Assembly (NCBI GenBank): GCA_000830275.1
Contig: CP010424.1
Location: forward strand, 1,209,429-1,241,428
Reading direction: 5' to 3'
Source: an archaeon GW2011_AR10
GTDB lineage: Archaea > Iainarchaeota > Iainarchaeia > Iainarchaeales > GW2011-AR10
Length of the DNA: 32,000 nt
Numbering within the stretch: position 1 is the first letter of the stretch; each line of letters begins with the position of its first letter. Position numbers and translations under genes: made by a program. Of the stretch, positions 1-32,000 are shown piece by piece. The notes under the pieces were generated by a model. That model had not been told where the DNA came from. It saw nothing but the letters and a program-made list of their open reading frames with translations, and ran no database searches.

Positions 1-1928
1 CATTTGTTGACATGCAGGTTAAAAGCTTCAAGGAATTAGTGGAAAATTGGAGCATTTCAAATGACAACTTCATCCGCACCACTGACCCAATGCATGAAAA
101 GATGTGCCAAGAGTTGTTTCAAAGAGTGCTGGACAAGGGAGACATCTATTTGGGAGAGTATGAAGGATTGTACTGCACCAACTGCGAGGCTTTCTACCTT
201 GAAAAAGATTTACTGAATGGCCTGTGTCCTGTCCACAAAAAACCGCTGGAGAAAATCAAGGAGGAAAGCTACTTTTTCAGAATGTCAAAGTACCAGGAGC
301 AGTGGCTGGAGTTCATTGAAAGAAACCCTGAGTTCATTCTTCCTGTGAGAAGAAAGCAGGAAATAGTGAACAGGGTAAAAGAGGGGCTGCGCGACCTAAG
401 TGTTTCCCGTACAACGTTCAAGTGGGGCATACCGCTCAAAAACAACTCGCGGCACGTTATTTATGTCTGGTTTGACGCGCTGCTGAACTATTTTTCAGGA
501 ATTGATTTTCCTTCAAAAAAATTTGAAAAATTCTGGCCCGCAGACATTCACGTGATAGGCAAAGATATTCTCTGGTTTCATGCGGTTATTTGGCCGGCAA
601 TGCTTTTCTCTCTCGGCATTCAGGCCCCGAAAAAAATTTTTGTGCACGGCTTTATCAACACTTCAACTGGAGAAAAACTGTCCAAGAGCTCCGGCAACGT
701 GATTGACCCGATTAAGTTGGCTGAAGACTACGGCGTTGACTCAGTGCGATATTACCTCCTTAGGGAAATCCCGTTAAGCGAAGACGGTGAGTTCTCGGAG
801 AAAGGCTTGATTACAAGGCACAACACCGAGCTGGCAAACGAGCTTGGCAACCTTCTGCATAGAACTTTAACTTTGATTGAAAAAAATTTTCAGGGAAAAA
901 TCCCTGCAGGAAAAACTGATGAGAACCTAGCCAAAAAACTCAAGCTTCAGAAAATAGGGCAGCACTTTGACGGGCTTGAGGTTCACTTGGCCTTGTCAGA
1001 AATTTTTTCTTTTGTAGGCGCGTGCAACAAGTACTTGAACGAAAAAGAGCCGTGGAAATTAAGCGGAAAAGAACTCGAGAATGTTCTTTACAGTGTTTCC
1101 GATTCACTGCGTGTTATTTCAATCCTTCTTTCCCCAGTGATGCCTTCAGCAAGCGATAGAATGAACAGGCAGCTTGGGGTTAAAGCAGGAACGCTTAAAG
1201 AATGCAGTTTCAACCTGCTGAAGGCAGGGGCAAAAATCGGCAAAAAAGAAATTCTGTTCAAGAAATTCGAGTTAAAGGAAGAGAGTGGCTTCAGGGCTGA
1301 AAGAGTGGAAGTGAAAATTGCACCGCGGCTTGAAAAGCTTGGCCTGAAAGCGATTGGTGCAAAGATTTTCAATATTTGTGTAAAGAAAAAGCATGAAGGG
1401 CTGGAAAAAGAAAAAAGGAAGGCAGTGGAGGAAGCTGACCTTGACAGCAGGGAAGAGCAGAAAGTAATCCAAGGGTACCTGGATTTGTATGATGCCCTTG
1501 GAGTGAAGCGGGACAAGCACGCCGTGAAAAACTTGATAGAGATTGCCAGAAAGTCCGGAAAGCTCCCTACAATCAACACAGTCGTGGATTCATACAATCT
1601 TGTGTCATTGAAGAAAGGGCTGGTTGTTGGAGCGCATGACTTGGATAATATTTCAGGAAAGGTCAGGGTTGAAACCGCGGAAGGAAACGAGCTCTACGTT
1701 CCTTTAGGGGAAAACAAAAAAGCAAAAGTGGATGCGGGAGAATATATTTTCAGGGATGACAAGGTTGTGTTGTGTAGGCTTGACGTAAAGCAGGGCGAGC
1801 ACACAAAAATCACCAAGGAAACGAAAAACGTTTTTTTGTACGTTCAAGGAAACAAGAGCACTCCGCAGAAATATTTGGAAGATGCGATGGAAGAAATCCT
1901 TGGAAAAATCGAGAAGTACTGCAGCTGA
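1..1928 (+). CDS. metG: Methionyl-tRNA synthetase, 5'-truncated by the window edge, with a C-terminal B3/B4-like domain
   Basis: The frame stays open to base 3, so the N-terminus (HIGH region) lies left of the window. Zinc knuckle CTNCEAF..CPVHKKP, KMSKS-type loop KLSKSSGN and anticodon-binding helices are present. The last ~200 aa follow the B3/B4 (PheRS-beta-like, COG3382-type) pattern TINTVVDSYNLVSLKKGLVVGAHDLDNISG. Confidence 0.9.
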   Translation, partial: FVDMQVKSFKELVENWSISNDNFIRTTDPMHEKMCQELFQRVLDKGDIYLGEYEGLYCTNCEAFYLEKDLLNGLCPVHKKPLEKIKEESYFFRMSKYQEQWLEFIERNPEFILPVRRKQEIVNRVKEGLRDLSVSRTTFKWGIPLKNNSRHVIYVWFDALLNYFSGIDFPSKKFEKFWPADIHVIGKDILWFHAVIWPAMLFSLGIQAPKKIFVHGFINTSTGEKLSKSSGNVIDPIKLAEDYGVDSVRYYLLREIPLSEDGEFSEKGLITRHNTELANELGNLLHRTLTLIEKNFQGKIPAGKTDENLAKKLKLQKIGQHFDGLEVHLALSEIFSFVGACNKYLNEKEPWKLSGKELENVLYSVSDSLRVISILLSPVMPSASDRMNRQLGVKAGTLKECSFNLLKAGAKIGKKEILFKKFELKEESGFRAERVEVKIAPRLEKLGLKAIGAKIFNICVKKKHEGLEKEKRKAVEEADLDSREEQKVIQGYLDLYDALGVKRDKHAVKNLIEIARKSGKLPTINTVVDSYNLVSLKKGLVVGAHDLDNISGKVRVETAEGNELYVPLGENKKAKVDAGEYIFRDDKVVLCRLDVKQGEHTKITKETKNVFLYVQGNKSTPQKYLEDAMEEILGKIEKYCS

Positions 1929-1930
1929 AA

Positions 1931-2293
1931 TTAATGAGACCGCTGCCTGATCTGCATTCGCACTTGCTTTAAAAATATTTTTAACTCTCTTGTAGAAGTT
2001 GCGCCTGCAACTATTTCTTTTACAAAGGCAGGCGTAAGCTCTGTTCTTTTGCTGTCGCTTCCAAAGCTCACTAAAACGTTTTTACCGGAAATTTTGGCTG
2101 ATGAAACAGCGTCTGCGAATGCTTCAATCTCTTTTCTTGGAACCCTGATGTCAGAGACATTTGCAAGGAGCCCGTTGCCGATTTCCCTCAAATAATTTCC
2201 TTTAACCCGTTCAAAAATCAGCCAGTATGCCTTGCTCGCGTCCATTCTAATAGGGATTTTATTTTTTGGTTTTTTTCCGGGTTTTGGCATCAC
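1931..2293 (-). CDS. Hypothetical protein (120 aa), probably co-transcribed with eif5a
   Basis: Only long ORF in this stretch, on the same strand and 44 nt downstream of the aIF5A gene. Lysine-rich N-terminus. No family recognised. Confidence 0.5.
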   Translation of the reverse strand: MMPKPGKKPKNKIPIRMDASKAYWLIFERVKGNYLREIGNGLLANVSDIRVPRKEIEAFADAVSSAKISGKNVLVSFGSDSKRTELTPAFVKEIVAGATSTRELKIFLKQVRMQIRQRSH

Positions 2294-2337
2294 GTAAATT
2301 TAAGTGCAATTGCCTTAATATTTGTTTCCAGAAAAAG

Positions 2338-2733
2338 CTATTTTTTCCTGACTACCCTTATGTAATTGCCCCACTTGTGGTACTCAACTTCTACCCCGCC
2401 TTGCAGGCCAACGATTTCCTTTGGTTTTGGAATATCAAAGGTTTCATAGCTTTCCACGTTCATTAGTTGGATTGTTTCACCCATTACCGCTACAACTTGT
2501 GCGGATTTTTTCTCAATTATTGGCACTTCAACGTCTGCATCAGCCGGCTTCAAGAGGTTTCTTTTCTGGTTGTCGAATACGCCCATTGCAACAACCCTTA
2601 CTTTGGCTGCCCCATGCTTTCCCGGCTTTGATTTCTCAGTGCTTTTAACCTGGCATGGAAAACTATCAATCAGAACATAACTGCCGGGCTTCAAGTGGCC
2701 GGCCTGAGCAAACCGCTTTTCGCCTTCATCCAT
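2338..2733 (-). CDS. eif5a: Translation initiation factor 5A (aIF5A)
   Basis: Hypusine loop STEKSKPGKHGAAKVRVV followed by a C-terminal OB-fold-like region. Length of 131 aa is typical. Confidence 0.92.
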   Translation of the reverse strand: MDEGEKRFAQAGHLKPGSYVLIDSFPCQVKSTEKSKPGKHGAAKVRVVAMGVFDNQKRNLLKPADADVEVPIIEKKSAQVVAVMGETIQLMNVESYETFDIPKPKEIVGLQGGVEVEYHKWGNYIRVVRKK

Positions 2734-2905
2734 CCAAAATCATAAGAGTTAAGTGTAATAGGTTTAAATACCTTTTTTTCGTCCGCCAAAAAATCTGCTT
2801 AATTGCATTCGCTTTAAATCATTTCCGTATTTATTTTCAGTTATATATGGAATATGTGGGTGGTTTTGTTGGTTGGCTGGTTTTCACGTGCTGCGGGTGA
2901 TTTGA

Positions 2906-3370
2906 GTGTTTGAGAAGTTCAAGGGCAAGCTTGAAAGCATTGTGAAGAACAGAAAAGACGCAAACCTTGCGGTGTTCGTTGACGGCCCCAACATTCTGAG
3001 GAAAGAATTAAATGTTGACTTGGCTGAAATAAAGAGATTGCTTTCAAAGTACGGGAAAATCAAGATTGGAAAAGTTTTCCTCAACCAGTATGCCAACAAC
3101 AAGCTCATTGAAGCGGTTGTCAACCAGGGCTTTGAGTCAGTGGTAACAGTCGGAGACATCGATGTATCAATGGCTGCTGATGCAGTGGAAGCAGTCTATA
3201 ACCCGGCAGTGCAGGCAATCGCTTTTGTAACTCGCGATTCTGATTTTCTTCCGGCAATAGTGAAAGCCAAAAGAAACGGCAAGGAAACAATTGTTGTTTT
3301 AGTGGAAGAATCAAGTGCTGCTGCGCTCAAAAACAATGCTGACCACGTGATTGTGCTTAAAAAGAGCTGA
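2906..3370 (+). CDS. NYN/LabA-like (PIN-like fold) domain protein
   Basis: GTG start preceded by GGTGA. VFVDGPNI, DIDVSMAADAV and FVTRDSDF motifs are typical of archaeal NYN-domain proteins. Confidence 0.7.
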   Translation: MFEKFKGKLESIVKNRKDANLAVFVDGPNILRKELNVDLAEIKRLLSKYGKIKIGKVFLNQYANNKLIEAVVNQGFESVVTVGDIDVSMAADAVEAVYNPAVQAIAFVTRDSDFLPAIVKAKRNGKETIVVLVEESSAAALKNNADHVIVLKKS

Positions 3371-3374
3371 TGAA

Positions 3375-3866
3375 ATGAACCTTCCGGTTGGAGACATAAT
3401 CAAGCAGGGAATTAAACTGAAGGAATTTGATTCAAGAATAATTGAGTCATTTTATGATAAGGAGTTTTCAGGCTACTTGGTTGCATCAATTGAAGGATAT
3501 GCAGGCATAGAGGAAGGCGCGCTCTTGTTCAAGAAAGGATTGCTTATAGGGGCCTTTTACGAGTACCTCAATTATGGCATAACTGTGCATGGAAACCAGG
3601 CAGTGCAGCAGGTTTTTAATTCTTTGGCAGCAGAATATGGCGTAATAGATGTAATATCTTTGACCAACCAGCAGGCGGATTTGATTACGGCTTTCAATGA
3701 TAAAATAAAGCTGACCGTGAATGTTGGAAAAAAGGATGTCCGCAAGCTCTCGAGGAGTTTTTACTCAAATGAGTTCGCGGAAAAAGTTCTTTCCAAAGTG
3801 CTTGAAAAGCACGAGTCAAGAAAAAACGTCTTCAAAAAGCTCGGGTTAACCGATTTAGGTGGTTAA
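3375..3866 (+). CDS. Hypothetical protein, DUF2226 / PATAN(DUF4388)-like pattern
   Basis: ATG 3375 lies 5 nt after the upstream stop (the track ORF begins at TTG 3351). The pattern GYLVASIEG..GALLFKKGLLIGAFY..HGNQAVQQV..GVIDV resembles the DUF2226/DUF4388 type. Assignment is from memory only. Confidence 0.45.
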   Translation: MNLPVGDIIKQGIKLKEFDSRIIESFYDKEFSGYLVASIEGYAGIEEGALLFKKGLLIGAFYEYLNYGITVHGNQAVQQVFNSLAAEYGVIDVISLTNQQADLITAFNDKIKLTVNVGKKDVRKLSRSFYSNEFAEKVLSKVLEKHESRKNVFKKLGLTDLGG

Positions 3867-4331
3867 GTGTCGATTCTGACAAGCGCGAAATCAGCAATTA
3901 AGGGCCTAGCCGAAAAAATCCTTTACGTGGACGATACCAGTGTTGCAAGAGACCAGTTAAGGGTTCTAGAGGACTACTACTCCAAATTCTACTTTGACAC
4001 AAACACCGATGACCTGCAGGAGCTGGCCGGAATTTTAAAGAAAAAGCATTTCGTTGACTCAATCTGTGTTTCCCAAAACAATGGTTCAATGATTGTCAGC
4101 ACCAACGGCCAAGACCTAAACGAAGCAGTTATTGGAACGGCTTTATTCAATTACATCCAGTCAGAGATTCCAAAAAGCGAAGCAGTTATGATAAAGTCAA
4201 AGGACTGGTTCATGCTTTACCCTTACGAGCACAAAATCTACATTGTAAAAGCCCCAGCCAGCCTTTCAGTTGTTGAGTTGAGGGCCATAGCCAAGGACAT
4301 GGAGTGCTTTTTCTCCAAGAGAAAAAAGTAG
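3867..4331 (+). CDS. Hypothetical protein, possibly Roadblock/LC7 (MglB-like) fold
   Basis: GTG start directly after the upstream TAA, with AGGTGG 5-10 nt upstream. The ICVSQNNGSMIVSTNG..AVIGTALFN..IYIVKA alternation is reminiscent of Roadblock/LC7. Fold assignment is weak. Confidence 0.4.
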   Translation: MSILTSAKSAIKGLAEKILYVDDTSVARDQLRVLEDYYSKFYFDTNTDDLQELAGILKKKHFVDSICVSQNNGSMIVSTNGQDLNEAVIGTALFNYIQSEIPKSEAVMIKSKDWFMLYPYEHKIYIVKAPASLSVVELRAIAKDMECFFSKRKK

Positions 4332-4355
4332 CTGTTCAAGCGTTCCTGAGATCGA

Positions 4356-4468
4356 ATAATTCCACCAAACAACCATTTAAAAATGGCGGAATTATAACTC
4401 TCAAAAACCACCGATTGAAGCAGGCAGGATGCCTATATTGCTTCCATTAGAATCAAGTGGTTTTTGAG
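4356..4468 (+). repeat. Structured intergenic repeat, copy A (two adjacent long hairpins)
   Basis: Stem 1 is ATAATTCC(4356-4363)/GGAATTAT(4388-4395), enclosing the mini-hairpin CCATTT-AA-AAATGG (4373-4386). Stem 2 is CTCAAAAACCAC(4400-4411)/GTGGTTTTTGAG(4457-4468), with inner pairs GAAGCA/TGCTTC and GGCA/TGCC. Same architecture as 11546-11715. Confidence 0.7.
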
Positions 4469-4502
4469 AAGCTTTTTAAAAGAATTAACACATCATTCTA
4501 TA

Positions 4503-4590
4503 GCAAAATGCTTATGTATTTGAACAAAAAATTGCATTTTGCAACTAGCAAACAGCAAATGAAATGTTCAAAAAATTAATGCTGTTTGCT
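4503..4590 (+). promoter_or_regulatory. Two tandem hairpins with covarying stems and similar 22-nt loops upstream of minD
   Basis: Hairpin 1 is GCAAAATGC(4503-4511)/GCATTTTGC(4534-4542). Hairpin 2 is AGCAAACAGCA(4547-4557)/TGCTGTTTGCT(4580-4590). Loop 1 contains TTGAACA and loop 2 contains TGTTCAA, which are mutually complementary. The element ends 22 nt before ATG 4613. Confidence 0.6.
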
Positions 4591-4612
4591 ATAATTGCAT
4601 GGAGCGGTTTTG

Positions 4613-5449
4613 ATGGGCAGAGTAATAGCCTTAGTGTCAGGGAAAGGCGGGGTTGGAAAAACCACGATTGCAGCCGAATTAGGGATTGCTCTAGCGAAAA
4701 GAAACCTCAAGGTGTGCTTGATTGATGCGGATGTTGCAATGGCCAACTTGAGTCTGCTGCTTAACATGCAGAGTTCTCCTTTAACACTCCATGATGTCCT
4801 GCTTGGGGAATCAGCAATAAATGATGCCATATATGATGGCCCGGAAGGAGTGAAACTTATTCCAAGTGGTTTAAGCCTTGAGAATTACAGGAGAGTTGAC
4901 GCTGAACGCCTGCAGTCAGTGGTTGAATCAATTTCCGGGCAGTTTGACTTCATTATCCTTGACTGCCCTGCAGGAATAGAGAAAGGAGTCATGGCTGCAA
5001 TTGCCGCAGCAAATGAAGTGCTTCTCATAACAATGCCGAACTCTCCTTCAATTGCGGATGTATTGAAGGCAAAGATTACTGCGCAGAGGCTTGGCACAAG
5101 AGTTATTGGTGTAGTTGTAAATTTCATTCGCGGAGAAAAAGGTGAAATAAACCAGGACGACATAATGAAGCTACTGGAGCTGCCTGTTTACGGCATGATT
5201 CCATATGACCCAGAGGTAAGGAAGTCCTTCATGCAGGAAAAGGTTGCACCTCTTATGGTTAGAAAGCCTACAAGTCCTGCAGCAGTTGCAGTGCAGAGAA
5301 CTGCTGCAAAAATTGCCGGAATTCCTGTTTCATTCGCTGAGCCAGCGAGAAAAAGAGGTTTTCTTGCAAACTTTTTTAATAAGTTGCTGGGCATATTTAG
5401 AAAGAAGAAGGTTACAAACCACATCAAAGAGGAAACTGAGAAGAAATGA
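4613..5449 (+). CDS. minD: MinD/ParA-family P-loop ATPase
   Basis: Deviant Walker A SGKGGVGKTT, plus IDADV and ILDCPAG motifs. ATG 4613 (MGRVIALVSGKGG) is preferred over the track start TTG 4595. C-terminal amphipathic basic helix FLANFFNKLLGIFRKKK. Confidence 0.88.
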   Translation: MGRVIALVSGKGGVGKTTIAAELGIALAKRNLKVCLIDADVAMANLSLLLNMQSSPLTLHDVLLGESAINDAIYDGPEGVKLIPSGLSLENYRRVDAERLQSVVESISGQFDFIILDCPAGIEKGVMAAIAAANEVLLITMPNSPSIADVLKAKITAQRLGTRVIGVVVNFIRGEKGEINQDDIMKLLELPVYGMIPYDPEVRKSFMQEKVAPLMVRKPTSPAAVAVQRTAAKIAGIPVSFAEPARKRGFLANFFNKLLGIFRKKKVTNHIKEETEKK

Positions 5450-5664
5450 GCAGCAGGCCATTTGACCTTTTGAACGAAAGCATTGGAAAAAACGTTCTAG
5501 TGGTACTCAAGGACAACATTAGCATCAGAGGAAAACTCAAAGCGTTTGACATCCACATGAATATTGTTTTAGAAGATGCGGAAAAACTTGAAGACGGCGA
5601 AGTCAAAACAAAATACGGAAAACTAATGGTTCGCGGCGACAACGTTCTAATGATTAGCCCTTAA
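5446..5664 (+). CDS. Sm-like archaeal protein (LSm/SmAP)
   Basis: Sm1/Sm2 motifs VLVVLKDNISIRGKLKAFDIHMNIVLEDA and LMVRGDNVLMISP. Its ATG overlaps the minD stop (ATGA). Confidence 0.9.
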   Translation: MSSRPFDLLNESIGKNVLVVLKDNISIRGKLKAFDIHMNIVLEDAEKLEDGEVKTKYGKLMVRGDNVLMISP

Positions 5665-5667
5665 ATT

Positions 5668-6246
5668 TTATCTTCTTCTGATTGACCAGTTGCTGTTCAA
5701 CCTTTTTGCTGCCTGCGAGTTTTTTTTTCTGTTGATTTTAAGCGGCCAGTTCCGTGGAAGCAATGGTTTAATTGCACTGCGAAAAGAAATTAGGGGGCTC
5801 TTGAACATTTCACTAAGCGACTGGTTCTCTTTCAGCGAAAAAGGTTTTTTGCTTGACCTGATTCCGGGCCTTCTTTCAACCCAATCAACAGTCCTATCAA
5901 CCAAAACATTTCCTCCGTCCCTGAAATCAATCGTGAAGTTTCCATTGCGTGTAACCACTTCAAGCACAAAATGGTATTTTCTCTTGCTTTTATCCCGCCT
6001 GTAAACCCTCACATAAGATGGAAATCCTTTCTTTTGGAACCTGCTGGCTCCAACAACAACCTGCTCAGGGCAAAATCCTTTAACCGGAAAAATTTTGCTT
6101 TTCTCAATTTCCTCAATTGTTCTTCCAAGAAGAGAAGTTTTCAGTTCAGGAGCAAAGCGGAAATCCCTGCGCATTCCTCCAACAACCTCTCTTATTTCTT
6201 CCGGAATGTCTTTCTGCTGCATACCAAAACAAACGCTGTTCTGCAT
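5668..6246 (-). CDS. Hypothetical basic protein (about 192 aa)
   Basis: The track ORF runs to 6369 but would then overlap tRNA-Ala (6309-6410). The first internal ATG clear of the tRNA is 6246 (MQNSVCFGMQQKD). No family recognised. Confidence 0.5.
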   Translation of the reverse strand: MQNSVCFGMQQKDIPEEIREVVGGMRRDFRFAPELKTSLLGRTIEEIEKSKIFPVKGFCPEQVVVGASRFQKKGFPSYVRVYRRDKSKRKYHFVLEVVTRNGNFTIDFRDGGNVLVDRTVDWVERRPGIRSSKKPFSLKENQSLSEMFKSPLISFRSAIKPLLPRNWPLKINRKKNSQAAKRLNSNWSIRRR

Positions 6247-6308
6247 TAAAAAAGTGCTGTTTACATCCAATCCTTTAATTACTTTTCTGAGGAAATAATT
6301 GTTGGAAA

Positions 6309-6410
6309 GGGCTCGTGGTCTAGTGGCATGACGGATCCTTGGCGATGAATGCAAAATTAATGCTTTCACTTGAATGGATCAAATTGGGGGTTCGATTCCC
6401 CCCGAGTCCA
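6309..6410 (+). tRNA. tRNA-Ala(GGC) with an intron of about 30 nt in the anticodon loop
   Basis: Acceptor GGGCTCG/CGAGTCC with the G3:U70 alanine identity pair. D-arm GTCT-AGTGGCA-TGAC, anticodon stem GATCC/GGATC, variable loop AAATT, T-arm GGGGG-TTCGATT-CCCCC, discriminator A. The 5' side of the loop reads TTGGCG (anticodon GGC), then ~30 extra nt. Exact splice sites were not resolved by eye. Confidence 0.8.
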
Positions 6411-6411
6411 T

Positions 6412-6500
6412 CGGCTGAAACCTCAGCCGGCAAGGTGTGGAATACTCGTTTCACTCGTATTCCACTGGCTCGCTCCGCTCGCAAAATGAGGTTTTTTTTG
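6412..6500 (+). terminator. Two hairpins and a T8 run between convergent tRNA-Ala and the antiporter gene
   Basis: Hairpins are CGGCTGA-AACC-TCAGCCG (6412-6429) and GTGGAATAC(6437-6445)/GTATTCCAC(6457-6465). TTTTTTTT follows at 6492-6499. Confidence 0.5.
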
Positions 6501-6504
6501 TTTC

Positions 6505-7716
6505 CTAATTTTCTTTTTGTGGGTTTCTTTTTGGCCTGAAAGCAAACAACCCAATGTTTGTTGTGATTATGGACAGCAGTATAACTGATAAAACAATCTG
6601 GACAATTGCTTCGCCGCCAGGCACGTTTGATGAGAACGCGTACATTCCGAGGACTGCTGCGGAGAGGCCGCGCGGCACCATAACGCACGCCAGCCTCTTC
6701 TCTTGCTTGGTGAATGAAACCAGGTGAAGTGCAGAAAAAATCTGCAAATAAACTGCTCTGCCGATTACAATTAGCAGCACTATTATGAGGCCAATTATGA
6801 TGTATTGCGAGTCCGGCAGCCCGACTATTAGCCCTAAAAACACGAAGAAAAAAACCCTTATGAGGAAAGCCATTAGCGAGTGTGTTTTGCTGATGTCTTC
6901 ATCAAGTTGCTGGAACTCGTTTTCCGGGAAAAGCGATTTAAAAATTATGTGTGCGTTTGCAAGCATTATGCCTGCAAAAAAAATTGCTATTGCCCCGTTA
7001 GAGCCAATTAATTCAGCGAAAGCAAAGAGAAGGATGAAAACACTTAATGTTGCGGTGTAGGAGAAGTCGTATTTCTTTAGCTTGTTAATAATCGGCGCCC
7101 AAAAAAAACCAAAAAGCAGTCCAACAGATATTCCTGCGAAAAGCTGTAGGAGGGTTCCCTTAAGCAATTCTTCTGGGTTTAATGCCGGGAGTGCCTGCTG
7201 TGAGGAAAGAAAAGCAATCATAACCAATGCTATTACTATTGAAAAATTGTCTGAAATGGATTCAATGAAAATGGTTGTCTTAAGCCTTTCAGAAACCTCT
7301 TTCATGGGCGAAATTATTGGCATGATTACTGCGGCGCTTGTGCCAGCCAATATTACTGCTATAAGAGTTGATGTTTGAATTGAGAGGCCAAAAGCAAGCA
7401 GCACAATTATTGCTGTAGCAACAGAGAAGAGCAAGCCTGACAGCATGAGGAGTATTCCAAGCCAGCCGTTTGAAACAACTTTTTTCAAATCCATGTGCAG
7501 TCCACCATCAGAAAGTATCCCTATGATTGCTATTGCTCCAATTAGGCTGGCTGAGCCAAGAATAAAGCTCGCATCTATTAGCCCGGTTTCCCCAAGAACC
7601 ATGCCGAATAAAACAAGCCAGATGGTGTTAGGAATGGATGTTTTCTGGAACAACACGTTCCCAATGAAGCCCAACAGGATGGTCAAGCCAATTATGGTAA
7701 TGACGAGTTCAGTCAC
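6505..7716 (-). CDS. Cation:proton antiporter (NhaP/CPA1-type Na+/H+ exchanger)
   Basis: 403-aa polytopic membrane protein with about 11-12 hydrophobic segments. The N-terminus ELVITIIGLTILLGFIGNVLFQKTSIPNTIWLVLFGMVLG is typical of this family. Confidence 0.8.
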   Translation of the reverse strand: MTELVITIIGLTILLGFIGNVLFQKTSIPNTIWLVLFGMVLGETGLIDASFILGSASLIGAIAIIGILSDGGLHMDLKKVVSNGWLGILLMLSGLLFSVATAIIVLLAFGLSIQTSTLIAVILAGTSAAVIMPIISPMKEVSERLKTTIFIESISDNFSIVIALVMIAFLSSQQALPALNPEELLKGTLLQLFAGISVGLLFGFFWAPIINKLKKYDFSYTATLSVFILLFAFAELIGSNGAIAIFFAGIMLANAHIIFKSLFPENEFQQLDEDISKTHSLMAFLIRVFFFVFLGLIVGLPDSQYIIIGLIIVLLIVIGRAVYLQIFSALHLVSFTKQEKRLACVMVPRGLSAAVLGMYAFSSNVPGGEAIVQIVLSVILLSIITTNIGLFAFRPKRNPQKEN

Positions 7717-7875
7717 TATAACATAACAGTTTTGAGTTTTTTAAAGGTTACAGTTTGGCTTTTGCAGAAAACCGCCAGCTGCTTGTTTTCTTTTTTTGGC
7801 CAGATAACTTATTTGTTTTGCCTGTTTTTTGTCCGCATACATTTTTATACTCTTTAACCTACTTTATTTTCGAAA

Positions 7876-9366
7876 ATGGACAGAAACAAGTTTTTGAAGG
7901 ATTCAATCAAGAAACTGCTTTATTTGAGTGTTTCGGACGAGGAAATAGTAAAGAACCTAAGCGAAGTAGGGGTTGAAAGGCAGCTAGCGGAACAGCTCTT
8001 GGCTGAATCAAAAAAAGAAATAGCTGTGGGAGAGGAAAAAGAACCGAAGCCCAAGAGAAAAGAGGACAAGAAGGCAATTGGAAGCGAGTTAAGCGAGGCA
8101 ATTCCTTCGCCTGCTGCATCAACTTCAGTTGACTTAACCGACCTTTGGAGGAAAGGAGTCCTTGTAACGGTTGACGCAAAGCTCGCTGAAATGCAGAAAC
8201 TGAAGGAAAAAGTTGAGGAAAAAATAAGTTCATCGGTGAAAAAGGAGCTTGAAAAGGAGATGAAAAAGTTTGGAGTAGTTGTGGAATCACAGCGTGTCCT
8301 TGTGAGGGAAAAAATTTCTTCAGATGTTAATGCAAAAATAAATGAATTCAATTCGGTTATTGAGGCAAAGGTTTCTGACCTGAAGGATGAAAGCAACGTA
8401 ATCCAGCAGCAGCTTGCAAAAGTTGAGGCGCTGAGGAAAAAAAACGAGGGGCTCGTTGAAGAGTTCAACAACGCGAAATCCGAGTTAGAGCAGCTGAAGT
8501 CAAGGCTCATAAGCCAAGTGAGCTCTTCACTCATCCAGCAGCGCAGCGAAACAGAGAAATTCCTCCAGGAAAGCGAGCAGAAAAGAAAGGACGTTGATGC
8601 GAGAATCAACCGGACACTGGAACTGGAGTCAAAGATTGCTGAGGGGCTGATAAAGGATGTTAACAGGAAAGTTGAAGAGATTTCCTTGAAGGAGGACAAA
8701 AAACTTGAAGGAGAGCTCAAGGCAAGAATAGCTGAACTGGACAGCCTAATCCAGCAGTCCCACCCTGAAACGCTGAAGGAAATAATTGGTTTGATGACAA
8801 AAAAAATCGAACTGATTGACCAAAAACTAGTGGAACTGGACCAGAAGCCTTTGCTCGTGAAAGACGAAATAAAAAAAATCCAGTTGCTTGAACTGCAAAA
8901 ATTCAAGGCATTCGAGAAATCACTGCAGGAGCAAATGGAAAAGCAGGTAAACTATTACTTGGATGAAAAATACGTTGAGTGGAGCAAGAACTTCAACCAA
9001 AAGCTTGCGGAAATGGACCAATCCCAGGCAGAGCTTACAAAAAAAGCCCAAAAGCAGGTTGACGACATCAATAAGTTAAAGAAGCAGGTTGACCTTGACA
9101 CAATCAAGGCAACAATGGAGGGCCTCGACTTGTTCAAGCAGCAGTTCATTAACACTGTTCAGAAAAACGTTCAAGAATTCAACAAGGCAAAAACCGAACT
9201 GGCCGAGCTGATACAGAAAAGAGAGGCAATGGTGGACGAGCACATTAAAGCCGTTGACATGAAATTAGAGGAACTAGACAAATTCGAAAAAAGGTTTGCA
9301 GAGGAAATGGGTTTATCCATTGACACGCTAACTGAAAAGAGGTCAGCGAAAAAAGCCAAGAAATAA
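7876..9366 (+). CDS. Long coiled-coil protein (496 aa), function unknown
   Basis: About 45 aa of N-terminal helical domain, a short P/S linker, then ~400 aa of E/K/L/Q-rich heptad-like sequence. No enzymatic motifs. Confidence 0.6.
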   Translation: MDRNKFLKDSIKKLLYLSVSDEEIVKNLSEVGVERQLAEQLLAESKKEIAVGEEKEPKPKRKEDKKAIGSELSEAIPSPAASTSVDLTDLWRKGVLVTVDAKLAEMQKLKEKVEEKISSSVKKELEKEMKKFGVVVESQRVLVREKISSDVNAKINEFNSVIEAKVSDLKDESNVIQQQLAKVEALRKKNEGLVEEFNNAKSELEQLKSRLISQVSSSLIQQRSETEKFLQESEQKRKDVDARINRTLELESKIAEGLIKDVNRKVEEISLKEDKKLEGELKARIAELDSLIQQSHPETLKEIIGLMTKKIELIDQKLVELDQKPLLVKDEIKKIQLLELQKFKAFEKSLQEQMEKQVNYYLDEKYVEWSKNFNQKLAEMDQSQAELTKKAQKQVDDINKLKKQVDLDTIKATMEGLDLFKQQFINTVQKNVQEFNKAKTELAELIQKREAMVDEHIKAVDMKLEELDKFEKRFAEEMGLSIDTLTEKRSAKKAKK

Positions 9367-9462
9367 CGGCAGCAGTGCTTTTAATGTAGAAAACCCCATA
9401 AATAGGCTTAAAAACAGGAATTAAATTAATTATAACAGGCTCACTTTTTTGGAGGATTAATA

Positions 9463-9639
9463 ATGGTTAGACAGGAGACTAAACTAAAGTGTATTAGATG
9501 CGGCTACTTCATTGTATTGGACAGCCCGAGAGCCAAAGAAGTCAGTTGCCCGAAGTGCTCGCAGCAGTGGAAACTAATCAAAGAAGAAGACGAACTCTTT
9601 CTAGAACCGATTGAAACAATAACAGAAAAATCACCCTAA
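9463..9639 (+). CDS. Small zinc-ribbon protein (58 aa), not in the ORF track
   Basis: ATG is preceded by GGAGG (9451-9455). Translation is MVRQETKLKCIRCGYFIVLDSPRAKEVSCPKCSQQWKLIKEEDELFLEPIETITEKSP, with CxxC..CxxC. Confidence 0.55.
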   Translation: MVRQETKLKCIRCGYFIVLDSPRAKEVSCPKCSQQWKLIKEEDELFLEPIETITEKSP

Positions 9640-9817
9640 TTTCCTAAAAGTTGCTTTAAAATTTTTTCCCACCAAGAAATCATTCAACCCAAAAGATACC
9701 TCGGCTTTTAAGTCGCGGTTATTGGCCTCGGTATCTTTTCCGTTGACGGGTTCATGACGTCCATTAAATGTTGGGATACCCCTGCCTTTAGGCATGGGAG
9801 GACGTCATTTGCTTGAA

Positions 9818-9843
9818 GGGCCTATGGTCTACCGGTATGATTC
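9818..9843 (+). pseudogene. tRNA 5' fragment (acceptor 5' strand plus intact D-arm), partner of the 3' fragment at 11723-11747
   Basis: GGGCCTA-TG-GTCT-ACCGGTA-TGAT-T. It shares GGGCCTnTGGTCTA with tRNA-Val at 11425. Its acceptor strand is perfectly complementary to TAGGCCC at 11740-11746. No anticodon or T arm follows. Confidence 0.6.
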
Positions 9844-10013
9844 ATTCTAATTTTTTCAGACACCTCCAATTTAGAATTTTTTCTTAGGACTCTGATTTTC
9901 TCGGCTTAAACCTTTGCACGTCTGAATCTCTAATTTTTGTGCAAAGGATTTAATGCCTCCAAAATCAACAGAGACGTCCACGAAAAAATTCATCATTCAT
10001 TGGAGGTGATTCG

Positions 10014-10148
10014 ATGAAAAATTTTAATTTTCAAATTCCCTCAAAGGGAGAACTCAGAAGAGCTCTAGGATTAGCTCACTCAAATCCAGAAGAACTAACT
10101 GACAGGGAGCTTTGGATTCTAGAAGAGTTTGGAGGAGATTTTCAGTGA
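10014..10148 (+). CDS. Small ORF (44 aa), first gene of the endonuclease operon
   Basis: GGAGGTGA lies 4-11 nt upstream of the ATG. Translation is MKNFNFQIPSKGELRRALGLAHSNPEELTDRELWILEEFGGDFQ. Its stop overlaps the next start (GTGA). Confidence 0.45.
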   Translation: MKNFNFQIPSKGELRRALGLAHSNPEELTDRELWILEEFGGDFQ

Positions 10149-10297
10149 GCTTTATTCTTCTATTTCTTTTTAGCTTGATTTTCTTTCCTCTGCTCTTTAT
10201 TCTTGATGCATTTGGATTTAATGAAGAAGCATATGAGATAGCGAAATATCTAGTAGCTTTTTTCTTAGGAATGCTTGTTTGGGAGTTGGTGTTATGA
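10145..10297 (+). CDS. Small two-TM membrane protein (50 aa)
   Basis: GTG 10145 has GGAGGAG 8 nt upstream. Two hydrophobic segments, SFILLFLFSLIFFPLLFIL and YLVAFFLGMLVWELVL. Its stop overlaps the endonuclease ATG (ATGA). Confidence 0.4.
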   Translation: MSFILLFLFSLIFFPLLFILDAFGFNEEAYEIAKYLVAFFLGMLVWELVL

Positions 10298-11439
10298 ATC
10301 CCGCACCGGAAATGAACCCTCAAATTCGATATAAATCTAAAAAACTAATTTCTTTTATGAAAAGCCTTTCTGGTTATACAATAGAAGAAAAAAGAGTATT
10401 GCTTGAAGATCCAAAACTATTTTTTAGAGCAATTAAAGAATCTCCAAAATACCTTTCTTGGAATTCTCTTGTCGAAGATGTTAGTTGTGCAAATACAACT
10501 TTGAAAAAGTATAGGCGAGGAGAGTTAACTATCCGAGGAGATATTTTCCTTAAACTTTTGAGTTATTTAAGTAAAAATCAAAAGCAAAGACTAATTTCCA
10601 AGATAAATTTAGTGAATTCTAATTGGGGTGCAATTAAGGGCGGTAAGCGAGGTTTTGCAGTAATAAAAGAAAAGTATGGTGAAAACTATTTGGAGATGCT
10701 AAGAGTCAAAGGTCAGCGAGCAAGTTTGAATAGCCCATTGTTCATTACCAAACCAATGGAAATTACTATCCCTTCAAGCATTACTATGGAAATTGCAGAG
10801 CTATTTGGAGCCTATCTTGGGGATGGAACTTTAACAAAATATTTTATGAGAATTGCAGGGGATAAGCGACTGGATAAGTATTATTTCATCTATCTTTCAG
10901 GATTAATCAAAAAGAATTTTGGATTGAGTTCAACCATAAAAGAGATAAGCCTTTCTACAAATCAACTTTGCTTGGAAATAAGATCAAAAAGATTTGTGGA
11001 TTATTTCAGACATGTTTTTCAACTGAAAATAGGGAATAAAATTAGAAATTCATCAAAAATTCCTGAATTTATTATAGAAGACAAGGAATTAGCAAAAGCG
11101 TGTTTGAGAGGGTTGATGGATACTGACGGATCTTTTTCAAGGAGGTCAACATATATGTGTTTAGCTTTTACGTCCCATAGCCCTATACTGCTAGGCCAAG
11201 TTCATAATCTTGGTTTAAAATTTGGGTATTTTTCCTATAAATTTAAAGATCAAGTAGGTTCTAATTCTTCTGGCAGAATAAAGAAGTATTTCTCAGAAGT
11301 TGGCAGTTCAAATTTGAGGCATATAGTCCGTTACCATGAACATCTTAAAAATAACCGTTTTTTGTATTCTGAGGAAACATTAAAATATTTTCCTGAATAT
11401 CAAAATCTTATGCTGCCATATTATGGGCCTGTGGTCTAG
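10294..11439 (+). CDS. Double-motif LAGLIDADG homing endonuclease with an N-terminal HTH-like extension
   Basis: Motifs are LFGAYLGDGT (from ~10801) and LRGLMDTDGS (from ~11104), about 100 aa apart. The coding region is AT-rich. ATG 10294 is preferred over the track start TTG 10279. The TAG stop (11437-11439) lies inside the D-arm of tRNA-Val. Confidence 0.85.
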   Translation: MNPAPEMNPQIRYKSKKLISFMKSLSGYTIEEKRVLLEDPKLFFRAIKESPKYLSWNSLVEDVSCANTTLKKYRRGELTIRGDIFLKLLSYLSKNQKQRLISKINLVNSNWGAIKGGKRGFAVIKEKYGENYLEMLRVKGQRASLNSPLFITKPMEITIPSSITMEIAELFGAYLGDGTLTKYFMRIAGDKRLDKYYFIYLSGLIKKNFGLSSTIKEISLSTNQLCLEIRSKRFVDYFRHVFQLKIGNKIRNSSKIPEFIIEDKELAKACLRGLMDTDGSFSRRSTYMCLAFTSHSPILLGQVHNLGLKFGYFSYKFKDQVGSNSSGRIKKYFSEVGSSNLRHIVRYHEHLKNNRFLYSEETLKYFPEYQNLMLPYYGPVV

Positions 11440-11535
11440 TGGTTAGAGAGCTTAGGAAAAATTAATCTTGGCTCTCCCGCAAATGACGTTACCTTGACAT
11501 GGTAAAGATCGGCAGTTCGATTCTGCCCAGGCCCA
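11425..11535 (+). tRNA. tRNA-Val(GAC) with a 38-nt intron in the D-loop (position 20/21)
   Basis: After removing 11445-11482 the 73-nt product folds as GGGCCTG TG GTCT AGTGGTTA TGAC G TTACC TTGACAT GGTAA AGATC GGCAG TTCGATT CTGCC CAGGCCC A. A bulge-helix-bulge surrounds the insert. Confidence 0.85.
11445..11482 (+). other. Predicted BHB-type tRNA intron
   Basis: The 4-bp helix GTGG(11439-11442)/CCGC(11477-11480) is flanked by the 3-nt bulges TTA (11443-11445) and AAA (11481-11483) on opposite strands. The intron helix is GAGAGC(11446-11451)/GCTCTC(11471-11476). Confidence 0.75.
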
Positions 11536-11545
11536 CTTTAAATCA

Positions 11546-11715
11546 GGTAATTCCACCGTTTTCAAACGGTAGTCAGGTAAAACTTTGACAAATCAAGTGA
11601 TTGCTCCATATTTCATTTTGTCAAAGTTTTAGTGGAATTACTACTGTCAAGAACCACTTGCTTGTTTTGGAATTTTATAAACATGCCACTGACTTTAGTC
11701 GGTGGTTCTTGACAA
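11546..11715 (+). repeat. Structured intergenic repeat, copy B (longest copy)
   Basis: Stem 1 is GTAATTCCAC(11546-11555)/GTGGAATTAC(11632-11641). It encloses CCGTTT-TC-AAACGG and a 14-bp stem AAAACTTTGACAAA/TTTGTCAAAGTTTT. Stem 2 is TGTCAAGAACCAC(11645-11657)/GTGGTTCTTGACA(11701-11713). Confidence 0.75.
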
Positions 11716-11722
11716 CAATTTA

Positions 11723-11747
11723 GGCGGTTCGACTCCGCCTAGGCCCA
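11723..11747 (+). pseudogene. tRNA 3' fragment (T-arm, acceptor 3' strand, discriminator)
   Basis: GGCGG-TTCGACT-CCGCC-TAGGCCC-A. No matching 5' strand lies within 1.8 kb except GGGCCTA at 9818. It differs from the tRNA-Val 3' end at 4 of 25 positions; two of these are the paired 52:62 positions and one is position 66, whose partner (position 7) changes correspondingly in the 5' fragment. Confidence 0.65.
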
Positions 11748-11810
11748 CTAATTTAGCTAGGAAAACAGTATGGCCTGCATTTAAAGTTTTTTTTGTAAGC
11801 TATTTATTTT

Positions 11811-12032
11811 ATGGGCAAATCCTATAAAATCGTTGTTGAAAAAGGATTTGACGGCTATTTAGTTGCAGAGGTGCCAGAGTTCCCAGGCTGTTATACTCAA
11901 GCGAAAACCATGAAAGAACTCATGTACAATGCCAAAGAAGCGATTGAACTGTATCTTGAGTCGGAAAAAGAATTGAAAAGAAGGCCCCAGAAAAGGTTTT
12001 TAGGCATAAAAGAAGTTGTCATAAATGCCTAA
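11811..12032 (+). CDS. hicB: HicB-family antitoxin (UPF0150)
   Basis: YKIVVEKGFDGYLVAEVPEFPGCYTQAKTMKELMYNAKEAIELYLE is the classic HicB N-terminal fold signature. 73 aa. Confidence 0.8.
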   Translation: MGKSYKIVVEKGFDGYLVAEVPEFPGCYTQAKTMKELMYNAKEAIELYLESEKELKRRPQKRFLGIKEVVINA

Positions 12033-12081
12033 ACTAAAACCGGTTTCTTCAAAAATTAATACTTTGTTGTTGCACAAGTAA
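12025..12081 (+). pseudogene. hicA: Truncated hicA toxin remnant (18 codons)
   Basis: The ATG overlaps the hicB end by 8 nt. MPKLKPVSSKI matches the conserved HicA N-terminus (MPKLP.VS.KE..). The frame then ends after 18 aa, where the convergent ttuA gene terminates. Confidence 0.55.
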
Positions 12082-13045
12082 GGGTTTTTTCTTTCTGCTT
12101 TTTTGCAACTTTTTTTTCTAAAATTAGCTGGTCAAGCTTTAAGCAGACAGTGCAAGTGGAAGTCGTTGTTGCATTACCGCACCTCTCACAATACCTTGCT
12201 TTTCCATGCTCCGCGGTTTTCTCGAGCAGCGGCTTCAATTGCTCGAAAGAACGGAGCACTGAAAACTTTGTTCCAGGCAAATTTGCTTCCATTTTGTTCA
12301 GCATTTCACGAAAATAATTTCGCTTTGCTTGGCTGGAGAAAGGGCAGCACTCATCCGAGTAATGAGGCAGCTCTTTTAATGCCGCGAAAGCAATCACTTC
12401 TTTTTCAGGGCTTTCATACAATGGTTTAATTCTTGGCACCAATCCCTTGATTCCGTTGCTGCCAACAACTGCTCCCAGTCTTGCCATTCTGCTGAAATCG
12501 TTGTCAAAAAAGTTCATGCAGATGCTCTGCACTTCGTCATCCAAGTTGTGGCCTGTTGCAATTCTGTCAGCTCCAACATCAACTGCTCCCTTGTTGAGGA
12601 GATGGCGCCTGAAAACGCCGCAAAAAGAGCACGTGCTTCCCAAGCCGGAATTCAAATCAATTTTTTCCTTTACTTCCTCCATGGAAACTGCAAGCTCTTT
12701 CTTGTAAGAGTAAACAGTGAAAGCAATGCACAGTTCCTTGCACAGAGCTTTTCCTTCCGCAAGTGCTTTATCCCTGTAGCCCGGGATTCCTTCATCAATC
12801 ATTACTGCTTCAATTTCGTTGACACGAGAAAACATTTTATGTAGAAGATAAAGGGTTGTCGCTGAATCCTTGCCGCCTGAAACCCCGACAGCAATTTTTT
12901 CCCCTGCCTTAACCATTCCATGTTTTCTGGTGGTTCTCCGCACGCGGTTCTCGAAAAAGTATAGGAAGTGCTCCTCGCAGAAGTTGTGTGGGCCGTAAGG
13001 CAAAAGCATTTTTGCTTCCTTGCTGCAGCGCTCGCATGAAACCAT
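12056..13045 (-). CDS. ttuA: PP-loop ATPase, tRNA 2-thiolation protein (TtuA/NcsA family)
   Basis: PP-loop VGVSGGKDS, N- and C-terminal CxxC zinc fingers (CERCSK.., CERCGN..CTVC), and GHNLDDE and CPF motifs. Confidence 0.85.
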   Translation of the reverse strand: MVSCERCSKEAKMLLPYGPHNFCEEHFLYFFENRVRRTTRKHGMVKAGEKIAVGVSGGKDSATTLYLLHKMFSRVNEIEAVMIDEGIPGYRDKALAEGKALCKELCIAFTVYSYKKELAVSMEEVKEKIDLNSGLGSTCSFCGVFRRHLLNKGAVDVGADRIATGHNLDDEVQSICMNFFDNDFSRMARLGAVVGSNGIKGLVPRIKPLYESPEKEVIAFAALKELPHYSDECCPFSSQAKRNYFREMLNKMEANLPGTKFSVLRSFEQLKPLLEKTAEHGKARYCERCGNATTTSTCTVCLKLDQLILEKKVAKKQKEKTLTCATTKY

Positions 13046-13293
13046 ACACTATTATTTTCCTCGCGAAAAGTATTTATTCTGAAAACGCACCATTCCTATA
13101 ATGGCTTCAAGGAAAGACGTTATTGAGAGAAATGAAATCGAGTCAAAGCAGCGAATGGGAATGCAGCGGAACAGAAAGGCTTCAAGGCGCTCGCAGAAGA
13201 GCTTTCGTTGATTCCTGAAAGAAAGCTTTAAATTACTTCTCCAGAGCATATTGCTTATTGGAAAGCGTTTTTTTGGCTTTTTAAGTGGTTTTT

Positions 13294-13896
13294 ATGAGTT
13301 TTTCGCAGTTAGTGAAGGAATCCTTTCAGGCTGAGTTCAAGGGCGTGAAGAGCCCTGACTACAACTATCAGAGGCTTTACCGAGAGCGCATGATTGAGTT
13401 CAGGAAGCCAACAGAAACAATTGTGAGGGTTGAAAAACCCCTTAATATTCCGCGCGCAAGAGAGCTCGGCTACAAGGCAAAAAAAGGGTTTGTTGTTGCA
13501 AGGGTAAGGGTTAGAAAAGGAAGCGGCGCACACAAGCGCGTCAACAAGGGAAGAAGGCCAAAAAGGACAGGAGTAACAAAGCTAACGAGGAGAATTTCAA
13601 TTCAGGGCATTGCAGAGAAAAGAACCGGAAAAAAGTTTCCAAACTGCGAGGTGCTTAACTCTTATTTCGTTGGAGAAGACGGAAAAAACAAGTACTTTGA
13701 AGTAATACTTGTTGACACTTCCGCCCCAGAAATAATTGCTGACAGGGAAATCAACTGGATAACTGGAAAAAAGCAGGGCAGAAGGGCTGAGAGGGGAAAG
13801 ACTTCAGCGCAGCGAAAAAGCAGGGGCTTAAAGAGAGGCGAAGGCCACGAAAAGAATTTCCCAAGCCAGCGCTCTCACCAGCGAAAAGCAAAGTAA
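13294..13896 (+). CDS. rpl15e: 50S ribosomal protein L15e
   Basis: YRERMIEFRK, LGYKAKKGFVVARVRVRKGSG and NKGRRPKR are typical of L15e. ATG 13294 is preferred over GTG 13285. Confidence 0.92.
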   Translation: MSFSQLVKESFQAEFKGVKSPDYNYQRLYRERMIEFRKPTETIVRVEKPLNIPRARELGYKAKKGFVVARVRVRKGSGAHKRVNKGRRPKRTGVTKLTRRISIQGIAEKRTGKKFPNCEVLNSYFVGEDGKNKYFEVILVDTSAPEIIADREINWITGKKQGRRAERGKTSAQRKSRGLKRGEGHEKNFPSQRSHQRKAK

Positions 13897-13898
13897 TT

Positions 13899-13969
13899 CA
13901 GCCTTTTAGGAAAAGGCTGGCGAAAAAAAGCCTACGGCAACAGCCTTTTAAAAAAAGGCTGGCGAAAAA
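13899..13969 (+). repeat. Tandem duplicated 9-bp-stem hairpin downstream of rpl15e
   Basis: CAGCCTTTT-AGG-AAAAGGCTG (13899-13919) and CAGCCTTTT-AAA-AAAAGGCTG (13941-13961), each followed by GCGAAAAA. Possible terminator duplication. Confidence 0.6.
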
Positions 13970-14016
13970 CGATTGAATATTTAATTTCTTTCAATCTCTT
14001 TTTTTAGTTGAATTAA

Positions 14017-14574
14017 ATGGATTTATTGCAGTTCACTGATTTTGGAAAAATAGCAGCAATAGCAAATGATTTGGGTATTAATGAAATTGTTATTGCAAAG
14101 GATTTCTCCGAAAAAGAATTAGAGGAATTGAAAAAAGAGATTCCAAAACAGAAGTTAAAGTTTTTTACTTGCAAGGTTTTGGAGAAAACTGATGCAAAAG
14201 CGCTGAAAAGATTCAGGGGAAAAGCGGATTTTGTTGCGGTAAAAGGAAGCACGGTTCAGCTCAACAAGTTTGCTGTTGCATCAAAAGTTGATTTTCTCCT
14301 CCAGCCCATTGATTCAGGAAAGCTGCGCTTTGACACCGCAATTGCAAGGGTTGCAATGCAGAACAATGTGCGGGTCTGCTTTTTGTTCAGCGAGTTTCTT
14401 GAAGCGAAGCCGTTCCAGAGAGCGCTGATGCTGAAAAACGCTTTCATGGTTTCAAAGCTTGCGAGAAAATTCGGCTGCTCTCTGCAGGTTTTTTCAGGCG
14501 CAACAAGCGAGTGGGAAATGCGCCATGAAAGGGGGTTGCAGAATTTTCTCAAGAGTCTGGAGGAAAAGAAATGA
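14017..14574 (+). CDS. rnp3: RNase P protein component 3 (Rpp30 homologue)
   Basis: The sequence pattern fits the Rpp30 family (VDFLLQP.., DTAIARVAMQNNVRVCFLFSEF, LQVFSGATSEWEMR). Its position just before Pop5 and psmA is typical. Confidence 0.75.
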   Translation: MDLLQFTDFGKIAAIANDLGINEIVIAKDFSEKELEELKKEIPKQKLKFFTCKVLEKTDAKALKRFRGKADFVAVKGSTVQLNKFAVASKVDFLLQPIDSGKLRFDTAIARVAMQNNVRVCFLFSEFLEAKPFQRALMLKNAFMVSKLARKFGCSLQVFSGATSEWEMRHERGLQNFLKSLEEKK

Positions 14575-15104
14575 AACTGCCGAGCCGCGGGAAAGCAATC
14601 GGGATGCTGAAGGAACTTGGAATGCCTGACAACATTTTCAGGCACACAATGCAGGTGAACAAGATAGCTGTTTTCATTGCGGAAAAAATGAGGGGCGACG
14701 GGGTTAAGGTAAACGTTGACTTGGTTGACCGGGCATCGCTTTTGCATGACATTGACAAGCACTTGACTCTATCAAACGGAAGGCACGGCACTGAAGGCAA
14801 AAAAATGCTGGAAGAAAAAGGGTTACCTGAATTAGCGGAGTTCTGCGTAACGCACCTTTACACCCGCATACTCTCCTCCAGTTTTCCTTCACTTGAGCAC
14901 GAAATAGTTTACTATGCTGACAAGCGCGTGAACCACGACAAAATAGTTTCGCTTGACGAGCGCTTCAAGTACCTCAGGGAAAGGTACGGGAAAAAACCGG
15001 AAATACTGCGATGGTTCGATGAATGCGAGCCTGCCTGCAGGAAACTGGAGCGAAAACTTTTTGAAAAAGCAGGCATTTCTCCTTCATTGGAGGAATTAAA
15101 GTGA
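14571..15104 (+). CDS. HD/HDIG-domain metal-dependent phosphohydrolase
   Basis: H..(28)..HDIDK motif (FRHTMQV.., LLHDIDKH) and a later YYADKRV. The start overlaps the rnp3 stop (ATGA). Confidence 0.75.
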   Translation: MKLPSRGKAIGMLKELGMPDNIFRHTMQVNKIAVFIAEKMRGDGVKVNVDLVDRASLLHDIDKHLTLSNGRHGTEGKKMLEEKGLPELAEFCVTHLYTRILSSSFPSLEHEIVYYADKRVNHDKIVSLDERFKYLRERYGKKPEILRWFDECEPACRKLERKLFEKAGISPSLEELK

Positions 15105-15496
15105 AGGAAAAAAATTCTTTAAAGCCAGTGCCGCCAACCGCGAGAGGAAAAAAACGCTACATACAGTTCCGCTTAATCAGTGAAAAAAAGCTGGACGAGA
15201 AAATTGTTTCCTCTGCGTTGAACAGGCTTTTCCTGGAGTTTTTCGGCGAGCTTGGAGTGGCTGAGAGAAGGCTTTGGTTCATTGGTTTTTCACCTGCTTC
15301 ATGCAAAGGCACTGTCAGGTGCTCCCACACAGCAGTTGAAAGCGTTGAGGCAGCGCTAATGTTTTTGAAGGAAGTAAAGGAAAACAAGGTTATTCCAGTA
15401 ATTTTGAGGGTTTCAGGCAGCATCAAAAAACTGAAGCCTCAGTTGACAAGGCGTGCCATTTTCAATGCCACTGGCTCGTTTCACTCGCAAAACTGA
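15101..15496 (+). CDS. rnp2: RNase P protein component 2 (Pop5 homologue)
   Basis: KPVPPTARGKKRYIQFRLISE, LFLEFFGELGVA, GTVRCSH and RVSGSIKKLK match the Pop5/Rnp2 pattern. GTG start overlaps the upstream stop. Confidence 0.8.
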   Translation: MKEKNSLKPVPPTARGKKRYIQFRLISEKKLDEKIVSSALNRLFLEFFGELGVAERRLWFIGFSPASCKGTVRCSHTAVESVEAALMFLKEVKENKVIPVILRVSGSIKKLKPQLTRRAIFNATGSFHSQN

Positions 15497-15580
15497 AATA
15501 ACTGGTAAGGTTTCCGAGAAGGTTTATATAATTAACTATGATAAAATAATAGTAGTTGAGACAAGAAAAGGAGTTATTTA

Positions 15581-16303
15581 ATGTACCCGGTTTCTCAGAC
15601 AGCAGGCTACGATCGTGTAGCAACTATGTTCAGCCCTGATGGCAGGCTCTATCAGGTTGAGTACGCTAGCAAAATAGTCGGCCAAGGCACTCTTGGCATT
15701 GGCTTAAAGTATGCTGACGGCGTGATTTTTGGCGCTGACAAAAAGGTTCCAAGCAGGCTGATTTTGCCGGAAAGCATTGAGAAACTTTTTTTGATTGACA
15801 CTCACATTGCGGCTGTTTCAGCTGGTTTGGTTGGGGATGCAAGGAGGCTTGTGCAAATTGCGAGGCAGAAAGCGCAGGAAAACATACAGTACTATGATGA
15901 GTCAATTGGCGTTGAAACCTTGGTGAAAGAAATAGGCAGCATAAAGCAGGCCTTCACTCAGTACGGCGGCATGAGGCCTTTTGGAATTGCGTTTATTATT
16001 GGCGGAGTTGACTCTTCTGGCACTAGGCTGTTTGAAACAGAGCCTTCAGGTGCTTTAGCTGAATACCAGGCTGTTGCGATTGGCCAGAACAAGAACAAGG
16101 CAATGGAGTTGTTTGAAAAGCAGTACAGGGAGGGAATGTCATTAGATGGGGCTGTGGCTTTGGGCCTTAAAGCAATAAAGGCTGGCCTTGAAGGAAAACA
16201 GAGGCTCGACCCAAAAAGTATTGAGTTCGCTTACATTGACTCTTCTAGAAAGTTCAAGAGGGTTCCGGGCGATAAAATAAAGTCGTTCCTGAGCAGTATT
16301 TGA
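15581..16303 (+). CDS. psmA: Proteasome subunit alpha
   Basis: YDRVATMFSPDGRLYQVEYA N-terminal signature. AAAGGAG lies upstream and a TTTATATAA box at ~15526. Confidence 0.95.
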   Translation: MYPVSQTAGYDRVATMFSPDGRLYQVEYASKIVGQGTLGIGLKYADGVIFGADKKVPSRLILPESIEKLFLIDTHIAAVSAGLVGDARRLVQIARQKAQENIQYYDESIGVETLVKEIGSIKQAFTQYGGMRPFGIAFIIGGVDSSGTRLFETEPSGALAEYQAVAIGQNKNKAMELFEKQYREGMSLDGAVALGLKAIKAGLEGKQRLDPKSIEFAYIDSSRKFKRVPGDKIKSFLSSI

Positions 16304-16334
16304 TGCTTTTGATGGCTGTTTTAGAGGCATTTGA

Positions 16335-17036
16335 ATGGTTAAATTAGAGGACGCGGTTATAGCGCGCTTTGAAAAGCAGGGAGAAAAGTTTGAAATGCTC
16401 GTTGACCCATACTTGGCCATGGACTTGAAGAACGGAAAGGAAGTTAACTTTGACGAGCTGCTTGCAGTTGACACGGTTTTCAAGGACGCAAAGAAAGGCG
16501 AAGAGAAAAAAGAGGAACAGGTTAAAGCAGCATTCGGTTCAACCGATGTAAAAACTGTGGCAAGAAAGATTATTGGGCAAGGTGAAGTGCAGCTTACAAC
16601 GCAGCAGCGCAGAGAAATTGCGGAGAAAAAAAGGAGGGAGCTGATAAACTTCATTGCAAGGAATGCAATCAACCCGCAAACTAATGGCCCTCACCCTGTT
16701 AGCAGGATAGAGAATGCAATTGAGGAAGCCAAGGTAAGCATTGACTTGAACAGGGGAATTGCGGAGCAGGCCCCGATTGTTTTAAAGGCAATAAAGAGGC
16801 TTATCCCGATTTCAATGGATAAGCTCAGGCTTGCAGTAAAAGTGCCGGCTGCTTATGCTGCGAGGGCTTCAGGGATACTGCACAAGTACGAGCTGATGAA
16901 GGAAGAGTGGCAGACTGATGGAAGCATTGTTGCAGTGCTGGAAGTGCCTGCAGGAATCAAGCAGGAGTTGTTCAGTGAATTGAATTCTTTAACGCACGGA
17001 AACTTTGAGTCAAAGATTTTGGAGGAGACCAAGTAA
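16335..17036 (+). CDS. SBDS-family ribosome maturation protein
   Basis: N-terminal FYSH-like region (VIARFEKQGEKFEMLVDP..FKDAKKGE) plus a C-terminal domain. The position between psmA and rrp4 is canonical. Confidence 0.88.
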   Translation: MVKLEDAVIARFEKQGEKFEMLVDPYLAMDLKNGKEVNFDELLAVDTVFKDAKKGEEKKEEQVKAAFGSTDVKTVARKIIGQGEVQLTTQQRREIAEKKRRELINFIARNAINPQTNGPHPVSRIENAIEEAKVSIDLNRGIAEQAPIVLKAIKRLIPISMDKLRLAVKVPAAYAARASGILHKYELMKEEWQTDGSIVAVLEVPAGIKQELFSELNSLTHGNFESKILEETK

Positions 17037-17656
17037 TGCGAAAAATAGTTGTTCCAGGAGAGCTTGTAACTGAGGAAAGAAAGAGGCTTGGGAGAAACGT
17101 TTACCTTCGTGATGGCAAAATTTTCTCTGAGGTAATTGGATTAGCAGTTGAAGATGAAACGACTGCTTCGGTTGTGGCGCTTGAAGGGCGCTACATGCCT
17201 GAAAAAGGTGACATTGTAGTGGGAATTGTTGTAGGCGAAAAGTTTGCCGGCTACGACATTGACTTGAAATACTTTTACAAGGCTTTTGTTTCAAAAAAGG
17301 AGTTCATGGATTCCCTGAAAAACCATTCCGTTGTTTCAGCGAGGGTTGATAAAGTGAACGAAGTAAACGAAATTGAGTTAAGCAATGTAAGGGTTTTTTA
17401 TGGCGGCATTGTTATTGGGGTTTCGCCTGTTAAAGTGCCGAGGATAATCGGGAAGGACAGCTCAATGCTGGAAGTCCTAAAGAAGGGCACGAATTCAACT
17501 CTTGTGGTGGGAAAGAATGGGTTGATTTGGGCTAAAACGGATAACTTGGCGCTGCTCGAGAAGGCGCTTGAAAAAATCCAGAGGGAATCCCACCTTGAAA
17601 ACTTAACCAACAGAATATCTGAGTTTTTGGATAAAAACAAGAAAGAGGCGAAGTGA
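17036..17656 (+). CDS. rrp4: Exosome RNA-binding subunit Rrp4 (S1 + KH)
   Basis: VVPGELV.., S1 region GDIVVGIVVGEKFAGYDIDL and KH region RIIGKDSSMLEVLKKGTNSTLVVGKNGLIWAK. Confidence 0.9.
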   Translation: MRKIVVPGELVTEERKRLGRNVYLRDGKIFSEVIGLAVEDETTASVVALEGRYMPEKGDIVVGIVVGEKFAGYDIDLKYFYKAFVSKKEFMDSLKNHSVVSARVDKVNEVNEIELSNVRVFYGGIVIGVSPVKVPRIIGKDSSMLEVLKKGTNSTLVVGKNGLIWAKTDNLALLEKALEKIQRESHLENLTNRISEFLDKNKKEAK

Positions 17657-18403
17657 ATGGCTAAAAGCGAGAAAAAAGTTGTGTACGTGGATTCTAAAGG
17701 GAAAAGGCTTGACGGGAGAAAGGTTGACGAAATGAGGCCAATCAAGATAACCACTGGGGTTTTGGACAGGGCAGATGGTTCCGCATTAATTGAGTGGGGC
17801 CAGAACAAGGTTTTTGCGGCAGTGTACGGCCCAAAGGAGGCTCTTCCAAGGCATATTGCTAACCCTTACAAGGCAGTGATTAGGTACAATTACAGGATGG
17901 CAACATTTTCTGTTCCGGACAGAAAGAACCCGAAGCCGGGAAGAAGGGAAATTGAGATAAGCAAGGTTTCAGCTGAAGCGCTTGAAGCGGTTGTGCTTAC
18001 CGAGAGGTATCCTAATACTGCAATAGATGTTGACGTTGAAGTAGTTGACTCTAATGCCGGCACAAGGGTTGCTGCTTTGACTGCTGCAGCAGTTGCAGTA
18101 GCTGATGCAGGGATCGCATTAAAGGATTTGATTGCTGGCGTAAGCATTGGCAAAGCAGGAGGAAACCTGCTCGTTGACCTTAACAAGGATGAAGAGGACG
18201 CAGAGGACGCTGTTGACATTCCTATCGCAATCATGCCGGGGTCAGAGCAAATAGTGTTGCTGCAGCTTGACGGCTTGCTCTCCAAAAAGGAGTGGAGTGA
18301 CGCGCTTAAAATGGGTCTTGAGGCCTGCAAGAAAGTCAACGAACTCCAGAGAGCGGCATTGAAGGAAAAATTTGGGAGAAAAGAGGAGAAGGTGAGCGAA
18401 TGA
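17657..18403 (+). CDS. rrp41: Exosome catalytic subunit Rrp41 (RNase PH-like)
   Basis: RLDGRKVDEMRPIKITTGVLDRADGSALIEWGQNKVFAAVYGPKE, plus the later TRVAALTAAAVAVADAG. Confidence 0.93.
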   Translation: MAKSEKKVVYVDSKGKRLDGRKVDEMRPIKITTGVLDRADGSALIEWGQNKVFAAVYGPKEALPRHIANPYKAVIRYNYRMATFSVPDRKNPKPGRREIEISKVSAEALEAVVLTERYPNTAIDVDVEVVDSNAGTRVAALTAAAVAVADAGIALKDLIAGVSIGKAGGNLLVDLNKDEEDAEDAVDIPIAIMPGSEQIVLLQLDGLLSKKEWSDALKMGLEACKKVNELQRAALKEKFGRKEEKVSE

Positions 18404-19179
18404 GTGAACTGTTAAGAGTGCTGAGAAGCGAGAAGCTTTTCGCTGAATTGAAGGAAGGCAAAAGGTCTGACGGAAGAAAACTTGACGAGTACAGGGCAGT
18501 TGAGATAACAAAGGACATAAGCAAGAATGCAAACTCTTCTGTTAGGGTTAGGCTTGGGAAAACTGATGTGCTGTGCGGTTTCACTTTTATTTTAGGGGAA
18601 CCATACCCTGACATGCCGAATGAGGGAAGCATTTCTGTTACTGCTGAACTGCTTTCATTGGCTGCACCAAACTTTGAGGCAGGCCCTCCAAGGGAAGATG
18701 CTGTTGAGCTGGCAAGAGTTGTTGACAGGGGCATTCGTGAAAGCAAGACCCTTAACTTTGAGGAATTCTGCATTAAGGGAGGAGAAAAAGTGTTAATTGG
18801 TTTCATTGACCTCTATGTCTTAAACTTTGATGGAAACGCTTTTGATGCCTGCGGCATTGGAGCAATTTCTTCTTTGCTTGGGGCAAAGTTCCCGAAAATT
18901 GAGGACGACAAAATAGTGAAAGGAGAGTATGCTGGAAAATTGAAGGTAAGCAGGAAGCCAATCCTTTCTACAACCGCTAAGGTCTCAGGCGTTCTGGTTA
19001 CGGATCCGGCACTAGAAGAAGAGGAATCATCTTCTGCAAGGTTCTCGGTTGCAGTAACAGAAGATGACTACATTTGCGCTTTCCAGAAGGGGGGCCTGGG
19101 AGCAATGACCACTAAGGAAGTTGACGAGTGCATTGACAGGGCTTTCAAGAATTCAAAGCAATTGAGAAAGCTGCTTTAA
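18400..19179 (+). CDS. rrp42: Exosome subunit Rrp42 (RNase PH-like, non-catalytic)
   Basis: KRSDGRKLDEYRAVEI..NSSVRVRLGKTDVLCG.. pattern. The start overlaps the rrp41 stop. Confidence 0.9.
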   Translation: MSELLRVLRSEKLFAELKEGKRSDGRKLDEYRAVEITKDISKNANSSVRVRLGKTDVLCGFTFILGEPYPDMPNEGSISVTAELLSLAAPNFEAGPPREDAVELARVVDRGIRESKTLNFEEFCIKGGEKVLIGFIDLYVLNFDGNAFDACGIGAISSLLGAKFPKIEDDKIVKGEYAGKLKVSRKPILSTTAKVSGVLVTDPALEEEESSSARFSVAVTEDDYICAFQKGGLGAMTTKEVDECIDRAFKNSKQLRKLL

Positions 19180-19191
19180 GGTGAATTGCTA

Positions 19192-19617
19192 ATGGGCAAA
19201 ACAGAGAAAATATACAACACTGGCGGCTTTGGAACAAGGTACGGTGTTGGCATCAGGAAGATGTTCCTGAAAGTTGAGCAAAAGCAGAGGCAAAAACAGG
19301 AGTGCCCCAGTTGCGGCTTTAATACTGCCAAGAGGGAAAGCAAGGGCATCTTTTGCTGCAAGAAATGCGGTGCAAGGTTTGCTGGTGGCGCGTACCTTGC
19401 TGAAACGCTCAGTGGCGGCATTATAAAAAAAATGGTTGGCCAGAAAAAATTCGCTTCTTATTTGAGTGAACTCGTTGAGTCAAAGGAAAAGAAAGAGGAA
19501 GCAGAGAAAAAGCCTGCAGAAGAAGAAACGAGGACGGCTGAAAAAAAAGAGCCTTCCCGGGAAGCTGACAAAAAGGAAACCAAGCAAAAGAAGACTAGCA
19601 GGAAGGAGGAAAAATAA
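19192..19617 (+). CDS. rpl37ae: 50S ribosomal protein L37Ae (L43e) with a ~50-aa K/E-rich C-terminal extension
   Basis: GFGTRYGVGIRK, CPSCG..KRESKGIFCCKKCGARFAGGAY zinc ribbon. The extension is KEKKEEAEKKPAEEETRTAEKKEPSREADKKETKQKKTSRKEEK. ATG 19192 is preferred over TTG 19186. Confidence 0.9.
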   Translation: MGKTEKIYNTGGFGTRYGVGIRKMFLKVEQKQRQKQECPSCGFNTAKRESKGIFCCKKCGARFAGGAYLAETLSGGIIKKMVGQKKFASYLSELVESKEKKEEAEKKPAEEETRTAEKKEPSREADKKETKQKKTSRKEEK

Positions 19618-19749
19618 ATGTACAAGTGCACTAAGTGCGGGCACCAGTTTGACAAATTAATGGAGGGCGTCATAAGGTGCCAGAGCTGCGCCCACAAAAT
19701 ACTGACAAGGATAAGGGACCCAATCACAAAGGAAGTGAAGGCAAGATAA
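19618..19749 (+). CDS. rpoP: DNA-directed RNA polymerase subunit P (Rpo12), 43 aa, not in the ORF track
   Basis: MYKCTKCGHQFDKLMEGVIRCQSCAHKILTRIRDPITKEVKAR, with CxxC..CxxC. The ATG follows directly after the rpl37ae TAA, and this position is canonical. Confidence 0.85.
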   Translation: MYKCTKCGHQFDKLMEGVIRCQSCAHKILTRIRDPITKEVKAR

Positions 19750-20003
19750 TGCCAGAGTACTCTGCTGAAATCAGGATATTTTTTTCAAGCGAAGAGGAAG
19801 CAGAAATTGCTTTGAAAGCGGTTTCACTTGAGCTTGGCCAAGAATTTGAAAGAAACTCTAAGAGTTCAGCAGGAGTTGAAGGCAGCAGTGTTTTGCTTAA
19901 AGTGGTTGCCGAAAACGCCACTGCATTGAAGGCTTCAGTTAACTCTTACCTTAAACTGATAGGCTTGACCTATGACATTTTGGGAGGAAACAGTTATGGC
20001 TAA
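19749..20003 (+). CDS. pcc1: KEOPS subunit Pcc1-like protein
   Basis: ATG overlaps the rpoP stop (TAATG). AEIRIFFSSEEEAEIALKAVSLE...LLKVVAENATALKASVNSYLKLI matches the Pcc1 pattern. The track ORF start 19677 lies inside rpoP. Confidence 0.75.
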   Translation: MPEYSAEIRIFFSSEEEAEIALKAVSLELGQEFERNSKSSAGVEGSSVLLKVVAENATALKASVNSYLKLIGLTYDILGGNSYG

Positions 20004-20364
20004 TATTCAGGAATCAATAATGGAGTTTGAGAAAGCAAGAAACCAGCTTCTCAGCATTTCAGCTCAAAAACAGCAGCTTCAGCTGCAGTCAGAGGCCTTG
20101 GGGCAAGCATTGGATGAGCTGAAGGATTCAAAAGAAGAAAAAGTGTTCAAGGCAGTCGGCAACATCCTTATCCTGAAGGATGCAAAGGAAGTTAAGAAGG
20201 AAGTGGATGAGCAAAAGGAAACCGTTGATTTGAGGTTTAAGACAGTTCAAAAACAGGAAGACGCGCTCATTGACAAAATGAACAAACTGAAAAACGAGAT
20301 AGAGAAAGCGCAGAAGAGCGCTAGTGCATCAGCTGGCTCAGGCAAGCAATCCAAGTCATCTTAA
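19996..20364 (+). CDS. pfdB: Prefoldin subunit beta
   Basis: Coiled-coil/beta-hairpin/coiled-coil layout (QQLQLQSEALGQALDELK..VFKAVGNILILKD..VDLRFKTVQKQEDAL). ATG 19996 overlaps the pcc1 end by 8 nt. Confidence 0.85.
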   Translation: MANIQESIMEFEKARNQLLSISAQKQQLQLQSEALGQALDELKDSKEEKVFKAVGNILILKDAKEVKKEVDEQKETVDLRFKTVQKQEDALIDKMNKLKNEIEKAQKSASASAGSGKQSKSS

Positions 20365-20373
20365 AGTGAGTGA

Positions 20374-21381
20374 ATGAGCTTTCCCTCTTTTTCTTTTCTT
20401 GAAAAAAAGAAGGTATTGTTTTTAACCCATGCGGGAGCAGACATTGACAGCCTTGCTTCTGCTGCTGCCTGCTTTTTTTCGCTGAAGGACAACTCCAAGG
20501 CAAAAATCGGCGTGCCTGACCATATCAATGTTTACGCAAAGCATTTTGCCGAACAGCTGAAAATCCCTTACTTTTTTAACCCGGAAAGTTTGTCTGGTTT
20601 TGAAGTAATAGTTTTGCTTGACTTCAACAACTCTGGAATGCTTGGAAGTTTTGAAGAGCAACTTTCCGGTTTCAGTGGAAAACTGCTGTTGGTTGACCAC
20701 CACGGAAAGCGTGGAGCAAACCTATTAAAAAAAGCAGGCTGCTTCTGGGATGAGAGCGCTGTTTCCACAACAGAGCTAGTCTTTAAGTGGCTTAACTCTT
20801 CCGGTTACAAACTGAACAAAAAAGCAGCCTCATGCATTGCTGCAGGAGTTCTGGTGGATTCAGCTGGCTTCATGGTTGCTGACTCCAAAACGTTCAGGAT
20901 TATGGCTGAGGCAATGGATAAAAGCGGTTTGAATTACTTGGGGCTTGTCTCACTCGTGGAAAAACAGCCTGACATTGGAGAAAAAATTGCAAAGCTCAAG
21001 GCTGCAAGGCGGTGCAAAATATTCAAGTGCGACAAATACCTTATTGCTTCAACCGATGTCGGGGCATTTGAAGCGGTTTCTGCTTCAGCACTTGTGGGGT
21101 TGGGAGCAGACATTGCTTTTGCTGGGGATGACAAAAAAAATGAGCTGCTTGTAAGCGGCAGATGCCACAACACTTTTGTGAGCGAAACAGGCTTTAACTT
21201 GGCACAGCATGTTTTCGCACATTTAGAGAAAAAGTTTGAAGGAAGCAGTGGCGGTCATGCTGGCGCAGCAGCTTTCAACGGCAAAGGAAATGCGCAGGAA
21301 GCGCTTAAGGAATGCGTTTCGTTAGCGCACAAGTTCATTCAGAAAAACCTTAAAAAGCTGGTTCCGTTAAAAGAGTACTAG
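20374..21381 (+). CDS. DHH/DHHA1-family phosphoesterase (NrnA/RecJ-like)
   Basis: Motifs THAGADIDSLAS, LLDFN, LVDHH and, in DHHA1, SSGGHAGAAAF. Confidence 0.82.
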   Translation: MSFPSFSFLEKKKVLFLTHAGADIDSLASAAACFFSLKDNSKAKIGVPDHINVYAKHFAEQLKIPYFFNPESLSGFEVIVLLDFNNSGMLGSFEEQLSGFSGKLLLVDHHGKRGANLLKKAGCFWDESAVSTTELVFKWLNSSGYKLNKKAASCIAAGVLVDSAGFMVADSKTFRIMAEAMDKSGLNYLGLVSLVEKQPDIGEKIAKLKAARRCKIFKCDKYLIASTDVGAFEAVSASALVGLGADIAFAGDDKKNELLVSGRCHNTFVSETGFNLAQHVFAHLEKKFEGSSGGHAGAAAFNGKGNAQEALKECVSLAHKFIQKNLKKLVPLKEY

Positions 21382-21662
21382 TGTTTTTTCTTTTTGCCGG
21401 TTTTCCGTTTTCTTGCCTTTGAGGCCTTGGTTTTCTTGAAATGGGGCTTTCTTTTTGGCCTAAAACCTTTTGATGGTTTTTTCTTCTGCTTTGCTGGCTC
21501 TTTTTTTTCAGGCACTGGTTCAGCTGGCTTGAAGGGCCTAGCATAGCGCCGGTACTTGCTTTTAGCCCAGTGCTCTGGCTGCTTTTTTCTGAGCTTGAGT
21601 TCTTCCGCTAAAAGTTTTTTTCTCAGCTCCTCGCTGGGGGGCATTAAACCAGTAAAAACCAT
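21378..21662 (-). CDS. Highly basic lysine-rich small protein (94 aa), unknown function
   Basis: Convergent with the DHH gene. The C-terminal half is almost entirely K/R/P (KKKPSKGFRPKRKPHFKKTKASKARKRKTGKKKKH). No family recognised. Confidence 0.5.
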   Translation of the reverse strand: MVFTGLMPPSEELRKKLLAEELKLRKKQPEHWAKSKYRRYARPFKPAEPVPEKKEPAKQKKKPSKGFRPKRKPHFKKTKASKARKRKTGKKKKH

Positions 21663-21713
21663 GAATTTATAGTAAGGTTTTCTAGTATTTAAACCAATTG
21701 GTGCAATAAGCTT

Positions 21714-21790
21714 TGCTTTTAAATTGCGTTCTGCTCTTAAATTCTGAAAGTTGCTCCTAAATTAGTTAGTATCAGTGCTGCACCTAAATT
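21714..21790. promoter_or_regulatory. Four direct repeats TGC(T/A)YYTAAATT upstream of the basic-protein gene
   Basis: TGCTTTTAAATT 21714, TGCTCTTAAATT 21732, TGCTCCTAAATT 21752, TGCACCTAAATT 21779. Spacing is 18, 20 and 27 nt, and the repeats lie 52-128 nt upstream of start 21662. Confidence 0.6.
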
Positions 21791-21864
21791 ATTGGTGTTC
21801 TAACTTCTCGGTACAGCGGAAAGCTAAAGGAATGGGCGGAACAATGGAAGATTGTTACATAACA

Positions 21865-22371
21865 CTATTTTTCCTGCCGCCGTTTAATGCTATCCTGTAA
21901 GGCCCTGAACGAAGAATGAACCGGATTAACAACAGTAAATACGCCCGGCTCCACCTTAAAAAGAACAGAATAGGTACTCTCTTTTGGGCCTTTAAAACCA
22001 ATTATTGCCACGCAACGAAAAGCACCCTCGCTTTCTCTTTTTAATGTGCCACCAGCCCTAGTAAGACTCCCCCTCTCAATTATATGCCCAGCAATATCAA
22101 GCGCCCTTTCTCCAAGTTTAATTGTTGCTGACTCACCCACTACGTATTCTTTATGTACGTTATTCCAGATAATATCCGGTTCTTTGCCTTCGTGACTGCT
22201 TAAAACTTTAGCACTTACTATTTTTCCTTCCTTAAGAAGTCTGGCAATTGTTTCGGGATTTGGGACTTTCCTAAACTGAACATGCGTTCTTGGTAGTGGT
22301 TTTCCAAAGTTAAAAGTATAGATTGGCGGCCTCTTTTTTTGAGCCCCGCTTGTTACTCTTCTTTTAGGCAT
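21865..22371 (-). CDS. Hypothetical protein (168 aa)
   Basis: Clean ORF with a balanced amino-acid composition. A TATA-like box lies ~22-30 nt upstream of the ATG. No family recognised. Confidence 0.55.
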   Translation of the reverse strand: MPKRRVTSGAQKKRPPIYTFNFGKPLPRTHVQFRKVPNPETIARLLKEGKIVSAKVLSSHEGKEPDIIWNNVHKEYVVGESATIKLGERALDIAGHIIERGSLTRAGGTLKRESEGAFRCVAIIGFKGPKESTYSVLFKVEPGVFTVVNPVHSSFRALQDSIKRRQEK

Positions 22372-22392
22372 AAATAATAAATGATCTCGTAA

Positions 22393-22420
22393 TATATAAA
22401 GCTAACTATATAAAGCTAAC
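22393..22420. promoter_or_regulatory. Perfect tandem duplication of a 14-bp unit containing a TATA-like box
   Basis: TATATAAAGCTAAC occurs twice (22393-22406 and 22407-22420). On the minus strand it reads GTTAGCTTTATATA, 22 nt upstream of ATG 22371. Confidence 0.6.
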
Positions 22421-22532
22421 ACAGTTCGCTCCGTTCAACGAAAAGAAGGCGACAGAAACCTGCACCCAAATTAACCAACATGCGCCTTTATTCACCAAAA
22501 ATCAATGATTTAATTGCAAACCCGGTGCAATA

Positions 22533-22868
22533 CTATTCCAAGTGCTTGAGCTTTAAAAAGCAGTTCTCGCAAATGAACCGTTCCTTGAAGTCAATCCCGT
22601 TTTCATCAAGGTTTGCGCAAAGAATGCAGCGCCTTCCACTGCTTGTGTTTTTTTTGTTTGCCCACTCAAACAATAAATCCCACGTAACCCATCTTGGAAT
22701 GACGACTTCCTGCATCACTGTTTTATCGTTCTGCTGGATTCTCTTGATGTGGCTTGGCAGCATTGTCTTTTCGAGGTTCTGCATCCACCGCACCCTTTCG
22801 AAAGCGCCTTTCCGGATGAATTCGTTCATTGTCTCGTTAAAAACAGCCATTAAATCACGCAATTCCAC
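22533..22868 (-). CDS. Hypothetical protein with a C-terminal CxxC..CxxC zinc ribbon (111 aa, or 105 aa from ATG 22850)
   Basis: The minus-frame protein has a normal composition and ends in CILCANLDENGIDFKERFICENC. The overlapping plus-strand ORF 22480-22944 looks random. Confidence 0.55.
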   Translation of the reverse strand: MELRDLMAVFNETMNEFIRKGAFERVRWMQNLEKTMLPSHIKRIQQNDKTVMQEVVIPRWVTWDLLFEWANKKNTSSGRRCILCANLDENGIDFKERFICENCFLKLKHLE

Positions 22869-22930
22869 TGTTTTAAAACCCCAGAAGCAACATAACCTGC
22901 CACTGACTCTAGTAATTGGTTCTTTACACC
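22859..22930 (+). repeat. Structured intergenic repeat, copy X (internally deleted)
   Basis: GCAATTCCACTGTTTTAAAACC matches the copy B 5' end (20 of 26). ATAACCTGCCACTGACTCTAGTAATTGGTTCTTTACACC matches the copy B 3' end (32 of 40). About 105 nt of copy B are missing between them. Confidence 0.65.
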
Positions 22931-23018
22931 AGCTAAACAGATAAGAGACAAGAAGTTAATTAAAGTTTCGTTTCAATAAAAATTTAATTCTTTTTTTCCA
23001 GTAGTTTTAAGGTGGCTA

Positions 23019-23651
23019 ATGGTGTTGGAACTTGGGGGAATAAAAATTGAGTTCGTGAAGCACGCTTCAACCAAAATCGTTTCAGGAAGCAAAGTAATCT
23101 ACATTGACCCTTATGTCCTGCCTTCTTCTCCAGGAAAAGCAGACCTAGTCCTGGTAACGCACGAGCACTATGACCATTTTGACCCGGCAAAAATAAAAAA
23201 AATTTCAAAAGGCTCAACCGAAATAATGACAAACGAACGGTGCTGTGCAAAACTTGATGGAAACATTTCAACGGTTAAAGTAAGGCAAACAATTGAAAAA
23301 CTAGGGGTTAGCGTGACTGGCGTGCAGGCATACAATATTAGCAAGCCTTACCACCCAAAAGGCTTGGGCATCGGCTTTGTGGTGGAATCCAGGGGAAAAA
23401 GAATTTATCATGCAGGTGACACTGACTTTATTCCGGAGATGAATGAACTGAAAAACATTGATGTTGCTTTGCTGCCTATTGGAGGCACTTATACAATGAA
23501 TGTTGATGAGGCAGTAAGAGCAGTAAATGCAATTAAGCCTGAAATTGTTGTGCCAATCCATTACAACGTTGTTGATGGCACGGAAGCAAACCCGGAAGAG
23601 TTCAAAGAAAAAGTTGGTTCTGCTGCAAAAGTTGAAATCTTTTACAGGTAA
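23019..23651 (+). CDS. Metallo-beta-lactamase-fold hydrolase (UPF0173-like)
   Basis: LVLVTHEHYDHFD motif, with later HAGDTDF and PIGGTYTM. Confidence 0.82.
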   Translation: MVLELGGIKIEFVKHASTKIVSGSKVIYIDPYVLPSSPGKADLVLVTHEHYDHFDPAKIKKISKGSTEIMTNERCCAKLDGNISTVKVRQTIEKLGVSVTGVQAYNISKPYHPKGLGIGFVVESRGKRIYHAGDTDFIPEMNELKNIDVALLPIGGTYTMNVDEAVRAVNAIKPEIVVPIHYNVVDGTEANPEEFKEKVGSAAKVEIFYR

Positions 23652-24046
23652 ACAACCTGTTTTCCCTGCTTTACCTTGTTCCTGTCAGCATACTTTATGA
23701 GGTAATGCGCCGTGCTTTTAGGTATTCCAAGAGTTTTCTCTATTTCCCTGTAAGGCCTGAAGTCGCGGTGCAATTCAACAATCTCAGAAATTTTTTTCGG
23801 GTCAGTGCTTAATGGCCTTCCGCTGTTTTTTTCTTCAATGAGCTCGACTTTTTTTTCTTGAAGCAGTTTTTTCACTTTACTGCTAATCCTTTTGGCAGTT
23901 GAAGAACTGAAGGAAACCTTTTTGATGCGGCACTTTTTCAGCAGCTTTTCAACAATCGACTTCTTAACCGGCCTGGAAAAGTGTATTTCCCCTGCGTCAG
24001 CTGGGATTGAGGAAATGTTAGAGGAACTGTTAACTGAAAATTTCAC
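23642..24046 (-). CDS. Small HTH protein (resolvase/Hin-like C-terminal helix-turn-helix)
   Basis: SGRPLSTDPKKISEIVELHRDFRPYREIEKTLGIPKSTAHYLIKY resembles a resolvase-type HTH. No catalytic domain. Confidence 0.45.
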   Translation of the reverse strand: MKFSVNSSSNISSIPADAGEIHFSRPVKKSIVEKLLKKCRIKKVSFSSSTAKRISSKVKKLLQEKKVELIEEKNSGRPLSTDPKKISEIVELHRDFRPYREIEKTLGIPKSTAHYLIKYADRNKVKQGKQVVYL

Positions 24047-24121
24047 AACAACACCTTCACATTTTTGGGTATCGACTCATTTTTTATTAATTCTTTTTCT
24101 TAAATCTCTTTGGGAAATTAA

Positions 24122-25318
24122 ATGGAAACAAAATTTAATTCTATCGAAGAGGCCTCCAGGGAGCTTAAGAGCGGAAAGCTGGTAGTGCTGGTTGATGACG
24201 AGCACCGGGAGAATGAAGGGGACCTTGTTTTGGCTGCAGAGCTTGCTTCAGAGGAAAAAATCAATTTCATAATTAAAGAGGCCCGTGGCCTTATGTGCAT
24301 TCCAATAACTGAAGGCAAGGCAGCCCAGCTTGGGCTGAGAAAAATGATTGAAAACACTGATAGGTTTGAAACCCCGTTCACTGTTTCTGTTGATGCCAAA
24401 ACCGCTTCCACTGGCGTTTCAGTGAAGGACAGGCTCAAAACAATCAATGCAATTGTGAGCGATTCAACTGTGCCGGAGGAATTGGTTAAGCCAGGCCACT
24501 TGTTCCCGCTTGTTTCAAAGAAAGGTGGAGTATTGCACCGCGCAGGCCACACAGAGGGAGCAATTGACCTGATGAAAATAGCTGTCTTAAAGCCAGTTGC
24601 GGTTATAGCTGAAATAATGAATGATGACGGCAGCATGGCAAGGCTCCCGGACCTATTAAAGTTCAGGGAAAAGCACGGCCTAATGATTGTAGCATTAAAG
24701 GACCTAATAAGGTACAGGCTCAAAGAAGAATCACTTATTGAAAGGGTTGCAGCCACATCAATTCCAACCGAGTTTGGGGCCTTTGAAGCGGTTGGATTCA
24801 AGGACAAGGTTTATGGAGAGGAATACATTGCCTTGGTGAAAGGAAAAGTTTCCGGCGAAAAAAACGTTTTGGTGAGAGTTCACTCCGGCTGCCTAACAGG
24901 AGATGTTTTTCATTCGCATCGGTGTGACTGCAATGCCCAGCTCCATGAAAGCCTCAGGGTAATTGAAAGAGAGGGAAAAGGGGCGCTGCTTTACATAATG
25001 CACCACGAAGGCAGGGGCATTGGGCTGCTAAATAAACTCAAAGCATACGAATTGCAGGATAAAGGCCTTGACACTGTTGAGGCAAACCTCAAGCTCGGGT
25101 TCAAGATGGATGAACGGGATTATGGAATAGGCGCGCAAATCCTCCGCGAACTTGGCCTAACCTCTATAAGGCTTTTAACCAACAACCCAAAAAAACTTTC
25201 AGCCCTTAAAGGCTACGGTTTGGAGGTAACAGAAATGGTGCCGATTAAGACAACCCCTACCACATTCAACAAATCTTATCTTCTCACCAAGAAACAAAAA
25301 ATGGGGCATTTGCTGTAA
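24122..25318 (+). CDS. ribBA: Bifunctional DHBP synthase / GTP cyclohydrolase II
   Basis: RibB part: VVLVDDEHRENEGDLVLAAE, HRAGHTEGAIDL. RibA part: VRVHSGCLTGDVFHSHRCDCNAQL, EGRGIGLLNKLKAYELQD. Confidence 0.93.
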   Translation: METKFNSIEEASRELKSGKLVVLVDDEHRENEGDLVLAAELASEEKINFIIKEARGLMCIPITEGKAAQLGLRKMIENTDRFETPFTVSVDAKTASTGVSVKDRLKTINAIVSDSTVPEELVKPGHLFPLVSKKGGVLHRAGHTEGAIDLMKIAVLKPVAVIAEIMNDDGSMARLPDLLKFREKHGLMIVALKDLIRYRLKEESLIERVAATSIPTEFGAFEAVGFKDKVYGEEYIALVKGKVSGEKNVLVRVHSGCLTGDVFHSHRCDCNAQLHESLRVIEREGKGALLYIMHHEGRGIGLLNKLKAYELQDKGLDTVEANLKLGFKMDERDYGIGAQILRELGLTSIRLLTNNPKKLSALKGYGLEVTEMVPIKTTPTTFNKSYLLTKKQKMGHLL

Positions 25319-25322
25319 TGCC

Positions 25323-26315
25323 TTACTTTGAGACAAGGTTCCCTATTTTTTTCTTGATTGAGCTTCCACCGATTTTTTTTCTTATTTTTCTGCCAATTCG
25401 TTTCCCGGATCTCCTGATGACAGACGAAGCAGAGTAGCGGATTCCTTGGAGGAGTTCTCTCGCTTTCCAGGGTTCGTTCACTTTCCTGTATTCTCCGGGA
25501 GAAATTTCTTTCACCAGAGGCCCGCTCCACACAACGTTTTCCTTTTGCCTTAAAATTTCAAACACGTTGTCAATCGTCAGCTTTGTTTCATCTGATTTGA
25601 TTTTAAGTATTCCGAGGCCGATTCTTTTCGCGGAGTGCGCGTCGCTGCCTGCAGTTATAAAGCTTGCTTTTTCTCCAAGGTCAAGTGCTTTTGAGCAGCG
25701 CTCCACAATGTCCAATCGCTTGTCGTCAATTTTTTTCTTCAGCCTTGACCCAATGCCTGAAACCCTTGTCTTAATTGCAATCCTGTTTTTTTCCAGGAAG
25801 TCAAGGAAGTTGACTGGCTTCTTCACGATGCCGGAACCGTAAACGAAGTTGCTCAAATGCCCAATCATTCCATTGTATGCTTCCACCCCAATCTCGTTTC
25901 CCATTACGAGTTGCTCGAGCTTTTCAATGCCCATGTTGTAGCCGAAGCTGTCATAGTTGAAGCCCCATGGGTGCGGTATTGTAAGCAGGAAACCGTTTTC
26001 TTTTGCGATTTCCAGCACTTTTTCAATTGACACATCTTTTTGGAATAGCTCTTTCACTTCATAAAGTTCAGGGGTTTTAGCATACACTAACACGTGGCCG
26101 TGCATTGTGTTTAGTTCTGCTCCAGGAATAAGCACCTTCTGCTCCGGGGTTAAAGGATATAGTGCCTCGAATGCTTCTCTCGGCGAAATGTGGGCGTGCT
26201 CCGTTATTGCAATCGCGTCAATGCCAATACTTTCAACCTGCCCCCAGTACTCCCTTGGAGGAACCTTCATCTCGTTCCTGTGAGTATGAAGGTCAAGAGT
26301 GAAAGTGTTTTGCAT
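25323..26315 (-). CDS. PHP-domain metal-dependent phosphoesterase
   Basis: LDLHTH.., AIAITEHAH, GAELNTMHGHVLVY, IPHPWG and AGSDAHS motifs. Basic C-terminal tail. Confidence 0.8.
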   Translation of the reverse strand: MQNTFTLDLHTHRNEMKVPPREYWGQVESIGIDAIAITEHAHISPREAFEALYPLTPEQKVLIPGAELNTMHGHVLVYAKTPELYEVKELFQKDVSIEKVLEIAKENGFLLTIPHPWGFNYDSFGYNMGIEKLEQLVMGNEIGVEAYNGMIGHLSNFVYGSGIVKKPVNFLDFLEKNRIAIKTRVSGIGSRLKKKIDDKRLDIVERCSKALDLGEKASFITAGSDAHSAKRIGLGILKIKSDETKLTIDNVFEILRQKENVVWSGPLVKEISPGEYRKVNEPWKARELLQGIRYSASSVIRRSGKRIGRKIRKKIGGSSIKKKIGNLVSK

Positions 26316-26429
26316 GGTAAAAACTTAGCGCTTTATCCCTTTAAAGCGTTTCCCCAACAGCGAACCAAACAGGATATCTGGCATGCCAGAAATTAGTTAG
26401 TTTTTTATATAAGAAACCCCAAAATAACT

Positions 26430-26741
26430 ATGTTTTTTATGGTTGAATCTGGCATGACAGAATTAAGCGTTGATGCAACGCTTTCCGCTAGGGAGCGGGA
26501 CATCCTTGAACTGATTATTGAGAACTGGCCAATTTCTTCACTGGAAATAGCGGAGCATTTTCGGGAGGACATCAGCAGCAGGGAACAGCGCAAAAAAGCC
26601 TCAACAAAATACTCCTATTACTTGAAGAAACTGGTTGACAAGCGCTTAGTGTTAAGCAAGCGCTCCGGCAACTCCTTGATTGTGTGGCCACTTGTTGTGG
26701 AAAAATACAGGACAATTCATAATATTCTCCAGGGGCGCTAA
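26430..26741 (+). CDS. Winged-helix transcriptional regulator (small, ArsR/MarR-like)
   Basis: LSARERDILELIIENWPISSLEIAEHF.. and ..YYLKKLVDKRLVLSKRSGNSLIVWP form an HTH plus wing. Confidence 0.6.
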   Translation: MFFMVESGMTELSVDATLSARERDILELIIENWPISSLEIAEHFREDISSREQRKKASTKYSYYLKKLVDKRLVLSKRSGNSLIVWPLVVEKYRTIHNILQGR

Positions 26742-26764
26742 AATTGCTGGCACTCTAATCCAAG

Positions 26765-27340
26765 GTGGTTTTTTTGCTTAATACTTTTTTTGATAAATTT
26801 ATTTTCACTAACGGATTGAAGTACAAGCATAACAACTTTTTCCTAATCAACATTCCTTTCTGCATTGTGCCCAGCGAGCTGCTTGTAAGCATTTCTGCTC
26901 TTGGAAAAAAGCAGTTAGACCAAGACATTTACTATGCCGTGAAGGATTCAACAAGGCGCTCCCTCTTAAAGCAGTTTGACCTTGACTTTGGCCTTGAAGG
27001 TAAAAAGAACCTGGGGCTTATAAGCGAGTTTTTCTCGGCTTCCGGCTGGGGAAAAATAAGCATTGTTGACCTTGACGAGAAGGGCGCGAGAGCAATCATT
27101 GTTGTAAACTCCAGCCCTGTTGCTTCCGCGCTTCACGGAAAAGCAAAGGCCCCGGTTGACCATTTTCTTCGAGGAATCTTCGCCGGCCTGATGTGGGGGT
27201 TTTTCAATGAGAACGTTGATTGTGTTGAAACAGCCTGCACTGCAATAAATGACCAGCAGTGCAAGTTCATAATTAAGAAGCAGGCTGAGTTTGATTTCAG
27301 CCACAATTTCACGAGAATGCAGCTTGACCCGGAGCACTAA
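26765..27340 (+). CDS. V4R (4-vinyl-reductase-like) domain protein
   Basis: SGWGKISIVDLDEKGARAIIVVNSSP.., HFLRGIFAGLMWGFF..VDCVETACTAINDQQCKFIIK matches the V4R pattern. The start is uncertain (GTG 26765 lies within AAGGTGG; TTG 26774 is possible). Confidence 0.65.
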   Translation: MVFLLNTFFDKFIFTNGLKYKHNNFFLINIPFCIVPSELLVSISALGKKQLDQDIYYAVKDSTRRSLLKQFDLDFGLEGKKNLGLISEFFSASGWGKISIVDLDEKGARAIIVVNSSPVASALHGKAKAPVDHFLRGIFAGLMWGFFNENVDCVETACTAINDQQCKFIIKKQAEFDFSHNFTRMQLDPEH

Positions 27341-27618
27341 ACTGCTTCAATTACTTCTTTTGTGCTGATTAGTTTTTCCAGCAGCTCAAGTTCGTTGCAG
27401 ATGAAGTATTTTCCGTTTCTCTCAGCAATCATTTTCTCTTCGTTTTCTTCGTTTATTTCTTTTATCAATTCTTCCAGTTCAATTCCTGTTTCCTCGCTTA
27501 ACTCAAGCAAATTCATTCCTTTTTTTCTGTGCAGTGCTGCAAGCACTCTTGCTTTTCTCTCTGAAATTGCTTCCCTGCATGCAAGCCTGAAAACTGCTAA
27601 TTCAAAAAAATCCATCAT
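27337..27618 (-). CDS. Small winged-helix-like protein (93 aa)
   Basis: ERKARVLAALHRKKGMNLLELSEETGIELEELIKEI is HTH-like. Convergent with and overlapping the V4R gene end by 4 nt. Confidence 0.5.
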   Translation of the reverse strand: MMDFFELAVFRLACREAISERKARVLAALHRKKGMNLLELSEETGIELEELIKEINEENEEKMIAERNGKYFICNELELLEKLISTKEVIEAV

Positions 27619-27649
27619 CCCACCTTTTTTTTTGCTTTAAGTAGACAGG

Positions 27650-27708
27650 GGCGCATTTACTCGCGCAAATGCGCCGGGCAGGCGGCCCGCGGGCCAGATT
27701 CTTCTGCC
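27650..27708. other. GC-rich palindromic island in an AT-rich intergenic region
   Basis: GGCGCATTT(27650-27658)/AAATGCGCC(27667-27675). GGCAG(27677-27681)/CTGCC(27704-27708) encloses the perfect 12-nt palindrome GGCCCGCGGGCC (27684-27695). Confidence 0.5.
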
Positions 27709-27864
27709 GTAATAACTCCCTTCCCTGAGAATTAATATTCCTTTGGTTGAACCCAAATCAACCAAAAAGTTGATTCGCTTTGCGCATCTCATTAATATAC
27801 TTTTCGAAATTTTTTGAATCTCTTTTTATTTTTGTTGCCTTATAATATTTTATTTGGTGGGGGT

Positions 27865-28095
27865 TTGAATTTCCTTGAAATTGCGCTGTTAATTGCAATT
27901 GTTGTTCTGATTTTAATTAATGTTTTCTTTTATTTAAAAAAGTGCAGTGCTTCTGGTTTTGGGGCTGTTAATTTTGCTTTGCTTTCAAGCAAGCCCATCT
28001 TGCTCTTAACTTCCTTGATTTTTCTTGTTTCCTTTTTTTTGGTTTTTCCAGCAGTTTTGTTATTGCTTTCCTTGTTTGTTTTGGAGATTTTCTGA
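27865..28095 (+). CDS. Truncated paralogue of the surface-protein N-terminal membrane module (76 aa)
   Basis: TTG 27865 follows GGTGGGGG, the same layout as TTG 29514 after GGTGGGG. MNFLEIALLIAIVVLILINVFFYLKK..LLSSKPILLLTSLIFLVSFFLVFP aligns at about 50 percent identity with residues 1-64 of the 828-aa protein. The 3' part runs antisense into abiEi. Confidence 0.5.
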   Translation: MNFLEIALLIAIVVLILINVFFYLKKCSASGFGAVNFALLSSKPILLLTSLIFLVSFFLVFPAVLLLLSLFVLEIF

Positions 28096-28621
28096 GGTAT
28101 TCGCCGAGCCTCTTTTTTTGTATGCTGGCAAGAAGCGTTTTTAGTGCTTCTTCCGGTATTTTTTGCCTGAAGTAGGCAAAGTCAATCAGTGTTTTTTCCA
28201 AATCAGAAACAGGAATCTGGAGGCCATAATGTTCAATTATTTTGTATCCGAAAAACATTTTTGGCGAAATTCTTTTTATTGTAATATTTGAGTTCATTAC
28301 TGTTCTGGTGCCTGCCCTGACTTTTTTTGTGGTTATTATTACTGGGTTTGTTGCCTGCCCCCACAGCCTGTGAATTGACAGGGCTTCCTGTAATCCATAG
28401 TAGAAGGGGCTGAATGCAAACCCTGCAACCATTAGCTCGTCCTTGAACGTGTATATTCCCTTTGCAAGTCTCTTTAATTTATTTTTTTTGAGCAGCGTGT
28501 GTATTAACAATTTCAAGTATCCTGTTGATATTTTTTTTTGCTTCAGGAATATTCTTGCATCCCTGATTGAAAAATAGTTTCTTTTATTGAAGTGTTCAAT
28601 GAATTCTGCCATGTATTTCAT
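27968..28621 (-). CDS. abiEi: AbiEi-like antitoxin / transcriptional regulator (COG5340-type)
   Basis: N-terminal wHTH FSIRDARIFLKQKKISTGYLKLLIHTLLKKNKLKRLAKGIYTF. It lies immediately downstream of abiEii with a 4-nt overlap. The last ~40 codons overlap the antisense of the 27865 ORF. Confidence 0.7.
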   Translation of the reverse strand: MKYMAEFIEHFNKRNYFSIRDARIFLKQKKISTGYLKLLIHTLLKKNKLKRLAKGIYTFKDELMVAGFAFSPFYYGLQEALSIHRLWGQATNPVIITTKKVRAGTRTVMNSNITIKRISPKMFFGYKIIEHYGLQIPVSDLEKTLIDFAYFRQKIPEEALKTLLASIQKKRLGEYLRKSPKQTRKAITKLLEKPKKRKQEKSRKLRARWACLKAKQN

Positions 28622-29277
28622 GTTGAAAGCCTTGCCTTGATTTTCTCTGTCATCTGGTCAAAGGAAGGAATTGCTCCAGAAATTACTATGTTCTTGAGGT
28701 TTTGTTCGTCTATGGGTCTTGGAAGTTCTTTCAGCGTTCCAGAAATTTTTTCCCTAATCTTTTTTTCATCCACAACCCTGCTGAGAAAATAAACGTCGAA
28801 TACGTCTCTTACCAGTTTCCTGTTTTTGTATGCTGAAAGCTTTTCGATTAGAAGCTCTTCTGCGGTTGGAGTGAAAACATCAATGAATGCGCCGTCTGCT
28901 TTTTCGTATTCAGATGCAACAGGTTTTCCAAAGCTTCTCAGAGCTATTTCAAGTGAAATTTCTGTTCTATCGCTTTTAACTTTTGCGTATATGGCATTAG
29001 AGGTTTTCCTGAATTTTGTTATTTCCGCATTCAGGCTTTTAAGCTTGTTTCCCAGGCTTTCCTTGAATGACTCTTTTGGTTTAAAGTAGAAGTCAAGGTC
29101 TTCTGAGAACCTTTGGCCTTGAAAGCACCTCCAAATTGCTGTTCCTCCATGCAGCACCGCGTTCTCCTGAGCAGCGTAAACAGCGTCAACCACTAAATCC
29201 TGCAGTGCAGCGATTTCCCTGTGCGACTGCTTCTTCAGCCTGTTGTAAAGCGGTATGCCCATATTATCATAAAGCAA
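28618..29277 (-). CDS. abiEii: AbiEii/AbiGii-family nucleotidyltransferase toxin (DUF1814)
   Basis: VLHGGTAIWRCFQGQRFSEDLDFYF is the GGTAL..R.S.DLDF nucleotidyltransferase signature. Confidence 0.8.
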   Translation of the reverse strand: MLYDNMGIPLYNRLKKQSHREIAALQDLVVDAVYAAQENAVLHGGTAIWRCFQGQRFSEDLDFYFKPKESFKESLGNKLKSLNAEITKFRKTSNAIYAKVKSDRTEISLEIALRSFGKPVASEYEKADGAFIDVFTPTAEELLIEKLSAYKNRKLVRDVFDVYFLSRVVDEKKIREKISGTLKELPRPIDEQNLKNIVISGAIPSFDQMTEKIKARLST

Positions 29278-29513
29278 CCAAAGTTATATAAAAACATATC
29301 TTTGGTAGATTTAGACTTTCGAGTGTTTTGATAGAGGCGGGTTTCCAAGTTTCTCCTTTTATTGGTTGTTTTTAGTGTCTTTAGTTGATTCAATTATTTT
29401 TTATTCTTGTTGCAGGGGATTTAAGGCTGTTGAGTACCTTTGCCTGATTTTTATACAATTACTGTAGTTAGGTTAATAAGTATTCAACACCCTTAATTGC
29501 ATAAGGTGGGGTT

Positions 29514-32000
29514 TTGGACTTACTCGAGTTAGCCTTGATTGTTGCAGTAATTGTGCTTGTTCTAGTGAATGTTTTCATTTACTTTAGGAAGCGTGCCAAC
29601 TCTCCTTTAAACAGTTTCAGGGCTTCTATGTATTTGTTTTCCAGCAAGCCATTCCTTGCCCTCGTTTCAGTTGTTTTTGTTGTTGTTTTGTTTTTTGTTT
29701 TTCCTTTGCAGGAAACAGCCTCGTTTTTTGGTTCCAATGCTGTTGGTTTTGCTTCTTTTTCCGCAAATTTTTTTGATTCGTTTGTTTCCAAGGAAACCAT
29801 TGAAGCTGAACAGCCTTCTGATGAAACAATTGATGAGCAGCCAGCGTTTGAGCCGGAAGAAAAGGTTTTGCCTGAATTCGAGCCTTCAAATCCTTCCAAT
29901 TCATCCACTTTAACTGCACCAACTGCTCCTTCAACTCCATCTCCTTCTTCTTCCAGCAATTCTGCTGAAGAAGAATATTATTTGGGCAAACCCTGCTCCG
30001 AATTAAATTATTACCAGTTAAAACAAGCGCACAAGTTCAGGAAATGCCTTTCTGCGTCCTCCGATTCAGGCGGAAGTGGAGGCGGTGGCGGTTCTGGTGG
30101 GGGAAGCAGTGGCGGCAACAGTTTTTCTTCTAACCCTTCAGAAGAAGTGGTTCCTGTAATTCCTTTGCAGGAAGGGTTTCCTTTGCAGCTTGATTTGGGG
30201 AATGATGATTTTCTTAAGGTTAAAGCGAATAATGATTTTAATGTGGAATTGTTGGCGCCTAGTGATTCAGGTGTTTCTTTGGGGGACATTGATGGGGATG
30301 GCTATTTGGAAATTGTTTTGGCTTCAGATTATAGTCATCTTTATGCAATTAATCATGATGGAACAATGGTTTCCGGTTGGCCTGTAACTTTGGATTATTA
30401 TTTCGGAAATTTCTTGCAGTTGACTCCTGCTTTGGCTGATATTGAGGGGGATAGCAGGCTTGAGATAATTTCCGGTTCTACCACAGATTTAGTATATGCT
30501 TTTCATGATGATGGTTCTTTGGTGGAAGGCTGGCCTGTAAGTAGTGATAGTGTTGTATCCTGGGTGTCTGCTGCAATTGGTGATTTAGATGCTGATGGTG
30601 GTCTTGAAGTTTTAAGCGGTTCTTGGGGCGGCAGTCCTACTTATGTTTCTGCATTTCATGGAGATGGTTCGAATGTTGATGGGTGGCCAATTTATCTTGG
30701 TTCTGGTTATGTCCCAAAGCCTGCCTTGGCTGATTTAGACGGTGATGGAGAACTTGAAGTAATAACCAGCGGGGATGGTTTACGTGTATTTAACGCTGAT
30801 GGTTCTGTTGTTGAAGGGTTTCCAATTAATGTTCCGGTAAGTGGATCCCCAGTTGTTGTTGGTGATTTAGACAATGATGGTGATTTGGAAATAGTTGCTG
30901 GGGGATACCAAAATTTGTTTGCATTTCACCATAATGGAACTCCAGTAAGTGGCTGGCCAGTAGAAGTGCCAGGATATAATACCCCGATTTTAGCTGATTT
31001 GGATGGAGATAAACAGTTGGAGGTAATACCGTGGGTTGAGTTTTGGGAAAATGATAGTGTTAAAGAACATAGGCTATATGCTTTTCACGCCGATGGCTCT
31101 GCTGTTGCTGGTTGGCCTATTTCGTTAGGAGAAAATATTTATGTTAGCACTCCGATTGTTGGGGATATTGACAGTGACTCTCATCCTGAAGTGATTTTTG
31201 CTTCAAGTGATGGAAATGTTTATGCTTTTCATGGTGATGGCACTTTAGTTTCTGGTTTTCCTCTAAACTCTGCAGAAGGGGATTATTTTTACAGTAGTGT
31301 TCCAGCTATTGGTGACTTGGATTTGGATGGCGACATTGAGCTTGTTGCCGCTTCTCGTGGGCGTAGAACTGTTTATGTGTGGGATTTGCCTGGAGCATAC
31401 AATCCTGATTATATTGAGTGGGGCAAAGCCCATCACGATTTGTGGAACACTGGCTTGTATGGTTTCACGCCCGGAGATGTTTTGACTCCAAGCTCTTCCC
31501 TTAGAATAACCGATTTCAGCGAGAGTGTTTTGCTTTCTAATGAGCTTTTGGGAGTGAATTTTGAGGTCAAGAGCGGCAACAGTTTTAATGATGTGTCTTC
31601 AGTGCAGTACAGGTTCAGTGAGTCTGATTCCTGGCGTACTGCTTCTGTGAGGGGCGATGGTCACTATTTTCTTTCCTTGAATGCTCCTTCGCAGCCTGGC
31701 AACTACACTTTAACGATTAGAGCCAAAGTTAATGGGAAGTGGGTTTCAGACAGCCTTGAAATACAAGTCGTTGGAATTGATTTATCCATTGAATCAGTGA
31801 AGGCAATCCAAGTGGTTGAAGACGTTGACTTGGTGGCAGGCAAGGACACTGTTGTGAGGGTTACAGTGGTTAATAGCTCTGGAATTGGAACGAATGTTAA
31901 AGTAAAAATCAATTATAATGGTTGGGTGGAGGAAAAAACCGTTTTCGTGGAAGACAGAAAAACAGTTAATTTCTTTCCCCCAAATGATAAAACGAGGTGA
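29514..32000 (+). CDS. Large membrane-anchored surface protein with a FG-GAP-type beta-propeller and a C-terminal CARDB/Ig-like region
   Basis: TTG start after AAGGTGGGG. Two N-terminal TM helices, P/S/T and G/S linkers, then eight DxDxDG-type calcium-loop repeats (DIDGDGYLEIV, DLDADGGLEV, DLDGDGELEV, DLDNDGDLEIV..), each followed by AFHxDGSxVxGWP. The propeller closes with HHDLWNTG. The TGA stop falls exactly at 31998-32000. Confidence 0.85.
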   Translation: MDLLELALIVAVIVLVLVNVFIYFRKRANSPLNSFRASMYLFSSKPFLALVSVVFVVVLFFVFPLQETASFFGSNAVGFASFSANFFDSFVSKETIEAEQPSDETIDEQPAFEPEEKVLPEFEPSNPSNSSTLTAPTAPSTPSPSSSSNSAEEEYYLGKPCSELNYYQLKQAHKFRKCLSASSDSGGSGGGGGSGGGSSGGNSFSSNPSEEVVPVIPLQEGFPLQLDLGNDDFLKVKANNDFNVELLAPSDSGVSLGDIDGDGYLEIVLASDYSHLYAINHDGTMVSGWPVTLDYYFGNFLQLTPALADIEGDSRLEIISGSTTDLVYAFHDDGSLVEGWPVSSDSVVSWVSAAIGDLDADGGLEVLSGSWGGSPTYVSAFHGDGSNVDGWPIYLGSGYVPKPALADLDGDGELEVITSGDGLRVFNADGSVVEGFPINVPVSGSPVVVGDLDNDGDLEIVAGGYQNLFAFHHNGTPVSGWPVEVPGYNTPILADLDGDKQLEVIPWVEFWENDSVKEHRLYAFHADGSAVAGWPISLGENIYVSTPIVGDIDSDSHPEVIFASSDGNVYAFHGDGTLVSGFPLNSAEGDYFYSSVPAIGDLDLDGDIELVAASRGRRTVYVWDLPGAYNPDYIEWGKAHHDLWNTGLYGFTPGDVLTPSSSLRITDFSESVLLSNELLGVNFEVKSGNSFNDVSSVQYRFSESDSWRTASVRGDGHYFLSLNAPSQPGNYTLTIRAKVNGKWVSDSLEIQVVGIDLSIESVKAIQVVEDVDLVAGKDTVVRVTVVNSSGIGTNVKVKINYNGWVEEKTVFVEDRKTVNFFPPNDKTR

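Follow-up and report, generated by a model that had tools for sequence, protein, structure and literature searches.

Homing endonucleases survive in essential genes by means of self-splicing introns, archaeal introns or inteins, and in phages they also occur as free-standing genes beside their targets. Group I introns with homing endonucleases target bacterial tRNA genes, for example that of Synechocystis tRNA-fMet, and self-splicing restores the tRNA. The cassette analyzed here, from the archaeon GW2011_AR10 (Diapherotrites/Iainarchaeia, DPANN), differs from these in its enzyme family and in not relying on a self-splicing intron for restoration; Rfam found no group I intron in the window, which is the whole stretch of 32,000 nucleotides that was analyzed. 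The enzymes of rRNA bulge-helix-bulge introns, such as I-DmoI and I-Tsp061I, resemble the AR10 enzyme in fold, in the monomeric double motif, in having archaeal hosts and in targeting a gene for a stable RNA. Enzymes of the I-DmoI type sit in a spliced intron, and the host RNA is therefore repaired by splicing, whereas the AR10 open reading frame (ORF) lies outside any intron and a second complete gene makes up for the lost function; the AR10 enzyme also has an extra N-terminal domain of about 150 amino acids, and its putative target is a tRNA rather than an rRNA gene. Intein LAGLIDADG enzymes (TliVMA, PhoVMA and PI-SceI) are the closest by sequence and structure (7qss, 7qsu, 7qst; NCBIfam intein models), but the AR10 enzyme is free-standing, lacks Hint/splicing domains and has a putative target that is not protein coding.

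According to the accessible part of the report on SegB of phage T4 (PMC2330249), this free-standing GIY-YIG homing endonuclease is encoded in a tRNA gene cluster, recognizes a site in a tRNA gene (a T-psi-C stem-loop motif) and, on homing, spreads together with neighboring tRNA genes, displacing the tRNA region of the recipient. SegB is similar to the AR10 cassette in being a free-standing endonuclease gene among tRNA genes. However, it is of the GIY-YIG rather than the LAGLIDADG family, belongs to a phage rather than a cellular chromosome and homes via long phage homology, and that part of the report describes neither an overlap of the ORF with a tRNA nor split tRNA remnants around a single replacement gene. 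In Caldiarchaeum subterraneum, an intact tRNA with an intron is preceded, 1.8 kb upstream, by a 5' fragment of a tRNA of the same identity, and an ORF of a mobile element separates the two (PMC3293823), as in AR10, where a tRNA fragment and an intact tRNA of the same identity flank such an ORF. The Caldiarchaeum ORF, as far as the available portion of that report goes, encodes a DNA recombinase and belongs to a multi-copy transposable element, and neither an endonuclease, a 3' remnant nor an ORF-tRNA overlap is described there (PMC3293823). The searchable literature yielded no account of a linkage between LAGLIDADG genes and tRNA genes in archaea or CPR bacteria, which agrees with an earlier sequence-only reading of this DNA that was aware of no tRNA-gene cassette of such form. 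The same design is repeated in dozens of unrelated small-celled archaea and bacteria and appears to be previously undescribed.

We consider it probable, from sequence comparison, that in the interval 9818-11747 a free-standing LAGLIDADG homing-endonuclease cassette has entered what was once an intron-less tRNA-Val(GAC) gene, with its own replacement tRNA aboard. The parts of the interval are the following.

9818..9841, + strand, 5' remnant (A) of the displaced tRNA-Val: acceptor 5' strand and intron-less D-arm, tRNA positions 1-25 (sequence, HMM)
9842..10013, + strand, conserved 5' leader of the cassette (86% identity to L015, predicted fold)
10014..10148, + strand, 44-aa ORF, lineage specific, role unknown (ORF list; gene call in public assemblies)
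10145..10297, + strand, 50-aa hydrophobic ORF with a GTG start, lineage specific (ORF list; public gene calls)
10294..11439, + strand, gene of the 381-aa free-standing double-motif LAGLIDADG endonuclease (PF14528, motifs, predicted fold)
11378..11393, + strand, promoter-like box CATTAAAATATTTTCC for the inner tRNA (same motif upstream of other tRNA-Val genes)
11425..11535, + strand, intact cassette-borne (inner) tRNA-Val(GAC) (Rfam RF00005, 55.4 bits)
11536..11708, + strand, spacer of 173 nt between the intact tRNA and the 3' remnant, with two long hairpins (folding, inverted repeats)
11709..11747, + strand, 3' remnant (B) of the displaced tRNA-Val (nhmmer, direct repeat, acceptor complementarity)

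The two outer pieces had been read, as 9818-9841 and 11723-11747, as fragments of one former gene; the sequences quoted for them do occur at those coordinates, and at the level of sequence 9818-9841 and 11709-11747 are confirmed as the two ends, 5' and 3', of a single former tRNA-Val gene. The acceptor strands of these pieces, GGGCCTA (9818-9824) and TAGGCCC (11740-11746), are complementary at 7/7 positions and differ from those of the inner tRNA-Val (GGGCCTG/CAGGCCC) by a compensatory change at 7:66. A tRNA-Val profile HMM made from 18 other loci and searched with nhmmer against 126 kb matched 9818-9845 (model positions 1-28, E=0.013) and 11709-11747 (model positions 31-71, E=0.0016), and a 5'-half HMM matched 9818-9841 with an E value of 1.2e-4. 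The 3' remnant consists of a decayed anticodon loop and variable region (11709-11722) followed by an intact T-arm, acceptor 3' strand and discriminator (11723-11747). Its T-arm is perfect (GGCGG TTCGACT CCGCC), the motif being one of only three in the 32 kb on both strands, and the other two are those of the two intact tRNAs; the remnant also forms an 85% direct repeat, over 27 nt, of the 3' end of the inner tRNA (repeat family D1). The similarity of the 5' remnant may extend to 9848 (CATTC, the 5' strand of the anticodon stem), and some 50 nt before position 9818 there is a promoter-like ATTAAATG box. The earlier statement that the fragments have no anticodon arm is only partly right, since no anticodon stem was found in 9842-9848 plus 11709-11722 but the 3' piece extends back into a decayed anticodon loop, of which the trace TTGAC remains at 11709. 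When 9600-11900 was scanned by E value with Rfam, the fragments were not matched as truncated tRNAs, and there were only weak chance-level matches to HEARO (E=0.11) and a U3-like RNA (E=0.99); the outer tRNA was likewise not seen in intact form in two exact-pattern scans of metagenome contigs.

The three ORFs described earlier are present and overlap through their stop and start codons, the 50-aa ORF sharing GTGA and ATGA with its two neighbors. The 381-aa ORF is the only one that could be assigned to a family (PF14528, LAGLIDADG_3, E=1e-9). An N-terminal helical domain of about 150 aa precedes its nuclease core, which carries the motifs LFGAYLGDG (around residue 177) and LRGLMDTDG (around residue 278); D177, D276 and D278, like the Gly residues next to them, do not vary among 33 homolog sequences. 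In the AlphaFold2 model (mean pLDDT 88.3), the doubled alpha-beta-beta-alpha-beta-beta-alpha core fold is present as well as the double LAGLIDADG motif. The best Foldseek matches were the TliVMA intein endonuclease domain, I-Tsp061I and I-DmoI (probability 1.00, about 190-215 columns), and WhiA and the bI3 maturase were also among the structural matches. With invariant catalytic Asp residues, a confident predicted model and bona fide homing endonucleases as the closest structures, the enzyme looks active. There is no biochemical evidence for this, and DNA cleavage by the protein with tRNA-Val as its target is inferred.

The final 15 nt of the endonuclease ORF lie inside the inner tRNA. The intact intron-bearing tRNA-Val that the sequence-only reading had placed within the interval is borne out by the Rfam match, the GAC anticodon and a 37-nt insert (about 11446-11482) in the D-loop between tRNA positions 21 and 22. 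ARAGORN, which had been named as a check, reported no tRNA anywhere in the window, an absence that is uninformative because this tool cannot handle D-loop introns. The insert has a 4-bp central helix (GUGG/CCGC), a UUA bulge and a closing intron helix; it meets what is required of a bulge-helix-bulge intron, although splicing has not been shown, and with a 3' bulge of 2-3 nt the motif is of the relaxed type. The motif (GUGG / UUA / hairpin / CCGC) is conserved, with covarying hairpins, in L039, L011, L013, L043, L089 and L091, so that the same geometry occurs with differing hairpin sequences in 7 genes, with 4/4 central pairs in every one. The box CATTAAAATATTTTCC is embedded in the endonuclease codons T-L-K-Y-F-P, and the same motif occurs equally far upstream (about -47) of the tRNA-Val genes in L089 and L091, which have no endonuclease, as well as in L009-L013 and L039, from which we infer that the box may work as the promoter of the inner tRNA.

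The leader is predicted to fold into one long imperfect hairpin with 53 pairs, 4 of them compensatory; the Shine-Dalgarno sequence GGAGGTG (about 9999) of the first ORF is paired there with CACCTCC (about 9866). It is 86% identical over 152 nt to L015 2810-2960, which lies directly before the endonuclease ATG there, and it is absent from the endonuclease-less loci L089-L092. A reading of 9842-10013 on the minus strand as a C/D-box sRNA was dropped because the terminal stem is on the wrong side of the CUGA box. The 44-aa ORF has no Pfam or NCBIfam match, and tblastn gave no credible match in other cassettes, with only one 13-residue match in L030 (E=0.033); the 50-aa ORF has neither a homolog in other loci nor a family match. 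Since neither small ORF is conserved in other cassettes, they are not core cassette parts. The structured repeat noticed earlier corresponds to the spacer: 11536-11722 folds into two long hairpins (MFE -60.2 kcal/mol, z=-7.6), the inverted repeats 11578-11592/11617-11631 and 11645-11657/11702-11714 are both 100% complementary, and the hairpin arms hold the anticodon-loop word TTGACA in both orientations. The spacer 11536-11708 was not found in other cassettes and is possibly a repair scar or a small inserted repeat. Its ends resemble 22850-22931, which is within a coding region. The GC content is 0.336 at 10001-11500 and 0.40-0.46 (about 0.43) in the flanks, so the interval is indeed more AT rich, but the difference is milder than the 25 versus 48 percent given before.

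By sequence, the AR10 cassette is not unique to this locus but one member of a large family. The comparison covered 80 loci. In 31 of the 36 close homologs, the last codons and the stop of the ORF lie inside the 5' end of a same-strand tRNA-Val, with an overlap of 1-38 nt in all 31, and endonuclease C-termini such as GPVV, GPMV and GPWSSG, each followed by the stop, are translated tRNA 5' ends. A 3' tRNA remnant follows the intact gene in at least 10 loci, directly past it in L009, L019, L031, L033, L034, L038, L042 and L044, plus L017 and L021; these remnants begin at model positions 23-45, the best preserved at 23-31, and in L033, L034 and L038 the remnant is 0-2 nt from the intact gene and differs from it in T-arm and acceptor. 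In L031, the outer halves (GGGCTCG/CGGGCCC) match one another but do not match the inner gene (GGGCCGA/TCGGCCC), with compensatory changes at 6:67 and 7:66 and a change on one side only at 5:68. Intron-less 5' remnants occur in about 12 loci, 10-80 nt before the endonuclease ATG, and are followed by TATA-like boxes; the 5'-half HMM gave 7 matches at E<=1 compared with 0-1 in 20 control sets. The remnant ends with TATGAT (tRNA position 25) at the AR10 locus and in L025, L027, L014 and L035, and is more decayed in L013. Because the TATGAT ends of the 5' remnants stand immediately ahead of the endonuclease promoter, the insertion can be placed at tRNA position about 25-32, and the remnant ends on both sides are as required for a single, defined insertion position in a conserved target gene.

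Among the distant homologs, 38 of 44 are linked in the same way to tRNA-Ser, tRNA-Gln or tRNA-Glu, and the subfamilies track different tRNAs in both bacteria and archaea. The tRNA-Gln subfamily has the same 5' remnants, with the break after GGTCAA(A) at positions 22-28. The typical unit is only about 1.1 kb. Signs of mobility may be seen in the occurrence of 23 cassettes in 7 unrelated flank contexts, in the inversion of the cassette relative to its flanks in L011-L013 (within Iainarchaeia) and in the low GC content. The cassette is syntenic within Iainarchaeia and within a 10-locus Woese/Nanoarchaeota cluster, which fits long vertical inheritance as well as repeated homing. A scan of viral contigs gave only distant LAGLIDADG relatives (<=33% identity), and therefore no viral vector was identified.

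Comparison of the site between the coiled-coil gene and ttuA revealed endonuclease-less alleles, though in distant relatives only. L089/L090 and L091 have the same gene order (coiled-coil, Zn-ribbon, tRNA-Val, TtuA, L15e) with an intact, uninterrupted tRNA-Val(GAC), and no trace of a LAGLIDADG gene was detected at their syntenic site even at E<=10. At its gathering threshold, Rfam gave no tRNA between TtuA and the Zn-ribbon gene in L089 and L091, which suggested a site without any tRNA, but nhmmer found a long-intron tRNA-Val there. These nearest endonuclease-less relatives are different species, with TtuA 63-66% identical; every contig of the AR10 species carries the cassette, and no recent presence/absence polymorphism is documented. 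The endonuclease-less alleles share the D-loop intron of the inner copy, and the intron is therefore a lineage trait of the gene and not an invention of the cassette.

Two other explanations of the outer pieces had been left open by the sequence-only reading, and the evidence goes against both. The pieces might be joined as RNA in a functional split or giant-intron tRNA, which we find scarcely credible: the acceptor complementarity and the T-arm are perfect, and split and multi-intron tRNAs exist in archaea (PMC4390854), but there is no anticodon stem, 11709-11722 being TTGACAACAATTTA without a partner strand, the junction flanks of the outer halves do not pair and no bulge-helix-bulge can be drawn there, equivalent remnants elsewhere are visibly decayed (for example ACTTTTATGAT in L025 and L027), and an intact tRNA-Val(GAC) already lies inside the interval. 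It is also very improbable that the interval is a decayed integrase-type integrated element with att-like tRNA duplications. No ORF of 9818-11747 has an integrase or recombinase domain, only LAGLIDADG; one recombination would leave two att sites and not three tRNA pieces (a 5' piece, a whole gene and a 3' piece); and the typical unit is very short, with a compact, recurring design in which the ORF overlaps the tRNA. These points outweigh the classical role of tRNA genes as integration sites, the 27-nt direct repeat and the Caldiarchaeum fragment, which the accessible part of its report attributes to a recombinase element (PMC3293823).

A third possibility is that nothing was replaced, the endonuclease having settled upstream of the original resident (inner) tRNA and the outer pieces being by-products of imprecise repair or passengers from the donor. 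The intron position, bulge-helix-bulge and promoter box that the inner tRNA shares with L089 and L091 fit this, as does the failure of the metagenome pattern scans to find the outer tRNA intact. We nevertheless regard it as unlikely, because the outer halves fit each other, by way of a compensatory change, but do not fit the inner gene, as in L031, a local duplication of the inner ends would not yield an intron-less D-arm, the 5' piece has its own promoter-like box upstream, and the 3' remnants of L033, L034 and L038 abut the 3' end of the intact gene. The endonuclease could also have been domesticated as a host factor tied to tRNA-Val, such as a WhiA-like DNA-binding regulator or an RNA maturase, so that the linkage reflects co-expression and the tRNA pieces are old scars. 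The conserved synteny in the two lineages, the extra N-terminal helical domain, the WhiA and bI3 maturase matches and the interlacing of the ORF with the tRNA promoter box can be cited for domestication. We judge it quite unlikely, however, as both catalytic Asp residues are invariant in the 33 homologs, the closest syntenic relatives do well without the gene, remnants of different tRNAs adjoin the cassette in several lineages, the seven contexts are unrelated and the GC content is low, and subfamilies follow different tRNAs in bacteria and archaea. In WhiA, the catalytic Asp residues are not known to be kept as they are in these homologs.

The selfish endonuclease cassette with a replacement tRNA, proposed in the sequence-only reading, is favored by the tRNA-Val fusion in 31/36 close homologs, the remnants in many loci, the L031 pairing and the endonuclease-less syntenic relatives. 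We infer its cycle from the established behavior of homing endonucleases. The enzyme would cut an intron-less tRNA-Val gene, the insertion point being between the 3' strand of the D-stem and the anticodon loop, and the break would be repaired off a cassette-bearing copy, for which the short 5' remnant would supply homology on the left side and either the cassette tRNA or the 3' remnant would do so on the other. The endonuclease and tRNA would thereby be copied into the target, and the old halves would be left as decaying flanks. As the cassette carries a complete tRNA-Val(GAC) and the 3' end of the ORF overlaps its promoter, leader and first 15 nt, function would be restored by replacement and not by splicing. 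The leader hairpin that may sequester the ribosome-binding site, the two small ORFs and the hairpin spacer would be lineage-specific extras of AR10. The anatomy, the family-wide tRNA linkage, the remnants, the endonuclease-less alleles and the intact catalytic motifs are documented here; cleavage of tRNA-Val DNA, the exact cut site and the reason why the inner copy is spared are inferences. That the gene disrupted here was the resident one is unproven, a remnant that was co-converted from a donor being the alternative. The inner copy might be spared because of its D-loop intron, which lies 4-5 nt from the junction, or, in other lineages, because of altered bases in the D-stem, but immunity has not been shown. 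Such an intron is present in the D-region of 14/32 inner tRNAs, and others have altered D-stems (AAACT/AGACT), with about five (L009, L010, L015, L020 and L022) having neither; about 18 of the 32 inner copies are intron-less, and immunity therefore remains unexplained for those copies.

We suggest, tentatively and with somewhat more doubt than belief, that these cassettes form a large, apparently undescribed selfish class in DPANN archaea and CPR/other bacteria, namely free-standing LAGLIDADG genes whose homing site is the D-arm/anticodon-stem junction of tRNA genes and which bring a complete replacement tRNA whose promoter and 5' end are encoded in the ORF, with subfamilies for tRNA-Val, tRNA-Gln, tRNA-Ser and tRNA-Glu and with D-loop introns of the target being protective. 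If true, this would represent a third survival strategy, in which a free-standing endonuclease of a cellular genome enters an essential tRNA gene and compensates for the damage by providing a spare copy. This would explain the orphan tRNA halves and tandem tRNA fragments in the genomes of very small-celled microbes, the mis-calls of annotation tools at such loci and possibly the persistence of odd D-loop introns in these tRNA genes. It would also provide dozens of natural LAGLIDADG enzymes with targets of about 20 bp that are predictable from the remnant junctions, which would be useful in meganuclease engineering. Disrupted tRNA genes are said to resist mobile elements, an idea associated with Randau and Soll. 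If D-loop introns do protect against the nuclease, the cassettes would be a concrete instance of this idea, and the hypothesis that introns protect tRNA genes from mobile elements would become directly testable in vitro.

The interval at 9818-11747 lies in the genome of archaeon GW2011_AR10, a groundwater member of the Diapherotrites/Iainarchaeia (DPANN), and holds a LAGLIDADG endonuclease gene and a complete tRNA-Val between two outer tRNA pieces, as follows.

9818-9841: 5' tRNA piece, acceptor 5' strand and an uninterrupted D-arm
9842-10013: hairpin leader, 172 nt
10294-11439: endonuclease gene, 381 aa, two LAGLIDADG motifs
11425-11535: intact inner tRNA-Val(GAC), Rfam 55.4 bits
11446-11482: intron of the inner tRNA, 37 nt, in the D-loop
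11536-11708: spacer, 173 nt, with two long, very stable hairpins (z=-7.6)
11723-11747: 3' tRNA piece, perfect T-arm, acceptor 3' strand and discriminator

The sequence-only reading had reported that the outer acceptor strands are complementary. The strings it quoted are present where it placed them and the observation is confirmed, with 7/7 pairing between the acceptor strands of the two pieces. T-arm motifs of the kind seen in the 3' piece occur only three times in the 32 kb, the other two occurrences being parts of intact tRNAs. When 126 kb were searched with a profile of tRNA-Val genes from other loci, both outer pieces were matched (E=0.013 and 0.0016) and the 3' piece was extended upstream to 11709, where a decayed anticodon loop (TTGAC) lies; a 5'-half model matched the 5' piece at E=1.2e-4. 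The 3' remnant at 11723-11747 and that of Ca. Iainarchaeum andersonii (L009, 5156-5182) are identical at 22/27 positions, with a compensatory change in the T-stem (GGCGG/CCGCC vs GGCAG/CTGCC); if the two are orthologous, they would be surprisingly well kept for non-functional DNA.

The inner tRNA was missed by ARAGORN because the intron occupies its D-loop. The intron has a bulge-helix-bulge-like geometry (4-bp central helix GUGG/CCGC, UUA bulge and closing hairpin) that is also found, with quite different hairpin sequences, in 6 other tRNA-Val genes, and the predicted insert is probably a genuine spliceable intron. A second intron-bearing tRNA at 6309-6410 (33-nt anticodon-loop intron, 50 bits) is missed by ARAGORN too; its orthologs in two syntenic relatives lack an intron (L089, 9501-9572) or carry one of 22 nt (L091, 9854-9944). 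As for the endonuclease, both catalytic aspartates are invariant across 33 homologs, and its AlphaFold2 model is confident (pLDDT 88), matches archaeal homing endonucleases from inteins and introns (TliVMA, I-Tsp061I and I-DmoI), and has an additional N-terminal helical domain of ~150 residues.

Comparative evidence, itself drawn from sequence alone, is what we regard as decisive for reading the interval as a cassette. A scan limited to a single genome for each species gave 80 loci, of which 36 were close (protein at least about 35% identical) and 44 distant (under 35%). In 31 of the 36 close loci, the ORF runs into a tRNA-Val on the same strand, so that its last codons and stop overlap the tRNA 5' end by 1-38 nt; the anticodon is mostly GAC and in four cases CAC. 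This overlap explains the recurrent C-termini GPVV*, GPMV* and GPWSSG*, which are GGGCCNGUGGUCUAG translated in different frames. Ten loci have a second, partial tRNA 3' piece right behind the intact gene. In three of them (L033, L034 and L038), this piece starts at the anticodon stem, 0-2 nt past the last base of the intact gene, and its T-arm and acceptor differ from those of the intact gene, so it derives from a different, older gene. About a dozen loci carry an intron-less 5' piece 10-80 nt ahead of the endonuclease start, typically ending in ...TATGAT (tRNA position 25) and followed by a TATA-like box; a search with a 5'-half HMM returned 7 matches, whereas each of the 20 control sets gave 0-1. 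One locus, L031, shows every element of the window's pattern: its outer halves pair mutually, through two compensatory changes relative to the inner gene. The shared remnant junctions thus place a fixed insertion point at the D-stem/anticodon-stem boundary, as would be expected of a site-specific nuclease.

Variant layouts were also observed. In L017 (3938-5152), L021 (3582-5072) and L024 (3713-4975), the endonuclease is preceded by an intact tRNA-Val(CAC). The only tRNA sequence downstream of the endonuclease in L017 and L021 is a 3' remnant, and L017 has a copy of a 27-nt stretch from the 3' half of the tRNA both before and after the ORF. The tRNA-Val of L026 (1067-1137) lies on the opposite strand.

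Alleles without the endonuclease, which a check of related genomes for empty sites had been proposed to reveal, do exist. L089/L090 and L091 have the gene order of the window (coiled-coil protein, Zn-ribbon, tRNA-Val, TtuA and L15e), with TtuA identities of 66% and 63%, respectively. The corresponding site has a single intact tRNA-Val(GAC) whose D-loop intron position and promoter box are as in the window, and no LAGLIDADG trace was found there even at E<=10. The cassette is present at the window's locus in other Iainarchaeia, in either orientation relative to the flanks, and, over all lineages, seven unrelated flank contexts were distinguished among the 23 best loci. A gene for a 73-aa HicB-like antitoxin (11811-12032) stands between TtuA and the cassette in the window, with no obvious HicA partner at this spot; it is present in L009 and L011 and absent from L089 and L091. 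Several cassette contigs with archaeal synteny or archaeal-type tRNAs (L015, L031, L046, L056, L064 and others) have been assigned to bacterial MAGs (Chloroflexota, Planctomycetota) and are probably mis-binned.

Two alternatives raised from the sequence can be excluded: an integrase-type element, as there is no recombinase and the tRNA lies in three pieces, and a functional split or giant-intron tRNA, as the outer pieces lack an anticodon stem and a junction motif and equivalent remnants elsewhere are visibly decayed. The protein might also be domesticated rather than a mobile nuclease, which is possible but unlikely: its catalytic residues are conserved, its distribution is patchy, tRNA remnants accompany it and the GC content of the DNA is low (0.336 vs about 0.43). 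That the inner tRNA is the ancestral resident and the outer pieces are passengers cannot be fully dismissed, but this would leave the mutual complementarity and the intron-less state of the outer halves unexplained. The comparative data support the selfish cassette with a replacement tRNA that had been preferred at the outset, namely a putative free-standing homing endonuclease carrying a replacement of its target, whose nuclease activity and cut site are inferred.

By analogy with established homing, the enzyme would cut intron-less tRNA-Val genes near positions 25-32, and repair on a cassette-bearing template would copy the endonuclease together with the spare tRNA. The old halves would remain as flanks, later to decay or to collapse via recombination between the tandem 3' parts. 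The recurrent unit consists of promoter, endonuclease gene and complete tRNA. A tRNA promoter-like box lies within the C-terminal codons of the endonuclease (CATTAAAATATTTTCC in Iainarchaeia, TTTATATA in Woesearchaeota-type copies), and the conserved C-terminal motif may be constrained by this promoter (dual coding). In the window, the box (11378-11393, codons TLKYFP) and its distance to the tRNA are the same as those upstream of tRNA-Val in L089 and L091. The 5' remnants are all intron-less; 14/32 cassette tRNAs have a D-region intron a few bases from the junction, and several others have altered D-stem bases, which suggests that these changes might protect the carried copy. Immunity is still a hypothesis, because about five loci have neither feature and the endonuclease-less alleles carry the intron too. 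Randau and Soll are credited with the proposal that disruption makes tRNA genes resistant to mobile elements (PMC4390854).

The window's cassette is larger than the recurrent unit, with a hairpin leader, two small ORFs and a spacer added. The leader, predicted to pair an anti-Shine-Dalgarno sequence with the ribosome-binding site, probably limits expression. It recurs before the endonuclease ATG in L015 (2810-2960, 86% identical), although the two endonucleases are only about 41% identical, and also in L010 (3581-3617), and is absent from the endonuclease-less relatives. No credible relative of the two overlapping small ORFs was found elsewhere. In the arms of the spacer hairpins, the anticodon-loop word of tRNA-Val (TTGACA) is present in both orientations; the spacer may be a scar of fold-back repair or a small repeat. 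Its ends are weakly similar to 22850-22931, a stretch inside a 154-aa ORF 11 kb away.

Our literature searches found no description of such an arrangement of a LAGLIDADG endonuclease gene and a tRNA gene. The nearest analogue is SegB of phage T4, which is also free-standing but belongs to the GIY-YIG type; it is reported to recognise a tRNA T-arm and to spread the tRNA genes next to it (PMC2330249). In Caldiarchaeum, a tRNA fragment likewise lies upstream of an intact tRNA, at 1.8 kb, but that case involved a recombinase element (PMC3293823) and not an endonuclease.

The association extends to the distant homologs (L045-L088): in 38/44 of them a tRNA on the same strand begins no more than about 160 nt from the stop and in most cases overlaps it. 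CPR, Omnitrophota and Planctomycetes bins have tRNA-Ser (GCU/CGA/UGA) as the partner; in DPANN archaea, among them Woese-, Pace- and Nanoarchaeota, it is tRNA-Gln(CUG), tRNA-Glu, His, Leu or Val(UAC). Among the distant loci checked for remnants (L049, L051, L052, L060 and L075), the tRNA-Gln group has 5' remnants of 22-28 nt, with a TATA box between remnant and ATG; both the remnants and the promoter arrangement are as in the tRNA-Val group. Linkage to tRNA genes runs through the entire LAGLIDADG superfamily recovered here.

Follow-up and report, generated by a model that had tools for sequence, protein, structure and literature searches.

[quoted passage not shown] The tRNA-Val(GAC) intron considered here, located in a window of 32,000 nucleotides (the whole stretch of DNA analysed) from the archaeon GW2011_AR10, is, taken alone, of a known kind, D-loop HBh' introns having already been described. 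It shares with the archaeal D-loop BHB introns the insertion just before A21, the central helix of 4 bp, the two 3-nt bulges and the relaxed exon side; the known ones are spliced by protein, and the same is predicted for the present one from its sequence. It differs from them, however, in residing in tRNA-Val on a mobile endonuclease cassette, and in its host, whose splicing endonuclease EndA is a single loop-less subunit of 172 aa with threonine at the column of the catalytic lysine.

The origin and spread of non-canonical archaeal tRNA introns, and the question whether they protect tRNA genes against mobile elements, have been discussed (PMC3293823, PMC3239211). At the tRNA-Thr(GGU) locus of Caldiarchaeum subterraneum, a 5' fragment, an insert of ~1.9 kb and a full tRNA with a gained non-canonical intron follow one another, much as in the window, and the intron was proposed to protect from further invasion (Sugahara 2012, PMC3293823). 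That insert was, however, read as a plasmid/recombinase element with no tRNA overlap, whereas in the window the tRNA is overlapped by a LAGLIDADG gene, the old gene has left both of its halves and the pattern recurs at ~90 loci. The fungal mitochondrial mORFs (Allomyces atp6, Glomus; PMC3630166) likewise combine an endonuclease with a replacement for a part of its target, the native part being stranded, but in the window the target is an archaeal tRNA gene and the cassette supplies an entire tRNA together with its putative promoter and intron. Phage T4 SegB and collaborative homing (PMC2988022) offer a free-standing nuclease beside tRNA genes and a nuclease-intron partnership, although SegB is a GIY-YIG enzyme cutting an intergenic site and the introns of collaborative homing belong to group I and not to the BHB type; phage free-standing endonucleases are also comparable in their retention-favouring embedded host promoters and RBS-hiding hairpins (PMC2988022). 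Finally, I-DmoI, I-Tsp061I, PI-PfuI and the TliVMA intein endonuclease share the fold and the two acidic catalytic motifs, but sit inside rRNA introns or inteins, the enzyme in the window being free-standing and having an extra N-terminal helical domain.

The setting of the intron is a variant of the known replacement-carrying homing elements, and what the present analysis adds is the evidence of the intron travelling with the endonuclease, plus taxon-matched counts. In the literature searched, most subscription papers lying outside it, no paper was found on LAGLIDADG cassettes that overlap tRNAs in DPANN. Overall, it appears likely that an intron-bearing replacement tRNA-Val has been delivered by a homing-type cassette and is spliced by the EndA of the host. 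The locus points to one route by which odd tRNA introns may spread, i.e. as part of a replacement copy on a selfish DNA-cutting gene.

Architecture of the locus

The features recognized in the window are as follows:

9655..9660, + strand: TTTAAA, probable native promoter of the 5' stump (-39 after removal of the miniature element, MITE)
9684..9807, no strand assigned: multicopy miniature element between the stump and its promoter
9818..9848, + strand: 5' stump left by an older Val-like tRNA gene, comprising the acceptor strand and an intron-less D-arm (perhaps to U32; secure to ~9841)
9849..10030, + strand: long imperfect hairpin sequestering the SD-like GGAGGTGA (10002-10009) and ATG 10014
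10014..10297, + strand: two tiny coupled ORFs, 10014-10148 (44 aa) and 10145-10297 (50 aa, hydrophobic)
10294..11439, + strand: LAGLIDADG endonuclease of 381 aa, double-motif and free-standing, its N-terminal domain helical (HTH-like)
11380..11387, + strand: TATA-like TTAAAATA within the endonuclease ORF (codons L-K-Y), at -45 from the tRNA
11425..11444, + strand: tRNA-Val(GAC) 5' exon, nt 1-20a, of which nt 1-15 double as the last five endonuclease codons (GPVV-stop)
11445..11482, + strand: D-loop intron, 38 nt, site 20a/21, relaxed BHB (HBh')
11483..11535, + strand: tRNA-Val(GAC) 3' exon, anticodon GAC at 11496-11498, CCA unencoded
11537..11714, no strand assigned: dispersed hairpin-rich miniature repeat behind the tRNA, with partial matches at ~15 other sites
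11723..11747, + strand: 3' stump of the older tRNA, with T-arm, acceptor strand TAGGCCC and discriminator A, without the anticodon arm

The region 11425-11535 matches the Rfam tRNA model with 55.4 bits, the insert falling in the D-loop. When all excisions leaving a valid D-arm were scored, that of 11445-11482 reached the top BHB score (12 vs 10 for the runner-up), and the resulting 73-nt product, with the canonical cloverleaf restored, was called tRNA-Val(gac) by ARAGORN; the same program found no match in the raw window and yielded noise at low thresholds. The Rfam match, the best-scoring excision and the ARAGORN call bear out the 38-nt D-loop intron of the original prediction, which had placed it at 20/21. 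An EndA-type intron at a non-canonical D-loop position holds, but the exact site has to be corrected to 20a/21, because the spliced D-loop is identical to that of the intron-less tRNA-Val(CAC) of the same genome. The host, a groundwater archaeon of the Iainarchaeota, has a single tRNA-Val(GAC) gene in a genome of 1.24 Mb that is assembled as one contig and complete to 99.9%, and the same intron was found on two independent metagenome contigs, 99.7% identical.

More than 20 tRNAs of the host genome (G000) bear introns. The survey of its other tRNAs, proposed together with the prediction, found D-loop introns also in tRNA-Val(UAC) (G000 C1:1051309) and tRNA-Glu(UUC) (G000 C1:159765), the former intron being similar to those in Val(GAC) genes of the same family. 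It should be pointed out that the window also contains tRNA-Ala(GGC) with G3:U70 (6309-6410, + strand), which has an insert in the anticodon loop and was overlooked by ARAGORN. The scans of the whole G000 genome did not find tRNA-Tyr(GUA) and tRNA-Arg(CCG), which introns may have concealed; tRNA-Ile(UAU) was detected. A second copy of the tRNA-Ser(GCU) 3' end occurs 1.5 kb downstream, the interval containing small ORFs (G000 C1:392.7 kb, - strand), a probable integration remnant.

Concerning the endonuclease, the ORF 10294-11439 contains both LAGLIDADG helices, the acidic residues and the family fold, the catalytic D177 and D278 being intact, and its product is distinct from the splicing endonuclease. 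Its start is inferred to be ATG 10294 from the ATGA overlap, the longest version of the ORF beginning at TTG 10279; the tiny ORFs are linked to it via GTGA and ATGA overlaps. No group I intron, giant BHB or intein context was found around the ORF, and no close relative in viral contigs. A tRNA-Val lies within 300 bp of 90 of the 105 close endonuclease loci (60 GAC, 30 CAC and no UAC), and more distant relatives in the order adjoin other tRNAs; support in the endonuclease tree is weak to modest near the window locus. A well-supported subclade (L035, L068, L074, L155 and L189) sits downstream of tRNA-Val(CAC), and at L035 a duplicated 3' tRNA piece follows the endonuclease ORF.

The tRNA pieces could also be taken for att remnants of an integrase-driven element, with the LAGLIDADG gene as passive cargo or a domesticated, WhiA-like DNA-binding protein. 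A similar order of fragment, insert and tRNA has been ascribed to plasmid integration (Sugahara 2012, PMC3293823), and WhiA is among the fold matches of the endonuclease; against this, the endonuclease is the only integrase-sized ORF within the 1.9-kb insert, its catalytic acidic residues are invariant among relatives, the specificity of clade to tRNA is strict, and the patchy distribution of the gene, which has often decayed into a relic, fits a homing cycle, so that such an origin is considered very unlikely.

The cassette, ~1.9 kb long, splits the older Val-like gene. The acceptor strands of the two stumps pair perfectly with each other and not with the intact gene (A7:U66 replaces G7:C66), as would be expected if the outer halves made up a functional tRNA whose giant intron of 1.9 kb held the endonuclease and a nested tRNA. 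That arrangement is, however, improbable in the extreme: no join of the stumps gives more than 3/5 anticodon-stem pairs or a full BHB, the structured stretch ahead of the 3' piece is a dispersed repeat, and there is no group I intron match; ARAGORN calls on such joins are uninformative, many anticodons passing. Since no join gives an anticodon arm or a full BHB, the outer stumps are regarded as the remains of an older gene. The uninterrupted D-arm claimed for the upstream tRNA fragment was confirmed for the piece at 9818, which differs from the resident tRNA at nt 7, 15, 16 and 25 and in the absence of the intron. At other loci the stumps stop at approximately nt 22-30, and those with a complete D-arm are intron-less, even where the carried copy has an intron. 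As in replacement cassettes, a stranded piece of the native gene and a divergent carried copy are both present. The same ttuA-linked locus in Ca. I. andersonii comprises an endonuclease, a Val(GAC) gene lacking an intron, and a 3' stump. A ttuA-like gene adjoins tRNA-Val(GAC) order-wide (L032 and L404 compared with the window), and G013 has the cassette and tRNA in reversed orientation with respect to the genes around them.

With regard to the upstream part, many tRNAs of the host genome have a TTTAAA-type promoter at -31 to -39. The element at 9684-9807, likewise hairpin-rich, presumably has an IS200/IS605-type end, judging by resemblance; members of its family also occur 4 nt upstream of tRNA-Thr(CGU) (C1:29124). 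The hairpin hiding the SD and start of the first tiny ORF recalls the translational silencing of phage endonucleases. A comparable tiny-ORF module precedes another free-standing LAGLIDADG gene (G000 C1:492.2-493.3 kb), beside the same miniature element.

Intron geometry and the splicing machinery

The BHB had been described as near-textbook, with the helix GTGG/CCGC, the bulges TTA and AAA, and an intron helix. These elements stand: the central helix (11439-42/11477-80) consists of three G-C pairs and one U.G pair, the bulges (11443-45 and 11481-83) are of 3 nt each, and the intron helix starts at 11446, covers 7 bp and extends further. The precursor fold has z = -4.2, none of 200 shuffles being equally stable. 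The epithet was, however, overstated, because pairing on the exon side is limited to A14:U22 and U13.G23, beyond which there is a C12xA24 mismatch, and the motif is therefore the relaxed HBh' and not the strict hBHBh'; two exon-side pairs and then a mismatch were seen in 34/34 introns at the same site. In these 34 homologues the first three pairs of the intron helix are kept in 95 of 102 cases, against 55.8 +/- 3.9 with shuffled partners, the covariation including several pair types, whereas the pairing of the central helix is partly built into the way in which the same-site introns were selected.

The host genome encodes EndA, RtcB and RNase P RNA. EndA is the product of a single gene (172 aa; L061:1474-1992, - strand; G000 C1:137.3-137.8 kb), and no second EndA subunit was found in the host genome. 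Since it aligns gap-free to the EndA of M. jannaschii, it lacks a specificity loop; the L1, L2 and L3 loop inserts of the broad-specificity EndA types are absent from Iainarchaeales EndA, and the Tyr-His spacing is 10 in 30/30 of these sequences vs 15 in ARMAN-2. The canonical triad Tyr-His-Lys is incomplete in the host, with Tyr and His present and Thr at the Lys column, which is occupied by Thr in 28 and by Ala in two of the 30 Iainarchaeales EndA (L375-L403 and L415 among the loci). Ca. I. andersonii also has Thr or Ala there; Lys is retained in two Nanobdellota and one Micrarchaeota, all that were checked. In ARMAN-2 EndA, replacement of the catalytic Lys by Ala abolishes activity (PMC12397907). 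The host genome nevertheless contains many introns of non-canonical type; judging from sequence conservation, the basic YP(R/K)GK loop may stand in for the missing lysine. A lysine-less and loop-less EndA processing relaxed motifs across an archaeal order is a separate, testable puzzle. As to the ligase, rtcB is split by a long insertion, in frame and weakly matching LAGLIDADG (G000 C1:778.6-781.4 kb), probably an intein.

Stop-codon overlap and the embedded promoter-like element

The endonuclease ORF closes with GGG CCT GTG GTC TAG, and its reading confirms the predicted stop inside the D-arm, TAG at 11437-39 being tRNA nt 13-15. The overlap is common, the stop codon lying inside the tRNA in 63 of the 72 upstream cassettes, mostly as TAG at nt 8-10 or 13-15. 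The accompanying claim of co-transcription with the mRNA end set by RNase P finds the RNase P RNA in place, but it has to be modified in two respects. Since any full-length mRNA has to contain tRNA nt 1-15, an RNase P cut at +1 would remove the stop codon; cleavage at 11425 would, we infer, strip the last five codons including the stop and leave a non-stop mRNA. The tRNA, moreover, is probably self-promoted. In the host genome, two genes with an eRF1 domain were interpreted as pelota and aRF1.

In 14/14 relatives the Leu-Lys pair at -45 is encoded by TTA AAA, the background usage being 20% for TTA and 70% for AAA, and the TTAAAATA stretch persists in relics after the rest of the endonuclease gene has decayed. 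Being held at the DNA level and surviving in relics, TTAAAATA inside the ORF is probably the tRNA's own promoter, although not with certainty, because it lies a few bases upstream of the usual position in this genome. An embedded promoter would lock the cassette in place, as it does with the T4 endonucleases (PMC2988022).

Probable mobility of the intron and possible immunity of the carried copy

The four introns closest to that of the window, out of 35, are all located beside endonucleases 50-69% identical to the window's, in hosts whose TtuA is 50-58% identical (measurable in three of the four). The best match reaches 72% over the core (shuffle p < 0.001) and comes from another family, with TtuA 50% identical, whereas in two same-family hosts (TtuA 64-65%) the similarity of the intron is not significant (p 0.21 and 0.77). 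Both the endonuclease and the intron are closest to those of other host families. Since the intron resembles those beside the closest endonucleases and not the same-family ones, it quite probably moved with the cassette, as far as sequence comparison can tell. Intron similarity did not scale with endonuclease identity over all cassettes (rho 0.25, p 0.3), and the intron state requires at least eight changes on the endonuclease tree. The loci L146 and L412 were left out of the transfer evidence, their foreign flanks being probably chimeric assemblies. The locus provides sequence evidence for a probable joint movement of intron and nuclease across host families.

In the taxon-matched counts, for which the Val(GAC) genes were sampled largely via the 3' exon, the intron occurs in 6/11 cassette vs 8/88 free genes of Iainarchaeales and, counting short C-terminal relics, in 9/14 cassette-linked vs 7/85 other genes; nominal p-values overstate these differences, because the genomes are related and not independent. 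The Nanobdellota sample gave 2/7 cassette vs 5/69 free genes, which is not significant (p = 0.12). A pooled count of 34/72 vs 12/111 is not relied on, since it mixes taxa and anticodons (GAC-only p = 0.18).

An ordinary D-loop intron could alternatively have been inherited vertically, the cassette having inserted separately and recaptured the local tRNA, with the intron unrelated to immunity. Introns at the same site with no endonuclease trace do exist in same-family Val genes, in G002, G004 and G014, and in the Val(UAC) of the host, where introns are anyway frequent; on the other hand, the displaced stump is intron-less, introns are enriched beside endonucleases and their relics, and the likeness of 72% is to a cassette intron of another family and not to the same-family ones. 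Vertical inheritance is therefore regarded as unlikely.

The intron was originally suggested to protect the copy it interrupts from the neighbouring endonuclease. In favour are the association and the co-travel; against are the intron-less cassettes (the intron is absent from 38/72 Val cassettes), the introns without an endonuclease and the substitutions in the stump. An uninterrupted AGYGG D-loop was found in 0/11 cassette copies vs 54/88 free genes of Iainarchaeales; when only intron-less genes are considered, the D-loop is altered in 5/5 cassette copies, while 54/80 free genes retain AGYGG. In Nanobdellota, AGTGG is kept in 3/5 intron-less cassette copies. The stump in the window already has the non-consensus ACCGG, so substitutions alone might give immunity, and the BHB pairing could itself conserve the D-loop. 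Taken from these patterns, a real role of the intron in the immunity of the carried copy may be assumed or doubted with nearly equal right. A further candidate observation, a greater divergence of the intron-less cassette copies compared with free genes (3.9 vs 0.9 mismatches), was rejected, because the control had been picked by D-arm pattern; free Nanobdellota genes matched for lineage show divergence as well (2.95 mismatches).

In the preferred scenario of delivery by a homing-type cassette, a Val-specific LAGLIDADG endonuclease would cut the resident tRNA-Val near the D-arm/anticodon stem, and repair would bring in the endonuclease gene, the promoter within the final codons of that gene and a complete, in this case intron-bearing tRNA-Val, with the halves of the old gene left stranded on either side of the cassette ('cut and bring a spare'). 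The cassette would carry the intron from one host family to another. The pre-tRNA would be cut by the single EndA of the host on the 3' side of the second base in both bulges, and ligation by RtcB would yield the sole tRNA-Val(GAC) of the cell. The intron would probably help to shield the new copy from recutting, D-loop substitutions seeming equivalent in the intron-less sister cassettes, and the stop-codon overlap together with the embedded promoter would lock the gene in, tRNA maturation stripping the stop from the read-through mRNA. More tentatively, and with somewhat less conviction than doubt, free-standing LAGLIDADG cassettes might cut intron-less tRNA-Val across the D-loop and so spread non-canonical D-arm introns between DPANN lineages, the intron being the immunity determinant and outlasting the nuclease with a promoter relic, i.e. 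a collaborative homing for protein-spliced tRNA introns. The locus lends itself to a cheap direct test: the nuclease is small and intact, and natural targets exist in both intron-bearing and intron-less form.

It should finally be noted that cassette-borne Val introns are also located at approximately 15/16, 21/22 and 23/24 (L067, L069, L188, L078, L082, L200, L083 and L086), and that the free Val genes sampled contain introns only at 20/21.

Follow-up and report, generated by a model that had tools for sequence, protein, structure and literature searches.

The insertion sequences of the IS200/IS605 family carry subterminal hairpins about 10 nt from their ends, generate no target-site duplication and have a short motif on the left side only. 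PATEs, their miniature palindrome-associated derivatives in archaea, show the same arrangement. DPANN archaea have very small, gene-dense genomes and are usually thought to be poor in repetitive or selfish DNA. REPINs are short palindromes without coding capacity that are confined to extragenic DNA, occur in tens to hundreds of copies and consist of two similar hairpin-bearing units, inverted with respect to each other, with a spacer between them. They leave no target-site duplication, persist lineage-wide, fall into several subfamilies within a genome and do not occur on viral contigs. REPINs have been reported as undetected in archaea (bioRxiv 10.1101/2021.07.10.451892). A census counts 105 MITEs per Mb in one Woesearchaeal genome and leaves the MITEs themselves undescribed (PMC11602168).

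The repeat described here has all of these REPIN features, its two units being marked by TGTCA(A)GAA-CCACC..GGTGG at each end, and it has in common with the IS200/IS605 family and with PATEs the subterminal hairpins, the missing duplication and possibly the left-flank motif. REPINs and IS200/IS605-derived palindromic elements are its closest analogues. The element differs from REPINs in being larger (145–190 nt), with each half formed by a long stem from which a hairpin branches, and in its one-sided TATA-like flank; the GTAG or CGTC tag at the palindrome foot (as defined in PMC3733652) is replaced by AATT or CATG. It differs from IS200/IS605 in that its left motif is degenerate (TTTAWA-like) rather than a fixed tetra- or pentanucleotide, and in that no full-length tnpA/tnpB parent with the element ends, and no tnpB or omega-RNA context, was found.

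Sequence comparison within the window, i.e. the whole stretch of 32,000 nt that was analysed, reveals three mutually related copies, A, B and X. Probably they are all old copies of one mobile DNA element, non-autonomous and able to form hairpins, which has spread through the genomes of Woesearchaeota/Nanoarchaeota. The initial annotation had placed related repeats at the same sites; the sequences were found there, and the ends were refined by comparison with the family, according to which B begins TCAGG... at 11543 and ends ...TTGACA at 11714. The components are as follows.

4352 to 4469, + strand: copy A, a decayed member
4356 to 4363 and 4388 to 4395: A module 1 stem, ATAATTCC / GGAATTAT, with hairpin CCATTT/AAATGG
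4400 to 4411 and 4457 to 4468: A module 2 stem (stem 2), CTCAAAAACCAC / GTGGTTTTTGAG
11537 to 11542, + strand: TTTAAA hexamer directly 5' of B, the usual family flank, outside the element
11543 to 11714, + strand: copy B, a full-length, diverged family member, start TCAGGTAATTCC, end GGTGGTTCTTGACA
11547 to 11641, + strand: B module 1, closing stem GTAATTCCAC (11547 to 11556) / GTGGAATTAC (11632 to 11641)
11556 to 11561 and 11564 to 11569: B module 1 inner hairpin, CCGTTT/AAACGG
11578 to 11592 and 11617 to 11631: extra hairpin of B, lineage-specific, a perfect 15 bp
11646 to 11713, + strand: B module 2, stem GTCAAGAACCAC (11646 to 11657) / GTGGTTCTTGAC (11702 to 11713)
11686 to 11694 and 11697 to 11705: B module 2 inner hairpin, CCACTGACT / AGTCGGTGG, abutting the 3' arm
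22855 to 22928, + strand: copy X, an internal-deletion derivative of a B-like copy

The extra hairpin of B had been noted earlier as a perfect stem of 14 bp; it is perfect, but one base pair longer. In A the inner 3' hairpin is gone, and the end reads TTGAGA where the family end is TTGACA. X retains the 5' end TCACGCAATTCCACTGTTTTAAAAC, with ATTAAA just before it, and the 3' end CTGCCACTGACTCTAGTAATTGGTTCTTTACA; about 30 nt at the 5' side are common to X and B, the 3' 38 nt are 82% identical and the intervening ~100 nt are missing, in line with the earlier remark that X looks like B with about 105 nt deleted. Within each copy AATTCCAC pairs with GTGGAATT further downstream, which makes the first domain a closed stem in itself. 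With at most one mismatch, TAATTCCACC occurs six times against 1.9 expected. A and B give fold z scores of -6.3 and -7.6, with none of 200 shuffles folding as well; X has no significant fold (z = -0.7).

A profile built without the window sequences matched B at E = 6.8e-14 (45 bits) and gave partial matches only to A (module 2, E = 5e-6; module 1, E = 2e-3). X was matched neither by this profile nor by a covariance model, which scores B, a member of its own training set, at 93 bits. B is thus a clear member of the family and A a decayed one, while X is linked to it only via B. The next + strand genes, minD, hicB and an MBL-fold gene, lie 127–145 nt from A, 96 nt from B and 89 nt from X, within the 60–145 nt given initially. 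The 154-aa ORFs upstream of A and X were considered as paralogues, and no similarity between them was found. The ORF that overlaps X looks spurious.

Species-representative genomes were scanned with the stem-2 sequence, and at least 120 loci matched. Among the matches listed, 117 of 120 loci hold profile-supported family members, with 107 full-length copies, and nearly all host records are titled Woesearchaeota, Nanoarchaeota or Pacearchaeota (MAGs). There are many copies per genome, at unrelated intergenic sites and in either orientation; they are mostly single per 8 kb, with orientation mixed. Several subfamilies occur per genome, and several recur across many species. Extrapolation from the three copies in the 32-kb window suggests that the copy load in such genomes may be a percent or so. 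The literature on Woesearchaeota MITEs and DPANN structured RNA, searched also with the terminal 14-mers, yielded nothing specific to this family, which is large and apparently undescribed.

The element is a discrete unit of about 170 nt (143–276 nt in the full-length copies; mini versions of 54 nt also occur), in which two hairpin modules flank a GCATGC-centred linker. It starts with TGTC(A/G)GAA or CATC(A/G)GAA and ends sharply at TTGACA. At the 3' boundary the CA after TTGA is 98–99% conserved, and from the very next base onwards no conservation is left and the flank is random; at the 5' boundary conservation begins about 10 nt ahead of TC(A/G)GAA. Each module has a second small hairpin, CCACC-n-GTC TnT GAC-n-GGTGG, with a loop of 3 nt (TnT) and a foot of AATT or CATG, about 10 nt from the element end; the distance is 10–15 nt on the 5' side and 9 nt on the 3' side, and each of the two hairpins covaries. 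The beginning of the element, TGTCAGAAttCCACC-hairpin-GGTGG, resembles its 3' end as read on the complementary strand, TGTCAAGAACCACC-hairpin-GGTGG.

Several observations point to mobility of the element. Nine pairs of copies are at least 90% identical and have no detectable similarity in their 400-nt flanks, and in six of the nine both members lie within one MAG (including L014/L098, L023/L123, L056/L089, L047/L103 and L038/L108). In L065, a 54-nt mini-element is nested in a full copy, exactly between GAGTGTG and CTCAAGAACCAC, and its removal restores the family consensus with zero bases duplicated. Head-to-tail junctions, TTGACA|TGTC, are present in L067 and L116, and some copies, X among them, have internal deletions. 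On the 5' side the element is usually preceded by a TATA-like hexamer, most commonly TTTAAA, with TTTATA, TTAATA and TTGAAA as alternatives; in the profile of this flank T is enriched at -8/-7 and A at -5 to -3, and on the right side the sequence is random. This hexamer is degenerate and is missing at nested and tandem copies, and since it differs among copies that are at least 90% identical, it represents a target preference and not a part of the element.

The earlier suggestion of a mobile repeat is favoured by the unrelated flanks, the nesting, the tandem copies and the relatives that lack B, but the element is not the plain MITE that was described there. Classical MITEs (Correia, RUP, BOX, Sulfolobus SM) resemble the element in being non-autonomous, AT-rich, intergenic and modular, of similar size, and in having deletion and nested variants. 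If it were one of them, i.e. an internally deleted insertion sequence of a DDE transposase, it would be expected to have terminal inverted repeats and target-site duplications. The small size, the non-coding multi-copy intergenic nature, the high MITE density of a Woesearchaeal genome (PMC11602168) and the termini TGTCA...TGACA, a 5-bp inverted repeat, are in keeping with such an origin. However, the symmetry is confined to TGTC-type copies and is lacking in CATC-type subfamilies, no terminal repeat of at least 10 bp is present, and the target motif is one-sided. No target-site duplication of 2–6 bp was found at 98 boundary offsets in 92–95 copies, nor at the L065 nesting, and no DDE transposase bearing the element ends was seen among neighbouring ORFs or genes between paired copies. 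An origin as a classical MITE is therefore very improbable.

The initial annotation had noted compensatory changes between A and B in stem 2 and in the small hairpin (CCATTT/AAATGG against CCGTTT/AAACGG). Both were confirmed, and across 75 aligned copies the covariation is overwhelming: hairpin pairing is 95.5%, compared with 82% in shuffles, double changes are seen at nine of the 10 pairs of the module-1 closing stem across subfamilies, and the variable position of the module-2 stem is complementary in 75/75 copies (A-T in 47, G-C in 28). The covariation had been taken as selection on RNA structure, and structured sRNA genes or cis-acting 5' leaders, with the TATA-like box as promoter and the two hairpin domains as the RNA fold, would indeed account for its strength. 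They would also account for a hexamer at a fixed spot 5' of most copies, for the recurrence of subfamilies across species, and for the roughly 20 copies whose 3' end is no more than 30 nt from the start codon of a gene in the same orientation, a gene that is necessarily transcribed through the element.

Other properties of the repeat do not agree with an RNA function. There is no wobble bias: stem mismatches are balanced, with 51 G·T and 48 A·C in 2,360 aligned pair cells, although this count is drawn from related sequences and decaying copies. Nor is there strand asymmetry in folding, the forward strand being the more stable in 53 copies and the reverse strand in 52 (p = 0.35). Archaeal transcription starts about 24 nt past the TATA hexamer, which here would be in the loop of the first small hairpin and would leave the 5' arm of module 1 outside the RNA. 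The hexamer is moreover variable among near-identical copies, and no oligo-T run that could act as terminator is present 3' of the element in the aligned flanks. Of the downstream genes, 59 run in the same direction as the element and 41 in the opposite one, without orientation bias, and the neighbours are unrelated housekeeping genes, with no Pfam family enriched among 150 flanking ORFs. Triloop hairpins are also unusual for RNA.

The view that the repeat belongs to no named RNA family holds: only two tRNAs in the window pass Rfam thresholds, and canonical copies score at best 13–23 bits against gathering thresholds of 43–136, with no family reaching a third of its gathering score on the element. 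The two-hairpin shape and covarying stems are also properties of Rfam RNAs such as H/ACA and C/D sRNAs, HEARO/omega-RNA-like motifs and leaders, and the element ends, as an H/ACA hairpin does, in ACA right after a long stem. An archaeal H/ACA sRNA has a lower stem, a two-sided pseudouridylation pocket and a K-turn upper stem, with ACA about 14–15 nt from the pocket. In the element the inner hairpin abuts the 3' arm, and so there is no 3' strand of a pocket and no pseudouridylation pocket. Unlike guide RNAs, it has a stem sequence that is conserved between copies, and it has no C/D boxes. Readings of its CUGA, ACA and GUC motifs as hammerhead, H/ACA or C/D elements were inspected; none fits and none is in Rfam. 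An sRNA or leader role is accordingly not favoured and seems unlikely; these features point to palindromes that matter at the DNA level, in a non-autonomous mobile element.

Another palindromic DNA structure, the integron attC site, was considered. Such sites have R''/R' cores of the form RYYYAAC / GTTRRRY and form same-orientation arrays, one after each cassette. The arms GCTCAAGAACCAC / GTGGTTCTTGACA do not fit these cores, and the distribution and mixed orientation of the copies do not fit such arrays.

The copies might instead be kept by the host as 'punctuation', like bacterial REP/BIME, i.e. as sites bound by an abundant DNA- or RNA-binding protein, transcription stops or mRNA stabilisers that spread slowly and mostly vertically. 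This overlaps with the mobile-element reading and differs from it on why copies persist. It agrees with the strictly intergenic placement in very compact genomes, with the occurrence of the same subfamilies in very many species, and with the long vertical persistence of REPINs (bioRxiv 10.1101/2021.07.10.451892). A search for viral carriers also agrees with it, as a scan of IMG/VR viral contigs yielded only three chance hairpins, none of them matched by the profile. The module-2 stem and the CCACC/GGTGG motif are nearly invariant across the family, but for module 2 this is in part an artefact, as module 2 served as the search query, and variants such as AACCAT/ATGGTT occur. Copies decay freely, as in A and X, relatives lack copies at corresponding sites, copies have no preferred position relative to gene ends, and no candidate binding protein was identified. 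Retention for such a role is considered unlikely.

The mobile-element reading would require a trans-acting enzyme, one that recognises the subterminal hairpins in their folded form and copies the element. Only copies with complementary arms would then spread, and this could generate the 'compensatory' pattern seen between subfamilies. Subterminal hairpins, a missing duplication and a target motif on one side only are, taken together, consistent with single-strand 'peel and paste' by an HUH (Y1) transposase, which may operate here as for IS200/IS605, its miniature derivatives and REPINs. The CCACC..GGTGG hairpin together with TTCTTGACA would be a candidate single-stranded cleavage substrate for such an enzyme. 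The window copies would be relics: A has lost a hairpin and the terminal ACA, X has lost its middle, and B appears to have gained the extra hairpin while its linker was lost. If the copies still affect minD, hicB or the MBL-fold gene, they would do so incidentally, for instance as a structured stretch in a read-through transcript.

Some points count against mobility. The recurrence of subfamilies across species could also reflect conserved paralogous elements with a function, transcription into the element could be driven from the TATA-like flank, and a mobilising enzyme was not found in neighbouring ORFs or flanks. No transposase family is enriched among the 150 neighbouring ORFs, and no cognate RAYT (Y1 HUH) gene is present among these or in ~0.95 Mb of flanks. 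The single Y1_Tnp gene seen, in L063, belongs to a Nanoarchaeota MAG that also bears the repeat; its end hairpins are of other sequence and the repeat does not flank it. In none of the copies do modules 1 and 2 enclose an ORF that would identify an autonomous parent, and the genes enclosed by paired copies are ordinary (TIM, Pth, radical SAM, CutA). L066 and L115, at first sight module-1-only partial copies, are both complete, with a diverged module 2.

More tentatively, this may be the first REPIN-like system in Archaea, one of vertically persisting hairpin doublets that are copied by a putative single-copy enzyme, HUH-type or otherwise structure-specific, and home to sites 3' of TATA boxes; such a system is an outside possibility. 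If it were so, a new copy would lie between TATA box and start site and be transcribed from the host promoter. The gene would stay expressed, with a long structured leader, and a promoter-targeting mobile element would be present in some of the smallest cellular genomes.

Whatever the enzyme, the subterminal hairpins, the lack of duplication and the TATA-like flank point to a mobilisation mechanism undescribed in the phylum, and discovery of the enzyme would test for REPIN-type systems outside bacteria. In Woesearchaeota/Nanoarchaeota the family breaks assemblies and gives rise to false 'structured RNA' calls, and it is usable as a marker for contig binning and strain typing. In the window, 'dispersed repeat' is the appropriate annotation for A, B and X; they should not be entered as sRNA genes or as leaders of minD, hicB or the MBL-fold gene.

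The site of copy B has features of its own, as B lies between a tRNA gene and a partial copy of that gene.

11425 to 11535, + strand: tRNA-Val(GAC), D-loop intron of 40 nt, directly upstream of B (Rfam tRNA, 55.4 bits)
11722 to 11762, + strand: displaced tRNA 3' fragment (T arm and acceptor 3' strand) and its trailer, 8 nt after B

The tRNA-Val(GAC) gene was missed by ARAGORN. The fragment comprises 27 nt that match the intact tRNA at its 3' end with 85% identity, and has a compensatory change in the T stem. This bracketing could suggest that B, alone among the copies, is left over from an element that had integrated at the 3' end of tRNA-Val as its attachment site. In L137, however, the LAGLIDADG gene, tRNA-Val and the tRNA remnant (34/41 identical to that of the window) are all shared, and 31 nt take the place of the 187 nt that hold B in the window. 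The remnant follows the tRNA there without a repeat, which shows that the tRNA duplication is older than B. B is in addition a standard family member, and only three of 107 copies follow a tRNA, which is not beyond expectation, so that an attachment-site origin is extremely unlikely.

B was also considered as a tRNA intron or split-tRNA leader, and this was rejected: the first tRNA is complete, B has no 5' acceptor strand, and the remnant in L137 is B-less. The low GC at 10–12 kb had prompted the idea of a recent cassette of homing endonuclease, tRNA and B, which is weakened by conservation of the LAGLIDADG/tRNA-Val pair in relatives. As L137 and L133 are distant relatives (~60–64% protein identity) and not strain pairs, the sites without B do not prove the exact junction of its insertion. 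The PP-loop protein, used as a metagenome query, recovered three relatives only. In L133 there is no B copy, and the tRNA-Val gene directly adjoins the PP-loop gene.

Three related copies of a hairpin-rich intergenic repeat are present in the window, at the positions reported in the initial annotation. Their limits according to the criteria of the wider family are as follows.

4352-4469, plus strand: copy A
11543-11714, plus strand: copy B
22855-22928, plus strand: copy X, an internal-deletion derivative of a B-like copy

Copies A and B are strongly folded (z = -6.3 and z = -7.6, respectively, with 0/200 dinucleotide shuffles as good in either case); X has no fold above shuffles (z = -0.7). 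The 12-bp stem is CTCAAAAACCAC/GTGGTTTTTGAG in A and GTCAAGAACCAC/GTGGTTCTTGAC in B, and the proposal of compensatory changes was borne out, both substitutions being matched on the opposite arm. The small hairpin is likewise compensated (CCATTT/AAATGG in A, CCGTTT/AAACGG in B). In addition, the core AATTCCAC pairs with a downstream GTGGAATT, a pairing missed previously, which makes the first domain a closed stem enclosing the small hairpin. X retains approximately 30 nt of the 5' end and 35 nt of the 3' end of B (82% identity over 38 nt at the 3' end), the middle being missing. A profile from which the window sequences were excluded recovers B (E = 7e-14) and, in part, A (5e-6 and 2e-3); X is tied to the family via B only. 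Gene callers conflict around X, with a 154-aa ORF on the plus strand running over it (22480-22944) versus an NCBI 105-aa ORF on the minus strand (22533-22868). The translation of the 154-aa ORF across X looks non-coding, and X probably lies in an intergenic region, with divergent genes on its two sides.

The family is widespread. A scan of one genome per species with the pattern TCAANAACCAC-N(35-60)-GTGGTTNTTGA, for which roughly 14 chance matches are expected by our own arithmetic under uniform base composition, gave at least 120 loci. Among the matches listed, 117 of 120 loci also match the whole-element profile, and the other three are bacterial chance hits. Nearly all of the listed records are titled Woesearchaeota, Nanoarchaeota/Nanoarchaeia, Pacearchaeota or, in third-party bins, 'uncultured Methanosarcinales', and several MAGs contribute three to five of the listed loci each. 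The window itself is archaeal, and its sequence is also present in NCBI assembly GCA_013332025.1 and in groundwater metagenomes from Rifle. Rfam holds no family corresponding to the window or canonical copies, the element is absent from IMG/VR, and the family appears undescribed. Its anatomy, from 5' to 3', is as follows.

Element start: TGTC(A/G)GAA or CATC(A/G)GAA
Module 1 stem: TC(A/G)GAA-xxxx-CCAC / GTGG-xxxx-TTC(Y)GA
Middle of the module 1 stem, subfamily-specific: GAATTCC, GAAATATACC, GAAATTTTCC, GAAACTTACC, GAAAACTGCTCG and others
Small hairpin, directly 3' of the module 1 5' arm: CCACC-n-GTC TnT GAC-n-GGTGG
Linker: centred on GCATGC
Module 2 stem: TCAA(A/G)AACCAC / GTGGTT(T/C)TTGA
Inside the module 2 stem: a variable hairpin, CATG and, abutting the 3' arm, another small hairpin like the one above
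Element end: CA

The GCATGC is the centre of a rough two-fold symmetry of the whole element. Conservation begins approximately 10 nt upstream of TC(A/G)GAA and ends sharply after TTGACA, where the final C and A are conserved at 99% and 98%, respectively, and background level is reached with the next base.

Several lines of evidence support mobility of this unit. Nine pairs of copies share 90-98% identity, six of them within a single MAG, and their 400-nt flanks have no detectable similarity on either side. At locus L065, a 54-nt miniature element, TGTCAGAAATGCCTCGCATTTCTGAGCATGCTCAAAAACTTTTTATTTTTGACA, interrupts a full-length copy exactly where GAGTGTG and CTCAAGAACCAC would join, and its removal restores the family consensus with no duplication. 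This exact nested insertion defines the mobile unit as TGTC...GACA. Head-to-tail TTGACA|TGTC junctions occur at two further loci (L067 and L116), and a typical decay series is formed by copies with a minimal module 1 (L012, L066) together with deletion copy X. Target-site duplications of 2-6 bp were absent at every boundary offset tested. The hexamer directly 5' of the element is usually TATA-like, most commonly TTTAAA, followed by TTTATA, TTAATA and TTGAAA, independently of neighbour orientation. Since this hexamer varies between near-identical copies (TTAATA versus TTTATA in the L014/L098 pair, 97.7% identical) and is missing at nested and tandem copies, we take it to reflect a target preference rather than a portion of the element.

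The site of B, which lies 7 nt past tRNA-Val(GAC), can be compared with those of relatives. The tRNA-related features of the window are listed below; both intact genes were identified by Rfam and missed by ARAGORN.

6309-6410: the window's other tRNA gene, with a 33-nt anticodon-loop intron
9818-9842: tRNA 5' remnant of 25 nt, matching positions 1-25 of an intron-less tRNA-Val
11425-11535: tRNA-Val(GAC), with a 40-nt D-loop intron
11723-11749 (with trailer, 11722-11762): tRNA 3' remnant (T arm and acceptor strand), 85% identical to tRNA-Val, 8 nt after B

Empty sites of the kind envisaged in the initial annotation occur in two relatives, L137 and L133, both distant. L137, whose LAGLIDADG protein is 60% identical to that of the window, has the same gene order (LAGLIDADG gene, tRNA-Val(GAC), displaced tRNA 3' remnant), and its remnant (5205-5245) is an orthologue of that in the window, matching it at 34 of 41 bases, 14 nt of trailer included. 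The spacer between tRNA and remnant is 31 nt in L137 versus 187 nt in the window, of which B makes up 172. In L133 (PP-loop protein 64% identical to that of the window), an intron-less tRNA-Val directly adjoins the PP-loop gene, with no B, hicB or LAGLIDADG gene at the site. These sites show that the duplication of the tRNA end is older than B, and that B is an insertion; from comparison with distant relatives only, we infer its exact junction. The same sites led us to reject three other readings of B, in terms of a giant intron, a split tRNA or the duplication of an attachment site.

The two tRNA remnants flank the LAGLIDADG/tRNA-Val unit and are leftover pieces of an older tRNA-Val; at acceptor position 7, the 5' piece has A and the 3' piece the partner T, which agree with one another but differ from the intact gene. 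The 381-aa LAGLIDADG_3 ORF (10294-11535 region) terminates within the 5' end of the tRNA-Val(GAC) gene. A homologous ORF of approximately 340-380 aa stops in or just before this end in each of the six loci read (the window, L137, L138, L140, L141 and L142), at protein identities of 39-100% and with different genes around it. At least 234 proteins, nearly all from DPANN archaea, belong to this family, and the ORF looks like a free-standing homing-endonuclease gene travelling with, or homing next to, tRNA-Val. In L142, the adjacent tRNA-Val (approximately 2535-2630) has a D-loop insert and falls below the Rfam gathering threshold.

No transposase was found beside or between copies, and no coding insert within any copy. 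A tblastn search with two IS200/IS608 transposase queries found a sole Y1 transposase, a solo IS200-type gene in a Nanoarchaeota MAG (L063, 3950-4570, minus strand; Pfam Y1_Tnp, 5.5e-33), 2.3 kb from a copy. This gene, which shows that the enzyme family exists in the lineage, is flanked on both sides by similar hairpins (GATGCGC..GCGCATAG and GATGCC..GGCATAG) that are unlike those of the element. From subterminal hairpins, lack of duplication and a one-sided flank motif taken together, we infer, in the light of IS200/IS605 and REP/RAYT biology, a link between the family and HUH enzymes. The suggestion of a MITE-like mobile repeat is supported as regards mobility, with REPIN/IS200-type elements as a closer match than a plain MITE. 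Two of the features that define classical MITEs are lacking, namely target-site duplication and terminal inverted repeats. In how it works it most resembles REPINs and IS200/IS605-derived palindromic miniature elements; it is assigned to neither, since our searches for the enzyme or parent element that would define membership came up empty. [quoted passage not shown] In a prokaryote-wide MITE census, one Woesearchaeal genome ranks with the most MITE-dense archaea, at 105 per Mb; the elements are not described there and may or may not include this family (PMC11602168).

The covariation is real. Over 32 pairs in 75 copies, 95.5% of cells are paired, compared with 82.0% in column shuffles (0/500 as high) and 32-51% in a control in which the 3' partner is shifted by 1-3 columns; 342 cells are changed on both sides, compared with 98 in shuffles. 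Double changes affect 9 of the 10 module 1 pairs and all pairs in both small hairpins. Module 2 is invariant because the search pattern makes it so; the single position left free there is complementary in 75/75 copies, and copies outside the pattern reveal further compensation (AACCAT/ATGGTT in L066). Hairpin-templated repair could possibly keep the two arms of a stem alike without any selection.

Selection on an RNA fold tolerates G-U and not A-C, so that on the transcribed strand G·T mismatches should outnumber A·C mismatches. The stems contain 51 G·T versus 48 A·C mismatches, and the two strands are indistinguishable in MFE (53 versus 52 copies favour either strand; mean difference -0.45 kcal/mol, p = 0.35). 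The loops of the small hairpins are of three bases, and there is no oligo-T run 3' of the element. Element orientation is unrelated to neighbouring genes (downstream gene co-oriented in 59 and opposed in 41; upstream gene co-oriented in 50 and opposed in 48), and no family is enriched among the 150 nearest ORFs, which are unrelated housekeeping genes. The mismatch counts, strand symmetry, lack of oligo-T, random orientation and lack of a neighbour family do not support the sRNA or 5' leader preferred in the initial annotation. Palindromic DNA fits the results better than a transcribed RNA with its own function; the element may still be contained in read-through transcripts.

Three other features of the window were observed. 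Just upstream of the tRNA 5' remnant, approximately 180 nt without a convincing ORF (9640-9817) folds as two long hairpins (z = -2.8; 0/200 shuffles as stable), with no Rfam match. Directly 3' of the ribosomal protein L15e gene, at 13899-13969, a hairpin CAGCCTTTT...AAAAGGCTG followed by GCGAAAAA is present in two tandem copies, 93% identical and 42 nt apart, which may be terminators. A large ORF that starts at 29514 and runs past the window end contains, at 30270-31350, at least seven diverged repeats of approximately 45-50 codons (period 135-159 nt). The DxDGDG-like motif in each repeat suggests a surface protein of the beta-propeller or FG-GAP type.
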